Shown in pieces: positions 1-64,000 of a stretch of DNA of 64,000 nt. The position numbers and the translations under genes were made by a program. The first letter of the stretch is position 1; every line of letters begins with the position of its first letter. The notes beneath the pieces are model-generated. The model had not been told where the DNA came from. It saw only the letters and a list, made by a program, of their open reading frames with translations, and ran no database searches. Source of the DNA: Candidatus Sulfopaludibacter sp. SbA3 (lineage in GTDB: Bacteria; Acidobacteriota; Terriglobia; Bryobacterales; Bryobacteraceae); NCBI GenBank assembly GCA_945890485.1, contig CAMDCN010000004.1, forward strand, positions 353,813 through 417,812, in the 5' to 3' direction.

Positions 1-2
1 TG

Positions 3-503
3 GCATCCAGTGGCCGGAGCCTGGCGGAGGTGGCCGAAGTTACGCGAGACCGGTTTTCGGCCGAGATGGAGTTTGAAGAAGCGGCGCGGCAGCACCAGCG
101 TCTCGAAAAGATCGCCGCCACGTGGCGGCTGCGAGACGAGTTGGCGGCGACACTCAACGCAGCGCATGGGATTGCCGTGACGCCGGCGGTGGCGGGGCAG
201 TCGGTGGAGCTGCGCCTGTTGATCGCAGGCGCGTGGCAACCGCCGGAAGAGATCTCCTTGGCAGCGGAGACTGCCGCGGACAAGCCCGTGTCGTTGGACC
301 GGCGGCTCAGGGAGCGGCTGGAGCGACCGATGCCGGCGGAGCGGCCGCTGACCGAGCGGCAGGAGCACTTGGCGTTGCTGTCGCGGTGGGGGTATTCGAG
401 TTGGCGGGACGGGGAGTGGCTGCCGGTGGAGGATTGGTCGCGGGTCCCATACCGGAGGCTGGTGAATATGGTGCACCGGGTCGCGACCTCGGATCGCCCC
501 TAG
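3..503 (+). CDS. C-terminal part of a UVR-motif protein (5' end outside the window)
   Basis: The frame is open from the window edge (no stop between nt 3 and the GTG at 30). The translation contains a UvrB/UvrC-type UVR-like motif (EFEEAARQHQRLEKI). I cannot name a family for the rest. Confidence 0.4.
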   Translation, partial: ASSGRSLAEVAEVTRDRFSAEMEFEEAARQHQRLEKIAATWRLRDELAATLNAAHGIAVTPAVAGQSVELRLLIAGAWQPPEEISLAAETAADKPVSLDRRLRERLERPMPAERPLTERQEHLALLSRWGYSSWRDGEWLPVEDWSRVPYRRLVNMVHRVATSDRP

Positions 504-587
504 GCTATACCCCGTATGGAGTAGCGTACGGCAATTTCTAACTCGAATTCTCTAATCTTCTCCCACTTTTCCGCCGATATACGATTT

Positions 588-1766
588 ATGGCTTTTGCCG
601 AACTCGTTGCTCCATCCGAGGCCCAGAACGTGGACCGCATTAAGCGGAACTTTCTGGCGAGCCTGAATCACGAGTTGCGGACGCCGCTCACCGGCATTCT
701 GGGGATGCTGGATTTGCTGACGGAGACACAGTTGAGCGAAGAGCAGATGGACTACGTGAGTTCGTCGCGGTCGTGCGCCGAGCTGTTGCTCGAATCGATC
801 ACGAACGCGATTGAATACTCGTCTCTGACCAACGGCACCTCTGGGCACACGTACTCCGAGTTTCGTCCCGCGGAGATGTTGCAGGCGGCGGTCGCGGCGC
901 GTGAGCCAAAAGCGCGCAGCAAGGGATTGCACCTGAGTCTGCTGCTGGACCCTCAGTTGCCGGAGTTGGCATTGTCGGACCCCCATCGGGTGCGGCAGAT
1001 TTTGGATGTCCTGCTCTCCAATGCGATCAAGTTCACGACCGAGGGTGAGATTGAGGTGATCGCGAGCGCGGCGCCGCAGGCTGACGAGCGGATGTGGCTA
1101 AGCGTTTCTGTGCGAGATTCGGGTCCTGGCATCGCGGCCGACCAACTGCCGGATCTCTTCCACGGCGGCAAGACGGTGGAGAACCCCTTGGCGGATCCTT
1201 CCCCGGGGCTCCGTGTGGGCCTTCCGCTGGCAAAGCAGATTACCGAAGCGATGGGCGGCGCACTCCAGGTGGAGTCCTACCCTGGTCAAGGCAGTCTGTT
1301 CACCTTTACAATTCCCATCAGCGCGGCTGCCGCCGAAGAGCCTGCTCCGTTGCTGACCGAGCCGGTCGAGCCAACGTCGGCGCGCGTCTTGTTGGTCGAA
1401 GACAACTCGGTGGCGCAACGATTTATGACGACGCTGCTCGAACGGCGCGGCTATGCCGTGACGCTGGCGCCAGACGGCTTGGCGGCTCTCAATGAGGCGG
1501 CGCACAAGCAGTTTGACCTGATCCTGATGGACTTGCAGATGCCCGGCATTGATGGCATCGAGACGGCGCGGCGCCTGCGTCAGACCGAGTCGGCGGCCAC
1601 GGTTCCCATCATCGCCTGTACCGCCAACCCCTCCTCCGAAGTTCGCGCCGATTGCACCGCCGCAGGGATGAACGACTTTTTGTCGAAACCGGTGAACTCG
1701 GCCGAGCTCTTTACCGTTCTCGAACGCCATGGCGGGCTTCGGCGCGGCGCGGCGGGCAGCGCTTAG
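588..1766 (+). CDS. hybrid sensor histidine kinase/response regulator (HisKA + HATPase_c + REC, no sensor domain)
   Basis: H-box SLNHELRTPL lies near the N-terminus. N/G boxes are present (LSNAIKFT, DSGPGI, GLGLP-like). The C-terminal receiver has LLVEDN...ILMDLQMPGIDG...SKP. Confidence 0.9.
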   Translation: MAFAELVAPSEAQNVDRIKRNFLASLNHELRTPLTGILGMLDLLTETQLSEEQMDYVSSSRSCAELLLESITNAIEYSSLTNGTSGHTYSEFRPAEMLQAAVAAREPKARSKGLHLSLLLDPQLPELALSDPHRVRQILDVLLSNAIKFTTEGEIEVIASAAPQADERMWLSVSVRDSGPGIAADQLPDLFHGGKTVENPLADPSPGLRVGLPLAKQITEAMGGALQVESYPGQGSLFTFTIPISAAAAEEPAPLLTEPVEPTSARVLLVEDNSVAQRFMTTLLERRGYAVTLAPDGLAALNEAAHKQFDLILMDLQMPGIDGIETARRLRQTESAATVPIIACTANPSSEVRADCTAAGMNDFLSKPVNSAELFTVLERHGGLRRGAAGSA

Positions 1767-2230
1767 TTTTCGAGTAGTTGCTGCCGAACGGGGTAGAAGG
1801 CGTCGCGCAGGTACTCCACTTTTGTCTTCTCTCCCATCACGAGGCTAATTACATCAAAACGCACAGCCATCCCCTCCAGGGTAGCCATGCGCAAGTACTC
1901 TTCGGCCGTCCGCCCGATCAGCTTTTCCTTGGCCCGGTGAACCGCCCGCTCAGGCTCGCCCGTTTCCGCGCTCGACCGCGTCTTCACCTCGACAAACACC
2001 AGCGTTTCCCCTTCCACCGCCACCAGATCGATCTCGCCCCGGCCGCCTTTGCGGCGATAGTTGCGAGCTACGACGATCCAGCCCATATCCTGGATGAACC
2101 GCTGAGCCCAATCTTCCCCTTGCTCGGCAAGTTGCAGATGGGCAGCCAGCCCGCGACGGCGGCGGGCCGACTGGCGCTGGCGGTCCAACCAACGGCCGGC
2201 GCCAATCAAGAGCTTTCGGACGATTGCCAC
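1763..2230 (-). CDS. YraN family (UPF0102) endonuclease-like protein
   Basis: GEIDLVAVEGETLVFVEVKTRS motif is typical of the YraN/UPF0102 family; length is 155 aa. Confidence 0.8.
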   Translation of the reverse strand: MAIVRKLLIGAGRWLDRQRQSARRRRGLAAHLQLAEQGEDWAQRFIQDMGWIVVARNYRRKGGRGEIDLVAVEGETLVFVEVKTRSSAETGEPERAVHRAKEKLIGRTAEEYLRMATLEGMAVRFDVISLVMGEKTKVEYLRDAFYPVRQQLLEN

Positions 2231-2231
2231 G

Positions 2232-3146
2232 TCAGCTAGTGGCGGCGTCCTCCAATTCCTCTCGCTGATTTTCGCGGCCCTTCACCACTTCCAAAAAAGC
2301 CCTTGCGGCGTGCGACAGCGCCCGCCGGGCGGGATAGACCAAATGCACCTTTCGGGCCACGGTCAATTCCTCGACGCGCACTTCCCGAAGCTGTCCCCGC
2401 TCAATTTCAGCGTCTACACACATCTTCGGAAGGAAGGCGACCCCTTCGTTCCGCTGCACCAACTGGCGAATCGTCTCGACAGTGGGCATCTCGACGTCCA
2501 TATTCAGCGGCACACGGTGGCGCTGGAACTCACGCAAAACCACCTCCCGATAGGGAGAAAGCACGTTGTGGGCGATGAATGTCTCCATGCCCAGCTCCGT
2601 GATCGAAACGCTCGAACGCTCGGCAAGCCGGTGATCCGGGCTTACTACGAACGCCAGATGGTCGGTGAAGATCACCTGAGCCTGCAGCCGGTCATCCTGC
2701 GGATCAAAAGAGATGACGCCAAGTTCCAGTTCACCGTCGATGAGTTGGCTGGGAATCTTACTCGACAAACTCCGGCGGACCCGCACCTTCACTTTGGGAT
2801 AGAGGCGGCGATATCGCACAATGTGCTGCAGCAAATAAAGACTGGTCGATTCGTTGGCGCCAACAATCAGAACCCCGGCCGAGTTATCCCGCATTTCCGC
2901 CAAGGCGGTATTCATCTCGAGCGCGAGGTGTTCGAACCGCCGCGCAAAGTCAAAAGCGATTTTGCCAGCATCGGTGAGAAGGAGTTCCTTGCCCGACCGA
3001 TCGATCAGCTTTTCGCCGAGCTCATGCTCCAGGCGCTGCACAGCGAGCGAAACGGCAGGCTGGGTGCGAAGCAGTTTCTCGGCGGCCCGGGAAAAGCTCT
3101 TCTCGTTGGCGACGGTCTGGAATACACGAAGTGAGTACAGTTCCAT
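2232..3146 (-). CDS. LysR family transcriptional regulator
   Basis: N-terminal wHTH (LRVFQTVANEKSFSRAAEKLLRTQPAVSLAVQRLE) plus a LysR substrate-binding domain. It is divergent from the leu operon. Confidence 0.9.
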   Translation of the reverse strand: MELYSLRVFQTVANEKSFSRAAEKLLRTQPAVSLAVQRLEHELGEKLIDRSGKELLLTDAGKIAFDFARRFEHLALEMNTALAEMRDNSAGVLIVGANESTSLYLLQHIVRYRRLYPKVKVRVRRSLSSKIPSQLIDGELELGVISFDPQDDRLQAQVIFTDHLAFVVSPDHRLAERSSVSITELGMETFIAHNVLSPYREVVLREFQRHRVPLNMDVEMPTVETIRQLVQRNEGVAFLPKMCVDAEIERGQLREVRVEELTVARKVHLVYPARRALSHAARAFLEVVKGRENQREELEDAATS

Positions 3147-3151
3147 CGGTA

Positions 3152-3163
3152 GATAAACTTATC
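3152..3163. promoter_or_regulatory. inverted repeat GATAA-N2-TTATC in the LysR/leuA divergent region (possible LysR box)
   Basis: Palindrome gataaacttatc read directly, 6 nt upstream of the LysR start codon. A further TTATC copy follows at about 3184. Its function is inferred only. Confidence 0.2.
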
Positions 3164-3262
3164 CTATCGCATTACTCGCGCTTATCGAACACGCCAAGAG
3201 AATAAATTTGCTAAATTGCCAATCCGATGCAAGAATCGAATATTGACTGAGGTCATTAACCA

Positions 3263-4441
3263 ATGAATCAGCGAATTCAAATATTCGACACGACCCTGCG
3301 GGACGGCGAACAGTCTCCCGGCTGCTCGATGACGGTACCAGAAAAGATGAAGATGGCGGCCAAGCTCGTCGAGCTTGGTGTTGACATCATGGAGGCGGGT
3401 TTCCCGATTGCCAGTCATGGCGATTTTGAGGCCGTAGACGCGATCAGCCGGGAGTTTGGCGATCGTGGCGTGACGATTGCGGCGCTAGCCCGGTCGACCT
3501 CCAAGGATGTGGAGCGAGCGGGCGAGGCGTTGAAACACGCCAAGCGTTCCCGCATCCATACATTTATCGCCACGAGCGACATCCACCTTCAATACAAGTT
3601 GAAGAAGTCTCGCGAGCAGGTGCTCGAAGAGGCTGTCAAGGCTGTTGAGTTGGCTCGTACGTTCACGGATGACGTGGAATTCTCGGCCGAAGATGCGAGC
3701 CGTACGGATCCGGAATACCTCGAACAGGTTTCGCGGGCCGTCGTCGCCGCCGGGGCCAGCACGGTGAACCTGCCAGATACGGTGGGCTTTTCCATCCCGA
3801 CGGAATACGCGGCCTTCATTCGAAAAGTGGTGCAGGCCATCGGCGACAAGGCGATTGTCTCAGTCCACTGCCACGACGATCTGGGCTTGGCGGTCGCCAA
3901 CTCCCTGGCAGCGGTGGAGGCCGGGGCGCGGCAGATTGAGTGCACCATGAATGGCATCGGCGAGCGCGCCGGCAACTGTTCGCTCGAAGAGATCGTGATG
4001 ATCTTTAAAACGCGGCAGGCGGTGTTGCCGTATGAGACGCGGATCAACACGGAACACTTGTTCAGCGCCAGCCAGTTGCTGACGTCGATCATCACGTTTG
4101 GCCCGCAACCGAACAAAGCTATTGTGGGCGACAACGCGTTTGCACACGAAGCGGGCATCCACCAGGACGGCTACCTGAAGAACAAGTCGACCTATGAGAT
4201 CATCGACCCCAAAAGCGTCGGCGTGCCCGAGGGCAAACTGGTTCTCGGCAAACACTCCGGGCGTCATGCGCTGGCGGACCGGTGTCGCGAGCTCGGCTTC
4301 ACCGAGTTCACCAAGGAAGAGATCGACGTTCTCTATCAGGGGTTCACGGCGTTGGCGGATCGCGTAAAGGGCGTTCGCAACGACCAGATTCTCGCGCTGT
4401 GTAAAGAAATTATGGCGAAGCGCGCGCCGGTATCGGCTTAA
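3263..4441 (+). CDS. leuA: 2-isopropylmalate synthase-type enzyme, short form lacking the C-terminal regulatory domain
   Basis: N-terminus [18 protein letters not shown] and [17 protein letters not shown] motifs match the LeuA/HMGL-like catalytic barrel. It is first in a leuB-leuC-leuD string. Length is only 392 aa. Confidence 0.8.
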
Positions 4442-4447
4442 ACAGAC

Positions 4448-5533
4448 ATGCAACTGAATGTATTGATTCTCCCCGGCGACGGCATCGGGGTCGAGGTAAC
4501 TCGGGAAGCCGTTCGCGTATTGGAAAAGGTGTGCTCGACTTTCGGCCACACCTTGAAGCTGACTGAGGGTCTGCTGGGTGGTATCGCCATCCATAAGACG
4601 GGCACCCCGTTTCCGGACGAGACGGCGAAGCTGGCGGTCGAGGCGGACGCGACGCTGATGGGCGCCGTGGGCCTGCCGGAATTCGACAACGCCCCGCCCG
4701 AGCAGCGCCCCGAGAAGGGACTCCTCGGCATTCGTAAGGTGCTGGGCGTCTATGCCAACCTCCGGCCGGTGAAGGCGTATCCGGCCCTGATTGAAAGCAG
4801 CCCGCTCAAGAACCACCTGGTGGAAGGCACGGACATGATCATTGTCCGGGAGCTGAACGGCGGGATCTACTACGGCACGCCACGTGGCATCGAAGGTTCC
4901 GGCGACACGGAGCGCGGCACCAACACGATGACTTACACCCGCGCCGAGATCGCTCGAATCACGCGGATGGCGTTTGGCCTGGCGCGGAATCGGCGGAAAA
5001 AGCTGGCGAGCGTGGACAAGTCCAACGTGCTCGAAACCTCGCAGTTGTGGCGCAAAGTGGTGAACGAGATCGCCCCCGAGTTCCCCGACGTCGAACTCGA
5101 ACACATCCTGGTCGACAACGCCGCCATGCAGCTCGTACTGAACCCGAAGCGGTTTGACGTTCTCGTAATGGAAAACATGTTCGGCGACATTCTGAGCGAC
5201 GAGGGCGCAGTGCTGGCCGGGTCGATCGGCATGTTGCCTTCGGCTTCGATTGGCGATCAGCGGCCATCGGGCGCGTGGGTCGGTTTGTACGAACCGGTAC
5301 ACGGTTCGGCGCCAGACATCGCGGGGCAAAACAAAGCCAATCCGCTGGGCGCCATCGGCTCGGTGGCCGCGATGCTTGAGTATTCGTTTGGCTTGATGAA
5401 GGAAGCCGCGGCAGTGAACGCGGCCATTGAGTCTGTGTTGAACTCCGGCCGGACGACGGCCGACCTGAAGCCGAAAGGCACCCCCGCCACGACGACGGAA
5501 GTAGGAGAAGCGGTAGCCAATGCCATCCAATAA
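4448..5533 (+). CDS. leuB: 3-isopropylmalate dehydrogenase
   Basis: LPGDGIG, NLRP and [10 protein letters not shown] motifs of the isocitrate/isopropylmalate dehydrogenase family, in a leu operon context. Confidence 0.93.
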
Positions 5534-6929
5534 GCCCCGTACGATTATCGAGAAGGTTTGGGACAACCACATTGTGGCGCAGCGCGAAGGCGCTCCGGCC
5601 GTGTTGTTCATTGATCTCCACCTGGTGCATGAAGTCACCTCGCCACAGGCGTTTTCGGGTCTCCGCGAACGCGGCGTGAAAGTGCGGCGCCCGGACCTGA
5701 CGTTTGCGACGGTCGACCATTCGACCCCGACGACGCCCCGGAACCTGCCGATCGTCGATCAGATTGCGGCCACGCAGGTGGCGCAGCTTGAAAAGAACGC
5801 AACCGAGTTTGGGATTCCTTACTTCGGGTTCCAGAACCTGAACCAGGGCATCGTCCACGTCATCGGACCGGAACAGGGTTTGACGCAGCCGGGCATGACG
5901 GTCGTCTGCGGCGACAGCCACACGGCGACGCACGGCGCGTTTGGCGCGCTGGCCTTCGGCATCGGCACTAGTGAAGTGGAGATGGTGCTGGCGACGCAGT
6001 GCTTGCTGCAGCGGCCCTCGAAGACGTTTGAAGTGAAAGTGGAAGGAACGCTGAAACCCGGCGTCTCGGCCAAGGACATCATTCTTGCGCTGTGCGCCAA
6101 GATTGGCATCGGCGGCGGGACGGGTTGCGTGTTTGAGTTCACCGGTTCGGCGATCCGGGCACTTTCGATGGAAGAGCGGATGACCGTCTGCAACATGTCG
6201 ATTGAAGCCGGCGCGCGCGCCGGGCTGATCGCTCCGGACGAGAAGACCTACGAGTACATCAAAGGCCGCAAGTTCGCCCCGAAGGGCGAAGAGTGGGACA
6301 AGGCTGTCGCGTTCTGGAAGACGCTCCCGACCGACGAAGGAGCGACGTACGACTACACCGTGAGCATCGACGCCGACGCGCTTGAACCGATGATCACCTT
6401 CGGAACAAACCCAGGCATGGGTATGGCGATTTCGGGTGCGGTGCCGGACCCGGCTTCGCAGAGCGATCCACTGGAACGCGAGTCGCTGCGGAAGGCGCTG
6501 CAATATATGAATCTGCAGGCTGGCCAGCCGATCGCCGGGCAGAAGATCGACGTCGTGTTTATCGGTTCCTGCACGAACTCCCGCATGACCGACCTGCGGG
6601 CGGCGGCGAGCGTGTTGAAGGGCCGCAAGGTGAGCCCGAGCGTTCGCGTGATGGTGGTGCCGGGTTCGCAGGAGATCAAACGGCAGGCCGAGGCCGAAGG
6701 GCTCGACCAAGTGTTCCGCGACGCGGGCGCCGAGTGGCGCGAGGCCGGTTGTTCGATGTGCATCGCGATGAACGGCGATCAGCTTTCACCGGGCCAATAT
6801 AGTGTGTCGACTTCAAACCGGAACTTCGAAGGCCGTCAGGGCAAGGGTGGACGGACGTTCCTCGCGAGCCCGTTGACTGCGGCGGCGAGTGCCGTGACCG
6901 GGGTGGTAACCGACGTGAGGAGCCTATAA
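5520..6929 (+). CDS. leuC: 3-isopropylmalate dehydratase large subunit
   Basis: Aconitase-family motifs ([26 protein letters not shown]), 469 aa. It overlaps the leuB end. Confidence 0.95.
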
Positions 6930-6931
6930 CC

Positions 6932-7528
6932 ATGCAGATCCAATCGACGGTGGCAGTGCTGCCGAACGACAATATCGATACCGACCAGATCATTCCGGCG
7001 CGGTTCTTGAAGACGATTTCGAAGGAAGGCCTGGGCGATCAGTTGTTCTGCGACTGGCGCTACAACGCCGATGGTTCGCCGAAGGCGGATTTCGTGCTGA
7101 ACACGCCGGCAGCGAAAGCTTCGAAGGTGCTGTTGGCCGGAGACAACTTCGGCTGCGGATCGAGCCGGGAGCACGCTCCGTGGGCGTTGACCCAGTACGG
7201 ATTCCAGGCGGTTTTGTCGACGAGCTTTGCCGACATCTTTAAGCAAAACTCGTTGAAGAACCGGCTGCTGCCGATCGTGATGCCGAAGGACGCGCATGCA
7301 GCGTTGTTTGTGGCGCTGGAGAAAGATCCGGCGTTGCAGGTGACGATTGACCTGCCGGCACAGACGTTGAGCTGGCCGGGTGGACCGGCAGTGGAGTTCC
7401 CGATCGACGCCTTTGCCAAGGATTGTTTGCTTGAGGGCGTCGATGAAATCGGCTACGTGTTGAAACAGGATTCGGCGATTACGGCGTTTGAAGCACAGCG
7501 TTCGATTTCTTTGAACACATTAGCGTGA
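6932..7528 (+). CDS. leuD: 3-isopropylmalate dehydratase small subunit
   Basis: Aconitase swivel domain (DNIDTDQIIPARFL, NFGCGSSREHAPWAL), 198 aa. Confidence 0.95.
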   Translation: MQIQSTVAVLPNDNIDTDQIIPARFLKTISKEGLGDQLFCDWRYNADGSPKADFVLNTPAAKASKVLLAGDNFGCGSSREHAPWALTQYGFQAVLSTSFADIFKQNSLKNRLLPIVMPKDAHAALFVALEKDPALQVTIDLPAQTLSWPGGPAVEFPIDAFAKDCLLEGVDEIGYVLKQDSAITAFEAQRSISLNTLA

Positions 7529-7618
7529 GAATTTTTCGGGGTGGTGCGCACTAGAGTATTGTGAGGCGGCGCAGGACGCGCTTAGTCCACGACTCCATTC
7601 CATTCCGAAGTATTGACA

Positions 7619-7648
7619 GGCCCGGCTCCCTCGCCGGGCCTTGTTTTA
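7619..7648 (+). terminator. intrinsic terminator downstream of the leu operon
   Basis: Perfect 8-bp GC stem GGCCCGGC/GCCGGGCC with a 6-nt loop, followed by TTGTTTTAT. Confidence 0.75.
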
Positions 7649-7687
7649 TCTGGAGTGGCGATCGCGGCGCTCGGCACTGCTTAGAGA

Positions 7688-8188
7688 ATGGCCGATGATT
7701 CTGTAATCGTTTTGAGCGCAGTGGAGCGCAGGATTCGGACAATTCGAGGGGAGCAGGTGATGCTGGACTCGGCCTTGGCGGAGTTGTATGAGGTGGAAAC
7801 GAAGGCGTTGGTACGAGCCGTCAAGAGGAACGCTGAGCGGTTTCCTGCCGACTTCATGTTCCAATTGAGCGAGCCCGAGTGGCAGGCCTTGAGGTGCCAG
7901 CTTGGCACCTCAAGTTACGGCGGCCGCCGCTACCGTCCTTATGTCTTCACCGAGCAGGGAGTTGCGATGCTGTCGTCGGTGCTGAGCAGCACGCGTGCGG
8001 TGCAGGTGAACATCGCCATCATGCGCGCCTTCGTTCAACTGCGCCAGATGGCGGGCAACCACAAGGACCTGCTGCGCAAGGTGAACGAGATGGAGCGGAA
8101 GTATGATGATCAGTTCAAGGTCGTTTTTTCGGCCATTAAGCGGCTAATGGAGCCACCGCCATCGGCGAAGAAGAAGATCGGCTTCTGA
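7688..8188 (+). CDS. ORF6N domain-containing protein (KilA-N-related DNA-binding domain)
   Basis: [46 protein letters not shown]...[13 protein letters not shown] is the typical ORF6N signature. Confidence 0.8.
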
Positions 8189-8212
8189 GCGGCGATCCGC
8201 TACGCTGAACTT

Positions 8213-8665
8213 ATGCTTCTGCCCTTGATCGGTGGCGTTGTGGGATTAGTACTGATCAGTCCGCTCATCCTAGCGAGCTGGTTTCTGCTGCCCCGCCGTT
8301 GGATGTTGGCGTGGCCCTATTGGTTCGCCATCCTGTTTCTTTACTGGATCAGTACCCCAGGGGATTATTGGGTGATCGAACTTCCGCGGGGGATGCGGGT
8401 GGTGATGGTCGATACGATGGACCGGGGCACACTCGAAGGGCCGAACGGATTTTCCGTCGAAGTGACGAAGATCGGCGTGGTAGAAGACCGGGTGATCTAC
8501 CGCGAAGGAGAGGGCAAGTTGGAACCGCTCGCGACGGTCTATGCGCGCCAACAGACCTGGTGGCCAGAGGCGATCTGCGCCTTACTGGCCTTGGCTCCGT
8601 TCGTACTCTACGCGAAGAACCGGCCGATAGCCCCGCGCGTCCTCTCGATATCCTCTTCCGTGTGA
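8213..8665 (+). CDS. hypothetical membrane protein
   Basis: ORF with two N-terminal and one C-terminal hydrophobic helices. It follows ORF6N by 24 nt, and its last 58 nt overlap the convergent hemL 3' end. No family recognised. Confidence 0.4.
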
Positions 8666-9867
8666 GCGGTGCTGACGAATCCGGCCTCATATTGACTCGG
8701 GGCGAAGTAGACGCCCTCGCTTAACAGGTGATGGAAGAACTTACCAAAGCGGGCCGTGTCCGAGGTCTTCGCCGTCTCATAGTCCACCACCGGCGTCTCG
8801 GTGAAGAACATCGTGAACATGCTACCCACCCGGTTCACCGTAACCCCGGGCGGCGGAGCTTCGCACAGGCGGGCCGTGATCTTTTCGAGATACGGATAGA
8901 TCTCCGGGTGCGTCTTGATGTGCCGCAGCATCGCCAACCCGGCGCTGACCGCCAGCGGATTCCCGCTCAACGTCCCCGCCTGATAGATCGGACCCACCGG
9001 CGCCACCTTGCTCATCACGTCGCGCCGTCCGCCGTAGGCCCCAATCGGCAGACCACCGCCGATCACCTTGCCAAACGTCGACAGGTCCGGCCGGATGCCG
9101 AACAACTCCTGCGCGCCGCCGCGGGCGAGGCGGAAGCCGGTCATCACCTCGTCAAAAATCAGTAGGGCGCCGTGCTTCTGCGTCAGCATCTGCAGGGCCT
9201 TCAGGAATTCGGGCGTCGGGATCACGCAGCCCATGTTGCCGACAACAGGCTCCAGGATGACGGCGGCGATCTGGTCGCCGCGTTCTGCGAAAGCCACTTC
9301 CAGCGCCTCCACCGAGTTGTACGGCAGGGCGATCGTCGTGTCGGAGAAACCCTTTGGTACGCCTTGCGTATCGGCGATGCCCAACGTCGCCATGCCGCTG
9401 CCGGCTTTCACGAGCAGGCTATCGACGTGGCCGTGGTAGCAGCCTTCGAACTTGATGGTCAGGTCACGACCGGTGAAGCCGCGAGCGACGCGGAGCGCCG
9501 ACATCGTCGCCTCCGTACCCGAGCTGACGAGCCGCAGCATCTCCATGCTCGGCACGGCGTCGATGATCTCTTCCGCCAGTTCGAGCTCCAGCTCCGTGGG
9601 CGCGCCGAAGGAGGTGCCGATGGTCAGCGCCTTCTCGACGGCGGCCAGAATATCGGGATGGCGGTGACCGATCAGCATGGGTCCCCAGGATCCGATGTAG
9701 TCGATGAACTCGTTGCCGTCAACGTCAAACATGCGCGCGCCCTGGGCGCGGGCAATGAAGCGGGGGGTGCCGCCGACGCTGCGGAAGGCGCGGACGGGCG
9801 AGTTGACGCCGCCGGGAATCAGGTGTTGGCCGCGGGCGAGCAGGGCCTCGGAACGGGTGGTAGACAT
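8608..9867 (-). CDS. hemL: glutamate-1-semialdehyde 2,1-aminomutase
   Basis: Full-length match to the HemL pattern ([10 protein letters not shown], class III aminotransferase, [10 protein letters not shown] in TFGKVIGGG). Confidence 0.95.
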
Positions 9868-9873
9868 AAAAAT

Positions 9874-11025
9874 TTAGGGGGTCACCATGCGCCGGAGAAA
9901 GGAGTTGACGGCAATCTCGGCCATGGTCGATTTGAAGTTTCCACGAATCCGGGTACGAAGCTCCCGGTAGCTGATGGTGCCGGCGAACAGTTCCTGCATT
10001 ACAGCGTGGATGCGGGGGCTCCGGCGGAGGAATTGAAGCAACCGGGTGGTATTGGCTCCTCCGCAGAAGCGGCCGAGATAGACCCGGCGGGCGAGCGTCG
10101 CGGCGTAGGCCAAGTCGTCGGCGAATTCAGAACGAACCGAATCGGCATAGGCCTCCGGCCGACCTTCGGCGAGAAGCTGCCCGGCGAGGTCGCCCGACCG
10201 CATTGCGTAATAGATGCCCTCACCCGTCACTGGATCGACGAGCCCAGCCGCGTCTCCCACTGCCAACCACCCGGGCCCAGCCAAGCGGTTTCCCGACCAA
10301 GAGGAAGGATCGAGTGACGGCAGCATGTGGGCGTAAAATTTCGCGTCCTTGTAGCTGATACCGCGGCCTCTAAGGTAGTGCTCCAGCCGTTGGCGCAACG
10401 CCGCCGCCGTCTCCCCTTTGCCGCAGATTCCAGCGGAAAGGTGACCGTTGCGCGGGAAGATCCAGATGTAGCCCTCAAGGCCGGCGAAAAACCGAAGGTC
10501 GATGTGGGATTGATCGGATGCGATGTAGTACCCGAGCGCGATCATCGAATCGGCAGGGGTCCAGGCGGTGCCGACTTGGCGGAGAGGATTGCGCGCGCCC
10601 GTGGCCACAATCAGGAAATCGCATGTAAGACTGGGGCCGGATCGGGTCGCGATACGCCAGGTGGACGCCAGGCGGTCAATTCCCGTCACCCGTGACGAAA
10701 CCAGTTCGGCTCCTGCGCTGGACGCTCGGTCAAGGAGCAACTGATTCAGCTCGCGGCGGGAGAAGATGAGCAATGGCTGTTGGAGATCGAGCCGGAGGGG
10801 CTCGGTATGATCGGCGTGCAGCCAGGTCGAGCGGACAGCACGATTGGTGGCCTGTTGCAGAAACGGGTATTGGTGATAGGCCTTCCACGTGACCCCGCCA
10901 CCGCACGGCTTCTCCCACGCCAGCTTTTCATCGATCAGAATTGTGCGAAGCCCGGCGCTTGCCAAGCGCTCTGCGGCCATCGATCCGGCGGGCCCACCGC
11001 CGAGAACGGCGACAGTTCGGGTCAC
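9874..11025 (-). CDS. geranylgeranyl reductase family FAD-dependent oxidoreductase
   Basis: VAVLGGGPAGS dinucleotide fold plus the KPCGGGV motif. I moved the start to GTG 11025, which overlaps the TGA of the upstream lipoprotein gene (GTGA). The 44-codon Arg-rich extension in the ORF track looks spurious. Confidence 0.8.
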   Translation of the reverse strand: MTRTVAVLGGGPAGSMAAERLASAGLRTILIDEKLAWEKPCGGGVTWKAYHQYPFLQQATNRAVRSTWLHADHTEPLRLDLQQPLLIFSRRELNQLLLDRASSAGAELVSSRVTGIDRLASTWRIATRSGPSLTCDFLIVATGARNPLRQVGTAWTPADSMIALGYYIASDQSHIDLRFFAGLEGYIWIFPRNGHLSAGICGKGETAAALRQRLEHYLRGRGISYKDAKFYAHMLPSLDPSSWSGNRLAGPGWLAVGDAAGLVDPVTGEGIYYAMRSGDLAGQLLAEGRPEAYADSVRSEFADDLAYAATLARRVYLGRFCGGANTTRLLQFLRRSPRIHAVMQELFAGTISYRELRTRIRGNFKSTMAEIAVNSFLRRMVTP

Positions 11026-11411
11026 GGCTTTCCGGGGGTGGCTGGAACCGGAGGATGCCCGGCGGGCAAGCCGCCGCCGCCATCGGTCGGGGCCGGGGCC
11101 GAGTGAGGGTTCGTCGTCGCGGCCGGAGCAGCGCCGGGCTTCTTTTTCACGACCCACTTTACGCCTTCGGCTTCCAAGGTATACGAGATCTTAATGCCGG
11201 AACCGGGTGAGCCCTTCGGACCGATACTGGCGACCGCCTCGGCCTCTTTCTCTTTGAAATCAACACTCACGACCTCCACGTCCATCGACGAGGCCATCAT
11301 GTCATCTCTCTTGGCGAGGTAGTCGACGATAGCCTGTTTGACGGCGTCCTTGGTCTGCGGCGCTTTGGCGCACGAGGTCAAAAGGAGAATAGCAAGAAGG
11401 AGGCGACGCAC
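11022..11411 (-). CDS. putative lipoprotein
   Basis: Signal peptide with lipobox (LLLTSC) and a Pro/Ala/Gly-rich C-terminal tail. No family recognised. Confidence 0.6.
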   Translation of the reverse strand: MRRLLLAILLLTSCAKAPQTKDAVKQAIVDYLAKRDDMMASSMDVEVVSVDFKEKEAEAVASIGPKGSPGSGIKISYTLEAEGVKWVVKKKPGAAPAATTNPHSAPAPTDGGGGLPAGHPPVPATPGKP

Positions 11412-11429
11412 TCTTCCAGTATACCGGGA

Positions 11430-11596
11430 TTAACGCCCGGAACCGGATTCAACCACCAATGGTTGCGCGCTCTCGATACTCGCGAGTACGGCCAAGGATT
11501 CTTCCAGAGCCGGCAGCGTGGGCGACGAAAACTGCTCCTGCTCGGCGACCGCCGAACCAAGCCGCAACAGATCCATTTGAAAAGAAACAATATCCA
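11430..11596 (-). CDS. possible small acidic protein (55 aa, MDIVSFQMDLLRLGS...)
   Basis: An ATG lies directly after the 11611-11649 terminator, and the ORF ends 18 nt before the lipoprotein gene. There is no homology that I recognise, so coding status is uncertain. Confidence 0.2.
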
Positions 11597-11610
11597 TAAA
11601 ATCCTTATCG

Positions 11611-11649
11611 GAAAAAAACAACCCGCTTCCAGGAATTCCTGAAGGCGGG
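11611..11649 (-). terminator. strong intrinsic terminator with no CDS immediately upstream
   Basis: Minus-strand CCCGCCUUCAGG-AAUU-CCUGGAAGCGGG (11 of 12 positions paired, including one G-U wobble; one C/A mismatch) followed by UUGUUUUUUUCC. Confidence 0.75.
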
Positions 11650-11880
11650 CTGCAAAGGGTTACTACGGGAGTGTACAAACACGGAACCGCATACATTCCG
11701 TTGATGATTCCAGGCCGAAGGCTCAGGCGGATTGGTTGGGCGGGGGGCGTGGAGGGATTAAAGGGGGATACAGCTTACTGGCAGGTCCAACTGGGGAAAG
11801 TAGCGGGGATCAACCCTCACCACTTGAGCCCTTCCCGGTATCATCACACCCAGATCTAAAGCAAGTAGCGTGCCAAACGG
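11650..11880 (-). ncRNA. candidate structured RNA (riboswitch-like leader or sRNA) ending at the 11611-11649 terminator
   Basis: There is no credible ORF. The minus strand carries GGUGU-GAUG-AUACC hairpin, GGGAAG, GGUGAG, CCCCGCUACU and GACCUGCC blocks (11780-11850) reminiscent of the cobalamin riboswitch core and B12 box, but spacing deviates from the consensus. Class is unverified. Confidence 0.3.
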
Positions 11881-11882
11881 CA

Positions 11883-11915
11883 GAGGAGGGAAATACGCTG
11901 TATTTCCCGCCTCTA
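11883..11915. repeat. near-perfect 15-bp-arm inverted repeat
   Basis: agaggagggaaatac-gct-gtatttcccgcctct, with a single mismatch in the arms. Confidence 0.6.
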
Positions 11916-11979
11916 AGAGCAATATACCTAGGAATATTTTCCCGAGAGTACTACTGGAACCGTGCAATTTTGGGCAGGT

Positions 11980-12008
11980 GTTCCATTTCGGGATTCCCGA
12001 AATGGAAC
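11980..12008. repeat. perfect 14-bp-arm palindrome 7 nt downstream of the TolC-like stop codon
   Basis: gttccatttcggga-t-tcccgaaatggaac. There is no U-tract on either strand, so it may be a U-tract-less terminator or a protein-binding site. Confidence 0.6.
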
Positions 12009-12014
12009 TTCGCG

Positions 12015-13949
12015 CTATTGGACTCCCGGAACCGTGCTCGGCGGACGGGAAACAACGCCTTTTAGCGCCTCGTCCATCTCGATGCTATTGGCAACCAGCG
12101 TCTGCCCGGTCGCGCGTTCGAGATCGTTCCTGGCGCGCGCATAGGCACTCAGCGCCGCCACTTCATTCGCTTGGGCCGAAGTCAGATCTCGCTGCGCCTG
12201 GATGACGAAGAAGATGGTAGAGGCACCGAGGCCATACTTCTTCTGCTCGGCGTCGAGCGTCTGTTCCTGCAGCACCCGGTTCTTGACAGCCGTCTGATAG
12301 CGGGCACGGGCCTGCTGCAGACTGATGAGCGCGTTCTGCACGTCGACCCGAACCTGGTTCAGTTGTTGCTGCAACCGGACTTCGCTCTGACGAATGGAAA
12401 GCTGTTCACGGATCATGTCCGATTGCGCCGCGCGATTCCGCAGCGGAATGTTGAGGGTGACACCGACGGCATAGTCAGGAAAGTTCCGCCGGAACACCTG
12501 GCCAAGCGCCGTACCGTAGCCGCCGAGGAAGAAGCCATCGACCGAGGCCGGGTTTCGAGCGATGGGGTCTGTATTCGTGGCGCCGGGAACCGGAGGCACC
12601 GGCAAAGAGTTCAGGCTACCGGACAAACCGTTGTTCTGGAAGCTGCCGAAGGCGTCGATGGAGGGCCGCAGAGCGTTTTTCGTGCCGACCAGACCGATTT
12701 TCGAGCTCTCAATATTGATACGCGACTGCTCCACTTCGGGGCGCATATCCATCGCTTTGGTCACCAGATCCTGAATCGGCTGGATGGGTTCGTTTTCCGG
12801 GATGCGGATCTTGTCCGTCGCGATGATGCGCGAGTCAGCCAGCGAAGCGCTGGCCACGCCGGTGCGCGAAAGCGCGTTCTTCATCACGGTCTCTTGCTGC
12901 AGCAGGTTCGTTTCCGAGATCGTCAACTCCTGTTGGCTCCGGGCCACTTCCGCTTCCGCGCGGATGATTTCGATTGGAGCCAGGGTGCCGATCTCCACCT
13001 GCTTCTTGTTGTCGTCGTACAACTTCTGATTCAACGCCAGCGCCTGACGCTTTACAAGTACGTCCTCATTGGCGGCGACCAGATCCCAATACAAACCGAT
13101 GATTCCGGCCACAGTCGAGATCACCTGCTGTTTGAAGGCGAGTTCTGAAACCTTCAAATTGTTCCTGCCGATACGGATGTTCCGGTTGTTGACAGCGAAG
13201 CCGAAACCCTGCAATAGGCGCTGCTGGACCTGGATATTCGCATTCACGTTGCGAGAAGGGTTAAAGTCCAAACGTCCGGAGTTCTGTTCCGAAATGAAGT
13301 TGTTAAAGCCCAGCGAGACCGACGTTCCCGAGATGAAGGATTTGCTGACGTTGAACTGGGAAACATTCCGGTTAGAGATCAGCGAACTCGTACCGGTATT
13401 GAATAGTGTGGTCTGCGGTTGCGTCGTCTTGCTCTTCTGAAGCGTGGACGTGAAGACGGGATCGAAGCTCGCTACGTTGAGACTTGTGCCGGTCGCCTGC
13501 GCCGTCACAGCCTGCGAGGTGCTCTGAATGCCGCCGCCGCCCTGAAGGCCACCACCACCGCCGCCGCCGCCCGCGCCCACCTGCGTCGTACCCGTATTAA
13601 TGAAGTTCCCCTGATTTCGGGCAATACCACCGGCGATCGCACGATTCAGGTCCTGCTCGGAGATCCTCGGCCCGTAGCGCTGAAGCTCGATGTCCAGATT
13701 GTTCTCGAGCGCCAAGGCGATCGTATCCTGCAACGAGAGGTAGAGTTTGCCGGCCCGGAGCAGTTGCTCCAAGCGATTAGAGTTGCCCACATTAATCGGG
13801 GCGATATCCCGCCAAGTGTAGGGATCTGTGAAGCGACCTTGCCACCAGTTGCCAAAGGAGCTTGCCTTCTTGGTCTCCTGGGGCAGCGCGGCCGGGCTGA
13901 CCATCAGCATGGCGCATATCAGGCTAATCGGACGTCGTATGGAAATCAT
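12015..13949 (-). CDS. TolC family outer membrane efflux protein (long form, 644 aa)
   Basis: Signal peptide, two OEP repeats (LSLQDTIALALENNLDIE...; coiled-coil Q/L/R-rich helices) and a poly-Gly insertion. Confidence 0.85.
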   Translation of the reverse strand: MISIRRPISLICAMLMVSPAALPQETKKASSFGNWWQGRFTDPYTWRDIAPINVGNSNRLEQLLRAGKLYLSLQDTIALALENNLDIELQRYGPRISEQDLNRAIAGGIARNQGNFINTGTTQVGAGGGGGGGGLQGGGGIQSTSQAVTAQATGTSLNVASFDPVFTSTLQKSKTTQPQTTLFNTGTSSLISNRNVSQFNVSKSFISGTSVSLGFNNFISEQNSGRLDFNPSRNVNANIQVQQRLLQGFGFAVNNRNIRIGRNNLKVSELAFKQQVISTVAGIIGLYWDLVAANEDVLVKRQALALNQKLYDDNKKQVEIGTLAPIEIIRAEAEVARSQQELTISETNLLQQETVMKNALSRTGVASASLADSRIIATDKIRIPENEPIQPIQDLVTKAMDMRPEVEQSRINIESSKIGLVGTKNALRPSIDAFGSFQNNGLSGSLNSLPVPPVPGATNTDPIARNPASVDGFFLGGYGTALGQVFRRNFPDYAVGVTLNIPLRNRAAQSDMIREQLSIRQSEVRLQQQLNQVRVDVQNALISLQQARARYQTAVKNRVLQEQTLDAEQKKYGLGASTIFFVIQAQRDLTSAQANEVAALSAYARARNDLERATGQTLVANSIEMDEALKGVVSRPPSTVPGVQ

Positions 13950-14098
13950 GGGAGTCAGATGGGATATCGGAAAAGACGAACTCTACGGGGCCGTTGTTCC
14001 AGGAAATATGTATATGGTAACGCAAGACTTAACGATCTTCCATGTCCGAAAATGGGACGGTTGGGATCCCGCCTCCACTCCTGCTATCCTGAGCGGGA

Positions 14099-14689
14099 AT
14101 GTCTGATCCTGTCTTGGCGATTTTCGAGGCTACCGGCGCGTATTTGCGGGGCCATTTCCGGTTGACAAGTGGGCTCCATAGCCCGGAATATTTGCAATGC
14201 GCCAAAGTCTTGCAGCACCCCACCCATGCCTTCGACTTCGGCGTGGCGTTAGGCCGCGAATTCGGCAAGCTCACCGGGGGCCAAAAGATCACCGCCGTGG
14301 TGAGCCCGGCCATGGGTGGCTTAATTATCGGTCACGAAGTGGCGCGCGCCGTTGGCGCCCGATTCATATTTACCGAGCGTGATGCAGCGACGGGGAAGAT
14401 GACCCTGCGCCGCGGATTCGAGATTGAACCCGGCGAAACCACCGTCGTTGTCGAAGACGTCATCACCACGGGCGGCAGCACCCGGGAAGTGATCGAAATC
14501 CTGGAAGCTCGGGGAGCAAAAGTTCTGGCCGCGGGCTCGATCATCGACCGTAGCGGAGGCCAGGCTGACGTTGGGGTGAAGCGGATTGCATTGGCTACGA
14601 TGCAAGTCACGACGTGGTCCCCGGAGAACTGTCCGCTCTGCCAGAAAGGCCTGCCGGTAACCAAGCCCGGCTCGCGGAATGCCGCCTGA
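14099..14689 (+). CDS. pyrE: orotate phosphoribosyltransferase
   Basis: GHFRLTSGLHS... and the PRPP-binding loop VVVEDVITTGGS; 196 aa. Confidence 0.9.
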   Translation: MSDPVLAIFEATGAYLRGHFRLTSGLHSPEYLQCAKVLQHPTHAFDFGVALGREFGKLTGGQKITAVVSPAMGGLIIGHEVARAVGARFIFTERDAATGKMTLRRGFEIEPGETTVVVEDVITTGGSTREVIEILEARGAKVLAAGSIIDRSGGQADVGVKRIALATMQVTTWSPENCPLCQKGLPVTKPGSRNAA

Positions 14690-15434
14690 AGGCCGGACCA
14701 TCCGGCTAACCATCGCCTATGACGGGGCGGACTACGCCGGCTGGCAGGTGCAGCCGGACGAGGTCACCATTCAAAGCGAGATTGAGCGGGCTCTCTACCT
14801 GGCAACCAAAGAGAGAGTCACGATCCATGGCAGCGGCCGAACCGACGCCGGGGTCCACGCTCTCGGCCAAGTGGCTTCGTTTCGCACTTTGAATCCGATT
14901 CCGGTGGAGAATCTCCAACGGGCGGTGAACCGGCTGCTGCCTCCCGCCATCCGCATTGTGGGAGTCGCCGAGGCGCCCGCCGAATTCCATGCCCGGTTCT
15001 CCGCGCGCGGCAAACGGTACGAGTACCGCATCTGGCGCGAACTGATTTGTCCGCCCCATCTGGCCCGGTATGTCTACACGCACCCGTATCCGCTTGATGT
15101 ACCGGCGATGATCGCAGCCGCCCCGCTCTTTCTCGGTGAGCACGACTATTCTTCCTTCTCCGCCGCCGATGCCAAGGATGCTCTGGGCCACTCGAAGGTC
15201 CGCCGGATCTGGATCTCCGAGATGGTCGAGGAGGGACCGCTAGTCATTTACCGCGTCGAAGGCAGCGGCTTCCTGAAGCACATGGTCCGCAATCTGGTGG
15301 GCACGCTGATCGAGGTCGGCCGAGGCAACCTTTCGGCCGAAGGCCTCCTCGATCTGCTCGCCAAACCGCAACGCGCCCGGGCCGGCAACACCGTTCCCGG
15401 GCGCGGATTGTATCTGGTGCGGGTGGACTACTAA
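14679..15434 (+). CDS. truA: tRNA pseudouridine(38-40) synthase
   Basis: IAYDGADYAGWQVQP and GSGRTDAGVHA (catalytic Asp) motifs. It overlaps the pyrE end by 11 nt. Confidence 0.95.
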   Translation: MPPEGRTIRLTIAYDGADYAGWQVQPDEVTIQSEIERALYLATKERVTIHGSGRTDAGVHALGQVASFRTLNPIPVENLQRAVNRLLPPAIRIVGVAEAPAEFHARFSARGKRYEYRIWRELICPPHLARYVYTHPYPLDVPAMIAAAPLFLGEHDYSSFSAADAKDALGHSKVRRIWISEMVEEGPLVIYRVEGSGFLKHMVRNLVGTLIEVGRGNLSAEGLLDLLAKPQRARAGNTVPGRGLYLVRVDY

Positions 15435-16639
15435 CCGCGGACGGCGAAGCAGGTCAGCTTGTCCTGATCGCGAACGAACAACCGGCCATCCGAGAGCACG
15501 GGCAGCGTCCAAACCGGATATTCGCCGCGGCCAATTTTGTGGCGGGCGGTCTCTTTGTAGGCGGTCGGCGTGGCTTCCGCCAGCGCGAGGATCCCGTCCT
15601 CTCCCTGCAGGTACAGCAGGCCATCCGCGAAAATCAGTTGGCCCTTGCCGACGCTGCGGTCTCGCCAAGCGACCTCCCCGCTCATCAGCTTCATGCAAGT
15701 CAGGATGTTCGAGGAGAACCCGTAGACATGCTCGCCCACTAAAACGCTGGAGCAGTAGTGGTTCCGCATATCCCGATTGAAGTAGACCTCTTCGGCCTTC
15801 ACCTTCCCGCCGGCACCACTCAATTTCAGCAAGGCGCAGCCCGTGCCGTAGTCGGAACTCACGAACAGATGGCCGTTCGTATAAAGCGGCGTGGCGATGT
15901 TCGCCGTCCGGTTCGCAACTTTGTCGTAGCGCCAAAGGAACTCGCCGGTCGAGGCGTTCATCCCGACGATGCCTTCCCCGGTAAAAGTGACGACGTTGCG
16001 GATGCCCGCGAAATCGAACGCAATCGCGGAAGCGTAGCCGGCCGTGTCATCGCCGGACTTCCACAGAATTTTGCCGTTGGTCTTGTCGAGAGCCACCACG
16101 GAAGCGCCGCGCCCGCCCGGCTGCACGATCACTTTGTTGCCATCAATCAGCGGCGACTCGCTCATGCCCCAGTGGATGACGTGGCCGCCGAACTTATCGA
16201 CGACGTTCATCTCCCACTGCTTCTTGCCATCCATTTTGTTGATGACGGTCAGCGTGCCGTCGGCCGACATGCTATAGAGCATTTGGCCGTCCACCGTGGG
16301 GGTGCCGCGCGGACCATTGCCGCGGCTTTCGTTATAACTGCCGCCGGCGGGCGTCGCCCACAACTTCTTGCCCGTCGCAGCATCATATGCCAATACGAAC
16401 TCTGTCTTGCCCTGCTGCCCCTGCGTGTAGAGCTTGCCTCCCGAGATCGAGTACGACGAGTACCCTTCGCCCAGGCCCGTTGCGGTCCAGACGACCTTCG
16501 GACCGGCGGCCGGCCACTGCTTCAGCAGCCCTGACTCGGCGGACTTCCCATCGCGGGCTAACCCGCGCCATTGCGGCCATTCGGCGGCACTGGCGATAGC
16601 GGCGGACGAGGCGGCAAGGAACAGACGGCGTGAGGTCAT
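15431..16639 (-). CDS. PQQ-like beta-propeller repeat protein with a Tat-type signal
   Basis: N-terminus MTSRRLFLAASSAAIASAAEW. It has repeated G-x-L-Y / W-x-x-x propeller blades of the BamB/PQQ_2 type. Confidence 0.8.
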   Translation of the reverse strand: MTSRRLFLAASSAAIASAAEWPQWRGLARDGKSAESGLLKQWPAAGPKVVWTATGLGEGYSSYSISGGKLYTQGQQGKTEFVLAYDAATGKKLWATPAGGSYNESRGNGPRGTPTVDGQMLYSMSADGTLTVINKMDGKKQWEMNVVDKFGGHVIHWGMSESPLIDGNKVIVQPGGRGASVVALDKTNGKILWKSGDDTAGYASAIAFDFAGIRNVVTFTGEGIVGMNASTGEFLWRYDKVANRTANIATPLYTNGHLFVSSDYGTGCALLKLSGAGGKVKAEEVYFNRDMRNHYCSSVLVGEHVYGFSSNILTCMKLMSGEVAWRDRSVGKGQLIFADGLLYLQGEDGILALAEATPTAYKETARHKIGRGEYPVWTLPVLSDGRLFVRDQDKLTCFAVRG

Positions 16640-17142
16640 TTGGTAATCCCCTGGATCATTTGCTTAAACGCGGCTTCGTGGGAGGCAATGACTTTTTCCG
16701 GTGCGGTGAACTTAAAAAAAACACTGCCGTCAGGAGCTTCGACTATGGCGCCCAGCATTCGATAGCCCGGCTTCATCACCTTGTCGGGCGACATGGGCGA
16801 AGGGGACCAGGCGTAGGTGCCGGAGAGATCGAGATAGGTGACTTTATGGCCGGCGACGGTGCCGGCGCTGCGTTTCGTCTGGCCCGTCTTGGTGGGGAAC
16901 TGGCCCTCCCAGCGGGTGATATTGGCTTCCACGCCGCCACCCTGGCCGGGGCCAAAGTAGAACACCGCGCATTCGCCCGCCTCCGGGGTGCCGGGAATCG
17001 TGTAGGTCGCAGCGCGCATCGGGCGCTCCGGCAGGGCCTTCCAACCTGTGGGCATTTTCCACGAGAGGCCCGAGGCGCCATCGGCGAGGAGGAGGGTGGG
17101 GAGGAGAAGAAGGGAGGCGAAGATACGCTGCATGCCTCCCAT
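16636..17142 (-). CDS. secreted hypothetical protein
   Basis: Signal peptide (FASLLLLPTLLLADGA). It has a 4-nt overlap with the upstream propeller gene. No family recognised. Confidence 0.55.
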   Translation of the reverse strand: MGGMQRIFASLLLLPTLLLADGASGLSWKMPTGWKALPERPMRAATYTIPGTPEAGECAVFYFGPGQGGGVEANITRWEGQFPTKTGQTKRSAGTVAGHKVTYLDLSGTYAWSPSPMSPDKVMKPGYRMLGAIVEAPDGSVFFKFTAPEKVIASHEAAFKQMIQGITK

Positions 17143-17218
17143 TCTATCCGTCCGGCCAGCAATCCACTAATCCACTCAAGAGCGCCCGCAGCTAACGACC
17201 GTGGAATCCGAGAAGGTT

Positions 17219-17896
17219 TTACTGGCGACCGCGTCGATTGCGCTGGAGGAACAGGAGGCCGCCCGCGCTGAGCACCAGGACCCAGGTGGAAGGCTCCGGA
17301 ACGGAAGTGTACGCCGGGGTATCACGTAATTGGAAGGCCGTTTGGAAGAGCTCGGATGATCCATAGGGGGCCAAACCGTCAGCCTGAAATGTTGCGTAGA
17401 AGTCTGCCGTACCGGGCGGCGCAGAGGACGTGCTGCTCCAAAAGATCGGGGTGCCGTCGTCAGCGGTGCCCATCAGTCCTTCATGGAACGCCAGCCAGTA
17501 GGTGCCCGCTGCCAGCGGTACGGATCCAAGATTCACGAGAAATCGGTATTCGTCCATGCCAGGATTCTGCGTTCCATTGTTGATCAGTTGAACCGACGAG
17601 TCGCTGCCCAGAAACAGGCTTGTCCCGGGGGCGCCGGCGTTGTCGGCGAGGAAACGGAATCCGATGGTGCCTCCAAAATGGCTCGGCACGTCGTTGACGA
17701 ATGCGGAGCCGAAAAACAGGAGGCCCTGAAGCGTTGTCGCGTCGGCGAGCGTAAACTGCTGTGCGGCCGTCTGAGCCGAGATGCTCGCCCCATCAACGCC
17801 GTCGGGGGAGCCTCCGTCATAGATGACCGCCGCGGAAAGGGCGAGCGAAGTCTGGAAGATCAACACAGCCTGAAGGGCAGCCCGTAGAAAGGACAT
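17219..17896 (-). CDS. PEP-CTERM sorting domain-containing protein
   Basis: Signal peptide plus C-terminal VPEPSTWVLVLSAGGLLFLQRNRRGRQ (PEP motif, TM helix, Arg cluster). Confidence 0.8.
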   Translation of the reverse strand: MSFLRAALQAVLIFQTSLALSAAVIYDGGSPDGVDGASISAQTAAQQFTLADATTLQGLLFFGSAFVNDVPSHFGGTIGFRFLADNAGAPGTSLFLGSDSSVQLINNGTQNPGMDEYRFLVNLGSVPLAAGTYWLAFHEGLMGTADDGTPIFWSSTSSAPPGTADFYATFQADGLAPYGSSELFQTAFQLRDTPAYTSVPEPSTWVLVLSAGGLLFLQRNRRGRQ

Positions 17897-18016
17897 CAGG
17901 GATTCGCCAGTGAAAGAACCCCGGGGTTTACCTTACCCTGGAACCTTAGTCAATGAGCACTACGGCAGTCGGGTTTATGGGAGGGGTACTTGTATGGTGG
18001 TTCCGGCGCGGAAGCA

Positions 18017-19687
18017 CTACCGGAAGCCGAAGGCGCCCATCGGAATGCCGAGGCGGCGGGGATCGCCATTGGAGGGCCGGAACGGCGGCGTGACCACGAA
18101 CTCAACCTTCGCCGGTCCGGCCGGGGCGGCAGCCAGCGAATAGCGAACGGTCTGCCAGCCTTGGCGGGTGAAGGTGTGGCGGCCGAGCGTCTCCCCATTC
18201 AATCGGGTTTCGAGCGTCACCGTGCCGATCTCGCGAATGTAGTCCGGGCCAATGTTCAAATTCATTTCGAACGCCGTGGCGGCCGCCGGCCGATGCAGCC
18301 GCGCGGTGGCGTTGGGATGGGTCCACCGGAACGCCCCATCGCGTGCGTGCCATCCGGACTCAAGCTGCCACAGTGGAGTAAACCGCGTCATCTCGATCCA
18401 TGAGAGGTCGGGCTCGTCCGCCGTTCGAGCCACGGAGTAGAGCCGCTGGGTAGGCCGGTCCCAGGAGAGGAGCGCGAGGGGGGCTTCGCCAGCAGCGGGA
18501 AGGGCCTCTGCCGGGAACGCCTGCAGCTCGTCGGTGACAAATGCCAACCGTAGGGAACCGGTCACGCCCCACCAGTGGAAGTGCGACGGATAGCCATCGA
18601 TCAGGAAGGTCCGCAACCCCGGCTCTCGCCGCGCCAGGTCCTGGATACCGGCGAAGTAGGCACGGTTCTCATCGGCTTGAAAGAGCAACGTGGAGCGAAC
18701 GGGCCGCAGTTGGACATAGTTCACCGCCAACCACACCGCCAGCGGCGGCGCCACCCAGCGCCAGGAGAATCGCTCGGCCGCAGCAGCCAACGAAACCGCC
18801 AGGCCCGCCAGCGGAAGGTAAAGATAAGCCGGCAGCGTCCGGTTGGGCACGATGAACATCGGCGCGAGGAACAGCACGAAGGCCGCCAAGCCCCAGTTCA
18901 CGCGCTTGTCGCGGAAGAAGAGCGGAATCGCGAGCAGAGCGAACCCGGCATGCGGCAGCAGCAGGATTTGCGAAGCGTAGAAATCAACCGCCTGCGCGAA
19001 GGAGGCCGGCGTCAGCCGCAGGCCGTAGTCCCCTTCCCTGCCCCCTTGGGCCATCAGAGCTTGCACCCCGAACAGGAACGAGACGGCGAAAAACGGCGCC
19101 AACTGCTTGTACCGCCGCTCACCCAGCCAATGCTCATAGGCCAGCAGCACGACCGGCAGACCGATCGCCAACTCCTTCGATTTATACGCGCACCAGAAGA
19201 GCAGCAACGGTTGCCACCACGGCCGGCCCGCCACCCACGTCCACAACGAGGCGATGCAGAACGTCGCGCAAAGGACGTCGTACAGGAACATCGGCTTCCA
19301 GTACGCTTCGAGACAAGCCACATGGAACGCGAACACGCAAAGGCCGCACAGGCGCGGCGCCCACGCGAAGCCGAGCCTTCCGAGAAGACCCCACAGCAGC
19401 ACCAGATTCACCACGTGCAGCAGTTGCGTCACCAGCACGTACCAGCGGAACTCAAACCCGGCCCATTGATACAAGCCTGACAGTAAGGCATGCGTCACCG
19501 GCCTAAAGTTGGTGGCATAGAACGCCGGCGAAAAGAAGCCAGTGACGAAGGTTTCCGTCGGCGCCCAGCGCATCCAGGCGAACGAGTCCAGGTCGTCGCC
19601 CGCGAAGTAGCCCTTATAGGCTCCCTTGTTCACCACCCAAAGGAGCCACAGCAGGATCAACCAAGCGCCCGGCGTGCGAAATCTCAT
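18017..19687 (-). CDS. polytopic membrane protein with C-terminal beta-rich extracytoplasmic domain (GT-C/PMT_2-like architecture)
   Basis: About 10 hydrophobic helices over the first ~330 aa, then a soluble domain. The start ATG overlaps the TGA of the IlvD/Edd gene (ATGA). The family call is tentative. Confidence 0.65.
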   Translation of the reverse strand: MRFRTPGAWLILLWLLWVVNKGAYKGYFAGDDLDSFAWMRWAPTETFVTGFFSPAFYATNFRPVTHALLSGLYQWAGFEFRWYVLVTQLLHVVNLVLLWGLLGRLGFAWAPRLCGLCVFAFHVACLEAYWKPMFLYDVLCATFCIASLWTWVAGRPWWQPLLLFWCAYKSKELAIGLPVVLLAYEHWLGERRYKQLAPFFAVSFLFGVQALMAQGGREGDYGLRLTPASFAQAVDFYASQILLLPHAGFALLAIPLFFRDKRVNWGLAAFVLFLAPMFIVPNRTLPAYLYLPLAGLAVSLAAAAERFSWRWVAPPLAVWLAVNYVQLRPVRSTLLFQADENRAYFAGIQDLARREPGLRTFLIDGYPSHFHWWGVTGSLRLAFVTDELQAFPAEALPAAGEAPLALLSWDRPTQRLYSVARTADEPDLSWIEMTRFTPLWQLESGWHARDGAFRWTHPNATARLHRPAAATAFEMNLNIGPDYIREIGTVTLETRLNGETLGRHTFTRQGWQTVRYSLAAAPAGPAKVEFVVTPPFRPSNGDPRRLGIPMGAFGFR

Positions 19688-21372
19688 TCGGCGTGCAGGA
19701 AGTCAAAATCGCAGCCGAGATGGGCCTGCGTGACGTGCGAAAGGAACAGTTTGCCGTAGCCGCGCGTGAAATGCGGCGGGGCGGGCTTCCAGGTCTTGAG
19801 CCGCTCGGCGATCTCGTCGTCGGAGAGATGCAGATGCAACTGCCGCGCATCGACATCGAGGGTGATCAGGTCCCCCGTTTGCACAATCGCCAGCGGTCCG
19901 CCAATGCCGGATTCCGGCGAGACGTGCAGCACCACGGTGCCAAAGCTGGTGCCGGACATGCGCGCATCCGAGATGCGAACGCAGTCGGAAACGCCCTTTT
20001 CAAGCAGCACCTTCGGCATGGGGATATGGCCCCATTCCGGGAAGCCGGGCGCGCCGTGGGGGCCTCCGCCTTTCATTACGAGCACCGTGTTGGCATCAAT
20101 CGGCAAGTCCATCGAATCGATGCTGTCGTGCATCTCCTGATAGGACTCGAAGACGTAGGCAGGGCCAGTGTGTTTGCACAGATGGGGGCTCGCTGCGGTC
20201 TGTTTGAATACAGCGCCGTTGGGCGAGAGGTTGCCGCGGAGGATGACGGTGCCACCCTCGGCGAAGATCGGGTTTGCGGCGGACCGAATGACGTCGTGAT
20301 TGTGATTGGGTGCATGTGCGACGTTTTCGGCGATGGTCTTCCCGTTCACCGTCAGCGCATCGCCGTGCAACTGCGGCAGCAGTTCGCGCATCACCGCAGG
20401 GACGCCGCCGGCATAGAAGAAATCTTCCATCATGAACTCGCCAGAAGGACGGACATTGACGAGGAAGGGCGTACGCCGCGAGATGGTATCGAAATCGTCA
20501 AGCACCAGCTTGGTCGGGGTGCGGCCGGCGATGGCAAGCAGGTGGACAACGGCGTTCGTTGATCCCCCGATGGCCATGTCGACGGCGATGGCGTTTTCAA
20601 AGGCCTCCCGGGTCAGGATGCGCGATGGCTTCAGACCTTCGGCAATCATCTCGACCATCCGGCGGCCGGCCATTTCGGCCAGCGCGAGCCGGCGGGAATC
20701 CGGCGCGGGAATCGCGGCAGAACCGGGGAGCGACATGCCGAGAGCTTCGGCGATGATGGCCATCGTAGAGGCGGTGCCCATCACGGTGCAATGGCCGGAG
20801 GAGCGCACCATGCAGCCTTCAATCTCTTCGAGTTGCTCGGGGGACACCTGGCCGGTACGGAAAAGGTCGAAGATCTTGCGGCCGTCGGTTCCCTGCCCGA
20901 TGATGCGGCCCTTATAGTTGCCGGATAGCGTGGGACCACCAGTGAAGATCAGCGCCGGCACGTCCGCAGAAGCGGCGCCCATCAACATCGCCGGGGTGGT
21001 TTTATCGCAGCCGCACAACATCACGACGCCATCGACCGGGTTGGCGCGGACGGACTCTTCGACGTCCATCGCCATGAGGTTGCGGAAGAGCATCGTCGTC
21101 GGCTTCATGTACTGTTCGCCGAGCGAGATGACTGGAAACTCAAGGGGGAAGCCTCCGGCGGCCCAGACTCCGCGCTTCACCGCATCGGCCACTTGGCGCA
21201 GATGGGCATTGCAATTGTTCAGTTCACTGAACGAATTGCAGATGCCAACCACAGGTTTGCCGTGGAAGGCTTGGCGGGAGATGCCGAGGGCCCGAATGTT
21301 GGCTCGGCGAGAGAAATTGTAGTACTCCTTGCCGTTAAACCAGGAGTAGCTACGGAGCTTCGTAGGATCCAT
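19684..21372 (-). CDS. IlvD/Edd family dehydratase (sugar-acid dehydratase-like)
   Basis: Motifs CNSFSELNNCNAHL, CDKTTPAM and SDARMSG are typical of the IlvD/Edd family. The N-terminus resembles arabonate/xylonate-type members rather than canonical IlvD. Confidence 0.88.
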   Translation of the reverse strand: MDPTKLRSYSWFNGKEYYNFSRRANIRALGISRQAFHGKPVVGICNSFSELNNCNAHLRQVADAVKRGVWAAGGFPLEFPVISLGEQYMKPTTMLFRNLMAMDVEESVRANPVDGVVMLCGCDKTTPAMLMGAASADVPALIFTGGPTLSGNYKGRIIGQGTDGRKIFDLFRTGQVSPEQLEEIEGCMVRSSGHCTVMGTASTMAIIAEALGMSLPGSAAIPAPDSRRLALAEMAGRRMVEMIAEGLKPSRILTREAFENAIAVDMAIGGSTNAVVHLLAIAGRTPTKLVLDDFDTISRRTPFLVNVRPSGEFMMEDFFYAGGVPAVMRELLPQLHGDALTVNGKTIAENVAHAPNHNHDVIRSAANPIFAEGGTVILRGNLSPNGAVFKQTAASPHLCKHTGPAYVFESYQEMHDSIDSMDLPIDANTVLVMKGGGPHGAPGFPEWGHIPMPKVLLEKGVSDCVRISDARMSGTSFGTVVLHVSPESGIGGPLAIVQTGDLITLDVDARQLHLHLSDDEIAERLKTWKPAPPHFTRGYGKLFLSHVTQAHLGCDFDFLHAE

Positions 21373-21601
21373 GAAGCCTCTATTGTGTCCTAAATCGGAG
21401 GCCGCATGCGGCGCGACGCCAGTCGGTTATCGTGAGGGCGGGCTGGATGGGCAGCCGGGTGTTGACTCCGCCAGATGGCAGCTAACATCGTTCGCGTGAG
21501 GCGCCCGGACATCAGCAGCTACTCCGTCGGCAGACAAGAACTCGATCCAGGGCTCGCCGAAATGGAGCAGGGGCGACGGCGCCGTCAAGCTCGAGCAGTC
21601 G

Positions 21602-21775
21602 CTACTCGACCGTGATCTTCGAGCCGGCCTTTGGCTTCGGTTCCAACTCCTGGATCGAAGTATCAATCAGGAGCCGCAGGCCTTTCAGAAATTCGACGCC
21701 GGCCGTGCGGAAGTGATTCTGGATCGCTTCGGCGCTGCAGCCACAGGACGTGCTTTGGGCTTTTTCGTCGCTCAT
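21602..21775 (-). CDS. small hypothetical protein (57 aa, CxC motif)
   Basis: The ATG lies 4 nt after the NagA-like stop. Sequence: MSDEKAQSTSCGCSAEAIQNHFRTAGVEFLKGLRLLIDTSIQELEPKPKAGSKITVE. No family recognised. Confidence 0.35.
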   Translation of the reverse strand: MSDEKAQSTSCGCSAEAIQNHFRTAGVEFLKGLRLLIDTSIQELEPKPKAGSKITVE

Positions 21776-21779
21776 ATCG

Positions 21780-22967
21780 TTAGTGTACCTTTTGCCCTGC
21801 GATCCAGGTTCCATGGACCGTGCAGGCTTCGTCGAGCAGAATGATGTCAGCGGCCTTGCCGGGGCAAAGGCTGCCGAGTTCGTCGTCAACACCCAGGATT
21901 TCAGCCGGGGTCAGCGAGGCCATGCGAATCGCCTGCCACAGGGGCACTCCGGTGGCGTCCCGGAAGACGCGCACCATTTCGTCCATCGCGTACACGCTGG
22001 AAGCGAGCGCCGTACCGTCCGGGATCCGCGCCTCCCGATCCTTCACCACCGCCACCATGCCATGGCGCGGGCCGAACGTGTACTCGCCATCCGGCATGCC
22101 GGCCCCGCGCATCGCATCGGAGATGATCGCCAACTTCTGATAGCCCTTGTTGCGCAATGCCAAGATCATCATCTCCTTCGAGAGGTGCTTGCCGTCGGTG
22201 ATCAGTTCGCTCGACAACCGCTCTTCGAGATACACGGCCTCGACGATGCCCGCCGAGCGGGGGTTCGGCGTTCCCCGCCAGCGATTGCTGAGCGCATCCG
22301 TCATGGCGCAATAAAGATGGGTAGCATGAGAAGCGCCCCAGTCGAGCGCTTCGACGATCTCGTGATAGAGCGCCTCGCTATGACCCACGGACGGGATCGC
22401 GCCTTGGCGGCGGAGGGCTTCAATAAGCGGCCTCGCCCCAGGCAGCTCCGGCGCCAGCGTCATCGTGGCAATCGGGCCGCGTTCGAGCAGCTCGCGCCAT
22501 TCAGCCTCAATGGGATTCCGGACATGCTCGGGCAAGTGACAGCCGCGCTTCGTCTGGCACAGATACGGCCCTTCGATGTGGGCGCCCAGCGCGCGGCCGA
22601 AGCGGTCGCCGCGGCCACGATAGGCGTTGATGCCATCCAGGCATTCGAGAATTTCCTCATGTTTCGCCGTAGCAGTCGTCGGGCACAACGCCGTAACGCC
22701 GTGACGGGCGTGGTAGGCGAACACACGGTCAACGTCTTCCGGCGTCGCGTCCATGAAATCGCTGCCTTCCCCGCCGTGAATGTGGATGTCGATGAAACCG
22801 GGCGATACGATCAACCCGGAGGCGTCGACAATCGTCGAGTCCGGAGGGATTTCGGACCACGGCCCGGCGTAGGTGATACGATCGCCCTCCGTGAGCAGGA
22901 GGCTATCCGGGATAGGGCCAGAGTCTGTGATCAGGGTTCCGTGGACAAAGGCTAGGCGGTCAGGCAA
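21780..22967 (-). CDS. nagA: N-acetylglucosamine-6-phosphate deacetylase-like amidohydrolase
   Basis: GFIDIHIHGGEGSDFMD plus downstream His/Asp metal ligands fit the NagA pattern. There is no in-frame ATG near the conserved N-terminus. I propose TTG 22967 (8-nt overlap with the ArsA-like stop), with TTG 23003 as the alternative. Confidence 0.75.
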   Translation of the reverse strand: MPDRLAFVHGTLITDSGPIPDSLLLTEGDRITYAGPWSEIPPDSTIVDASGLIVSPGFIDIHIHGGEGSDFMDATPEDVDRVFAYHARHGVTALCPTTATAKHEEILECLDGINAYRGRGDRFGRALGAHIEGPYLCQTKRGCHLPEHVRNPIEAEWRELLERGPIATMTLAPELPGARPLIEALRRQGAIPSVGHSEALYHEIVEALDWGASHATHLYCAMTDALSNRWRGTPNPRSAGIVEAVYLEERLSSELITDGKHLSKEMMILALRNKGYQKLAIISDAMRGAGMPDGEYTFGPRHGMVAVVKDREARIPDGTALASSVYAMDEMVRVFRDATGVPLWQAIRMASLTPAEILGVDDELGSLCPGKAADIILLDEACTVHGTWIAGQKVH

Positions 22968-24135
22968 GTGGTCGCATCTCCACCACGAGTGTACGATCTT
23001 CAAGGCGGGCGCGAGCGGGTTCGAGTGCTGCCATCGACGTTGGCAACCCGACATGGCGGCGCAGGGTTCCAACCTCCACGACGAGTTCATCGCCCTTCTT
23101 GAACAGGCCGACCTCGCCCTTAACGGCGAAGGGCAGCAGCAGGCGGACCTCGTTCTTGCTGAAGGAGTACGGACGCTCCTCGCGGGTGACGAGTGCGGGA
23201 TCCTCGCCAGTGCTATAGAGCACTTCGGCAAGCCGGTCCAGCCGTTCGATGCCCATAACCTCCTCGTTGAACAGCGGCGCCTGCCGCATCGGGACAGGAT
23301 CGAAGTAGCCGGTCATTTCCCGGATGACCTCGGCCTGGGCCTCGCGCCAGCCGCGGAAGAAACCATCGGCCTCCGGTGGCAAAACGCGGTTTACGATGAT
23401 GTTGTCGACCGTCAGGCCGTGCAGCGAGAAATAGACGAAAGCCCGCTGCGTTTCGCGCATCACCATCCGTTCGGCATTGGTGACCAAACGAACGGAGGTA
23501 GACTGCGGGTCTTCGAGCAAGGTGTCGATTCCTTCGATCTTGCCAAACAGTTCGAGCACGTTGGCGAAATAGGAGTCGTTCGGCAGTTCGACGGGCGAGA
23601 GCCGGTTGGCAATCGGGCGGATCGCCTTCAGCACGTTCCGCTCGACCGTGAAGATGTGCTTCATGTACCACTCCAGCGTGGTCGGCATGGAGATGAACCG
23701 AAGGCTCTCGGCCGTGGGGGCGCAGTCAAGAACGATGACGTCGTAAGTCTTGCCGCGGCGGTACTGATTGACGTACATCATCGCCGACAACTCCTCCATC
23801 CCGGGAAGAATCGCCATTTCTTCCGCTTCGACGTCGGAGAGACCGGAGGTGCGCAGAACGCTAGTGACATAGGAGGAGATCTCGCGCCAGTGGCGCTTAA
23901 TTTCCAACTGGATATTCACCTCCTGCACATCCAGGTTCGGCCGCACCGCGAAGGGGTCGGCGGTGGCGGCGTCGAAGAGGCTGGATTTGAGAGCAAACGA
24001 ATCGGCCAGCGAATGCGCCGGGTCGACGCTCATGACGAGGGTCTTGTAACCGAGACGGGCCAAGTGGAGACCGGTGGCTGCCGCGACGGAGGTCTTGCCG
24101 ACGCCGCCTTTACCGCTATATAGCAATATACGCAT
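22960..24135 (-). CDS. ArsA/GET3 family ATPase, single-domain, with C-terminal HSP20-like domain
   Basis: Deviant Walker A GKGGVGKTS, the DPAHSL motif, and a C-terminal beta-sandwich-like tail (GDELVVEVGTLRRHVGLP...LVVEM). Confidence 0.88.
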   Translation of the reverse strand: MRILLYSGKGGVGKTSVAAATGLHLARLGYKTLVMSVDPAHSLADSFALKSSLFDAATADPFAVRPNLDVQEVNIQLEIKRHWREISSYVTSVLRTSGLSDVEAEEMAILPGMEELSAMMYVNQYRRGKTYDVIVLDCAPTAESLRFISMPTTLEWYMKHIFTVERNVLKAIRPIANRLSPVELPNDSYFANVLELFGKIEGIDTLLEDPQSTSVRLVTNAERMVMRETQRAFVYFSLHGLTVDNIIVNRVLPPEADGFFRGWREAQAEVIREMTGYFDPVPMRQAPLFNEEVMGIERLDRLAEVLYSTGEDPALVTREERPYSFSKNEVRLLLPFAVKGEVGLFKKGDELVVEVGTLRRHVGLPTSMAALEPARARLEDRTLVVEMRPLA

Positions 24136-24144
24136 GAGGAATAG

Positions 24145-24861
24145 TTACGATTTGCCGCGAACGGTGCCGAGCCCACCGTCCACGCCAAACGTCTGACCCG
24201 TGATCCAGGCGTTGGCCGGGTCGAGCAGAAAGGCCATCATGTTGGCGATGTCGGACGCGGCCCCGAGGCGGCCCAGAGCGTGCATCGCCGCAGAAGCCTT
24301 CGCCGCGCTCTCATTGCCAGTGATGCGCGCCGTGAGCGGAGTGGCGGTTAGGCCCGGCGCCACGCAGTTGACGCGGATATTCCGCGGGGCGTAGGTCGCC
24401 GCAGCCGAAAGGGTCAGCCCGATGATGCCGGCCTTGGCGGCGGCGATCGCCTCGTGGTTCGCCAGGCCGACGCGGCCGGCAGCGGAAGACACCAGAACAA
24501 TACTGCCGCCGGTATTCATCATCGCCTTGGCGGCGGCGCGAAGGATATAGAATGCGCTGTCGAGGTTCGTGCGCAAGACGGCGGACCATTCGTCATCCGT
24601 AGTGATATGGGCCGGCTTCAGCAGCAAGCTGCCAACGCAGTTGGCGACCCCGTCGATGGGTCCCGCCTCAGCGAACGCTTCGGCTACTTCGGCGGCAAGC
24701 GTTGCGTCGGCCAGGAGTGGAGGGGTGCCAAGTTCACTCGACAGCATCGCCAGTTTCTGTGGATCTCTGGCTGAGGCGATCACCCGATGGCCTTGCGCTT
24801 GTAGCACCTTGCAAAGAGTTGAGCCGATGCCCCCTGTGGCTCCGAAAATCAAATAGGTCAA
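24145..24861 (-). CDS. SDR family protein with non-canonical active site
   Basis: GATGGIGS, NCVG and SSAAG motifs are present, but the YxxxK position reads IAAAK (Ile139, Lys143). Confidence 0.85.
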   Translation of the reverse strand: MTYLIFGATGGIGSTLCKVLQAQGHRVIASARDPQKLAMLSSELGTPPLLADATLAAEVAEAFAEAGPIDGVANCVGSLLLKPAHITTDDEWSAVLRTNLDSAFYILRAAAKAMMNTGGSIVLVSSAAGRVGLANHEAIAAAKAGIIGLTLSAAATYAPRNIRVNCVAPGLTATPLTARITGNESAAKASAAMHALGRLGAASDIANMMAFLLDPANAWITGQTFGVDGGLGTVRGKS

Positions 24862-26396
24862 CGGGATCTCTCCTGCAGCGAAGCCTGACTTGGTCTTGCC
24901 GATTGCAGATTCTCGTCGTTCGGAATCTCCATCCGATTCAGGTTCTTGATCTGAAGAACCATGCGGGGATTCTTAGCGAGTTTGTCGCGGTGCCGCTGCA
25001 GGTATTGCCAATACATGGTCGTGAACGGGCAAGCGTCGGCGCCTTCGCGCTTGTCTGGATCGAACTTACAACCGGAACAGTAGTTCGACATTTTATCGAT
25101 GTACTTGCCGGAGGCGACGTAGGGCTTCGAGGCCATCACGCCACCGTCCGCGTACTGGCTCATGCCGATGGTGTTCGGCAACTCCACCCACTCGACGGCA
25201 TCTACATAAACAGCGAGGTACCATTCGTGGACCTGCTTGGGATCGATGCCGGCCAGCAAGCAATACAGTCCGGTGATCATCAACCGTTGGATGTGGTGGG
25301 CGTAGCCGTGGTCTAGAGTCTGCCGGAGTGTGTGTTTCAGGCAGTTCATGTCCGTCTTGCCGGTCCAGAACCACTTCGGCAACGGCTCCCGGGCTCCCAT
25401 TTCGTTACGATCGGCGTACTCCGGCATGAAGGTCCAATAGACCCCGCGAACGTATTCCCGCCAGCCAATCACCTGCCGGATGAAGCCTTCCGCCTGAGCC
25501 AGAGAAACCTTGCCGTCCCGGTAAGCGGTCTCCGCCGCCGACACAACCTTTCGAGGATTGAGCAACTTCAGGTTCATTGCAGCGGAAAGGCGGGAGTGAT
25601 AGAGCCAGGGTTCGCCGGTCCACATCGCGTCCTGATACTGCCCGAAGTGCGGCAGCCGATGCTCGATGAAATCAACCAGAGCGGCTTCGGCCTGTTCCGC
25701 CGTCACCGGCCAATCGAAATTGTCGAGCGATCCGGGATGGCGACTGAAGCGGAAATCGACCAGCTCGAGAACAAACTTAGTAGTGCGGTCCTGCTCGAAT
25801 TGAAGCGGCGCCCGCAACTTCCCCGGGCCCCCCTTTGGCAGCGATCCCCGGTTCTCGACATCGTAGTTCCAACGGCCTCCGGCGGGGTCCCCGTCGTCAA
25901 GCAACACGTTGAACCTGCGCCGCATCTCCCGGTAGAAAAACTCCATCCGTAGCTGCTTACGTCCGTGCGCCCACCGCTTGAAATCCTCCACCGGACAGAA
26001 AAAGCTCCGATCCTCGCGGATTTCCATCGGGATTCCGGCCTTTTTCGCCGCCTGCAACAGCTCTCCCCGGACCCTATAGTCGCCAGGCTCCACCACAATC
26101 AGCCTGTCCGGCCGGAACTGTTCGCACGACTTGATCAGCTCCTTTCGCAGGGAGTGGGAGTTGTTAAAGTCATCCAGCCGCCGGTAGACGACACAATGCC
26201 CTCTCTGCGTCAGTCGCTGCTCGAAGTGACGCATCGCGGAGAGAAAGAGCGCAATCCGTGCCTTGTGCGACCAGACATGGGTCGACTCTTCTGCCACCTC
26301 GGCCATCCAGACTGCGTCTTTATTGCGATCAAATCCGTCGAAAGCAGCGGAGTCGTCGTTCAGTTGATCGCCCAGAACGATGACGAGGTTTCGCAT
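24858..26396 (-). CDS. cryptochrome/photolyase family protein of the FeS-BCP/(6-4) photolyase (PhrB/CryB) type
   Basis: COG3046-type N-terminus (LVIVLGDQL...WMAEV). It has four Cys with PhrB-like spacing (CLKHTL ... CSGC-x12-C in NYCSGCKFDPDKREGADACPF). Confidence 0.85.
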   Translation of the reverse strand: MRNLVIVLGDQLNDDSAAFDGFDRNKDAVWMAEVAEESTHVWSHKARIALFLSAMRHFEQRLTQRGHCVVYRRLDDFNNSHSLRKELIKSCEQFRPDRLIVVEPGDYRVRGELLQAAKKAGIPMEIREDRSFFCPVEDFKRWAHGRKQLRMEFFYREMRRRFNVLLDDGDPAGGRWNYDVENRGSLPKGGPGKLRAPLQFEQDRTTKFVLELVDFRFSRHPGSLDNFDWPVTAEQAEAALVDFIEHRLPHFGQYQDAMWTGEPWLYHSRLSAAMNLKLLNPRKVVSAAETAYRDGKVSLAQAEGFIRQVIGWREYVRGVYWTFMPEYADRNEMGAREPLPKWFWTGKTDMNCLKHTLRQTLDHGYAHHIQRLMITGLYCLLAGIDPKQVHEWYLAVYVDAVEWVELPNTIGMSQYADGGVMASKPYVASGKYIDKMSNYCSGCKFDPDKREGADACPFTTMYWQYLQRHRDKLAKNPRMVLQIKNLNRMEIPNDENLQSARPSQASLQERSR

Positions 26397-26442
26397 GTAA
26401 AGAAAGATGCGTCGGAATAGGGAAAAGCGATAAAGTTTTCAC

Positions 26443-27408
26443 GTGGCTACCATTCTTCGCTGGGGGGTCCTCAGCACTTCTAAGTTCTTTTTAACCAAAG
26501 TCCTGCCAGCGTTGGCGAACTGCCGGACAGCACGCCTGGATGCCATCGGAACAGCACAGGTGGAACGGGCGAAAACATTAGGAATCCCCAAGGTTTTCGA
26601 TGCCTACTCCGGGGTTCTGGCCGACCCCGCCATCGATGCCGTTTATATTCCACTTCCCAACCATTTGCATGGGGAGTGGGCCATCGCCGCGGCGCGCGCC
26701 GGCAAGCATGTGCTCTGCGAAAAGCCCATCACGCTGACCACCGCGGAGGCCGAACGGCTGGCCGCTGTGCAGCAGGAGACCGGTGTCCAGATTGGCGAGG
26801 CGTTTATGGTGGCGACGCATCCGCAGTGGTTGCAGGTGCGGGAGTGGGTGAGGCAGGGAAAAATCGGGCAATTGCGGGCCATTCAGGGTTTTTTCAGCTA
26901 TACCAACGTCGATCCGAACAACATCCGCAACAAGGTGGAAGCGGGCGGCGGAGCATTGATGGATATCGGCTGCTATCCGATATTCACTTCGCGGTTCGTC
27001 AGTGAGCGGGAACCAGTTCGAGTGTTGGGGTTGGTCGAGCGCGATCCCGTTTTCGGGACCGACCGGCTCACCTCCGCAATGCTTGATTTTGGTGGACTGC
27101 AGGCAAGTTTTAGCTGTTCTACGCAACTCTTCCCCTATCAAAAGATGCATTTTTATGGGACCGAGGGGCATATCGAAGTCGAGATTCCATTTAATGCCCC
27201 TCCGGATAAGCCTAGCCGGATCTTCTTAAATGGAGTGGTCACTGAAATGCAGGTAGTGGATCAATATACTGTGGAGTTCGATGCGTTCTCCGAAGCCGTA
27301 CTCGCCGGGGAATCGGTGGCGGTGCCGGTGGCGCAGTCGATCGGGAATATGCGAGTGATCGAAGGAATCTTCCGTTCGGCGGTGGAGGGTGGTTGGGTGA
27401 CGCTGTGA
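26443..27408 (+). CDS. Gfo/Idh/MocA family oxidoreductase
   Basis: N-terminal Rossmann fold and the EKP motif (HVLCEKPI). Confidence 0.9.
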   Translation: MATILRWGVLSTSKFFLTKVLPALANCRTARLDAIGTAQVERAKTLGIPKVFDAYSGVLADPAIDAVYIPLPNHLHGEWAIAAARAGKHVLCEKPITLTTAEAERLAAVQQETGVQIGEAFMVATHPQWLQVREWVRQGKIGQLRAIQGFFSYTNVDPNNIRNKVEAGGGALMDIGCYPIFTSRFVSEREPVRVLGLVERDPVFGTDRLTSAMLDFGGLQASFSCSTQLFPYQKMHFYGTEGHIEVEIPFNAPPDKPSRIFLNGVVTEMQVVDQYTVEFDAFSEAVLAGESVAVPVAQSIGNMRVIEGIFRSAVEGGWVTL

Positions 27409-27671
27409 GCCCTAAAACAAAACTTCTTATCCTTGTTTTATGCGCGCTCCCAGGGTATGCCTTGGCGGCGTGGTTTTCCTTGTCCGTTCTGCGGATCGGC
27501 GCCATTCAGTTTGGAGTCTTTAGCGTGATCGTGGCGTGTGGATACGCATTTTGGCTCGCTGGGGCCGCACGGGAATACGCCGAGTCTCCGGAGCCATTGA
27601 CGCCAGAGGCCAAACGAGCGGGAGAAGAAGCGCTGGCGCGACTGCAGGCCAAGATGAAGAAGGAGAGGTAG
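27393..27671 (+). CDS. small hypothetical membrane protein
   Basis: Three predicted hydrophobic helices and a charged tail. An alternative GTG start at 27405 forms a GTGA overlap with the preceding stop. Confidence 0.45.
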   Translation: MGDAVSPKTKLLILVLCALPGYALAAWFSLSVLRIGAIQFGVFSVIVACGYAFWLAGAAREYAESPEPLTPEAKRAGEEALARLQAKMKKER

Positions 27672-28148
27672 TCAGTGGTCGGTTGGGGCCGCCGGACGGG
27701 CCCTAAAGTCGTAGCGCAGGTCGATACGGTCGAATCCGTGCCGGTAGCCTTCCGGCCACTCAGCGATGCGGTCAAAGCCGCAACGTTCGAAGAAGGGAGC
27801 GATGATGGGCGTGGTGTCGACTGCGACGTAGCGAGGAGCGTTTCGCGCCGCGGCGATCTTGGCGAGCCGGAACTCGAGCAGGCGCCGGCCCAACTGGCGT
27901 CCATGGTGTTCCCGGTGGACCATGCCAAAAACAAGATACGCCACGTTGGCGAACTCGGCGATCTCATAGCCACCGAACCCGATAATCTGATCATTTTCGA
28001 TCATCACGAACAGCGGGCAGGTTTCATCGCGCAATACCTGCTTCACCCACGGCTCCTCCCGTGGCGAAAAGTAGTCCGGCACATTACTGCGGAAGACGCT
28101 CAGCACGGCGTTTTGGTCAGCCGAACGATACCGGCGGAAGCGAAGCAT
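27672..28148 (-). CDS. GNAT family N-acetyltransferase
   Basis: Acetyl-CoA binding motif HREHHGRQLGRRLLE (Q/RxxGxG/A-like); 158 aa. Confidence 0.85.
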   Translation of the reverse strand: MLRFRRYRSADQNAVLSVFRSNVPDYFSPREEPWVKQVLRDETCPLFVMIENDQIIGFGGYEIAEFANVAYLVFGMVHREHHGRQLGRRLLEFRLAKIAAARNAPRYVAVDTTPIIAPFFERCGFDRIAEWPEGYRHGFDRIDLRYDFRARPAAPTDH

Positions 28149-28185
28149 CCTGCCAGCTTAATCGAACTCTCCGAGCGCCGGGGAA

Positions 28186-29370
28186 ATGGCAGAGAATAGA
28201 GCGATGTTGTCGACCAGGCGCTCGTTGTTTTGGATGGGGGCAGGAACCTTGCTGGGTCAAGCCAAACCGAAGATTAAGGACTTCACCTTGTGGCCCGTGC
28301 GGGCGACATCGAGGACTGTCTGGCTGGTGGTTCAATTACATACAGACAGTGGAATCAGCGGATGGGGAGAGGCGTCCGATGCATTCGGATTCGCCTTTAC
28401 GACGGCCGCGCAAGCCCGCGAAATGGAGCAGGCGCTGGCAACATTCGTGGGGATCATGAAAGGCCGGCCAGCGCTGGAGATCGCCCACTATCGAAAAACG
28501 GGAGAACCTTTAGCCAGAGCCGGAGGGCTGCCCGCCGCCACCGCCTATAGTGCGGTGGAGCAGGCGCTGTGGGACCTGGCCGGACAGTCCTTGGGCGTAC
28601 CCGCTCACACGCTACTTGGCGGCGCGGTCCGCGAGGCGATTCCCCTCTATGCAAACATCAACCGGGCGACGACCGATCGATCGCCCGCCGGCTTTGCCGC
28701 ATCTGCCCGGAAGGCAGTCGCCGAGGGCTACCGCGCATTGAAAGCAGCGCCGTGGGACGGCTATCCCAAAGTCACTGCCGACCACGGCACGGCCTGCACG
28801 CTGGCGATCCGGGAAGCCGTGGGGTCGTCGATCGACGTGATGGTGGATGTTCACAGCAACTTTACGGTGGCCGAGGCCGTACGGGTCGCCAGACAGTTGG
28901 AGCCCGCAAAACTGCGGTGGTACGAAGAGCCGGTAGCCCCGGCGAAGGTGGCCGAAACGGTGGCCATCGCCCGCCAGATCCGGCAGCCGATGGCTGGCGG
29001 CGAGATGCTGTTCGGGGTCGGCGGTTTTCTCCCGCTCTGCCGGGATAAAGCCGTCGCCGTGATCATGCCGGATGTGAAGCACTGCGGGGGGCTCCTGGCG
29101 ATGACGCACATCGCGGCAATGGCGGAGGCGCACGGCGTCAGCGTGGCGCCGCACAACCCAAGCGGTCCGGTAGCAACCGTGGCGACTCTGCACGCCACCG
29201 CCGGTCTCGCGAATTGCGAAATCCTGGAACTGCAGTGGGGCGAAGTGGATTGGCGGGGAGAGCTGCTAAATCCACCCGAACAGGTGACGAGGGGCCAAAT
29301 AGAAATCCCGAAGCGGCCAGGCTTCGGGATCTCATGGAACGAATCGTTAGCGAGGAAATACCGGCTTTAG
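28186..29370 (+). CDS. enolase-superfamily (mandelate racemase/galactonate dehydratase-like) enzyme with Tat-like signal peptide
   Basis: Barrel ligand motifs DVMVDVH, WYEEP, MPDVKHCGG and APHNPSGP. The N-terminal 28 aa (MLSTRRSLFWMGAGTLLGQA) precede the conserved capping domain. Confidence 0.85.
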   Translation: MAENRAMLSTRRSLFWMGAGTLLGQAKPKIKDFTLWPVRATSRTVWLVVQLHTDSGISGWGEASDAFGFAFTTAAQAREMEQALATFVGIMKGRPALEIAHYRKTGEPLARAGGLPAATAYSAVEQALWDLAGQSLGVPAHTLLGGAVREAIPLYANINRATTDRSPAGFAASARKAVAEGYRALKAAPWDGYPKVTADHGTACTLAIREAVGSSIDVMVDVHSNFTVAEAVRVARQLEPAKLRWYEEPVAPAKVAETVAIARQIRQPMAGGEMLFGVGGFLPLCRDKAVAVIMPDVKHCGGLLAMTHIAAMAEAHGVSVAPHNPSGPVATVATLHATAGLANCEILELQWGEVDWRGELLNPPEQVTRGQIEIPKRPGFGISWNESLARKYRL

Positions 29371-29372
29371 CT

Positions 29373-30500
29373 TTAGCGTTGAATACGCGCCGAACCGCCC
29401 TTGGCGAGGGCGCGAACCTGTTCGACGGTCGCCATGGTCGTGTCGCCGGGAAAGGTCGTCAGCAGAGCGCCATGGGCCCAGCCGAGGCGGACACATTCGT
29501 CCGGCTCTTCACCCGACAACATACCGTAGATCAATCCCGCCGCGAACCCATCGCCACCACCAACGCGATCCACCACATCAAGCTCGCAAGTGGGCGAAAC
29601 GTAGGTTTTGCCATCGATCCAGGCTACCGCGCCCCAACTATGACGATTGGTGGAATGCACTTCGCGCAGAGTGGTCGCGACGACCTTGATCTGTGGATGT
29701 TGAGCGCGAACGCGATCAATCATGCCGAAAAACGCCGACGGGTCCAGCTTCGATGAAGCCGCCACTTCCGGACCGGGAATGCCGAGGCCCAGTTGCAGGT
29801 CCTCCTCATTGCCGATCAGCACATCAACATTCTTCACAATACGGCTGATGACCTCAAGGGCACGCTCGTGCCCGCCGAGAATGTTCCAGAGCTTGGCGCG
29901 ATAGTTCAAGTCGAGCGATACGATGGCGCCTGCTTTCTTGGCCGCAACCATCCCTTCGATGATCAGTTCCGGTGTCGACTTGGACAGTGCCGCGAAGATA
30001 CCACCGCTGTGGAACCAACGGACGCCCCCAGCAAAAATTTTCTCCCAGTCAAAGTCACCCGGCTGCAGTTGCGCGGCAGCTTCGTTTGACCGGTTGTAGA
30101 ATACGACCGGAGCTCGCATGCCTTGGCCGCGATCACTGTACACCGTGGCCATGTTGGGGCCATGTACGCCGTCATGTTTAAAGCGCTTATAGAATGCCTT
30201 TACGCCCATCGCCTTCACGCGCTCGGCGATCAGCTCACCAATGGGATATTCCACCATGGCGGACACGACGCCGGTGTGAAGCCCGAAGCAGTCTGCCAGG
30301 TTCGCGGCGACGTTGAACTCGCCTCCGCTGACATGAATGTGGCACTCCGTAGCTTTACGGAAGGGGATGACACCAGGGTCAAGGCGATTAATCAGGGCGC
30401 CAAGTGCAACGAAGTCCAGCGCGCCGTCTGGACGAATGGAAAGACCGTATTTCATAGACGTCCAATTAGTGTATAACGGCCGGCTCTCGCCGGCCGCCAT
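29373..30500 (-). CDS. PfkB family sugar kinase (2-dehydro-3-deoxygluconokinase-like)
   Basis: PfkB signatures, including C-terminal VVDRVGGGDGFAAGLIYG. The start could be the internal ATG at 30455. Confidence 0.85.
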   Translation of the reverse strand: MAAGESRPLYTNWTSMKYGLSIRPDGALDFVALGALINRLDPGVIPFRKATECHIHVSGGEFNVAANLADCFGLHTGVVSAMVEYPIGELIAERVKAMGVKAFYKRFKHDGVHGPNMATVYSDRGQGMRAPVVFYNRSNEAAAQLQPGDFDWEKIFAGGVRWFHSGGIFAALSKSTPELIIEGMVAAKKAGAIVSLDLNYRAKLWNILGGHERALEVISRIVKNVDVLIGNEEDLQLGLGIPGPEVAASSKLDPSAFFGMIDRVRAQHPQIKVVATTLREVHSTNRHSWGAVAWIDGKTYVSPTCELDVVDRVGGGDGFAAGLIYGMLSGEEPDECVRLGWAHGALLTTFPGDTTMATVEQVRALAKGGSARIQR

Positions 30501-30521
30501 ATTCCAAGAAACACTCAGAGC

Positions 30522-33500
30522 CTAGCGAACCGCGATCGTCGTCTGGATCGGAGTCCCGCCACCCCGGTTGGAGTTGCTCGGGATTCCTTGGTGCAAAATG
30601 GCGACAACGATGCTGTTGCCAGGTGGCACCGACTCCGGAACCTTCACGTTAAGCTGCCAGACACCCACAAAACCGGGAGCGAGCCCCGAAAACTGCACTT
30701 CGGCGTCAGTCGTGTTGATGATGACGCGAGGGCGGGACGGGGTCGAAATCAAGCGGTCTGAAGGAGCGGGTACACCATCTTCGGGCGCGTCGGGCAGGAA
30801 GCCCTGACCGGTAGCGTAGAGCTGAATTACGCGGCCACGGCCGACGGGATTCGTTGTGGAATTGATGCTGTTGTCTTCATTCAACGCGGCAATCTGCCCG
30901 CGCCCGTTTTGCGTGGTGGTAAAGAATCCAGGCGTCGCTACCGCAGCCGGTAACGTAGAACTCGCCAGAATCTGCCCGGTAGACTGTTTCTGCACGAGCA
31001 CGTCGATCGACCCGGATGTAGGCGTGCTCATCGGCACGTAGAAGTTGATGATAGTCGGCGACAAATAGTAGATGGGCGACGGCACTCCGTTAACCAGTAC
31101 CTCGACGTCATCGAGCACCTTGGGAATGGGAACGGTGGAGAAGGTTAACGTCTCTTCCGTAAACCGGATCCCCAGCGGCGCCATCGTCGCCACCAGTCCG
31201 GGCGAAAGATCGCGGTCGAGATAGTGCGCCGCACTGATTGCCACCAGACGGGCATAGTGGAAGGCCAAGCGGTTCGTCCCATCGGCAACCACCAGATTGT
31301 CGAACGGATCCAGGGCCAGCGCCACCGGCAGCGGAGAGTCGAGTCGATAGTTGGCAAGCGGATTGAAGATCAATACGTCAAAGCGCGGATATCGAATCAA
31401 TCGATTGTTCTGGCCATCGGCAACCCAAATGTCACCCGTGCGCTCACTCACCGTAATGCCCTGCGGATTTCGCAAACCATCGTTTGCCGTGAGAGTGGAT
31501 CGTAGGACCAGCACCGGGGCCGGATCGTTTGCTGCGGCCGTCACCCGATCAAAGATTACAATCCGGCTCTTGCCCATATCGCAAACGTAGACGCGATCAT
31601 CGGTATCCATGGCCAAGTGGCCGGGCACGTTGAAGCGGTTGTCCCCCTCCGGTGTGCTCTGAGAGATGAAGTCCCGTTGGCCGAATACGGTGTCTGCCGC
31701 TTGCCCATTCGAGAAATCGCCGCCCGCCGGACGACGGAAATAGAGCAGGCGATTCAAGGACGAGTCCGACACAATCAAATGACCGTCGATCGTCAAGGCA
31801 ACCCCGTAAGGCGACCGCATGTTGTTGCGAGTCGGGTCGGTGAGTTTAATGTTGAAGCCGCTCTGACCGATCACCAGGCTGGCCCGTTGCTGACGGTCCC
31901 TCGGCTGATCAAACGGGCGCGCAAAGCGGAGAACCCGGCCGTTGCCGGTGTCGGAGACCCAAAGATTTCCTTGCGCATCCGTGATCACGCCGGTCGGATT
32001 AAACAGGCCGGTATCGTTCTGGACGTCAGGATCATTGGCCGGCGAATTGACCACCGCCGAAAACCGATCCACCTGGCCAATAATGATGTCCGCCAGATCG
32101 CCGGGTTTCACCGTGAGCGCGTTTGCAAACCCGAGAATTCGATTGTTCCCGGAATCCGCCACATAGAGACGGGGAGGATTGCTGGTTCGGTCAATCGTCA
32201 CGCCGCCGCTCAGAACGGCCCGGCCACCGCCATTAGGCAGTTCCTGCAGACCCGTCATGGTGAACATCTCTCGGCCCTCGATCAGGTTGCGAGAGTTAAA
32301 AGTCATAGCCAATTGGCCTTGGACGCGGGACGCCGCCTGCAGATTATTGCTGCTGATTGGGATGATCAATAGCCGATTGTTCGACGTATCGCAAAGGTAA
32401 ACATCAGTACCCGTTACCGCCGCCGCAGTGGGACGGAAGAAGGATGCGTCCGTGGCCGACCGTCCCCCCCGGTTCGCGCGAAAACTGAGCAGATCCGGCT
32501 GGCCGAAGACCGCCCGGGCCGGCGGCGACGGAACCAGTTGCGTCTCTTCTGCCCAGGAGTCGTACGGGTCATAGCGCACAATCCGATTCACCAGCGTATC
32601 CACAACAAACAGGGAATTGTTAGCAATAAACAATCCGTCTGGAACCTCCAGCGAATACTCGTTCACGGGAGGACGAGCGGGTTGCCCCTGGACGTTGACG
32701 ACTACGCCGGCTACCCGCGTCGCGGCCATTCCAGTTCGCAACTGCCCGGCAAAAACGAGAACCCGTCCGACCTGGTCGCCGACAAACAGGCGCCCGCCGC
32801 TATCGAGCGCAAGAGAGCCCGGGAAGCGTAGACCGCCTTTGTGAAGCGGTCCCAACTGATTGAGATCAAAAGTATTTCGAGAGGTGAAGTCGGCTTGACC
32901 GAGAACCAGGTCCGCCTCCGGGTTATTCGCGGCGCCGTCCCCCAAAACCGAAGCGGGATAGCGCAGCACGCGATGGTTACCCGGATCGGTTACCCAAAGA
33001 TTTCCTTGTGGATCGAACAGCAGCGCTACCCGGTAGCTGGCGTTGTCCCGAACAAACGCGAGCGTCTTCGCCGAGGCATTCAATTCGTTCTGATTTGGAA
33101 TATTCGAAGTGAAATTCGACTGACCGATCACGAGATTCGGCTGGATCAAATCGCCCGTTTGTTGCGATGGCCGCGGAAAGCGCAGGATCCGATTGTTCCC
33201 GGAATCGGCTACATATAAATTGCCGCTACGATCCACCGCCAACCCCGTTGGCGACCGAAAGCCAATCGAAATTGAGGTCCCGGGCCCACCAGGAAAGGTT
33301 GTTACCAAGTCCCGCTGACCGACCACGCCGTCGGCCATCTGACCATCGGCAGCCTTGGCGTTTCGCCAAAAAAGAATACGATTGTTCCCGGTATCCGAGA
33401 CATAGGTGATCGGCAAAATACCGGTGGTATCGAGAGCCACTCCGCTGGGAGAGTTCAACTCCCGGCCCTCAACAAGGTTCGCCTCATTGGTATTCAAGGT

Positions 33501-33629
33501 CTGGCGGGCATGGCCGTATGTACGTGCTGGAATGGGGCTCAATTCGACCGGGATTTGTGCCTGCAGAGGCATGGAGGCAATAGCCAGCGTACCCAGGACG
33601 GCCAGTCTAAAAGGATTCAAAGATTTCAT
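30522..33629 (-). CDS. NHL-repeat (six-bladed propeller x several) secreted protein with C-terminal Ig-like Solibacter-type domain
   Basis: Signal peptide and more than 12 repeats of the D-x-G-N-x-R-I/V-L-R/Y-F NHL type. The C-terminal about 200 aa look like the TIGR03437-type uncharacterised domain (PGFVGVWQLNVKVP). Confidence 0.85.
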   Translation of the reverse strand: MKSLNPFRLAVLGTLAIASMPLQAQIPVELSPIPARTYGHARQTLNTNEANLVEGRELNSPSGVALDTTGILPITYVSDTGNNRILFWRNAKAADGQMADGVVGQRDLVTTFPGGPGTSISIGFRSPTGLAVDRSGNLYVADSGNNRILRFPRPSQQTGDLIQPNLVIGQSNFTSNIPNQNELNASAKTLAFVRDNASYRVALLFDPQGNLWVTDPGNHRVLRYPASVLGDGAANNPEADLVLGQADFTSRNTFDLNQLGPLHKGGLRFPGSLALDSGGRLFVGDQVGRVLVFAGQLRTGMAATRVAGVVVNVQGQPARPPVNEYSLEVPDGLFIANNSLFVVDTLVNRIVRYDPYDSWAEETQLVPSPPARAVFGQPDLLSFRANRGGRSATDASFFRPTAAAVTGTDVYLCDTSNNRLLIIPISSNNLQAASRVQGQLAMTFNSRNLIEGREMFTMTGLQELPNGGGRAVLSGGVTIDRTSNPPRLYVADSGNNRILGFANALTVKPGDLADIIIGQVDRFSAVVNSPANDPDVQNDTGLFNPTGVITDAQGNLWVSDTGNGRVLRFARPFDQPRDRQQRASLVIGQSGFNIKLTDPTRNNMRSPYGVALTIDGHLIVSDSSLNRLLYFRRPAGGDFSNGQAADTVFGQRDFISQSTPEGDNRFNVPGHLAMDTDDRVYVCDMGKSRIVIFDRVTAAANDPAPVLVLRSTLTANDGLRNPQGITVSERTGDIWVADGQNNRLIRYPRFDVLIFNPLANYRLDSPLPVALALDPFDNLVVADGTNRLAFHYARLVAISAAHYLDRDLSPGLVATMAPLGIRFTEETLTFSTVPIPKVLDDVEVLVNGVPSPIYYLSPTIINFYVPMSTPTSGSIDVLVQKQSTGQILASSTLPAAVATPGFFTTTQNGRGQIAALNEDNSINSTTNPVGRGRVIQLYATGQGFLPDAPEDGVPAPSDRLISTPSRPRVIINTTDAEVQFSGLAPGFVGVWQLNVKVPESVPPGNSIVVAILHQGIPSNSNRGGGTPIQTTIAVR

Positions 33630-33854
33630 AGGATTCTCTACAGGGCGTGCGGGAAGCGCCAGGATTGGGCCAGCGGAAGTTCACCTTGCGGGACGATTGA
33701 AAGGAGCGAAACCGTCTCGTTCCCCTAATCGCATATCGGCAGTTTGAGGATAGCACTTCAGATGGAGTGAAAGAAATGGGGTCACTTTCTCTGCGGATTT
33801 CTTTTACACAGTACACCGTATCGTCCCTTCGCTATCATCTAGAAAGACAGAATC

Positions 33855-34631
33855 ATGGAATTGCATAAGCCCCGCGTTGCCGCGGTTAGCTACCTAAACA
33901 CAGTGCCGCTAGTCTGGGGCATGCTGCACGGTCCTCAGCGGGGTCTCGCCGACCTCTCTTTTTGCCTCCCTTCGGAGTGTGCTGACCGTCTACGGGCCGG
34001 CACGGTCGACATCGGATTGATTCCGGTCATCGAGGCGGCCCGCCAAAACTTACCTGCCGTACCCGGAACCGGCATCGCCTGCGAGGGTGCAGTGCGCAGC
34101 ATCCTTCTCTTTACGAATACCCACTGGAAGGATGTCCGCCGGGTTGCCGTGGACAATGGCTCCCGAACGTCGGTCATGCTCACCCGCATCATTCTTCGGG
34201 AACGGTTCGGCATTGAACCAGAACTGATCGTCATGCGGCCCCAGCTCGCCCCGATGCTCGCCGAAGCTGATGCCGCCCTGCTGATCGGGGACGCCGCCCT
34301 CCGCGTCCAGCCCGAACTGCATCCCTATGAGTACCTCGACCTCGGCGCCGCGTGGACGGATCTCACCGGCCTCCCCATGGTCTTCGCACGTTGGGCAGGG
34401 CCCAAACTCTCCCCTGATTCCGCCGCCCTCTTCGATGGGTCCTGGCAGTACGGGCAGCAACGACTGCCCGAGATCATTGATCATCAATCCGATCGCCGCG
34501 GACTTCCCCGCAACCTGATCCGGGACTACCTCACCAACCACATTCGATTCACCATCGGGCCACGCGAATTGGAGGGCCTCGAAACTTATCTTAGTCTGGC
34601 AGCCACCCTGGAGCCCGCTCTCACAATATGA
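33855..34631 (+). CDS. mqnA: chorismate dehydratase (futalosine pathway)
   Basis: VSYLNTVPLVWG N-terminus and a periplasmic-binding-protein-like fold, typical of MqnA. It is followed by a radical SAM Mqn enzyme with a 4-nt overlap. Confidence 0.85.
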   Translation: MELHKPRVAAVSYLNTVPLVWGMLHGPQRGLADLSFCLPSECADRLRAGTVDIGLIPVIEAARQNLPAVPGTGIACEGAVRSILLFTNTHWKDVRRVAVDNGSRTSVMLTRIILRERFGIEPELIVMRPQLAPMLAEADAALLIGDAALRVQPELHPYEYLDLGAAWTDLTGLPMVFARWAGPKLSPDSAALFDGSWQYGQQRLPEIIDHQSDRRGLPRNLIRDYLTNHIRFTIGPRELEGLETYLSLAATLEPALTI

Positions 34632-35668
34632 GTAACCGAATCTCCCCAGAACAAGCCCTCGAGCTTTTCTCTGACACCGACCTCATCGGCCTCGGCATGG
34701 CCGCCGACGCCGAACGCCGCCGCCACCATCCCCACAACGTCGCGTCCTACATCATCGACCGAAACATCAATTACACCAACGTCTGTACCGAATATTGCAG
34801 TTTCTGCGCGTTCTATCGCGCCAAAGGGCACGCCGAAGCCTACGTCCATCCCCACGAAGTGATCTTCTCGAAAATTCAGGAGACTCTCGACGTCGGCGGC
34901 ACCGGCGTCCTCATGCAGGGCGGACTCCATCCGGACCTTCCGATCGAGTGGTACGAAGATTTGTTCCTTTCGATCAAGCAGCGGTTCAAAATCCATCTTC
35001 ATGTCCTATCGGCCCCGGAGATCCTGAACATAGCGCAGATCAGCGGCTTATCGCTTCACGACACCATCGCCCGGCTGCGCGACGCGGGTATGGACTCCAT
35101 CCCCGGAGCCGGGGCCGAAATCCTCCATGATGAGGTCCGCCATCGGATCGCTCGCCTGAAGTGCAACACCGAAGAGTGGCTGAACGTCCATCGAACGGCG
35201 CATGAACTTGGCGTCCGCACCACCGCTACGATGATGTGGGGGTGCGGCGAAACCATCGCCCACCGCGTGCACCATCTTAATGTGCTCCGCCAGCTGCAGG
35301 ACGAGACCGGCGGCTTCACTGCATTCATTCCGTGGAGCTTCCAGCGCGATAACACCTCCCTCGGCCGATTCGTGAAGGAAGAGGCCACGAGTGTTGAGTT
35401 CCTCCGCACCCTCGCAGTTTGCCGCCTCTTCCTCGACAACGTCACCAATATCCAAACCTCCTGGGTTACCCAAGGCTTAAAGGTGTGCCAACTCGGCTTG
35501 CGCTTCGGCGGAAACGACGTTGGCAGCATTATGCTCGAAGAGAACGTCGTCTCCCAGGCCGGCGCGAATTTCCATGCCTCCGAAGAGGACCTCCGCCGCA
35601 TCATCCGCGACGCCGGATTCGTCCCCAAGCAACGGGATACGCTCTACCGCACCTACTTTTTGAACTGA
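34628..35668 (+). CDS. radical SAM menaquinone biosynthesis enzyme, MqnC/MqnE (CofH-like) family
   Basis: NINYTNVCTEYCSFCAFYR CxxxCxxC cluster motif; 346 aa. I cannot discriminate MqnC from MqnE by eye. Confidence 0.85.
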   Translation: MSNRISPEQALELFSDTDLIGLGMAADAERRRHHPHNVASYIIDRNINYTNVCTEYCSFCAFYRAKGHAEAYVHPHEVIFSKIQETLDVGGTGVLMQGGLHPDLPIEWYEDLFLSIKQRFKIHLHVLSAPEILNIAQISGLSLHDTIARLRDAGMDSIPGAGAEILHDEVRHRIARLKCNTEEWLNVHRTAHELGVRTTATMMWGCGETIAHRVHHLNVLRQLQDETGGFTAFIPWSFQRDNTSLGRFVKEEATSVEFLRTLAVCRLFLDNVTNIQTSWVTQGLKVCQLGLRFGGNDVGSIMLEENVVSQAGANFHASEEDLRRIIRDAGFVPKQRDTLYRTYFLN

Positions 35669-36528
35669 GCGATCCAATCGTGCGTAGCGCCCCAGTCGAG
35701 AAGTCCGCCGGTCGCTCCGGCCTGGCGGACACTGAGCGCCCCCACGGCATTGCCGAACTGGGCGGCGCTTAACAGATCCTCTCCGCGGGCGCGAGCCGCC
35801 AGCAGGCCGCCGCAAAAGCAATCCCCCGCTCCGGTGGAATCCACCGCTTCCACCGGATACCGCGATACACGCTGACCGTTCACCACACATCCTTCGCCAC
35901 CCTGTTTCACAATTACCGGACAGGGATATGGTCCCGGCACGTGGGCAGCCTCCACATCATTGGCAATCAATAGGTCGAGCAAGGATAGACACGGATAAAC
36001 GATCTCGCCCCATTCGCCCAGCCGGTCCCAGCCCAAATCCATCGAAGTTCCCATCCCGTGCGTTCTGGCCTCCCGCAACAGATCCGCCGCATGGCGCCGG
36101 ACAAAGGGCAGAGCAAATGGATTCGCGATATGAAGGTGCTCAAACCCGGGCGGGAGGGAAAACGAAGCGTCCGCATTCACGCCGGGATGATGGAATAGCT
36201 GGCGTCGTCCATCCGGATGGAAAAGCCCGAGCGTCGCCGCGGTTGCGCCCTGCAGGACCTGCAGATACTGGCAATCGACACCCGCTTCCAGCAACCGTTC
36301 CTCCAGCAATCGGCCCGGTGCGTCATCACCGCGGGCACTTAACAATACCACGCGATGCGGCGTCCCCTGAGTAAGCCGGCCAAACGTATAGGCGGTTGTG
36401 CCACCATTGCCGCCCAGTCCGGCCGCCATCCCATCCACCCAGCGCGTCGTGTCCCACTCCAGATGCTCAACAGGCCCCGCCAAGCTATCCCAGACCAAGC
36501 TACCTAGCACCAGGACTCGCATGGCCAA
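35653..36528 (-). CDS. PfkB family carbohydrate kinase
   Basis: GGNGG near the N-terminus and DSTGAGDCFCGGLLAA near the C-terminus. It is last in the DAHP synthase gene string. Confidence 0.85.
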   Translation of the reverse strand: MAMRVLVLGSLVWDSLAGPVEHLEWDTTRWVDGMAAGLGGNGGTTAYTFGRLTQGTPHRVVLLSARGDDAPGRLLEERLLEAGVDCQYLQVLQGATAATLGLFHPDGRRQLFHHPGVNADASFSLPPGFEHLHIANPFALPFVRRHAADLLREARTHGMGTSMDLGWDRLGEWGEIVYPCLSLLDLLIANDVEAAHVPGPYPCPVIVKQGGEGCVVNGQRVSRYPVEAVDSTGAGDCFCGGLLAARARGEDLLSAAQFGNAVGALSVRQAGATGGLLDWGATHDWIAQFKK

Positions 36529-36533
36529 CGTGT

Positions 36534-37451
36534 CTATAACTGGCCGCTCAGCAACTTTTCCAGGAACCCTCGCTGCACCGCCCAGCGGCCCGTGACGACA
36601 GATCTTTCGCGAGCAAACGTGCCGCTCGTTAAAATGCCACTCAAGTCAGAGGAGTTCGGTTTCTGCTGCACATTCTCGAGGTACTTGCGAAACACCTCGG
36701 TCACTCCGCGCAGTTGGCTCTCTAAACCACCTGCCGCTCCCTCCGTCGCGCATTCGGCGCGCAAGCGCAGCTCAGCGCCGTCACCAGAGGATTGCAGACC
36801 CAAGGTGACTACCTTGGCGTCTCCCAAAGCCTTCACAAAAAGCTTCGTCCCAGCCGGCAGGGACTCGTTGTTGCGTAAGGCTTCCCCAAAGCCGCCCGCC
36901 CAGACCGGAGCGTCGGGCGGCGGCAATAAGTTGGGAATGTTATCTTGCAGTTTCAGCACGGCCCAGTCGTTCGTAGAAACGGCCATGCCAATCATCGAAT
37001 TATGAAGCGGGGTGAAAGAGACCACCCGCTTTGGCGTGGTCGCCGGCATCCGGCAAACGCCATTGCGGCAAATCCCGTTCGATCGCTTGGTATGCGCCTG
37101 AATGGCCTTCCAGTCAAAACGTCCGGTCGCGACGATGAACACTTCAGAGTTCGCAAATCCGACAAGCGCCGAATCGAGGTCGGCGCGATAGTCAAACCCT
37201 GTCGAAGCGACAAAAGCCCGATAATCGGCGTCCTCCGTTACATTCTGCCCGGAAAGCAGCGCCATGAGTCCGGACTTTCGCAGGCTCTCAAAATCCAGAT
37301 ACACGGCGCTGGTCCCAGCGGGTAACCGGTTCATCCGTTCAGCTAAGGAAGGAACCTTGCGCGAACGGTTCCAAACTAAGCCGCCGGCGATGGCTGCGCA
37401 AGCAACCACCACCAAAATCGCGGCTGTCCAATTGTGCCAACGGAAACGCAT
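36534..37451 (-). CDS. membrane-anchored hypothetical protein
   Basis: Single N-terminal TM helix (WTAAILVVVACAAIAGGLVW) followed by a 270-aa soluble domain. No family recognised. Confidence 0.6.
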   Translation of the reverse strand: MRFRWHNWTAAILVVVACAAIAGGLVWNRSRKVPSLAERMNRLPAGTSAVYLDFESLRKSGLMALLSGQNVTEDADYRAFVASTGFDYRADLDSALVGFANSEVFIVATGRFDWKAIQAHTKRSNGICRNGVCRMPATTPKRVVSFTPLHNSMIGMAVSTNDWAVLKLQDNIPNLLPPPDAPVWAGGFGEALRNNESLPAGTKLFVKALGDAKVVTLGLQSSGDGAELRLRAECATEGAAGGLESQLRGVTEVFRKYLENVQQKPNSSDLSGILTSGTFARERSVVTGRWAVQRGFLEKLLSGQL

Positions 37452-37468
37452 GGATAAAGCTTACACTG

Positions 37469-38518
37469 TTACGCCGTAACTGCTTCCCCTACGCGCGCAC
37501 TCTTCCACAACGAGATATAAGGCGCCAGTTCCTTCATCATTTTGCGGAACTGGTCCAGCGTCAGACTCTGCGCCCCGTCGCTGACGGCCTTCTCCGGGCA
37601 CGGATGCGTTTCGACGATCAGGCCATCGGCGCCAATCGCCACGCCCGCGCGACAGAGCGGCGGAACCAGGCTGCGTTTGCCCACCGCGTGCGAAGGATCG
37701 AGCACTACCGGCAGATGCGTCAACTCATCGAGCACCGAAACCGCCGTGATGTCGCAGGTGTTGCGGGTAGCCGTCTCAAAGGTACGGATGCCGCGCTCGC
37801 ACAGCATGATGTTCGGATTGCCGTGCGCCACAATGTACTCGGCCGACATCAACAGTTCTTTAATCTGCGCGCTCAGCCCGCGCTTCAGCATGATCGGACG
37901 GCCACAGGATCCCAGCCGCTTCAGCAGCGCAAAGTTCTGCATGTTCCGCGCGCCAATCTGCAGAATGTCCGCGTACTCGGCCACCAGGTCGACGTCCTTC
38001 TCCGCCATCACTTCGGTGATGATGGCCAGGCCGGTTGCCTCGCGCGCCTTCGCCAGCAGTTTCAACCCGTCGCCTTCCATGCCTTGGAAGTCATAGGGTG
38101 AGGTGCGCGGCTTAAATGCACCACCCCGCAGAATCTGCGCCCCGGCCTCAGCCACGGCGTAGGCCGACTCCATAATCTGCTTCTCATTCTCGACCGAGCA
38201 GGGCCCGGCCATCATCACGAAATCATCGCCGCCGATCTCGATCGGGCCGGTGTGCGTGCGCACCGTGATCACCGTCGGAGCGGATTTGTACTCTTTCGAT
38301 ACGAACTTGTAGGGCGCGGAGATGCGGACGGCCTTTTCGACCTGCGGCATCGCTTCGAGCGATTCCAAGCAATTGGTGACGTCACCGACACCGACCACTC
38401 CGATTACGCAGCGCTCTTCTCCTTCGATGGCATGGATTTTGTAACCGAAGTGACGGATGCGGTCGCATACGGCTTCGATATCTTCCTTGGTGCTGTGGAT
38501 TTTCATAGAAATGATCAT
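37469..38518 (-). CDS. 3-deoxy-7-phosphoheptulonate (DAHP) synthase, type I-beta with N-terminal ferredoxin-like regulatory domain
   Basis: The N-terminus parallels the Thermotoga-type enzyme ([17 protein letters not shown]...ERCVIGVVG). The catalytic barrel has the GPCSVE, KPRTSPY and LDPSH motifs. Confidence 0.92.
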
Positions 38519-38553
38519 GGTTTTCTTCTGCCTCGAAAGAACGGATCTCCCCT

Positions 38554-38585
38554 AAACGCGAAAAACCCACTCTTCCGAGTGGGTT
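38554..38585 (-). terminator. intrinsic terminator (attenuator) in the DAHP synthase leader
   Basis: Minus-strand AACCCACUC-GGAA-GAGUGGGUU followed by UUUCGCGUUU, ending 35 nt upstream of the DAHP synthase ATG. Confidence 0.8.
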
Positions 38586-38635
38586 GGTTTTTTGGGTTGA
38601 GAACTTTTTGTCCTACCGCCGGGCCAACGCCACTC
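38577..38635 (-). promoter_or_regulatory. antiterminator pairing competing with the attenuator stem
   Basis: GAGUGG-c-GUUGG (38635-38624, inside the leader ORF 3' end) is complementary to CCAAC-CCACUC (38587-38577), the 5' arm of the terminator. This gives 11 bp with one bulge. Confidence 0.55.
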
Positions 38636-38696
38636 GCTCGATTTGGTAATACCACCAAAATCGAAACGTGGGAAAATTGGCGCCCGGGGCTGACAT
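38613..38696 (-). CDS. aromatic-amino-acid leader peptide (27 aa)
   Basis: ATG 38696 to TAG 38613 encodes MSAPGANFPTFRFWWYYQIERVALARR, checked codon by codon. F8, F11, F13, W14, W15, Y16 and Y17 are clustered. It sits between a promoter-like element and the attenuator. Confidence 0.65.
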   Translation of the reverse strand: MSAPGANFPTFRFWWYYQIERVALARR

Positions 38697-38704
38697 CTGA
38701 ACCT

Positions 38705-38733
38705 AGTGTACACAGACCTCAAAAAGATTGCAA
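38705..38733 (-). promoter_or_regulatory. sigma70-like promoter TTGCAA-N17-TACACT
   Basis: Hexamers read on the minus strand with a 17-nt spacer. The -10 element ends 8 nt before the leader ATG, implying a very short or absent 5' UTR. Confidence 0.4.
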
Positions 38734-38787
38734 GAGGCAGTAAATAGGTTATTTTTGCGTTACACCTAGCCGAGGTGTTATCGGCCC

Positions 38788-39366
38788 CTACCAGGCCCGA
38801 GACCAGCGTGGGCCCGGCTTAGCGTTTAGGTCCCGCAAGGCCGACTGCGCCTTCGCGTCCACCTCCAATTTTCGACCGAACAGCCATAGCAGATCGCTCA
38901 GGCGATTCAAGTACGCCAACACGTGCGGGGCCAACTCCTCTTCCTCGCCCAAGCGCACCACGTGGCGCTCCGCCCGGCGGCAGATCGTGCGCGCCAGATC
39001 GTAGGACGCCCCCGCCGGGTCGCCGCCCGGAACCGACCAATCACTCAGGAGGCCGGCCATCGCTTCATGCGCATGGACCTGGGCGGTAAGGGCGTCCACC
39101 ATCAATTCGGTCACCGGAGGCTCACCCTTTCGCGCGTCGGGCGGTGTCGCCAACGCGGCGCCCACCTGAAACAGCTCCTGCTGAATCGCGAGCGTCGCCG
39201 CGGCGATCGCCTCATCGGCGCATATCGACCGGGCAAAACCCAGCGCCGCGTTCAACTCGTCGACGGTTCCATAAGATTCAACACGTAGGGCGCCCTTCGA
39301 GACGCGTTGGCCCCCGACGAGGCTGGTCTGGCCGGCATCGCCGAGCTGGGTAGCAATAGATGACAT
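38788..39366 (-). CDS. ATP:cob(I)alamin adenosyltransferase, PduO type
   Basis: GDAGQTSLVGG...VSKGALRVESYGTVDELNAALG motif. I chose the start at internal ATG 39366 because the longer ORF would overlap the upstream DUF1501 gene. Confidence 0.85.
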   Translation of the reverse strand: MSSIATQLGDAGQTSLVGGQRVSKGALRVESYGTVDELNAALGFARSICADEAIAAATLAIQQELFQVGAALATPPDARKGEPPVTELMVDALTAQVHAHEAMAGLLSDWSVPGGDPAGASYDLARTICRRAERHVVRLGEEEELAPHVLAYLNRLSDLLWLFGRKLEVDAKAQSALRDLNAKPGPRWSRAW

Positions 39367-39373
39367 GAGGTGT

Positions 39374-40774
39374 TTAAGCGAAGAGACGGTTGTGAACTTT
39401 TCCCTTGCCATCCTTAGTGACGTAAAAGGGACGCTGTTCGATTTCGTATTTTGTGTCGGGAGCGATGCCAAGAGCTGAATAGAGGCTCGCGTGCAGATCT
39501 TCGATGCCGATCGGGTCCTTTATCGTTTTGCAGGGCCGCTCCGGCGCGGTCTCTCCATACACGGAGCCCTTTTTGATGCCGCCGCCGAACGCAAGCACGC
39601 TCACCGCGTCGGTAAAGTGACGGTGCATGCCGTAATGCTTCAAGTCGGTCATCACTTCGGGCACGGTCACCTGATTCTTTACTTCGAGGCCCGGCTTGCC
39701 CTCTGTCATCATGTCCCGGCCAAACTCGGTCGCCACCACGACAAGCGTCGTATCCAGCAGACCGCGCTGTTCGAGATCGAGGATCAACTGGGCAATCGGC
39801 GCGTCGATCGTCTGTTTCATCCCGCGGACGCGCGTGTGACCATTCTCGTGGGTATCCCAGAATCGGAACGGGATGTATTCGGTGGTCACTTCGATAAACC
39901 GGGCGCCCGCTTCCACCAGCCGGCGGGCCAGAAGGCAGCCAAGGCCAAACCGCGAGGTGTTGTAGGTGCTATAGATCTTCTCCGGTTCAAGAGACAAGTC
40001 GAAGGCCTTCGCGGCTGGTGAGGTGAGCAACCGGTGGGCGTTGTCGAGCGAGTTCAGGAAGCTCTCTTTCTGGGCGTCGCTTCCCCGGTGAATCGGCGAA
40101 GCAGCCAGCAGCTTGCGATGCAGCTCCCGCCGGCTGGTGAATCGGCTTTGGCCGATCAGCTCATTCGGCCGCGTCACCGCAACGGCATCGCGGGGGTCGA
40201 CAATGTGGAACGGACCATACTCCGCGCCGAGGAAACCCGCCGTATGAAACGCCTTTACGGCATCGGACTCGCCGCCAATCTCCAGGTTCTGGCCGATCGA
40301 AAGAAACGCGGGAATATCCGGGTTCTTCTTGCCTAGGGTTCGCGCCACGAACGCCCCAAAATGCGGGCAGGCCACGCTCTGCGGCGGGGCGTAGCCGGTG
40401 TGCCAGTGGTATTGATGCCGCGAATGCAGAATGAACCCGAGATCACCCACCCGGTGTGACCGGATCAGCGTCCCGCGATCCATCACGCTGGCGATCTTCT
40501 CCAAACCCTCCGATATCTGCACCCCATCAATGGCGGTGGGGATCGGCTTGAATGTGGAGAGCACCCGGTCGCTGGCCAAACCCGATTCGTAGGCCGTATA
40601 CCGTTTGGGGTCGAACGTCTCGGTTTGCGCCATGCCACCGGCCATCCACAGCAGAATCATGCTGTCGGCCTTGCCCGAGCGTGGCGCCGAAAGCAGCCGG
40701 GGACTGTTGCCGTGCAACGCAGCGAGCGTGGCCGCCGCTCCATGGCGAAGGAAAAAGCGGCGATCAATCGACAT
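39374..40774 (-). CDS. DUF1501 domain-containing protein (sulfatase-like fold) with Tat signal
   Basis: N-terminus MSIDRRFFLRHGAAATLAAL. It shows the typical DUF1501 length and the pairing downstream of a PSD1/DUF1553 gene. Confidence 0.88.
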   Translation of the reverse strand: MSIDRRFFLRHGAAATLAALHGNSPRLLSAPRSGKADSMILLWMAGGMAQTETFDPKRYTAYESGLASDRVLSTFKPIPTAIDGVQISEGLEKIASVMDRGTLIRSHRVGDLGFILHSRHQYHWHTGYAPPQSVACPHFGAFVARTLGKKNPDIPAFLSIGQNLEIGGESDAVKAFHTAGFLGAEYGPFHIVDPRDAVAVTRPNELIGQSRFTSRRELHRKLLAASPIHRGSDAQKESFLNSLDNAHRLLTSPAAKAFDLSLEPEKIYSTYNTSRFGLGCLLARRLVEAGARFIEVTTEYIPFRFWDTHENGHTRVRGMKQTIDAPIAQLILDLEQRGLLDTTLVVVATEFGRDMMTEGKPGLEVKNQVTVPEVMTDLKHYGMHRHFTDAVSVLAFGGGIKKGSVYGETAPERPCKTIKDPIGIEDLHASLYSALGIAPDTKYEIEQRPFYVTKDGKGKVHNRLFA

Positions 40775-42842
40775 ACTGAAACTCCGGATGGTTGATCAAA
40801 ATCCACAACAGATCTTCAACCTCGGCCTTCTGGGCCAATTCGCGTTCCGCTGGCGCCGGCGGACGGCCGAGCATCTGCAGGAAAAGATCATCCACCAATT
40901 TGGCGGGTTTTCGCTGTGGGACAGGGGGTGCGTCAGTGATCCGCGCCAGCAGGTTCCGGTCCGGCGCCGACGGGAAGATATAGCCGCGGACGGCACTGTT
41001 GATGTCGCTTTGCTTGCCGGAAGGGTCCATTTCCAACGCTCCGGTCAACCGATGCTCGCCTGGGGGAATGATTAGCTTCACTACCTTGCCCAGACGGCCC
41101 TCTACCGTCACCGGTTTCCCGTCCAACTGTAAATCCAGCCAGCGGACCACGGTCCGATCGGGGTCAAAGCTGCCGATGTCGTCCACCAGGAAGTGGAGTT
41201 CCGGGCCCCTGACCGCAATATCGAACGGCCGCTTCCCTTCCCGGCGCAGCCCCGAGCTATCCCACAAGCTCTGCGGCGCGGCCGGCAACATCCCGACGAG
41301 GCGCTGGGCGCCCCGCCGCAACTGCTGATGGATCGTAACGCCGTTCACCAGCTCCAGCGCCTGCAGCGTCGAGCTTTCCGAGTTCCGCGTCGTGATCACC
41401 TGGTCGCGCATCGGCCGGCCCAACGCTCGGGTGAGTGCCGTACTCCGCAACTCCCATTCGCGGGCAAAGCGCGCCGAGGTGTCCGTCTGCACCACACGCC
41501 ATTCGCCGGTAATTGCCGACAGCGTATCGACGATCTGTTCGGCGGTCAGCCGCCGGGGCACCGGGCCGCGAAATTTCGTCGTCAGATTTTCTTCGGCTGG
41601 CTGTTGCCAGGCGCGACTCGTCATGATGAGCTTCACAAGCCGGTGGATGTCATAGTCGCGAGCGAAATCAACGGCGAGCCAGTCGAGCAGATCGGCATTG
41701 AACGGCTGCGCGTCCATATCGTCCACCGGTTCCACAATCCCTCGGCCAAACAGCTTGGCCCAGATCCGGTTCACGAAAGTGCGGGCCAGGCGGCCATTCT
41801 TAGGGCTGGTGAACAAGGCGGCGGCATCGGCGCGGCGGTTCTCCCCGACGGGCGGCCCCACGGCCGGAAACAGAAACTGGGGACCCACCTTTTCGCCGGT
41901 TTTCACGTCGCAGCGATAGAGGTCGAGCTCCCGCTCCTCACTGAAGAGGGCCGCCATGCCGTAGGCCTGCTTGAGCTTGTATTGGTTGATGAAGGAGTCG
42001 TGACAACTGGCGCACTTCAGATTCACGCCCAAAAACACCTGCGCCGTATTCTGCGCCGCCTGAATCATCGGCAGTTGGCTGGCGTTCACGTCGCCGCGCC
42101 AATTGATGCCCAGCAGGAAGCCTTCGGGCGATTCGGGGCCGACCGGATTCACGAGTTCCCGCACCATCTGGTCGTACGGCATGTTCGCGTTCAAGGCCTT
42201 GATCAGCCAAGGCCGGATCGTTTTTTCCCCACCATGGTAGGCCCGCAGATCATCCCGCAGCAGATCGTTCCAGAAGCTGATCCAATGGCCGGTCACCATC
42301 TTGCGGTCGGCCAGCAGCGTATCTACCAGCTTGGCGCGATTGCCGTCGAAGCTGCGGAACTGCTCGGGGGTCGGGGTGATTCCCCAGAGATCAAGGTAGG
42401 CCCGGCGGACAAAAACGGCATCCGGCACGGACTTACCACTAAGTCCCTGATTATAAAGCAATTTATCAATTGGGTTCGTTTCGTAATTTGCAGGCAGGGC
42501 GACCACGCGAGGCTCGAGCGGAGCCTGCCATCCAGACGGCGCTTTCTTTGCGACGTCCGTCCATGGCAGGTCCGCCTTCACCCACGCTTCGATCGTGGCA
42601 ATCTGTTTTTCGTCCAGGCCCTTGCCCGTCGGCGGCATCGGCAACCCGGCCTCGCCCTTGATCCGGGCGACGATCTCGTCTTTGCCCTTCAGTGCGCCTT
42701 CCCGCGTGGCGAGCGAGAACCCGCCCTGCGGCGTCGCGCCGCTATGGCAGCCTAGGCAACGCGAAGCCAGAATCGGATGCACCTCGGTCGCGAAATCCAC
42801 GGCTCCGAGCGAGCCGGCAACGAAAAACAGAAGCCACCGCAT
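40764..42842 (-). CDS. PSCyt1 + DUF1549 + DUF1553 (PSD1) domain protein
   Basis: N-terminal haem-binding-like CLGCHSG motif and a second CASCHDSF motif characteristic of DUF1549. It overlaps the DUF1501 start by 11 nt. Confidence 0.88.
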   Translation of the reverse strand: MRWLLFFVAGSLGAVDFATEVHPILASRCLGCHSGATPQGGFSLATREGALKGKDEIVARIKGEAGLPMPPTGKGLDEKQIATIEAWVKADLPWTDVAKKAPSGWQAPLEPRVVALPANYETNPIDKLLYNQGLSGKSVPDAVFVRRAYLDLWGITPTPEQFRSFDGNRAKLVDTLLADRKMVTGHWISFWNDLLRDDLRAYHGGEKTIRPWLIKALNANMPYDQMVRELVNPVGPESPEGFLLGINWRGDVNASQLPMIQAAQNTAQVFLGVNLKCASCHDSFINQYKLKQAYGMAALFSEERELDLYRCDVKTGEKVGPQFLFPAVGPPVGENRRADAAALFTSPKNGRLARTFVNRIWAKLFGRGIVEPVDDMDAQPFNADLLDWLAVDFARDYDIHRLVKLIMTSRAWQQPAEENLTTKFRGPVPRRLTAEQIVDTLSAITGEWRVVQTDTSARFAREWELRSTALTRALGRPMRDQVITTRNSESSTLQALELVNGVTIHQQLRRGAQRLVGMLPAAPQSLWDSSGLRREGKRPFDIAVRGPELHFLVDDIGSFDPDRTVVRWLDLQLDGKPVTVEGRLGKVVKLIIPPGEHRLTGALEMDPSGKQSDINSAVRGYIFPSAPDRNLLARITDAPPVPQRKPAKLVDDLFLQMLGRPPAPAERELAQKAEVEDLLWILINHPEFQYVD

Positions 42843-42851
42843 TTGTTTAGC

Positions 42852-43994
42852 CTAGACCTTAACCCACTTCTGCTTCTTGGCTGACTCCGCCACTTTTTCG
42901 AGCAGAATCATGCCGCGGAGACCATCTTCAAACGTCGGATAGTCCACCGGAGCGGAGGCGTCTGCCACCTTGCGGTAGAAGCGCTTGTAGAGGGCCTTGT
43001 GCGAATCGTCGTAGCCCTCGCTGTGGCCGCCGGGGAGTTCGGCGTATTCGGCCGCCTTCGGATGCAGCAGCGAACCGTCTTTGACGATCAACTGGTTCGG
43101 CGTGTTCCGGTGCCCGATCCAGAGGCGATCCGGCTCCTCCTGGTTCCATGACACGCCGGCCTTGGTGCCGAAGATCTCAAACGCAAACTTGTTCTTGCAA
43201 CCGGCCGCCACTTGGCTAACGGTGAACGCGCCGCGGGCGCGATCGCCAAGGTGCAGCATCACGGCGCCCCAGTCGTCGGTCGTGATTTCGACGTCGTCGT
43301 AGTCCTTCGGCTTCAGCTTCTTGCCGGCAAAGGTCTGGATGGCTACCTTCGGCTTTTTGCGGGTCTTATGGAACGTAGCGAGGTCGGCGCAGACGCCCGT
43401 GATGGGCAACCCAGTCAGATGCTGGATCATGTCCATCCAGTGGGAGCCGATGTCGCCCATCGCGCGGAGCTCGCCGTTACGCTCGCCCTCGATGCGCCAG
43501 TTATAGTCCGTCTCAAAGAGCAGCCAATCCTGCGAGTAGGTTCCCTGCACGTGCAGGATCTCGCCGAGTTCGCCCGATTCAATGATGCGGCGGATGTGCT
43601 GGACCACCGGGTAGTAGCGGAGGTTGTGGCAAACCGCATTCGGCAGGTTCTTCTTTGCGGCGAGCGCCACCATGGCTTTGGCTTCCTTCGAGGTCACCGT
43701 CAGAGGCTTTTCGCAGAGGACCGCTTTGCCGGCTTCGAGGGCGGCCATCGACATGGGATAGTGCAGCGCGTTCGGAGTGAGAACATGGACGGCGTCGATC
43801 GAGGGATCGGCCAGCAGGGTCTTGTAGTCGCCGGTCGAGCGCTCAACGCCCATGGACTCGGCAAACTTCTTGGCCGAGGCATCCGAGGAGCCGGCGACGG
43901 CAACAACCTCGACGTTGCCTAGCCGGCGCACGCCTTCAATGTGAACACGGCCCATAAAACCGGTGCCGATGATTGCGGTGGTCACTTTTTTCAT
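42852..43994 (-). CDS. Gfo/Idh/MocA family oxidoreductase
   Basis: GTGFMGRVH Rossmann N-terminus and the VLCEKPL motif. Confidence 0.9.
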   Translation of the reverse strand: MKKVTTAIIGTGFMGRVHIEGVRRLGNVEVVAVAGSSDASAKKFAESMGVERSTGDYKTLLADPSIDAVHVLTPNALHYPMSMAALEAGKAVLCEKPLTVTSKEAKAMVALAAKKNLPNAVCHNLRYYPVVQHIRRIIESGELGEILHVQGTYSQDWLLFETDYNWRIEGERNGELRAMGDIGSHWMDMIQHLTGLPITGVCADLATFHKTRKKPKVAIQTFAGKKLKPKDYDDVEITTDDWGAVMLHLGDRARGAFTVSQVAAGCKNKFAFEIFGTKAGVSWNQEEPDRLWIGHRNTPNQLIVKDGSLLHPKAAEYAELPGGHSEGYDDSHKALYKRFYRKVADASAPVDYPTFEDGLRGMILLEKVAESAKKQKWVKV

Positions 43995-44039
43995 ATCCTC
44001 ACTGTATCTTACAGTGGGCTATGCTGTTAGCAGTTCGCG

Positions 44040-44318
44040 ATGAAGGTAAAAATCCGTTTGGCCCCCGGGCCCAGAGTGAAGCGGGAAGGCACCCGGAACC
44101 AGCGTTTGGCGTTGGCGACGGCGGCTTTACTGACCCCGTTCTCCCTAATGGCATTCGCCCTCGGATTCTGGCGTCTGGCGGCCGATATGAACTGGGCGAA
44201 ACAGTTTGCTTTCACCGAAGGGCCTCTGTCGCACTGGCAGGTCTGGATCGGCGCGGGGCTGCTATTGCAGGCAGGGGCGGTGGCGCTCAATCGCTACGGA
44301 ACGCCATCGGCTGAATAG
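44040..44318 (+). CDS. small hypothetical membrane protein
   Basis: Two hydrophobic helices. It lies upstream of and co-oriented with the rhomboid gene. No family recognised. Confidence 0.45.
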   Translation: MKVKIRLAPGPRVKREGTRNQRLALATAALLTPFSLMAFALGFWRLAADMNWAKQFAFTEGPLSHWQVWIGAGLLLQAGAVALNRYGTPSAE

Positions 44319-44382
44319 GGAACCATTTGGGCTCGTGATGCATCTTTAACGTTGTTCGAGTACTGCTATTCTGAAGAGGTTC

Positions 44383-45147
44383 ATGGGCTCCCCGTTTCGC
44401 TCCTTTTCGTCGGGTTCGTCATCTTCGGGGTTGGTAACCCCGGGCGTGAAGTGGTTGCTGATCAGCAACACGGCGATATTTGTCTTTACGCTGCTGGCGA
44501 AGGCGTTTGGGGGGCTGCAGTTTCAACCGCTCAAGCTGATTCCTCAGGACGTGTTCTCTGGGATGATCTGGCAACTGGTGACCTACCAGTTTCTGCATGA
44601 CGTGAATGGCTTTCAGCACATTCTCTTCAACATGGCTTCGCTCTTCTTCCTCGGGCCGATGCTTGAGAGCACGTGGGGGACGCCTCGGTTTCTGAAGTAC
44701 TACCTACTATCCGGCATCGGCGCCGGCATCGTTGTTTGCTTGGCCAGCGTGCCGCTCGGGGCCATTGACCAGCCGACGATCGGCTGCAGCGGAGCAATTT
44801 TCGGCCTGATGATTGCCTACGGCATGCTGTTTCCGAACATCCTGTTTTTCGGAGCGATTCCGGCAAAGTATTTCGTGATGGTCTTTGGAGCCATCAGCGT
44901 CCTGGGAGCGATTGCCATGGACGGTTCTCGCGTCAGCTACGTCGCCCATCTGGGTGGGCTGCTCACTGGCTGGCTCCTGATCAAGATGGGGATTCTGCAA
45001 AAGCTCGGCGGTAAGCCTGGAGCGCCGTGGGACCCAATGGCTTCGTTTCGGCAACAGCATAAAGAGTGGAAGCTTCGCCGGGCTCGAAAGAAATTTCAGG
45101 TGTACATGAAGCAGAAGAGTGGCCGCGACCCGTTCGACGTTCAATAG
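44383..45147 (+). CDS. rhomboid family intramembrane serine protease
   Basis: GCSGAIFGLM (GxSG) and a downstream AHLGGLLTG catalytic His motif; six TM helices. Confidence 0.85.
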   Translation: MGSPFRSFSSGSSSSGLVTPGVKWLLISNTAIFVFTLLAKAFGGLQFQPLKLIPQDVFSGMIWQLVTYQFLHDVNGFQHILFNMASLFFLGPMLESTWGTPRFLKYYLLSGIGAGIVVCLASVPLGAIDQPTIGCSGAIFGLMIAYGMLFPNILFFGAIPAKYFVMVFGAISVLGAIAMDGSRVSYVAHLGGLLTGWLLIKMGILQKLGGKPGAPWDPMASFRQQHKEWKLRRARKKFQVYMKQKSGRDPFDVQ

Positions 45148-45163
45148 GAGTAAAGTGACCATC

Positions 45164-46300
45164 ATGCGCAATCGGCTTTTCCTGCTCGCGTTCGTTTTTT
45201 CCTTGTCGTTCTCTGTCGTCTGGAGTCAGCAAGGCCCTGGGCCCATCGGATCGGAGACCAAGGCGAAGCCGCGCAAGAAATCGGGAGACGGCACCGCCGC
45301 ACCCGAACCGGAGCAGGAAAAGGTCGAGTCGAAGTTCAAGAAGAAGGAAGGCGATCAACTGCCGGAGGGGCTACCGACCTTCAAGAGCGACGTCGCCACT
45401 GTGAGCGTGGACGTAGCGGTGCTCGACAAGAACGGCCGCTTCATTCCAGGAATTCCGCGGGGGAACTTCCGGATTCTTGAGGACGGGGTGCCGCAGAACC
45501 TTGGCGGCTTCACGATGGGCGAAGCGCCGATGACCGTCTGTCTCGTCATCGAATTCTCGAATTTGTACCAACAGTATTGGAGTTCAGGTTGGTATGAAAC
45601 GCTGCAGGCCTCTTACGGCTTCTTAGAGACACTGAAGCCGGAAGACTACGTCGCCGTGGTCGCCTACGATCTGCGGAGTGAGATCCTCAGCGATTTTTCG
45701 ACCGACAAGCGGAAGGCCTATGAAGCGATGCAACGCCTCCGCATCGCCGCCTACAGCGAAAGCAACCTTTATGACGCGCTCACTGATACCGCCGACCGCA
45801 TGTCCACGATTGAAGGCCGCAAGGCCATCGTCGTCATTGCGAGCGGTATTGATACGTTCTCGAAGCTCACCTTCGACAAAACACGCAAGTCGCTGCAACA
45901 GAGCGGTGTACCGATCTACGCCATCGGCATCATGCAGGCACTGCGTGAATGGATGGACTCCCGCGGCTACATGGGCTCAATCCAGCGCCTCGACTTCCTG
46001 CAGGCCGACAATCAGATGCGCACCTTTGCCCGGGAGACCGGCGGCCAGGCGTACTTCCCGCGGTTCTTTGGCGAGTTTCCGAATATTTATCGCCAGATCC
46101 ACGAAGCACTCCGCAGCCAATACGCGATTACGTACGCGCCGACGAACCAGGCCAAGGATGGCAAGTTCCGGAAAATCACCGTGCAACTCGTCAACCCGGC
46201 CACCAACGAACCCCTGCGTATCGTCGATGAGAAGGGCAAGCCGATGAAGTACACCATCATCGCCAAGCCCGGCTACAACGCCCCGAAAGAAGTCGAATAG
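45164..46300 (+). CDS. VWA domain-containing protein (acidobacterial VWFA-related type)
   Basis: Signal peptide from ATG 45164 (MRNRLFLLAFVFSL). The motif FKSDVATVSVDVAVLDKNGRFIPGI...FRILEDGVPQ is typical of the TIGR03436-type family. Confidence 0.8.
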   Translation: MRNRLFLLAFVFSLSFSVVWSQQGPGPIGSETKAKPRKKSGDGTAAPEPEQEKVESKFKKKEGDQLPEGLPTFKSDVATVSVDVAVLDKNGRFIPGIPRGNFRILEDGVPQNLGGFTMGEAPMTVCLVIEFSNLYQQYWSSGWYETLQASYGFLETLKPEDYVAVVAYDLRSEILSDFSTDKRKAYEAMQRLRIAAYSESNLYDALTDTADRMSTIEGRKAIVVIASGIDTFSKLTFDKTRKSLQQSGVPIYAIGIMQALREWMDSRGYMGSIQRLDFLQADNQMRTFARETGGQAYFPRFFGEFPNIYRQIHEALRSQYAITYAPTNQAKDGKFRKITVQLVNPATNEPLRIVDEKGKPMKYTIIAKPGYNAPKEVE

Positions 46301-46395
46301 TCAAGCGAAACATCTGTTGCGTTTTGATGCCGATAGAAGTTCGTTGACACTGCGTTTACGCGTCTGTTACCTTCGCATGGTCCTTAGTCCCTTCA

Positions 46396-46851
46396 ATGAA
46401 GTTGAAAGCTGAAAGCACGCTTCCAGTGGCAGCCCGATTGTTACTGGTCGACGACAACCCCTCCGGTTTGGCGGCACGCAAGATGGTTCTGACCGAACTG
46501 GGCTACGAGATCACTACCGCGAACAATGCTGAAAGAGCCTTAGAGTTATTCCAACAGAGTCTGTTCCCGTTGGTGGTCACAGACTACAAGATGCCCGGCA
46601 AAAACGGCGTCGAACTGATCCGAGCAATTCGGGAAGTCGCTCCGCAAACGCGCATAGTTCTGATTTCCGGCTTCGTCGATGCGATGGGAATAACGGAAGA
46701 GAACAGCGGCGCCGACGCTGTGATTATGAAGAGCGCCAACGAGGTTCTGCAGCTCGTCCGCGCTGTGAACCGGCTGAGCAAGCGCACCGCGGCCAAGCAG
46801 CCCGCCCGCGCGAAAAGCGTCCAGAAACTGAAGAAATCAGCCGGGTCCTGA
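46396..46851 (+). CDS. single-domain response regulator
   Basis: REC motifs LLVDDN, VVTDYKMPGKNG and a conserved Lys region. There is no output domain. Confidence 0.85.
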   Translation: MKLKAESTLPVAARLLLVDDNPSGLAARKMVLTELGYEITTANNAERALELFQQSLFPLVVTDYKMPGKNGVELIRAIREVAPQTRIVLISGFVDAMGITEENSGADAVIMKSANEVLQLVRAVNRLSKRTAAKQPARAKSVQKLKKSAGS

Positions 46852-46855
46852 TAGC

Positions 46856-48556
46856 ATGGGCAAGATGCCTCTCTGGCGCCTTGCCCTTTTGCTTTGTGCC
46901 GCCACTGCGCTGGCTGCACCGCCCGCGAAGAAGACCACCGCCGTCGGCCCTGTTCAACGGTGGATGAAAGCATTGACGCCCCGCCAGCGCGTGGCGCAAT
47001 TGGTGATCATCAAGAGCGTTGGCAGCCTACCCGCTACCCGCTCCCGCGCCTATCGCGCTTTTGTGAAATCGGTGCAGGCGGACGGGGTAGGCGGGATCAT
47101 CGTCAACAACCGCGTCGGTCGCGCCGGGGCCATCAACGCAGAGCCGTTCGAAATGGTGACGTTTCTGAACCGGATGCAAAAGCTGGCCAAAATACCACTG
47201 CTGATTGGCGGCGATTTTGAGCGTGGCGCATCGATGCGCGTAGCCGGGACGGTCAAGTATCCGCACTCGATGGCATTCGCCGCCACCGGGACCACCGAGT
47301 ACTCCCGGTACTTAGGACTGGCGACGGCCCGAGAGGCCCGGGCGCTGGGTGTGCACTGGGTTTATGCGCCGGATGCGGACGTGAATAACAATCCGGAGAA
47401 TCCGATTATTAATATTCGCTCCTACGGCGAAGATCCCGAGTTAGTCGCGCAACATGTGAAGGCTTACATTGAAGGCGCCAAAAGCGACCCCGCGAATCCG
47501 GTATTGGTCACGCTGAAACATTTCCCGGGCCACGGCGATACGGCGGTCGATTCGCACGCCGGGATGCCCAAGCTCGACGTGGACCGCATCCGGCTCGACC
47601 GTGTGGAGCTCGTGCCTTTCCGGGCAGGGATTGCGGCCGGCGTGGATAGCGTAATGACGGCTCACATCGCGCTTCCGGCGGTGGACCCGACCGGTGTGCC
47701 GGCGACGATCTCGAAGCCTGTCATCACGGGGCTCCTACGCGGAGAACTCGGTTTTCAGGGCATCGTGTCAACGGACGCCATGGATATGGCCGGGTTGGCG
47801 GCGCAGTACTCAGCCGGCGAGGCCGCGGTGCGGGCGATTGAGGCTGGCGTGGATGTTTTGCTGATCCCAGCCAATCCGGAGGCGGCGATCAACGGCGTGA
47901 TGGCGGCGATCCGCAGCGGAAGGCTTACCCAGGCTCGGGTGGATGCGAGCGTGCGGAAGGTGTTGGCGGCGAAGTTGAGGTTGGGGCTCGACAAGAGCCG
48001 GTACGTTCTGGCGGAAAGACTTCCGGACGCGCTCGATGCCCCGGGCGCGGCGGAGAAGGCGCTGGAGGTAGCCAGCAAGGCGGTGACCCTGGTACGGAAC
48101 AAAGCCGGATTGCTGCCCCTGGCCAAGGACGCCAAAGCCTGTGTGCTACTACTCGCCGAGCGAAAGGGTAACGCCAACGGACAGGCTTTTCTCGACGAGA
48201 TGGCCGCACGCGCACCGAAGATACCGGTCCTGTTGGTGGACCCGCAGACACCGGCCATCGCGCCACCCGAAGGCTGCGAGACAGTCGTACTCGGGGCCTA
48301 CGCGCAGATTGGCGGCTACGGCGAACGCAACGCGCCGCTGCCCGGGGCGTATCCGGAGCTGGTGAACGATCTGGTGAAGTCCGGCAAGCCGCTGATCCTG
48401 ATCGGGTTGGGCAATCCGTACATGATCCGCGCATTTCCCGAGGTCACGACCTACTTCACCACCTACAGCCCCGCGCCGACCAGCGAAACGGCGGCGGTGC
48501 GGGCTCTGTTCGGCGATACGCCGATGACGGGCAAAAAAGTGGTAACTGTGGAGTGA
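46856..48556 (+). CDS. glycoside hydrolase family 3 protein (NagZ/beta-hexosaminidase-like, secreted)
   Basis: Signal peptide and GH3 N-domain motifs (KHFPGHGDT, STDAMDM). Confidence 0.9.
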   Translation: MGKMPLWRLALLLCAATALAAPPAKKTTAVGPVQRWMKALTPRQRVAQLVIIKSVGSLPATRSRAYRAFVKSVQADGVGGIIVNNRVGRAGAINAEPFEMVTFLNRMQKLAKIPLLIGGDFERGASMRVAGTVKYPHSMAFAATGTTEYSRYLGLATAREARALGVHWVYAPDADVNNNPENPIINIRSYGEDPELVAQHVKAYIEGAKSDPANPVLVTLKHFPGHGDTAVDSHAGMPKLDVDRIRLDRVELVPFRAGIAAGVDSVMTAHIALPAVDPTGVPATISKPVITGLLRGELGFQGIVSTDAMDMAGLAAQYSAGEAAVRAIEAGVDVLLIPANPEAAINGVMAAIRSGRLTQARVDASVRKVLAAKLRLGLDKSRYVLAERLPDALDAPGAAEKALEVASKAVTLVRNKAGLLPLAKDAKACVLLLAERKGNANGQAFLDEMAARAPKIPVLLVDPQTPAIAPPEGCETVVLGAYAQIGGYGERNAPLPGAYPELVNDLVKSGKPLILIGLGNPYMIRAFPEVTTYFTTYSPAPTSETAAVRALFGDTPMTGKKVVTVE

Positions 48557-49245
48557 TGCCCCAAATTACCTGGCTTGGCCATTCCACTTTTTCTCTGACG
48601 CTCGCTACGGGAGAAGTCATCGTGATTGACCCGTTTATTGCGGGTAACCCCAGCTTTCCAACGGGCTACGAGTTCTCGCGCGTCGATACGATCCTGGTCA
48701 CCCACGGACACGGCGACCATTTGAGCGGAGTGCAGGGGCTGGCGGAACGCTTTGCACCGCGCGTGGTGGCCAACTACGAGATCTGCAATTGGCTTGGAGC
48801 CAAAGGCGTTCAAAACACGATTCCCATGAACTTCGGAGGGACAATGCTCGTGGGTGGAGTCGCGGTAACGATGACCCCGGCCGTGCATTCGAGCGCGATT
48901 GAGGAGCCGGACGGCCGCAACGTCTACGGCGGCAATCCGGGCGGCTACGTCATCCGGTTCGACGACGGCCGGGCGGCTTATTTCGCTGGCGATACCGACG
49001 TGTTTGGCGATATGGCGCTGATCCGCGAACTGCACGCGCCGGACTTGGTCGTCCTCCCGATCGGCGACGTTTACACGATGAGCCCGCGCGCAGCCGCCGT
49101 TGCCGCCCGGCTGCTGCAGCCGAAGGTGATCATCCCTGCCCACTACGGGACGTTCCCGGTATTGACCGGGACGCCCGCACAGTTGCAGGCACTGGTCGAA
49201 GCTACCGTTTGGGTGCTCGAACCGGGCGTGCCGGTTACTTGGTAG
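48556..49245 (+). CDS. UPF0173-type metal-dependent hydrolase (MBL fold)
   Basis: MPQITWLGHSTF N-terminus and the HGHGDH motif. The ATG overlaps the GH3 stop (TGATG). Confidence 0.85.
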   Translation: MPQITWLGHSTFSLTLATGEVIVIDPFIAGNPSFPTGYEFSRVDTILVTHGHGDHLSGVQGLAERFAPRVVANYEICNWLGAKGVQNTIPMNFGGTMLVGGVAVTMTPAVHSSAIEEPDGRNVYGGNPGGYVIRFDDGRAAYFAGDTDVFGDMALIRELHAPDLVVLPIGDVYTMSPRAAAVAARLLQPKVIIPAHYGTFPVLTGTPAQLQALVEATVWVLEPGVPVTW

Positions 49246-49855
49246 CCTTCGCCTCTTTCAGGCGCATATTCCGGAACTCGACCTTCATGTCGGGTCCCTG
49301 GTGGAGTTGAATGGCCAGAACGCCAGCGAGCTTGGAGCTATCCTTCAGCTCGCTGGTCACTTGCCCGTTGATCTTGATGACGATGTTCTCGCCGATAGCG
49401 GACAGCTCGATCTGATTCCAGTCGTCCTTCTTATAGAACTTCTCGCCCTTTCCCTTCCAGCCGTTTACGATCACGCCGCGCTTACCCTTCTCGTCATAGA
49501 TGGAGCCGGTCCAGTTGTCGTACGCGATGTCGGCTTGCAAGCCCTGCACGACATACTCCGGCATTTCCGTGCTCCGGAATTGAATGCCGGAGTTGTGATT
49601 CCGTAGCTTGAATTCAGCGCGCAACACGAAGTCGCCATACTCGCGCTCGGAGATCAGAAAGGTGTTCTTGCTGATTTTGACGCCATCGGTGGAGCCGATG
49701 AGCACGCCCTTCTCGATTTTCCAAAGGCGGGAGTCGCCCTTCCATCCTTTCAGCGATTTGTTCAGGACCGATTTAAATCCTTCCTTCTTTTCAGCCTTGT
49801 CGGCTTGGGCAAAGAGAGCGGTGCAGGCGAGGAGAAGCAGAGTTGCGCGTTTCAC
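49235..49855 (-). CDS. DUF1080 (3-keto-disaccharide hydrolase-like) domain protein
   Basis: Motifs W...W.ve.GvL, NSGIQFR and EIQL-type (LAIQLH). I placed the start at GTG 49855, which gives a clean signal peptide (KRATLLLLACTALFAQA). Confidence 0.78.
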   Translation of the reverse strand: MKRATLLLLACTALFAQADKAEKKEGFKSVLNKSLKGWKGDSRLWKIEKGVLIGSTDGVKISKNTFLISEREYGDFVLRAEFKLRNHNSGIQFRSTEMPEYVVQGLQADIAYDNWTGSIYDEKGKRGVIVNGWKGKGEKFYKKDDWNQIELSAIGENIVIKINGQVTSELKDSSKLAGVLAIQLHQGPDMKVEFRNMRLKEAKATK

Positions 49856-49910
49856 AGCATAAATCCTATCATCAAGAGCATTGAGCCGCGCCAAAATCTC
49901 CCCCTGGGAG

Positions 49911-51188
49911 ATGATCCAGAATCCCCTGCGCTACTTCGCGCACCTTGCCGACTCAAAAGGTCCGCGGGCCCATTTGAAATTGGGCAACCGGCATTTTTAT
50001 CTGCTCAACGATCCAGAGCTAATCCGGGACCTGTTGATTACGCAGGGTGCGGCGTTTGAAAAGTTCCCTCGCATCGAGCGCACCAAGGGCCTGTTTGGCG
50101 AAGGGTTGCTAACCAGCGAGGACCCGCTTCACCTTCGGCAACGGCGGCTGATGCAGCCAGCGTTTCAACGGGAGCGAATCGCCGACTACGGCCGCATGAT
50201 GACGCGCTGCACGCAGGCGCTGATGGCCGATTGGCGAGACGGCCAGGAGCTTGAAGCCACAGAGGCCATGAGCCAACTGACGCTTGAAATCGTCGCGCGG
50301 AGCCTGTTCACTACCGAAGCGGGAGACAAGGCCGCGATGATTGCGCATGAGCTGGAAGTGGTCCTGAAGATGCTCAACCAGCTCGTGATGCCATGGGGCC
50401 CATTGCTGCTCGGGCTCCCCCTGCCCGCCAGCCTGCGCTACCGGGCCGCTCTGCGAAAGCTGGACGAGATCGTCTACGGCGTAATCGACGCGCGCATCGC
50501 CAGTGGAGAAGAGCGCGACGACCTTCTCGGCATGTTGCTGAGCGCCCGGGACGCCGAAACCGGAGAGAGGATGGACCGGCTCCAAATCCGCGACGAGGTG
50601 ATGACCATCTTCGTCGCCGGCCATGAGACGGCGGCCAATGCCCTGGCCTGGACGCTCTACCTGTTGGCCGAAAACCCCGGCGCCCGAGAACAGATGGAGG
50701 AAGAGCTGGACCAGGTGCTGGGCGGGCGGCTACCCGGTCCCGAGGACTACCCCAATCTGCCATTCTGCCAACGCGTGTTTCAAGAGTCCATGCGGATGTA
50801 TCCGCCGGTTTGGATTCTGGGGCGGCGAGCGCTTGACTCCTACACTTGTAATGATTTCACGGCACCCAAAGGTTCGATCCTACTGGTCTGCATGGCCGTT
50901 CTCCACCGGCGGGAGGAGTTTTTCCCGGAGCCGGACCGGTTTCTGCCGAACCGCTGGCTTAATTCGACAGCGCCGAAGTTCGCCTATCTGCCGTTTGGGG
51001 GCGGCGGACGGCTTTGCATCGGCGAACGGTACGCCTGGATGGAAGGGGTTCTTTGCCTAGCCAACCTGGCGCAGCGCTACCGGTTGGACCTTCTGCCGGG
51101 AAACCAGGTGGAGCCGCTGGGGCTCCTCACGCTCCGGCCGAAGCATGGTCTGCGGATGCGGGTAAGCGCTCGGGTCCAACAGCGCTAG
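49911..51188 (+). CDS. cytochrome P450
   Basis: Haem-binding FGGGGRLCIGERYA, the ExxR motif (ESMR) and I-helix AGHETAA. I preferred the ATG 49911 start over TTG 49881. Confidence 0.9.
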   Translation: MIQNPLRYFAHLADSKGPRAHLKLGNRHFYLLNDPELIRDLLITQGAAFEKFPRIERTKGLFGEGLLTSEDPLHLRQRRLMQPAFQRERIADYGRMMTRCTQALMADWRDGQELEATEAMSQLTLEIVARSLFTTEAGDKAAMIAHELEVVLKMLNQLVMPWGPLLLGLPLPASLRYRAALRKLDEIVYGVIDARIASGEERDDLLGMLLSARDAETGERMDRLQIRDEVMTIFVAGHETAANALAWTLYLLAENPGAREQMEEELDQVLGGRLPGPEDYPNLPFCQRVFQESMRMYPPVWILGRRALDSYTCNDFTAPKGSILLVCMAVLHRREEFFPEPDRFLPNRWLNSTAPKFAYLPFGGGGRLCIGERYAWMEGVLCLANLAQRYRLDLLPGNQVEPLGLLTLRPKHGLRMRVSARVQQR

Positions 51189-51407
51189 AGCGGGCGCCGG
51201 CGGGTTCGGAGATCCCAGCTCGCGCAGGGCCCGATAATAGGAGCGCTCGGCCGATTCGACATGCCGCTGCGCGCATTCAAAGGCAGCACCGAGGGAAGCG
51301 TTCTCGGGACTGGCGGCAAAGCGTTGGAAGAGGGTCGTTTCCAGGCGTTGAGCCCGCTCGAGACGGGCCTGAGCGATCGCAATCTGGCAGGAAAAAGATT
51401 GTTTCAT
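51057..51407 (-). CDS. doubtful hypothetical ORF
   Basis: The first about 65 codons are helical-looking and lie in the gap after the P450 gene. The remaining about 44 codons are antisense to the P450 3' end. No family recognised. Confidence 0.2.
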   Translation of the reverse strand: MKQSFSCQIAIAQARLERAQRLETTLFQRFAASPENASLGAAFECAQRHVESAERSYYRALRELGSPNPPAPALALLDPSAYPHPQTMLRPEREEPQRLHLVSRQKVQPVALRQVG

Positions 51408-51573
51408 GGCTTCACCGTACTGCGGGTCGTGAGTCCAAGCGGAACCAGCCTGCTTGCAAACATCTGATAAGAAATGAGAAATAAATCCGAACCGTGTCGT
51501 ACCAGGGGGTTTAGTACTGCGTTGGCGTTGGTACTTGGGAGGGAGTTCTAGCCTTCCGGTAACGTTGTCGAGA

Positions 51574-51906
51574 ATGGGGGCGCGAGATAGGCTTTGTGAA
51601 GAGGAATCCGGCTTGATTCAGCTCATTTACCAATACTCTTACCTGCAGATGCTCGACTTCCTGACCACCGTGGCCTTTCTGCTGAATGGAGTGGAAGAGG
51701 GCAACCCCTTGGTGCGCTGGGCGATCGTGGCTGCGCCTTCGCCATTATTGGGCTTGCTGATGGTGAAAGTGCTGGCCGTTGGTTTGGGCGTTTATTGCTG
51801 GCAGACGGGGAAACTACGACTCTTGTCGAAGATTAACGTCGGGTTCGCGATATTGATTGCTTGGAACCTGGTTTCGCTGATCCTCAAGTCGTCGTACCAA
51901 GCCTAA
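51574..51906 (+). CDS. DUF5658 family membrane protein
   Basis: YLQMLDFLTTVAFLLNGVEEGNPL motif and three to four TM helices. The start is set at ATG 51574. Confidence 0.6.
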   Translation: MGARDRLCEEESGLIQLIYQYSYLQMLDFLTTVAFLLNGVEEGNPLVRWAIVAAPSPLLGLLMVKVLAVGLGVYCWQTGKLRLLSKINVGFAILIAWNLVSLILKSSYQA

Positions 51907-51956
51907 GCGTACATCACGCATGGACAAGCGTACCTCTTTCACTGTACGCTTTCCGT

Positions 51957-52184
51957 ATGAAGGCTACCGACTTACGGAAAAATCTCTTTCAGAACCTCGA
52001 TCACGCCCTGCAGGGGCAGGTCGTCCTGATCGAATATAAGGGACGGAAGCTGGAAATCTCGGCTCCGGCGGGTGTCAGCAAACTGAGCCGGGCTGTCGTG
52101 CGGGACGCCATCGTGGGAGACGCGGATAGTCTAATCCGGTCCGAGTGGGACGAATCCCAATGGAAAGAGAGCGATCGGCTTTGA
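51957..52184 (+). CDS. Phd/YefM-like type II antitoxin
   Basis: 75 aa with N-terminus MKATDLRKNLFQNLDHALQGQVVLIEYKGRKLEI. Its stop TGA overlaps the TTG of the PIN gene (TTGA). Confidence 0.7.
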   Translation: MKATDLRKNLFQNLDHALQGQVVLIEYKGRKLEISAPAGVSKLSRAVVRDAIVGDADSLIRSEWDESQWKESDRL

Positions 52185-52564
52185 GCGTCGCCTATCTCGA
52201 TACTCACGTCGCGCTATGGCTTCACGATGGACTGGTGCAGAAGCTCACCAAAGCGGCGCGGCAGGAGATCGAGCGAAGCGCCCTGCTGCTTTCCCCGATG
52301 AGCTATTTGGAATTCGACTACCTCCATCGCCGGGGGCGAATTCGCTATCCGGCAGCGGAGGTGTTCGCAAATCTGAGCACGACCTTCGGCGTCACGCTGT
52401 GCGAATTCCCCTTCCCCGCTGTCGCTGGGATGGGCACGACAATTGGCTGGACACAAGATCCATTTCGCCGGCTCATCGTCGCGCAGGCGAAGGCCAACCA
52501 GAATTCACCGTTGATAACCGCCGACGAAATGATTCGCGAGAACTATCCACCGGCGGTCTGGTAG
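52181..52564 (+). CDS. PIN domain (VapC-like) toxin
   Basis: YLDTHVALW N-terminal acidic motif and the conserved DPFRRLIVAQA (DPFDR-like) and ITAD motifs. ATG 52160 is an alternative start. Confidence 0.75.
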   Translation: MSVAYLDTHVALWLHDGLVQKLTKAARQEIERSALLLSPMSYLEFDYLHRRGRIRYPAAEVFANLSTTFGVTLCEFPFPAVAGMGTTIGWTQDPFRRLIVAQAKANQNSPLITADEMIRENYPPAVW

Positions 52565-52568
52565 CGGC

Positions 52569-53306
52569 CTAGCGCGACGTGCTGGCGCTCTCCGCCGCGG
52601 GTTCTGGCGACGAGGATGCAACGCCACCGCTTTCGTTGAAGCTGTAGCCAAAGCCACGGACGCTGCGAATGTACAACGGGTTCGTCGGATCCGTTTCCAC
52701 CTTCTGGCGTAGGCGGAGAACGTAGACGTCGACAGTACGGTCCGTCACAGCGCGATCGTGGCCCCACACCGCATTCAGCAACTGTTCCCGGCTGAAGACC
52801 ACGCCGGGGCGGGACATCAGGAATTCGAGCAGACGGAACTCCGTTGCCGTCAGCGTCAGTTCTTCGCCGCCGAGGTAGACCCGGCAAGAGTTACGGTCGA
52901 GTTCGAGCGCCCCGGCCTTGAGCGAGCGGGCCGGCTGGGCTTGACCACGGAACTGGATTTTTATGCGGGCAATGAGCTCCCGGACAAAGAAGGGCTTCAC
53001 GATGTAGTCATTGGCCCCGAGTTCGAGGCCGACAATCCGATCCGTCTCCGTGGCCCGCGCGGTGAGAAAGATCACCGGGATGTTGGCCAGCTCCGGATGG
53101 CTGCGGATGGCCTTGCAAATCTCCAGGCCGTCCGAATCGGGCAGCATGATATCGAGAATTACGAGGTCCGGCCGCTCCCGCTTACAAAGGTCGAGGGCGC
53201 CCTTGCCAGTCTGCGAACCCGCGAAAAAGTATCCTTCCTTTTCGAGGTTGTATTTCAGCAGCGCAAATAAATCCGCATCGTCTTCGATGAGCACAATCTT
53301 TTTCAT
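52569..53306 (-). CDS. OmpR/PhoB family response regulator
   Basis: REC domain (IEDD, ILDIMLPDSDG, KPF) plus a winged-helix Trans_reg_C domain (LTATEFRLLEFL...VDVYVLRLRQK). Confidence 0.92.
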   Translation of the reverse strand: MKKIVLIEDDADLFALLKYNLEKEGYFFAGSQTGKGALDLCKRERPDLVILDIMLPDSDGLEICKAIRSHPELANIPVIFLTARATETDRIVGLELGANDYIVKPFFVRELIARIKIQFRGQAQPARSLKAGALELDRNSCRVYLGGEELTLTATEFRLLEFLMSRPGVVFSREQLLNAVWGHDRAVTDRTVDVYVLRLRQKVETDPTNPLYIRSVRGFGYSFNESGGVASSSPEPAAESASTSR

Positions 53307-53344
53307 GACTCTTCCAAGCTACTGCGACTACTGTTTCAATCCGA

Positions 53345-54865
53345 TTACGAAACCATTAACTGTGAGCGAATATCGCTCTGTTCACTCATGCCCAGATCGT
53401 CATGAGGCAACGTGAAGGCGAATTCCGAGCCGCTGCCGACCTCACTCGTCACACGGACTTCCCCGCCCTGCGCCCGGACCAGATGCTTCACGATGGCCAA
53501 ACCGAGACCGGTGCCGCCGAGTTCGCGCGAGCGAGCCTTGTCGACCCGATAGAAGCGCTCAAACAAGCGGGGCAGATCCTCCCGCGGAATGCCGATCCCG
53601 GAGTCCTTGACGAAGATCTCGACGAACGGCTGTGGGCTCAACTCGCGCACCCCAACCAAGATAGCGCCGTTCTCCGGGGTATATTTCAAGGCGTTATCGA
53701 CCAGATTCGTCAGAATCTGATTCACGGCTTCCGAATCGCAAAAGGCTTCCGGCCGGGAGGCGCTAGGGGAGAACTGGATGGTGATGTTCTTCTTCCGGGC
53801 GAGCGGGAGCATGGAGTCCACTGTGTTCTGAACCAAATGATCCACGTGATACGAGGCGAACTGGAACTTCTGCTGCTTCAGTTCCACGCGGGAGAGGGTG
53901 AGCAGGTCGGCGGTTAGATTAGCGAGCCGCTCCGCATTCTGCCGGATGATGCCGAGGAAGCGCACGTTGTGATCGGGGTCGTGGATAGCGCCGTCGAGCA
54001 GGGTTTCGGTATATCCCTGAATGGAGGCCAAGGGCGTACGTAATTCGTGAGAGACGTTGATCACGAAGTCTTTCCGGACCCGCTCCAGTTTTTCCAGTTC
54101 GGCGTGCTCGCGTTCCAGCTCTTGGAACATGCCTTCCAGCGTTTCCCCGGTTTCGTTCAGCTTTCGTTCGAGCAGGCCGAGTTCGTCGGTACCTGGCGAG
54201 GCAAGGCGCGCCTGGAAATTGCCCTTCGCCAGTTCGGCCGAGTACTCGATGATCAGACCAAGACGCCGGGAAACCCACCGGGCGAAAAGAGCGGCGAGGA
54301 GGATGGCCGGCAGGAAGGCGATGGCCGTGGAGGCGAGCATCCGGCGACGGATCGCATCGACCTGATTCTGGATTTCCGAGAGCGGGACGGCCAGGCGCAG
54401 CGCACCATCTTTCACCGGCACCGCCACATAAAGGAACGGCACACCCAAAGTGGGGCTCTTGCGACGGACGGAGCCGGCCTGACCGGCCAGCGCACTCTGC
54501 ACTTCGCTTCGGTTGGCGTGGTTTTCCATCTTGTCGGCCGAAGCTTCCGAATCCGCGAGGACACGGCCGTCGCGGGCGATGAGCGTAAGCCGGCCACGCG
54601 CCGCTTCCGCGTACTTCTCGAACTGCACCGGATCAGAAGGCACGGCGATCGCCAGCATCTTGCCCTTGTCAACCAACTCACGTTCGAGGGTTTCGAGATA
54701 GGTCGACTCCGCGACCTTCGAGGCAAAGAAGTCAACGGCCACCAGGGCCACCACCAGCAGGCAGAGCACCGCGCCGATCAATTTAAAGAATATTTTCCCC
54801 GTCAACGGCGAACCGCTCCTTAGCTTCATTGTAGCCGGGGAATCCAAACTCCGAGGTTGGAACAC
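53345..54865 (-). CDS. sensor histidine kinase (PhoR-like architecture: 2 TM, periplasmic domain, HAMP, HisKA, HATPase_c)
   Basis: H-box VSHELRTPLASI and N/G boxes NLVDNALKYT, DSGIGI and GGTGLGLAIV. It lies upstream of its response regulator. Confidence 0.9.
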   Translation of the reverse strand: MFQPRSLDSPATMKLRSGSPLTGKIFFKLIGAVLCLLVVALVAVDFFASKVAESTYLETLERELVDKGKMLAIAVPSDPVQFEKYAEAARGRLTLIARDGRVLADSEASADKMENHANRSEVQSALAGQAGSVRRKSPTLGVPFLYVAVPVKDGALRLAVPLSEIQNQVDAIRRRMLASTAIAFLPAILLAALFARWVSRRLGLIIEYSAELAKGNFQARLASPGTDELGLLERKLNETGETLEGMFQELEREHAELEKLERVRKDFVINVSHELRTPLASIQGYTETLLDGAIHDPDHNVRFLGIIRQNAERLANLTADLLTLSRVELKQQKFQFASYHVDHLVQNTVDSMLPLARKKNITIQFSPSASRPEAFCDSEAVNQILTNLVDNALKYTPENGAILVGVRELSPQPFVEIFVKDSGIGIPREDLPRLFERFYRVDKARSRELGGTGLGLAIVKHLVRAQGGEVRVTSEVGSGSEFAFTLPHDDLGMSEQSDIRSQLMVS

Positions 54866-54910
54866 CGGCGGTTACAGATCTATGAACGAGCCTGAAACAT
54901 TTCGTGAATC

Positions 54911-55783
54911 TTATGGTTTTAGGTCGATCACAGTGTATGTGGGCACGAGGGGGAGGGAAAATTCAGTCGTTTCAGCGGTCACCATCAGATCGCGGGGTTC
55001 TACCGGCCCGGCTGAGGAGGTGAGTTGGAGCTTCGGGAAGCGGCCGAGCAGCCGGACGCGGAGGCCGTCCACGTTCCGGTTGCCATAGTTGAGCAGGGTA
55101 ACCCGGCGTCCAGAAGCATCGCCGTGAAGCCGGGCGATGACAACATCCGAGCCGTAAATCCGAAGCAGGCGCTTCTCGTCGCCGAGTTTTTGGCGAACTT
55201 GGTAGGCGTACTTCGAAGGGTCTCCGGATTCCGGCTTAATGTTTATGGAAAGGGCCGGATCCGGCGAGGAAACCACTTTGAACAGCAGATTTCTACGGAC
55301 CAGCAGGTTCAGGTTTTCACCCGCGGCCGCCGAGCCATCGTCAACAAAGCCAATGTTGGCCAGCGCCGGCAAGCGGGACGGCGAAAGGCTGGCGATCAGC
55401 TTGACCGCTTCGGCATACTTCGGCCAATCTTTCGGGGCTACCTTCAGAATGGCGTCGACGCCATAGGCATGGGCCTCGGCGGCGGCGAGCACCGGATTGG
55501 GCGCGTCGACGAACGCTGTATTCTGCAAGCCGCGAACGTATTGCCAGCCGTTCGAATTCACCCAGGGGGCGTTTGACGCCGAGGCGACGTTCATCCTGTA
55601 CTGGACGCCCGGAGCAGGCAGTTTGGTGACCGCGGGCAGCGGCTTGGCGCAAACACCGGCGGCGGTCCAAGCGGCGACAGCGTCCGGGGCCACAAAGACA
55701 CAGTCGATACCGAGGGGCTTGAGTTGAGGCGCGGCGGAGGGCGGCGCGTCGGTGAACAGGCTGATCAGGACGAGAGCGAGCAT
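54911..55783 (-). CDS. secreted hypothetical protein
   Basis: It abuts the DUF362 stop and has a hydrophobic N-terminus. No family recognised. Confidence 0.5.
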   Translation of the reverse strand: MLALVLISLFTDAPPSAAPQLKPLGIDCVFVAPDAVAAWTAAGVCAKPLPAVTKLPAPGVQYRMNVASASNAPWVNSNGWQYVRGLQNTAFVDAPNPVLAAAEAHAYGVDAILKVAPKDWPKYAEAVKLIASLSPSRLPALANIGFVDDGSAAAGENLNLLVRRNLLFKVVSSPDPALSINIKPESGDPSKYAYQVRQKLGDEKRLLRIYGSDVVIARLHGDASGRRVTLLNYGNRNVDGLRVRLLGRFPKLQLTSSAGPVEPRDLMVTAETTEFSLPLVPTYTVIDLKP

Positions 55784-56914
55784 TTATAGAGTGATGGAGC
55801 GGAAGTCGATTTTCTTCTTGTCGTATTCGCCAAGGCCGAGCGTGGCGGCGTACTCAATGTGTCCTGGTTCCCGGATGAAGCGGTTCCAGTTGGGACCGGA
55901 TTTGCGCTCCCCCGTTCTGATGAGATGTTCGGGCGAACGGTTCCAGACGCTAACGGCCCCTTTCAGTTTGCGCTGATCCTCGATGATGTCGAGCAGGATG
56001 CGGTCCATGGCGACCGGATCGGTTCCGAACATCATCTTGGCGGGATAGAAGCGGAAGTCCTTGGTCGGTGAAAACGGACCGCCGTGCCAGACGCCTTTCA
56101 GGCCGTCCATTAGGTGGAGCACGGTACGGGAGCGGACGGGCTCGACCATGGCGAGGGCTCCGATGAACGAAAAGGTGTTCGTCTTCTCGAAGCGGTGGGA
56201 ACGGGCGACGTTGTGAAAGTTGCCGTAGGCGATGTTCTTGAGGCAACCGGTGACGCCGGAAGCGCCGTGGTCCTTCATGTTCGGAATGTTGATGATCTTC
56301 GTAAAGTTTTCGGCCACCTGGCGGATGACGTTCGACCGGGTGTCCTCTTCACCGAAGAAGTCGACTTCGACGTAGGTTTTCGGGTCGTAGCCGTTGAGAG
56401 CATCGCGCAAGGATGACGCAGCGAGGATATGCACGCCTTCCGGCACGTACTTGTTGTAGGCCACGGAATCCATTTGGTCTTTGAAGCGCTCGTAGATCCA
56501 GATGTTGGTGGGCTTAACGCCGGTGGCGATCAACTGCCGGACTGTTTCCGCGACGATGACGGGATGGGAGCAGATTCCGGGGGCGCCGGAGCAGTTCACT
56601 TTCAGGCCAACGACGTCATTGGGTTCAACGAAGCGAAGCCACGCGGTGCGGAGGTCCTTTTCACCGGTGAGCGAGAGCATGCCCCGGCTCATCATTTCCT
56701 GTACGGTGGGAACATCCACCGTCTCGGTGGGTACGTCGATGGATTTCGGGGCGTGCACGGACGCCACGCGGCCGCGGAAGGCGCCGGGCATCCCCGGATT
56801 GGTCCACGGTTTGTAGGCAGATTGGACGCGGTATTTCGGAAGATCGGTGTTAGTGGCCGCGACAGCGGCAGTGGCGGCGAGTGGGGGGAGCGTCAGGAAG
56901 CTGCGGCGTCGCAT
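55784..56914 (-). CDS. DUF362 domain-containing protein with Tat signal
   Basis: The start is set at ATG 56914, giving MRRRSFLTLPPLAATAAVAA. The core has VGLKVNCSG...HPVIVAETV, typical of DUF362. Confidence 0.78.
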   Translation of the reverse strand: MRRRSFLTLPPLAATAAVAATNTDLPKYRVQSAYKPWTNPGMPGAFRGRVASVHAPKSIDVPTETVDVPTVQEMMSRGMLSLTGEKDLRTAWLRFVEPNDVVGLKVNCSGAPGICSHPVIVAETVRQLIATGVKPTNIWIYERFKDQMDSVAYNKYVPEGVHILAASSLRDALNGYDPKTYVEVDFFGEEDTRSNVIRQVAENFTKIINIPNMKDHGASGVTGCLKNIAYGNFHNVARSHRFEKTNTFSFIGALAMVEPVRSRTVLHLMDGLKGVWHGGPFSPTKDFRFYPAKMMFGTDPVAMDRILLDIIEDQRKLKGAVSVWNRSPEHLIRTGERKSGPNWNRFIREPGHIEYAATLGLGEYDKKKIDFRSITL

Positions 56915-56929
56915 ACAATGCAACTTAGC

Positions 56930-57385
56930 ATGAACAAACCCACCAACTCTCGACGCAATTTGATTGCCGCGGCGGCCGGACTGGCCGGAGCGGCGGCAGC
57001 ACAGGCACAGACCCCGGCCAAGCCGGAGAAGAAGGTTCATTACAAGACGAAGAAGCCGGAGAAGACGCCGCTGTTCAATGGCGCCGTTTCCTACGGCAAT
57101 CTACTGTTTATCGCGGGAAAAGGCGCCCATTTTGAAGGCGACATCAAGGCGCACACGAAACACGTGCTGGATGAAGTGGAGAAGGAACTGGTAAACGCCG
57201 GGTCGTCCATGGACAAGGTGCTGAAGTGCAATGTTTACCTGCATGACCTAAACGATTACAAGGGAATGAACGAGATGTTCCAGGGGCGCTTTGGCGGGGA
57301 GCCGCCCGTCCGGACGACGATCGCCGCGTATGGCGGCATTCCCGGCAACTCGCTCGTCGAAATCGACGTGATCGCGTATATCTAG
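56930..57385 (+). CDS. RidA/YjgF family protein with Tat-like signal
   Basis: MNKPTNSRRNLIAAAAGLAGAAAAQAQ is followed by the RidA core (LLFIAGKGA..., PVRTTI, VEIDVIA). ATG 56918 is an alternative start. Confidence 0.82.
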   Translation: MNKPTNSRRNLIAAAAGLAGAAAAQAQTPAKPEKKVHYKTKKPEKTPLFNGAVSYGNLLFIAGKGAHFEGDIKAHTKHVLDEVEKELVNAGSSMDKVLKCNVYLHDLNDYKGMNEMFQGRFGGEPPVRTTIAAYGGIPGNSLVEIDVIAYI

Positions 57386-57940
57386 CTAAAAGCCGTAGAG
57401 GCGTTCGGCGCGGATATATTCAGCCACCGCGGGGGGAAGCTCATCGGGCATCTCTCCGCGGGCCAGGTCGGCACGGATGCGTGTCGAGGAGACGTCGAGT
57501 TCTACCGTTTCGAGCGGGAGGACGCGGGCGCCATCCGGTATCGCATACGTGCTGCCGGGGCGGGAGACGACGATGAACGTCACCAGGGCGACGACCTCGG
57601 TCCAGCGATGCCACGTGGCAATTTCGGCGAAGGCATCCGCACCGATCAAAAAGAACCATTCTCCGCCGGTGGGGAGGAGACGTTCGAGCGTAAGGATAGA
57701 GTAGCTTTTCTCGTTCGCCTGTTCGATGTCCGACACAGCGAATTGCGGGTAACCGGCACAGGCGAGTTGAACCATGCGAAGGCGATGGTCAAAAGGTGTA
57801 CGTCCCGTCTTGTGCGGCGGGACGGCGTTCGGGATGAACAGGATTTGGTCCAGATGAAACTGGCACGCAGCTTCGGCGGCGACCACGAGATGGGCGGAGT
57901 GAATCGGGTCAAACGTACCGCCGAAGATGGCAATGCGCAT
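57386..57940 (-). CDS. nadD: nicotinate-nucleotide adenylyltransferase
   Basis: IFGGTFDPIHSAHL (HxGH-type) and the ISSTxIR-like VSSTRIR motif. Confidence 0.92.
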   Translation of the reverse strand: MRIAIFGGTFDPIHSAHLVVAAEAACQFHLDQILFIPNAVPPHKTGRTPFDHRLRMVQLACAGYPQFAVSDIEQANEKSYSILTLERLLPTGGEWFFLIGADAFAEIATWHRWTEVVALVTFIVVSRPGSTYAIPDGARVLPLETVELDVSSTRIRADLARGEMPDELPPAVAEYIRAERLYGF

Positions 57941-57943
57941 GGG

Positions 57944-58450
57944 CTAGAAGCTGAATCCCACTAGCGCGTCGACCTGGTGAGTGCCAGTCAGTATCCCGGA
58001 ACTCGGGCGCTTTTCGTTGAAGCGGGTGTAGCGGAGTTCCGGGGTGATGCGAACCTTGGGCAGCTTGAATTCGACGCCGCCGCTGGCGACGATCCCGCTG
58101 CGGTTGTCGAGTCCAGGGATGTCGTTCAGGCGTTGGAACATGTAGCCGCCGCCAATGGTGGGGCGGATCAGAATGCCCGGAAAGCGGTACTTCGCCATGA
58201 GGGGGAACTCCCAGGAGTTGATGCCTGCTCCGCGGCGGTACAGGGCGTTCAGTTCGACGCCGAGTCCAGCGGGGAGGCGGAGTTCGAACATCGGACCGAC
58301 GACGTAGTCGCCATCGCGAAAGCTGGTTAGTTGCGGCCGGATAAACTCGGAGGAGTCTTTCAGAGGGACACCGCCCTTGATGCCGACGCCGATGTTCTGG
58401 GCCGGAAGCAAGGCTGCAGCGGCCAGGAGCAGGGGGAAGAGGCGAGTCAT
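57944..58450 (-). CDS. small outer-membrane beta-barrel protein
   Basis: The start is set at ATG 58450 (MTRLFPLLLAAAALLPAQ signal). The sequence has alternating beta-strand patterns and a C-terminal aromatic end, LVGFSF. Confidence 0.72.
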   Translation of the reverse strand: MTRLFPLLLAAAALLPAQNIGVGIKGGVPLKDSSEFIRPQLTSFRDGDYVVGPMFELRLPAGLGVELNALYRRGAGINSWEFPLMAKYRFPGILIRPTIGGGYMFQRLNDIPGLDNRSGIVASGGVEFKLPKVRITPELRYTRFNEKRPSSGILTGTHQVDALVGFSF

Positions 58451-58519
58451 CCCCTTATTGTAGTTCGCATTACGGGGCAATCTGGGGAGAGCACTAGCCG
58501 TTCTGGACCACTTTCTGGC

Positions 58520-59335
58520 GTGATCCTGCATCTTCTCTGGCGACCGGGGCGCGCTGCCGACCCGGTTGCCGAACAGCAACTGCAATTTACACGGATGTTG
58601 GCGTACGCGCAACGGCGGACCCGGTTCTATCAGCAGCGGAGCGAGGCGAAGGCCCTAGACGACTTGCCCCATGTGGAATTGCTGGACTATCTGCGGCATC
58701 CCGAACGATTCGAGGTACCTTCAGCGCCGGTGCACCCGCGCCAGGAGTTGGAATATCCGGTCGGCAAGGCTCCGCGTACGGCGGTGCTCGGTCAGGAGAT
58801 TCGCGGCAGTTGGCGGGTGCGCAGCTTTTCGAGTTACCGAAGTGAAAAGTTACAGCAGTTTGCGCCGCAGGCGTTGGCGGCGCCAGGGGATACGATTCGC
58901 GCGCTGGCGCAGAGCATCGAGGAGGGCGAGATCCAATGGCGGCCGTTAAGCCAATCGCTGATTGTCTTCACGGATGTGGTGCGGGGTTCGCTGAGCGAGG
59001 AGGATCGGGACTATTTTTGGCGGCTCTTTCAGGTTCCGATTTTTGAACAGTTCCGCGGCTTCGCCGGCGAGTTACTGGCGCAGGAGTGTGAAGCGCACGA
59101 CGGGATGCATGTCAACCTGGCCAATGCGATCTTCGCGGTTGAACCAGACGGACAACTGGAGGTGAGCTTTCTTCGGAATCCGCGCGCTCCCTTGTTCCGG
59201 CTGGCGACGAATTTGAGCGCTCGCATGGTCGACGGGCGCTGCGCTTGCGGCCAAATAACTCCCCGATTGCTGGACATCCGGCGCCGCTCGACGGTTTCGG
59301 CTTCGCACCGGCGTCTGGTGGTGGTAAACTCTTAG
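58520..59335 (+). CDS. degenerate PaaK/CapK-like (ANL superfamily) protein lacking the adenylation motifs
   Basis: I propose a GTG 58520 start. The region FQVPIFEQFRGFAGELLAQECEAHDGMHVN and the C-terminal CACGQITPRLLDIRRR resemble phenylacetate-CoA-ligase-like proteins. No TSGTTG-type loop or C-terminal lid is present. Confidence 0.45.
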   Translation: MILHLLWRPGRAADPVAEQQLQFTRMLAYAQRRTRFYQQRSEAKALDDLPHVELLDYLRHPERFEVPSAPVHPRQELEYPVGKAPRTAVLGQEIRGSWRVRSFSSYRSEKLQQFAPQALAAPGDTIRALAQSIEEGEIQWRPLSQSLIVFTDVVRGSLSEEDRDYFWRLFQVPIFEQFRGFAGELLAQECEAHDGMHVNLANAIFAVEPDGQLEVSFLRNPRAPLFRLATNLSARMVDGRCACGQITPRLLDIRRRSTVSASHRRLVVVNS

Positions 59336-59350
59336 TGCAACGTGCCTTGG

Positions 59351-59437
59351 GCGCATGTGGCGGAATTGGCAGACGCCCCGGATTTAGGTTCCGGTACTCG
59401 CAAGGGTGTGGAGGTTCAAGTCCTCTCATGCGCACCA
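59351..59437 (+). tRNA. tRNA-Leu (anticodon UAG), CCA encoded
   Basis: Hand-folded cloverleaf: acceptor GCGCATG/CATGCGC, D arm GCG-GAATTGGCAGA-CGC, anticodon arm CCGGA-TTTAGGT-TCCGG, a long variable arm, and T arm GGAGG-TTCAAGT-CCTCT, ending in discriminator A plus CCA. Confidence 0.95.
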
Positions 59438-59468
59438 ACAGAAACTCTCAAGGGACTCCGGTACTCTA

Positions 59469-60038
59469 ATGATTATGAAACATTGGTTTTCTCCGCTTGC
59501 TGTACTCGCTCTTCTCGCGCTGCCATTGGCCGCAGAAACTGGTTACGTGCGCGTTCGCGCCTCGCCGACGGGCGCAGGTTTGTTTGTCGACGGGAAGTAC
59601 GTCGGCCCGGCGGGCCGGTTCTCAGTTCCGGAGAAGTGGCCGGTTGAGGCTGGCTCTCATGAGATCGTGTTGAAGGATCCCCGGTACGAGGACTTCACGG
59701 CCAAGGTGGATGTGACGGCGGGCAAGACTTCGAAGATGCGCGCCAAGCTGAAGAAGCGCGATGTGCCGCAGGGCCCGTTCGGGCGTCTCCGGCTGCGTGG
59801 CGGCGAACCCGAATCCTTCTGGTCGGTGGCGCAAGGCGACACGGGTCCGTTCTACCTGAACGGCCGGTTCATGGGCCATGTGGATGAGTTGAACAATGGT
59901 GGCGGCGGCTTGCTGATTCCTGCGGGCACCTATGAGCTCTTGGTCGAAAGCCAGATCTACGGGACTGTCAAGAAGAGCATCACCATCGAAGCCAACAAAG
60001 TAAACCGCATCGACTACGGCACGAAGAAAGAGCAGTAA
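59469..60038 (+). CDS. PEGA domain-containing secreted protein
   Basis: The start is set at ATG 59469 (signal MIMKHWFSPLAVLALLALPLAA). PEGA-like repeats are present (GYVRVRASPTGAGLFVDGKYVG). Confidence 0.72.
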   Translation: MIMKHWFSPLAVLALLALPLAAETGYVRVRASPTGAGLFVDGKYVGPAGRFSVPEKWPVEAGSHEIVLKDPRYEDFTAKVDVTAGKTSKMRAKLKKRDVPQGPFGRLRLRGGEPESFWSVAQGDTGPFYLNGRFMGHVDELNNGGGGLLIPAGTYELLVESQIYGTVKKSITIEANKVNRIDYGTKKEQ

Positions 60039-60041
60039 TCC

Positions 60042-60875
60042 CTACCGAGCCACCTCATCATAGAGTGGCGGCAGCGTGCGATTGAACATTCGGCCCGGCT
60101 CCCAACCCAGGGAGGCCGGGTCGAACGCTTTTACGGCGTCCTCTTTCGACAATCCCTTGCGCTTCAGCTCCGTCATCTTGCGGACCATGCCGTCGAGCTT
60201 GTCGCGGAACGTCTTCAGATCAGCCTTGGTGTAGAGCGGTCCGTGGCCCGGGATGACGGTATCGAAATCAAGCGCTAGAACCTTATCGAGGGTGGCCACC
60301 CATTCGATGCCCGAGCCGCCATTGGCGTAGTCAATGAAGGGCCCCGGCGCGGCGATGAGGTCGCCTGCGTGCAGCAGCCTTTTCTGCGGGAAGAGAATGA
60401 CGACGTCGCCGTTGGTGTGGCCGCGGCCGAGGTAAATGGCGCGGAGTTCGACGCCACCAAGGCCGATGGTGATGGAGTCCTTGAATCCGATCCGTGGAAC
60501 GCCCGGCATGCCGCCTTTGATCATGTTTGCGCGTGCGTTTTCGTGGGCCAGAATCTCCATCGGCTCCTTCGCCGCCAAGGCAGCGTTTCCGCCGGTATGG
60601 TCGCCGTGGTGGTGCGTGTTGACCAGGAAGCGGATGGGCTTGCTGCTGAGCGACTTGGCCGCGTCGTAGATCTGCGGCACGTTCGGGGCGAACTTGGCGT
60701 CGATGAGAATGGTGCCCTCGGCCGTCGTAACGACCGCCACGTTGCCGCCAGCGCCCTCGAGAAGCTTCACCCCATCGGTGACAGAAATCAGCTTGAGCGC
60801 TTCAGGAGGAGGCAGTTGGCCCCAGCTTGAAAGGGCGGTCAAACCGGTGAGGGAGAGGAAATGACGGCGATGCAT
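60042..60875 (-). CDS. MBL fold metallo-hydrolase with Tat-like signal
   Basis: MHRRHFLSLTGLTALSS N-terminus and the NTHHHGDHTGGN zinc motif. Confidence 0.85.
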   Translation of the reverse strand: MHRRHFLSLTGLTALSSWGQLPPPEALKLISVTDGVKLLEGAGGNVAVVTTAEGTILIDAKFAPNVPQIYDAAKSLSSKPIRFLVNTHHHGDHTGGNAALAAKEPMEILAHENARANMIKGGMPGVPRIGFKDSITIGLGGVELRAIYLGRGHTNGDVVILFPQKRLLHAGDLIAAPGPFIDYANGGSGIEWVATLDKVLALDFDTVIPGHGPLYTKADLKTFRDKLDGMVRKMTELKRKGLSKEDAVKAFDPASLGWEPGRMFNRTLPPLYDEVAR

Positions 60876-60902
60876 GCTCCGCCGAGCATACCAGGATTCC
60901 GG

Positions 60903-61493
60903 CTAAGGGCGGGAGAGGTCGATGCCGATCTTTTTCAACTCTTCGGCGTAGTAACGGCGCTGCAGCAGATCGAACTCTTCACTGCCTTCGAGAATCTCTC
61001 GCTTTTGCTTGCGTACTTTTTCGCGGGCGGCTTTATCGATCTTGTCTTCGGCGACCAGCAACTCCGTGAAGCCCTTCACAATCTCCAGCCGGATGTCGTT
61101 TTCCGGCTTCTTCAGACGGAACTCGCGGGACTTGCGGAAGGCCGAGATGAGCTTGTGCGAGATATCGGTGATCTTGTCCCGGGACAGTTTCATCGCATCG
61201 CCGGTGTCACGGCCCGAGGCCCGGATCACCTTGCGTTCGGCGATCAACTGGTTCTTGATCTTGCGAAACATGTCCGAGTAACTGATCTGGTTCTCGCGCA
61301 TGTAGTTGGCGTACTGCTCGAGGATGCCGCGAACCTCATCGTTCAGCTTGTCCTCGGCCGAAAGCTCTTCGATGATCAGTTCGCTGACCACCGGCGCCGC
61401 TTTGGCGGGATCGCCGACTTCGACATAAAACGGGTTGATGCGCTTGATCAGTTGGCGGGAGAGGTACTCGATCAGTTCCTTCGGGAGAAGCAT
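60903..61493 (-). CDS. DUF507-like protein (internal two-fold repeat)
   Basis: The two halves align by eye (LPKELIEYLSRQLIKRI vs LSRDKITDISHKLISAF; AEDKLNDEVRGILEQY vs AEDKIDKAAREKVRKQ). The family name is recalled from memory and not verified. Confidence 0.5.
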   Translation of the reverse strand: MLLPKELIEYLSRQLIKRINPFYVEVGDPAKAAPVVSELIIEELSAEDKLNDEVRGILEQYANYMRENQISYSDMFRKIKNQLIAERKVIRASGRDTGDAMKLSRDKITDISHKLISAFRKSREFRLKKPENDIRLEIVKGFTELLVAEDKIDKAAREKVRKQKREILEGSEEFDLLQRRYYAEELKKIGIDLSRP

Positions 61494-61522
61494 TGGGTGT
61501 CAGGGATGAGTGTATCAAACGC

Positions 61523-62041
61523 TTAGCGCAGGCCGGGCAAATATCGCCAGCGGGTGCGGGTGCGGTATGCGGAGTAGGCCGTTCCCGCCAGCGCCGACTC
61601 CTCATGTGCCAGCCGGAGTTCTGAACCGGCCAGATAGAGTGCGATGGCCGGAACGGACCGCCAGCCCGCGGCGGCAAGGGCAGCCGTCGCCGCCAGAAGC
61701 AGGAGAAAGCCAAGATACATGGGGTGGCGCACCCAGGCAAACGGGCCGGAGGTGACCAGGCCTCCGCGGCGTCCAGCCGCCACGGTCGCCAAATAAATCG
61801 CCGCGCCGGCCGGGGCGAGAATCAGCGCCAGACTGAGTTCGAGCGGACCAGGCCGCAAGGGCCCGTCGGGAAGGAACATCGTAATTACCAACACTCCGGC
61901 CAACTGCAGCAAGGTGCCGGGCAGATGGTGATGCGCGGGCGCGGTATGGCGGGTGGGCAGCGCGCTCCAGATCGCGCCGAAGGCTACCGCTACCCACGAG
62001 AGCAGATAAATGAAAAAAGAGAGAAGACGCAGGGAAGCCAC
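61523..62041 (-). CDS. isoprenylcysteine carboxyl methyltransferase/PEMT-like membrane methyltransferase
   Basis: GPFAWVRHPMYLGFLL motif and four to five TM helices. I placed the start at GTG 62041; the 513-aa ORF in the track is a shadow extension antisense to the next gene. Confidence 0.78.
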   Translation of the reverse strand: MASLRLLSFFIYLLSWVAVAFGAIWSALPTRHTAPAHHHLPGTLLQLAGVLVITMFLPDGPLRPGPLELSLALILAPAGAAIYLATVAAGRRGGLVTSGPFAWVRHPMYLGFLLLLAATAALAAAGWRSVPAIALYLAGSELRLAHEESALAGTAYSAYRTRTRWRYLPGLR

Positions 62042-62062
62042 CGATGATAGTGTAACGACGAT

Positions 62063-62986
62063 ATGAAGACTTCGACGATTCAGAAAGCCGATTGGCAAGG
62101 TGTGTTCTCGGTCCCCCCTCTCGCGCGGCGGCGCGACGCCGCGCGCTCCATTAACTGGGAGGCCAGCGCCAAGATCGCCGCCCATATCCACAAGGGTGGC
62201 GTCACCCGCCTGCTGTACGGCGGAAACGCGTTTCTCTATCACATCACCCTCGCCGAGTTCGAGGCGCTGCTTGATTGGCTCTCCTCCTTCGACGACGCCC
62301 TCTGGGCGATCCCTTCCGCCGGCCCCAGCTTCGGCCGCCTGATCGATCAGGCGCCGCTCTTGCGCCGCTACAAGTTTCCTACCGTGATGCATCTGCCCTG
62401 CGGTGATCCGCGCGACGCCAAGGGCCTCGAAGCCGGGCTCACCGACTTCGCCAACGCCTGCGGCCTGCCGCTGATCCTCTACCTGAAAGAAGAAAACAAC
62501 TTCGGGGCCGACAAACTCGCGGGCCTCGATGCCGTGGCGCGGATGGTCGACAAAGGTCTCTGCATCGGCATCAAGTACGCCGTCGTGCGGCAGGACCCGA
62601 GCGTGGATGCGTATCTCACCGCGCTGCTTGAGCGCGTCGACAAGTCCATCGTCGTCAGCGGCATCGGCGAACGGCCGGCCATCGTCCACCTGCAACAGTT
62701 CGGCCTTCCGGGGTACACGACAGGCAGCGGCTGCATCGGCTCCGCATGGACGCAGCAGATGTTCGAGCTTTGCCAAAAGGGCGAGTGGGAGGCCGCGGCG
62801 GCGATCCGCGAGCGATTCATTCCCCTCGAAGACATTCGCGATGCTCTGGGCCCAGCCCGGGTGCTGCATGCCGCCACCACCGCAGCCGGAATCGCCGACG
62901 CCGGAGCGATTCCGCCCTTCATCACCGAACTGACGACGGAACAGTCGGCCGCCTTGGCCGGGGCCGTCGAGCCGCTGCAATTCTAA
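62063..62986 (+). CDS. dihydrodipicolinate synthase family (class I aldolase-like) protein
   Basis: TIM-barrel pattern with the Schiff-base Lys context CIGIKYAV; 307 aa. Confidence 0.75.
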   Translation: MKTSTIQKADWQGVFSVPPLARRRDAARSINWEASAKIAAHIHKGGVTRLLYGGNAFLYHITLAEFEALLDWLSSFDDALWAIPSAGPSFGRLIDQAPLLRRYKFPTVMHLPCGDPRDAKGLEAGLTDFANACGLPLILYLKEENNFGADKLAGLDAVARMVDKGLCIGIKYAVVRQDPSVDAYLTALLERVDKSIVVSGIGERPAIVHLQQFGLPGYTTGSGCIGSAWTQQMFELCQKGEWEAAAAIRERFIPLEDIRDALGPARVLHAATTAAGIADAGAIPPFITELTTEQSAALAGAVEPLQF

Positions 62987-62999
62987 GGAGCGCGTCCCC

Positions 63000-63890
63000 A
63001 TGTTAAGACGAACCTTCCTCGCCGCCATGGCCCCGGCCCAGCAGCCGGTCATCGATACCCACATTCATCTGTTCGACCCGCGGAGGCCGCAGGGCATCCC
63101 CTGGCCCAAGCCGGACAACAAAACGCTCTATCAACCGGCGCTGCCAGACCGATACCGGAAGCTGTCGGCGCCGCACAATGTGGTCGGCGCGGTGATGGTG
63201 GAGTGCAGCCCATTGGTCGAAGACAACCAATGGGTTCTCGACATAATACGAAACGAACCCATTATGGTGGGGATGATCGGCAACATCGAGCCCGGTCAGC
63301 CTGATTTCGCCAAGCACCTCGACCGCTTCCGGAAGAACCCACTCTTCCTCGGCCTCCGCTACGGCAACCTATGGGATCGCGATTTCCATGGCGCCATCGG
63401 CAAGCCCAATGTGATCGCCGACATCAAGCGGATCGCGGACGCGGGCCTCACCATGGATAGCGCTAACCCAACGCCGCAACTCGTCGCCGACCTCGTCCGG
63501 GTGACCGACGCCGTGCCGAACCTGCGGCTGGTCGTTGATCACTTGCCGCAGATTGAGCCCCCGGCCGACCTCGCCAAGCTGGCGCAGCGCCCGCAGGTGT
63601 TCATCAAAATCTCCGAGGTGCTGCGCCGCGTCGACGGCAAGGTGTCAACGGACCCTGCCTTCTACAAAGCGCGCCTGGACCAGTTGACGGGCCTGTTCGG
63701 TCCCGACCGGATCCTGTTCGGCAGCGACTGGCCGAACAGCGACAACTGGGCGCCGTACGCCCAGGGCTTCGAACTCGTCAAATCGTACTTTGCGCCGAAA
63801 GGCCCGGAGGCGATGGCCAAGTACTTCGCGCGCAACTCGCGGGCCGCCTACAAGTGGAAGGCGCGCACGGCGGATCAGCGCGCGCTCTAG
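63000..63890 (+). CDS. amidohydrolase_2 family protein (lactonase-like)
   Basis: VIDTHIHLFDP and FGSDWP motifs. It has a short RR-containing N-terminus, MLRRTFLAAMAPAQQ. Confidence 0.85.
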   Translation: MLRRTFLAAMAPAQQPVIDTHIHLFDPRRPQGIPWPKPDNKTLYQPALPDRYRKLSAPHNVVGAVMVECSPLVEDNQWVLDIIRNEPIMVGMIGNIEPGQPDFAKHLDRFRKNPLFLGLRYGNLWDRDFHGAIGKPNVIADIKRIADAGLTMDSANPTPQLVADLVRVTDAVPNLRLVVDHLPQIEPPADLAKLAQRPQVFIKISEVLRRVDGKVSTDPAFYKARLDQLTGLFGPDRILFGSDWPNSDNWAPYAQGFELVKSYFAPKGPEAMAKYFARNSRAAYKWKARTADQRAL

Positions 63891-63943
63891 AAAGTTTAGG
63901 AACGCTGGGGACAAAGTTTACGTCTCCCCTGCAGGAGTGCAAT

Positions 63944-64000
63944 ATGTTACGGCCCCTCTTGCTCGCAGCTTTGGCCTCAGCCGCCCTTTTCGCTCAGGCG
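63944..64000 (+). CDS. 5' end of a secreted protein (truncated by window edge)
   Basis: ATG 63944 is followed by the signal-peptide-like MLRPLLLAALASAALFAQA, and the frame is open to the window end. Confidence 0.35.
   Translation, partial: MLRPLLLAALASAALFAQA

Follow-up and report, generated by a model that had tools for sequence, protein, structure and literature searches.

A Predicted Ribosome-Mediated Attenuator Upstream of DAHP Synthase Conserved in Terriglobia

Introduction

In the trpL and pheL leaders of Escherichia coli (the Yanofsky model), a short uORF rich in end-product codons is combined with mutually exclusive 1:2, 2:3, and 3:4 helices and a U-tract, and the position of the ribosome decides the outcome. 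These leaders control terminal branches, and the entry enzyme DAHP synthase (DAHPS) is under TyrR/TrpR repression in E. coli. Attenuation of a DAHPS gene by a leader peptide was shown experimentally for aroR-aroF of Corynebacterium glutamicum (Neshat et al. 2014; PMC11802643, PMC7356990). As summarized in these sources, aroF is transcribed more when ribosomes are stalled at aromatic codons, and the AroR peptide, reported with Phe-Tyr-Phe, responds to Phe but not to Tyr limitation (PMC11802643, PMC7356990). In addition, the uORFC-13-1 motif upstream of aroF in Acholeplasma is a predicted DAHPS attenuator (Brewer et al. 2021, PMC8632094); it occurs exclusively upstream of the DAHPS gene, and only in Acholeplasma and environmental sequences. 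Leaderless leader peptides are also known, including trpL1, ilvL, and leuL of Streptomyces lividans and 14 predicted ones in Deinococcus deserti, and mycobacteria have polycysteine leaderless sORFs. The papers on these organisms report no case on DAHPS and no tri-aromatic leader. In a 2010 survey, almost no predicted acidobacterial attenuators had assigned functions.

Here, we describe a leader upstream of an acidobacterial DAHPS gene, found in a 64-kb stretch of DNA that was analyzed as a whole (the window), together with its orthologues. The leader shares with trpL/pheL the short uORF rich in end-product codons and, as judged by masked folding, the exclusive 1:2, 2:3, and 3:4 helices with a U-tract between which ribosome position would decide. 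Unlike trpL/pheL, it is predicted to sense three amino acids together, it controls the entry enzyme of the common pathway, its uORF is apparently leaderless and has no Shine-Dalgarno sequence, and its 1:2 hairpin is not conserved family-wide. Compared with the Rfam leader families (Trp_leader, Phe_leader, leu-phe_leader, and Bacteroid-trp), the window leader has no sequence or covariance-model similarity. The likeness to C. glutamicum aroR-aroF, established from the literature, is a functional analogy between two leaders outside Proteobacteria and in different phyla; the acidobacterial leaders carry 4–10 aromatic codons each, nearly always with Trp, as against the Phe-Tyr-Phe reported for AroR. 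An earlier sequence-only reading of the locus could match it to no described case outside the proteobacterial pheL/trpL paradigm, which was wrong because C. glutamicum aroR-aroF attenuates a DAHPS gene, and the Acholeplasma motif had been predicted as well. Like the acidobacterial leader, uORFC-13-1 has a predicted uORF with Phe codons directly before an intrinsic terminator, but it differs in having a ribosome-binding site and a U run encoding at least one Phe, and no mixed F/W/Y cluster (PMC8632094). Finally, the starts of the Streptomyces, Deinococcus, and mycobacterial leaderless cases were mapped by RNA-seq, whereas the acidobacterial start is deduced from −10 spacing alone.

Materials and Methods

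The comparative set consisted of 47 nonredundant leaders (24 from genomes and 23 from metagenomes) of orthologous FXD-type DAHPS genes, spanning three orders of Terriglobia. Strict sigma-70 and terminator consensus scans were replaced by conservation analysis of these leaders. Because the decision is kinetic, the equilibrium terminator probability was dropped as a test, and capture of the terminator 5' arm was used instead, that is, the pairing of this arm before the 3' arm is transcribed, with ribosome footprint masks. Co-variation of the antiterminator was obtained solely from a between-clade swap test.

Results and Discussion

The Leader Region and Its Downstream Genes

All features of the locus are on the minus strand, as follows.
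38733-38554, minus: whole candidate attenuator region, upstream of the DAHPS ATG
38728..38733, minus: −35-like hexamer TTGCAA, read from the sequence, below the strict consensus threshold
38705..38710, minus: −10-like hexamer TACACT, 8 nt before the uORF ATG, with a 17-nt spacer from TTGCAA
38613..38696, minus: leader peptide uORF MSAPGANFPTFRFWWYYQIERVALARR, 27 codons plus TAG, read from the sequence and from orthologous loci
38609..38695, minus: long segment 1:2 hairpin in the MFE structure of the full leader, −31.6 kcal/mol alone
38646..38675, minus: predicted regulatory codon cluster F8-Y17, with aromatic F8, F11, F13, W14, W15, Y16, and Y17
38665-38637, minus: inner part of the 1:2 hairpin, or WWYY hairpin, CGAUUUUGGU/ACCAAAUCG (arms given as 38663-38639), from the MFE fold
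38658..38663, minus: in-frame CGA-UUU (Arg12-Phe13), a codon pair kept in orthologous leaders
38624..38635, minus: predicted antiterminator 5' strand GAGUGGCGUUGG (segment 2), uORF codons 21–24, from duplex energy
38577..38587, minus: shared strand CCAACCCACUC (segment 3), antiterminator 3' strand and terminator 5' arm
38564..38585, minus: predicted intrinsic terminator AACCCACUC-GGAA-GAGUGGGUU, 9 bp, −14.7 kcal/mol
38554..38563, minus: U-rich tail UUUCGCGUUU, which with the stem-end UU reads UUUUUCGCGUUU
37469..38518, minus: type I-beta DAHPS with an N-terminal ferredoxin-like (FXD) regulatory domain, 349 aa
36534..37451, minus: downstream gene, 305 aa, starting 17 nt past the DAHPS stop

All five elements named in the sequence-only reading (promoter, uORF, WWYY hairpin, complementary segment, and terminator) were present where it had placed them. 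The 27-codon uORF was exact, and its run of 7 aromatic codons in 10 occurred once in the 64-kb window in six frames (Markov-shuffle mean 0.03). The Phe codons of the cluster were exclusively UUU, and its Tyr codons were UAU and UAC. The complementarity claimed between 38635-38624 and 38587-38577 was confirmed, since the GAGUGGCGUUGG:CCAACCCACUC duplex had an energy of −16.7 kcal/mol, compared with −8.0 ± 1.9 for shuffles (z = −4.65). The end of the U-tail at 38554 is 35 nt before the DAHPS ATG at 38518. In the folded window, the outer pairs of the 1:2 hairpin sequestered the antiterminator strand; a putative role of this hairpin as an anti-antiterminator or pause hairpin may be considered. The promoter was not called by a strict sigma-70 consensus scan because just 8 of 12 consensus positions match in TTGCAA-N17-TACACT. 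The consensus terminator scan called the hairpin on the plus strand only, and the minus-strand call was missed because the tail has four U in the scored window. An inverted repeat upstream of the promoter (ACACC-N7-GGTGT) is too short a pattern to weigh, with two occurrences in the window against 1.3 expected.

As proposed, the downstream gene encodes a type I-beta DAHPS with a ferredoxin-like domain: Pfam recognized PF18152 (2.9e-18) and PF00793 (5.3e-78), and the protein matched the Thermotoga maritima DAHPS (1RZM/1VR6/3PG9) over its full length at E = 1e-102, with residues 1–332 aligned to 1RZM/3PG9. The 305-aa protein gave no family in the Pfam search, and its homologues (30–38% identity) were found directly 3' of DAHPS in 10 leader-bearing loci; the gene is probably co-transcribed with DAHPS, and we infer that both belong to one operon. 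The DAHPS of C. glutamicum aroF probably belongs to a different class from the acidobacterial enzyme. The gene upstream of the leader in the window was missing from all other leader-bearing loci, and the upstream genes were unrelated between loci, so the leader is associated with DAHPS rather than with the gene before it.

Conservation of the Leader across Terriglobia

Short aromatic-rich ORFs, ending 79–125 nt upstream of the DAHPS ATG (up to ~230 nt at some loci), were found at most of the closest acidobacterial orthologues in genome and metagenome collections. An aromatic-rich uORF stood at the same position in all 47 leaders, with about 22 codons and a mean of 6.5 F/W/Y; F occurred in 47, W in 45, Y in 45, and all three in 43 of them. 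Peptide sequence, length, aromatic positions, and flanking residues varied, and the aromatic composition was kept, F+W+Y making up 29% of the residues in 24 leaders versus 4.8% in DAHPS. Codon usage also differed, with UUU as 77% of Phe codons in leaders versus 34% in DAHPS genes and UAU as 49% of Tyr codons versus 27%, a bias that would fit tRNA sensing. Aromatic-rich ORFs at DAHPS genes of Clostridia/Bacillota (L041, L074, and L078) lay in AT-rich sequence without the other elements, and were treated as compositional.

The geometry of the promoter recurred in the orthologues. In 38 of the 47 leaders, a TAnnnT hexamer ended 6–12 nt ahead of the uORF start (4 of 47 when a control offset was used), and TTGnnn lay 16–18 nt upstream of this −10-like hexamer in 31. 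No Shine-Dalgarno sequence was found before the orthologous uORF starts. The conserved spacing between −10 and uORF implies a transcript that is probably leaderless or has a very short leader, in line with the nearly leaderless mRNA suggested from the window; the position of its start follows from this spacing.

The terminator alone was recovered by an RNAalifold consensus of 16 full leaders. A perfect hairpin followed by a T-rich tract was present in 47 of 47 leaders (24 genome and 23 metagenome). Across 35 leaders, 97.3% of the cells of the helix were paired, four pairs were changed on both sides, and the covariation score was reached by none of 500 shuffles. Each locus had a single copy of the hairpin, invariably upstream of DAHPS, and the window as a whole had no second one, for which reason the hairpin was rejected as a generic genomic terminator or repeat; it was also rejected as the terminator of the upstream gene, which differs per locus and is separated from it by the promoter. 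These data bear on the explanation that chance placed a spurious small ORF beside the upstream gene's terminator or a stabilizing 5' hairpin. The promoter fails the strict consensus scan, and terminator-like sites are unenriched in the 3-kb region (two found vs. 3.1 expected), as such an explanation would have it; however, the 7-in-10 aromatic run is expected only 0.03 times per window, the hairpin is specific to the position upstream of DAHPS, and uORF, promoter spacing, terminator, and antiterminator co-occur at 47 orthologous loci with unrelated upstream genes. Chance is hardly credible and is effectively refuted by the comparative data.

Control could also be mainly translational, through access to the DAHPS ribosome-binding site or through reinitiation or coupling of the uORF, with the U-tract being incidental. 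In the window, the 20-bp helix 38579-38532 reaches just upstream of the DAHPS ribosome-binding region, and in L020 an ORF extends across the hairpin to overlap the start of DAHPS. But that helix is confined to the closest relatives L001 and L002, a T-rich tract, the hallmark of intrinsic termination, follows the hairpin in 47 of 47 leaders, and the distance from terminator to DAHPS ATG ranges from 22 to 154 nt, which leaves no fixed relation to the ribosome-binding site. We therefore regard mainly translational control as very improbable.

The 20-bp helix was itself seen in the unconstrained MFE structure of the 187-nt 5' region; it is rich in G.U pairs, uses the terminator 3' arm, and is recognizable solely in L001 and L002.

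The terminator core CCCACUC(G)...(C)GAGUGGG was conserved at the sequence level across orders, beyond the need of a generic terminator, and CGAUUU in the uORF was conserved at the nucleotide level. Both facts could point to a switch operated by a trans factor or ligand (a T-box-like tRNA, a TRAP- or PyrR-like protein, or a riboswitch), in which the uORF would be secondary or untranslated. Against this, a cmscan of 37000-40000 with all 4227 families of Rfam 15 at E ≤ 10 gave no amino acid leader or T-box, the six matches all having E > 2 and scores far below gathering; thus the element fits no existing RNA family, and the Rfam search of leader families proposed in the sequence-only reading ended without a match. 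Moreover, only the competing helices and no other conserved structured domain lie between promoter and terminator. Conservation extends to the reading frame, the distance from start to −10, the placement of the stop with respect to the antiterminator, and the aromatic composition, a combination that translation alone explains. The sequence conservation can be accounted for by the three-way constraint acting on the shared strand and by overlap with coding sequence. A trans-acting switch is thus extremely improbable.

The duplex of the antiterminator with the terminator 5' arm had a mean z of −2.65 in 24 leaders and p ≤ 0.05 in 17, and was no better than shuffles in the other 7. In 35 leaders, the register-specific complementarity was 73.7% paired, compared with ≤43.5% when slid. 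Column covariation within the Bryobacterales/Acidoferrales clade was not above shuffled controls; the orthologue comparison thus bore out the uORF and the terminator covariation but not a within-clade covariation of the antiterminator. In the between-clade swap, 40 of 48 leaders paired better with their own arm than with that of the other clade (p = 4.6e-8), suggesting that the antiterminator segment changes along with the terminator sequence. Examples are GAGCGG/CCGCUC/GAGCGGG for the antiterminator and terminator arms of L008, the GCGGC-type segments against GCCGCGAU in Terriglobales leaders, and GUGGGCU against AGCCCAC in L111.

In Bryobacterales and Acidoferrales, the antiterminator strand was located in the last codons, at the stop codon, or ≤19 nt after it (−25 to +19 nt), and 9–17 nt past the last aromatic codon, which puts it within reach of a terminating ribosome. 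In contrast, the best segment in the four Terriglobales-type genome leaders preceded the stop codon by 21–48 nt, a position for which masking by a ribosome at the stop fails to account. The masking geometry postulated for the window therefore stands for the Bryobacterales/Acidoferrales type and not for the four Terriglobales-type leaders analyzed. The WWYY hairpin, likewise, was recovered in the MFE fold of the window, but is a feature of a sub-family: the 1:2 hairpin had a mean z of −0.35 family-wide and fell below −1.64 in 6 of 47 leaders, being strong in the window and a subset of leaders.

Ribosome Position and the Proposed Mechanism

In equilibrium folding of the complete leaders, the terminator was favored almost whatever the ribosome state, and the model therefore requires kinetic competition in the course of transcription. 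Classic attenuators depend on such competition too. In the window, the antiterminator became the MFE structure once the ribosome footprint sat at F11 or W14; the folding comparison called for by the sequence-only reading found the antiterminator under stall masks and the terminator nearly everywhere at equilibrium. The mean probability of 5'-arm capture in 24 leaders was 0.75 with a stalled ribosome, 0.43 with the ribosome at the stop codon, and 0.61 without ribosome; capture was higher in the stalled than in the stop state in 19 of the 24 (Wilcoxon p = 3.7e-5). The values for the window were about 1.0, 0.52, and 0.23, respectively, and the probabilities for stall and stop did not differ in the four Terriglobales-type leaders analyzed. 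Masked folding in the window reproduces the classic logic: stalling at aromatic codons leads to the antiterminator, and the terminator forms when the ribosome is at the stop codon or absent.

Based on these elements, their conservation, the terminator covariation, the clade-level co-variation of antiterminator and terminator, the codon bias, and the masked folding, it is very probable that 38733-38554 is a ribosome-mediated attenuator that sets DAHPS expression by the supply of charged tRNA-Phe, tRNA-Trp, and tRNA-Tyr, which upholds the attenuation reading of the locus. From the same data, we infer where transcription starts, that the uORF is translated, that transcription terminates in the U-tract, and that expression responds to amino acid supply. 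Transcription would start at or a few nucleotides before the uORF AUG, and translation of the 27-codon leader would begin on a 5' end that is leaderless or nearly so. With plentiful aromatic aminoacyl-tRNAs, the ribosome would reach the UAG and cover the 3' half of segment 2 (GAGUGGCGUUGG), and segment 1 would recapture segment 2 upon ribosome release. Nothing would then keep segment 3 (CCAACCCACUC) from pairing with segment 4, and transcription would terminate at the resulting hairpin and U-tract, 35 nt before the DAHPS start. In a shortage of even one of the three charged tRNAs, stalling would occur in the F8-Y16 codon cluster; the stalled ribosome would melt the 1:2 hairpin and leave segment 2 exposed. 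Segment 2 would pair with segment 3 once this is transcribed, and the blocked terminator would permit read-through into DAHPS and probably into the 305-aa gene.

The acidobacterial leader adds a new and well-supported case to a classic mode of control and represents no new kind of mechanism, and the understanding of how attenuation works is unchanged by it. Acidobacteria are among the most abundant soil phyla, and to our knowledge their gene regulation is almost uncharacterized. For Terriglobia, the leader is a concrete conserved cis-regulatory system at the entry of the shikimate pathway, and the sequences indicate that these bacteria may combine FXD allosteric control with one leader integrating three aromatic end products. 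They also constitute indirect evidence for the use of leaderless translation in Acidobacteria. The family was absent from Rfam 15 and not found in the searched literature; its addition to RNA family databases could improve the annotation of many metagenome-assembled genomes.

A Conserved CGA-UUU Codon Pair

One conserved feature is not predicted by the attenuation model. An in-frame Arg-Phe pair encoded as CGA-UU(U/C), often followed by UGG, recurred across orders and was carried by 38 of the 47 leaders, and CGA made up 39% of Arg codons in leaders versus 9% in DAHPS genes. No consistent RNA pairing partner for CGAUUU was found in the leaders searched. The leader peptides had a recurrent F/Y-R-F-W core, and those of one sub-family ended in PP(N/I)-stop. 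CGA, a rare codon in these genomes, is read by I:A wobble and UUU by G:U wobble.

These features raise the question of whether the uORF senses aromatics by its nascent peptide (a TnaC-like arrest peptide that possibly binds the free amino acid, Trp, Phe, or Tyr, inside the exit tunnel) or by a slow codon pair; the terminator/antiterminator switch would be the same, and the signal and its sign could differ. The occurrence of the pair across orders, the CGA third base kept against genomic codon preference although it is synonymous, the lack of an RNA partner to explain the conservation, and the resemblance of the F/Y-R-F-W core and the PP(N/I)-stop ending to arrest-peptide features all speak for such sensing. 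On the other hand, the peptides vary widely outside R-F and yet keep their aromatic composition, the signature of codon sensing rather than of contacts between peptide and tunnel. The enrichment of wobble-decoded UUU and UAU also fits tRNA sensing, and arrest by a free amino acid would have the wrong sign at a biosynthetic gene, since the end product would induce it. Sensing by the nascent peptide is accordingly quite improbable as the main signal, and sensing of charged tRNAs is preferred.

Within attenuation by charged tRNAs, we tentatively suggest, as a doubtful possibility, that CGA-UUU is a programmed slow-decoding or arrest module that sets the sensitivity or adds nascent-peptide (Arg-Phe-Trp) stalling. 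If true, this would be a codon-pair "sensitizer" within an attenuator, conserved across orders of Terriglobia. The PP(N/I)-stop endings of the one sub-family could, for their part, prolong the masking of the antiterminator.

The Leader and Its Transcription Unit

The sequence-only reading had proposed that a ribosome-mediated attenuator with a Phe/Trp/Tyr leader peptide precedes the DAHP synthase (DAHPS) gene. We found this attenuation mechanism to be very probably correct, on an entirely computational basis, and at the sequence level the leader shows what defines a ribosome-mediated attenuator. All coordinates of that reading proved correct when the minus strand was read again.

Features of the leader and the adjacent genes
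38733-38728, minus strand: -35-like hexamer TTGCAA, read from sequence
38710-38705, minus strand: -10-like hexamer TACACT, 17 nt after TTGCAA and 8 nt before the uORF ATG
ATG 38696 to TAG 38615-38613, minus strand: uORF of 27 codons, MSAPGANFPTFRFWWYYQIERVALARR, read from sequence
38585-38564, minus strand: terminator hairpin AACCCACUC-GGAA-GAGUGGGUU, read from sequence
Ending at 38554, minus strand: tail UUUCGCGUUU, 35 nt upstream of the DAHPS ATG
ATG 38518, minus strand: DAHPS ORF of 349 aa, PF18152 and PF00793
36534-37451, minus strand: ORF of 305 aa without a Pfam family, beginning 17 nt past the DAHPS stop

The 349-aa ORF combines the DAHP synthase ferredoxin-like domain (PF18152) with DAHP_synth_1 (PF00793), and its residues 1-332 align to the Thermotoga maritima DAHPS structures 1RZM/1VR6/3PG9 (E ~1e-102). 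The promoter matches 8 of 12 consensus positions and was not called by a strict consensus scan. The strict terminator scan called the hairpin on the plus strand only; the minus-strand hairpin was missed because the scored part of its tail contains four U. The other flank of the hairpin is an A-run, which partly lengthens the minus-strand stem, and the plus strand at 38564-38595 reads the hairpin followed by GGTTTTTTGG, the called plus-strand terminator. No convergent gene is evident on that strand.

The gene upstream of the leader encodes a PduO-type cobalamin adenosyltransferase, which is absent from every other leader-bearing locus, while homologues of the 305-aa ORF (30-38% identity) lie directly downstream of DAHPS in ten of these loci. 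The leader is therefore part of the DAHPS transcription unit, and the 305-aa ORF is probably coregulated by the attenuator. Between the upstream gene and the promoter there is a perfect inverted repeat, ACACC-TCGGCTA-GGTGT (38762-38778); it lies just past that gene's stop and ~30 nt before the -35-like hexamer. Repeats of the form ACACC-N6-9-GGTG also occur upstream of DAHPS in the orthologous loci L002, L022, and L043. The repeat could be an operator or the 3' hairpin of the upstream gene, the evidence being weak because the pattern is short (2 matches of ACACC...GGTGT in the window vs. 1.3 expected).

Distribution and Composition of the Leader Peptides

Seven of codons 8-17 of the window uORF are aromatic. 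Across six frames of the 64 kb, this uORF is the only place where a 10-codon stop-free stretch has 7 or more F/W/Y, the chance expectation being a mean of 0.03 in 100 first-order Markov simulations of the window. The DAHPS protein was used as a query to collect 80 loci (one genome per GTDB species) and 80 metagenome loci, and the 450 nt upstream of each orthologue were scanned without bias for aromatic ORFs. The closest orthologues (~70-85% identity) came from MAGs labelled Bryobacterales, Bryobacteraceae, Solibacteraceae, Candidatus Sulfopaludibacter, Candidatus Acidoferrum/Acidoferrales, and Terriglobia, which places the window in this part of Acidobacteriota. Nearly all of these orthologues have an aromatic-rich short ORF, as do several Terriglobales loci (~51-52% identity). 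The same scan did not find such an ORF with its accompanying elements in Myxococcota, Nitrospirota, Gemmatimonadota, Bacillota, or the other retrieved loci. In the Clostridia/Bacillota loci L041, L074, and L078, aromatic-rich ORFs (7-9 of 10 residues) precede DAHPS in AT-rich sequence, but the arrangement of promoter, terminator, and antiterminator is absent; the T/A-rich composition of these leaders probably accounts for the ORFs. Two metagenomic loci, L126 (1025-1200; 57% identity) and L111 (1-201; 63% identity), have analogous aromatic leaders (MDLRHLWSWWFYFSGVCPPIGGA and ...HGYACFAFYFTSPTGGGVG, respectively) with entirely different terminator stems, and in L126 there also seem to be two hairpins in succession and a Shine-Dalgarno sequence.

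Curation left 47 non-redundant leaders. Examples are MRYPAYTFAYRFWWRSPAY, MQITGYNTFWYRFWSFTPEP, and MNRGAYSYWFRFWYPPI, and, in Terriglobales, MTRFTSFTVQFRYWFSAV.... The mean peptide has 22 residues, 6.5 of them aromatic; Phe occurs in 47/47, Trp in 45/47, Tyr in 45/47, and all three in 43/47. Composition is preserved, while spacing and sequence vary. Codon usage is biased toward wobble-decoded codons, with UUU accounting for 77% of leader Phe codons and 34% of those in the neighboring DAHPS genes; for Tyr codons, the share of UAU is 49% vs. 27%. An in-frame CGA-UU(U/C) (Arg-Phe) is found in 38 of the 47 leaders, in both clades (window, 38658-38663, minus strand). CGA supplies 39% of leader Arg codons vs. 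9% in DAHPS genes, and the conservation of CGA-UUU extends to the synonymous third base, contrary to genomic codon preference. No consistent RNA partner was found for the motif (mean z -0.42). Possible roles, all conjectural, include a slow-decoding codon pair that sensitizes stalling, a nascent-peptide contribution, or some other contact.

Terminator and Antiterminator across Relatives

A perfect hairpin is present in all leaders, with a T-rich tract after it; the distance to the DAHPS ATG is 22-65 nt, or 98-154 nt in a few cases. The core is CCCACUC(G)-loop-(C)GAGUGGG in Bryobacterales/Acidoferrales and GCCGCGAU-loop-AUCGCGGC in Terriglobales, and the stems of L111 and L126 resemble neither. 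In a MAFFT alignment of 35 leaders, 97.3% of the cells pair, falling to 51% or less when the register is slid. Four terminator pairs show double-sided changes (e.g., A-U, G-C, and G.U beside the CCC/GGG core), and the covariation score was reached by 0 of 500 shuffles. The hairpin occurs exactly once per locus, at a constant position, and once in the window; it is therefore neither a generic terminator nor a repeat. At L016 (2880-2975) and L020 (800-915), the CCCACTC...GAGTGGG-T6 hairpin is kept, the upstream aromatic uORF is absent, and a -10-like hexamer stands immediately before the hairpin. An ATG-started ORF of L020, MPTPGEWVFSFATDERFFFQGNRP, runs through the hairpin, the 3' arm and U-tract coding for E-W-V-F, and its TGA overlaps the DAHPS ATG. 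This may be a rearranged variant with translation through the terminator.

To locate the antiterminator in each leader, the terminator 5' arm was paired with the stretch that begins at the first aromatic codon and stops short of the terminator, and the best duplex was taken. The mean z of these duplexes was -2.65 against dinucleotide shuffles, with p <= 0.05 in 17 of 24 leaders. The partner sequence follows the terminator sequence across leaders: GAGUGG(C)GUUGG or (G)CGAGGGGC pairs with (CCAA/GR)CCCACUC(G), GCGGC-type segments pair with GCCGCGAU in Terriglobales, and GUGGGCU, overlapping the stop codon, complements the arm AGCCCAC in L111. In L008, compensatory change extends to three segments: GAGCGG pairs with CCGCUC, and GAGCGGG forms the 3' arm. 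When arms were swapped, the own 5' arm paired better than other-clade arms in 40/48 (p = 4.6e-8). Within the large clade, a fixed-column count gave 73.7% pairing vs. 43.5% or less in slid registers, and there was no excess of covariation over shuffles because the core hardly varies. The putative antiterminator is supported by register-specific complementarity and clade-level co-variation, with few independent compensatory changes, which is a real limitation.

In Bryobacterales/Acidoferrales, the antiterminator strand lies 9-17 nt downstream of the last aromatic codon, in the last codons, at the stop codon, or at most 19 nt past it. A terminating ribosome would then mask the strand and a stalled one would leave it exposed, which is the geometry that the model requires. 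In a sub-family whose leaders end in Pro-Pro-(Asn/Ile)-stop (L006, L019, L083, L090, L096, L098, L102, and L113), the strand is just past the stop codon. Polyproline ahead of a stop codon slows elongation and termination, and these endings could slow termination and lengthen the masking of the antiterminator.

Folding and Ribosome Position

The minimum free energy (MFE) structure of the 143-nt window leader (38696-38554; -54.3 kcal/mol) consists of a 5' hairpin (38695-38609) and the terminator. The outer part of the 5' hairpin pairs the first uORF codons with GUGG.GUUGGCCCGG, and the antiterminator strand is therefore sequestered. Its inner part is the CGAUUUUGGU/ACCAAAUCG helix that the sequence-only reading placed around the WWYY codons. 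In the window, L003, L008, L010, L014, L081, L089, and L091, CGAUU pairs with AAUCG and closes the hairpin around the regulatory codons; family-wide, this hairpin is not significant (mean z -0.35). Forcing the antiterminator, GAGUGG-C-GUUGG (38635-38624) with CCAAC-CCACUC (38587-38577), gave -48.2 kcal/mol. As isolated helices, the 1:2 hairpin, antiterminator hairpin, and terminator have -31.6, -23.7, and -14.7 kcal/mol, respectively.

For the kinetic test, the transcript was folded at the stage just preceding synthesis of the terminator 3' arm, with a ribosome footprint of -15 to +13 around the A-site codon. With the footprint at F11 or W14, the MFE structure is the antiterminator; at the stop codon, the antiterminator is reduced to a 6-bp remnant over a large loop; and with the ribosome absent, the 1:2 hairpin folds and the terminator 5' arm is unpaired. 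The probability of 5' arm capture was ~1.0 for stalls at F8-W15, falling to 0.94 at Y16 and 0.15 at Y17; a ribosome at the stop codon gave 0.52, and the ribosome-free transcript 0.23. The modeled behavior is textbook four-segment logic. Over 24 leaders, mean capture before the 3' arm was 0.75 (stalled), 0.43 (stop codon), and 0.61 (no ribosome), and stalled exceeded stop capture in 19 of them (Wilcoxon p = 3.7e-5). In the Terriglobales-type leaders analyzed, the candidate strand precedes the stop codon by 21-48 nt and this contrast was gone; these leaders may use other timing or another helix. Equilibrium folding of complete leaders favored the terminator in almost all ribosome states, which would be expected for a kinetic switch; the model hinges on co-transcriptional folding.

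When the folded stretch was extended to the DAHPS start, the terminator gave way in the unconstrained MFE structure to a 20-bp G.U-rich helix (38579-38532, minus strand; CUCGGAAGAGUGGGUUUUUC/GGGGAGAUCCGUUCUUUCGAG). This helix pairs the terminator loop and 3' arm with downstream sequence and stops just short of the DAHPS ribosome-binding region. Among the relatives, L001 and L002, which are the closest, are the only ones in which the helix and its CUCUUUCGAG element can be recognized, and the helix is possibly a structure of the read-through transcript, outside the switch.

Known Systems and the Probable Leaderless Start

Mechanistically, the leader is like the trp/phe attenuators of E. coli. 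An Rfam 15 search gave no relevant match at E <= 10, the Rfam leader families included. The earlier view that nothing comparable is described outside Proteobacteria is contradicted by two cases. The aroF DAHPS operon of C. glutamicum is under attenuation by the leader peptide aroR (Phe-Tyr-Phe), which responds when Phe is limiting (Neshat et al. 2014, as relayed in PMC11802643), and for Acholeplasma there is a predicted uORF-terminator motif, uORFC-13-1, in front of aroF (PMC8632094). Among the openly accessible papers searched, none combined Acidobacteria, leader peptide, and aromatic amino acid, and no description for Acidobacteria was found; an earlier prediction is possible. The acidobacterial leader is a new, phylogenetically broad case of a known regulator type. 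What distinguishes it is the integration of all three aromatic amino acids, the apparently leaderless uORF, and the conserved CGA-UUU pair. It is useful for annotation and as an experimental entry to acidobacterial gene regulation, with little surprise for the specialist.

The suggestion that the leader mRNA is nearly leaderless gained support from the -10 spacing and the lack of a Shine-Dalgarno sequence before the uORF starts, the transcription start itself being inferred. TAnnnT ends 6-12 nt before the uORF start in 38/47 leaders vs. 4/47 at a control offset, and 31/47 also show TTGnnn at a distance of 16-18 nt upstream of the hexamer. The L015 uORF then starts with GTG, 7 nt after TATACT. 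Streptomyces lividans (PMC8079986) and Deinococcus deserti (PMC4007540) have documented leaderless leader peptides, and mycobacteria have leaderless Cys-rich sORF attenuators. At L022 and L043 (both 2975-3003; 63% and 72% identity), DAHPS lacks the attenuator and TATACT or TATCCT stands 6 nt before its ATG; this suggests that the DAHPS mRNA is leaderless there, and the hexamer spacing is consistent with leaderless mRNA use in the lineage.
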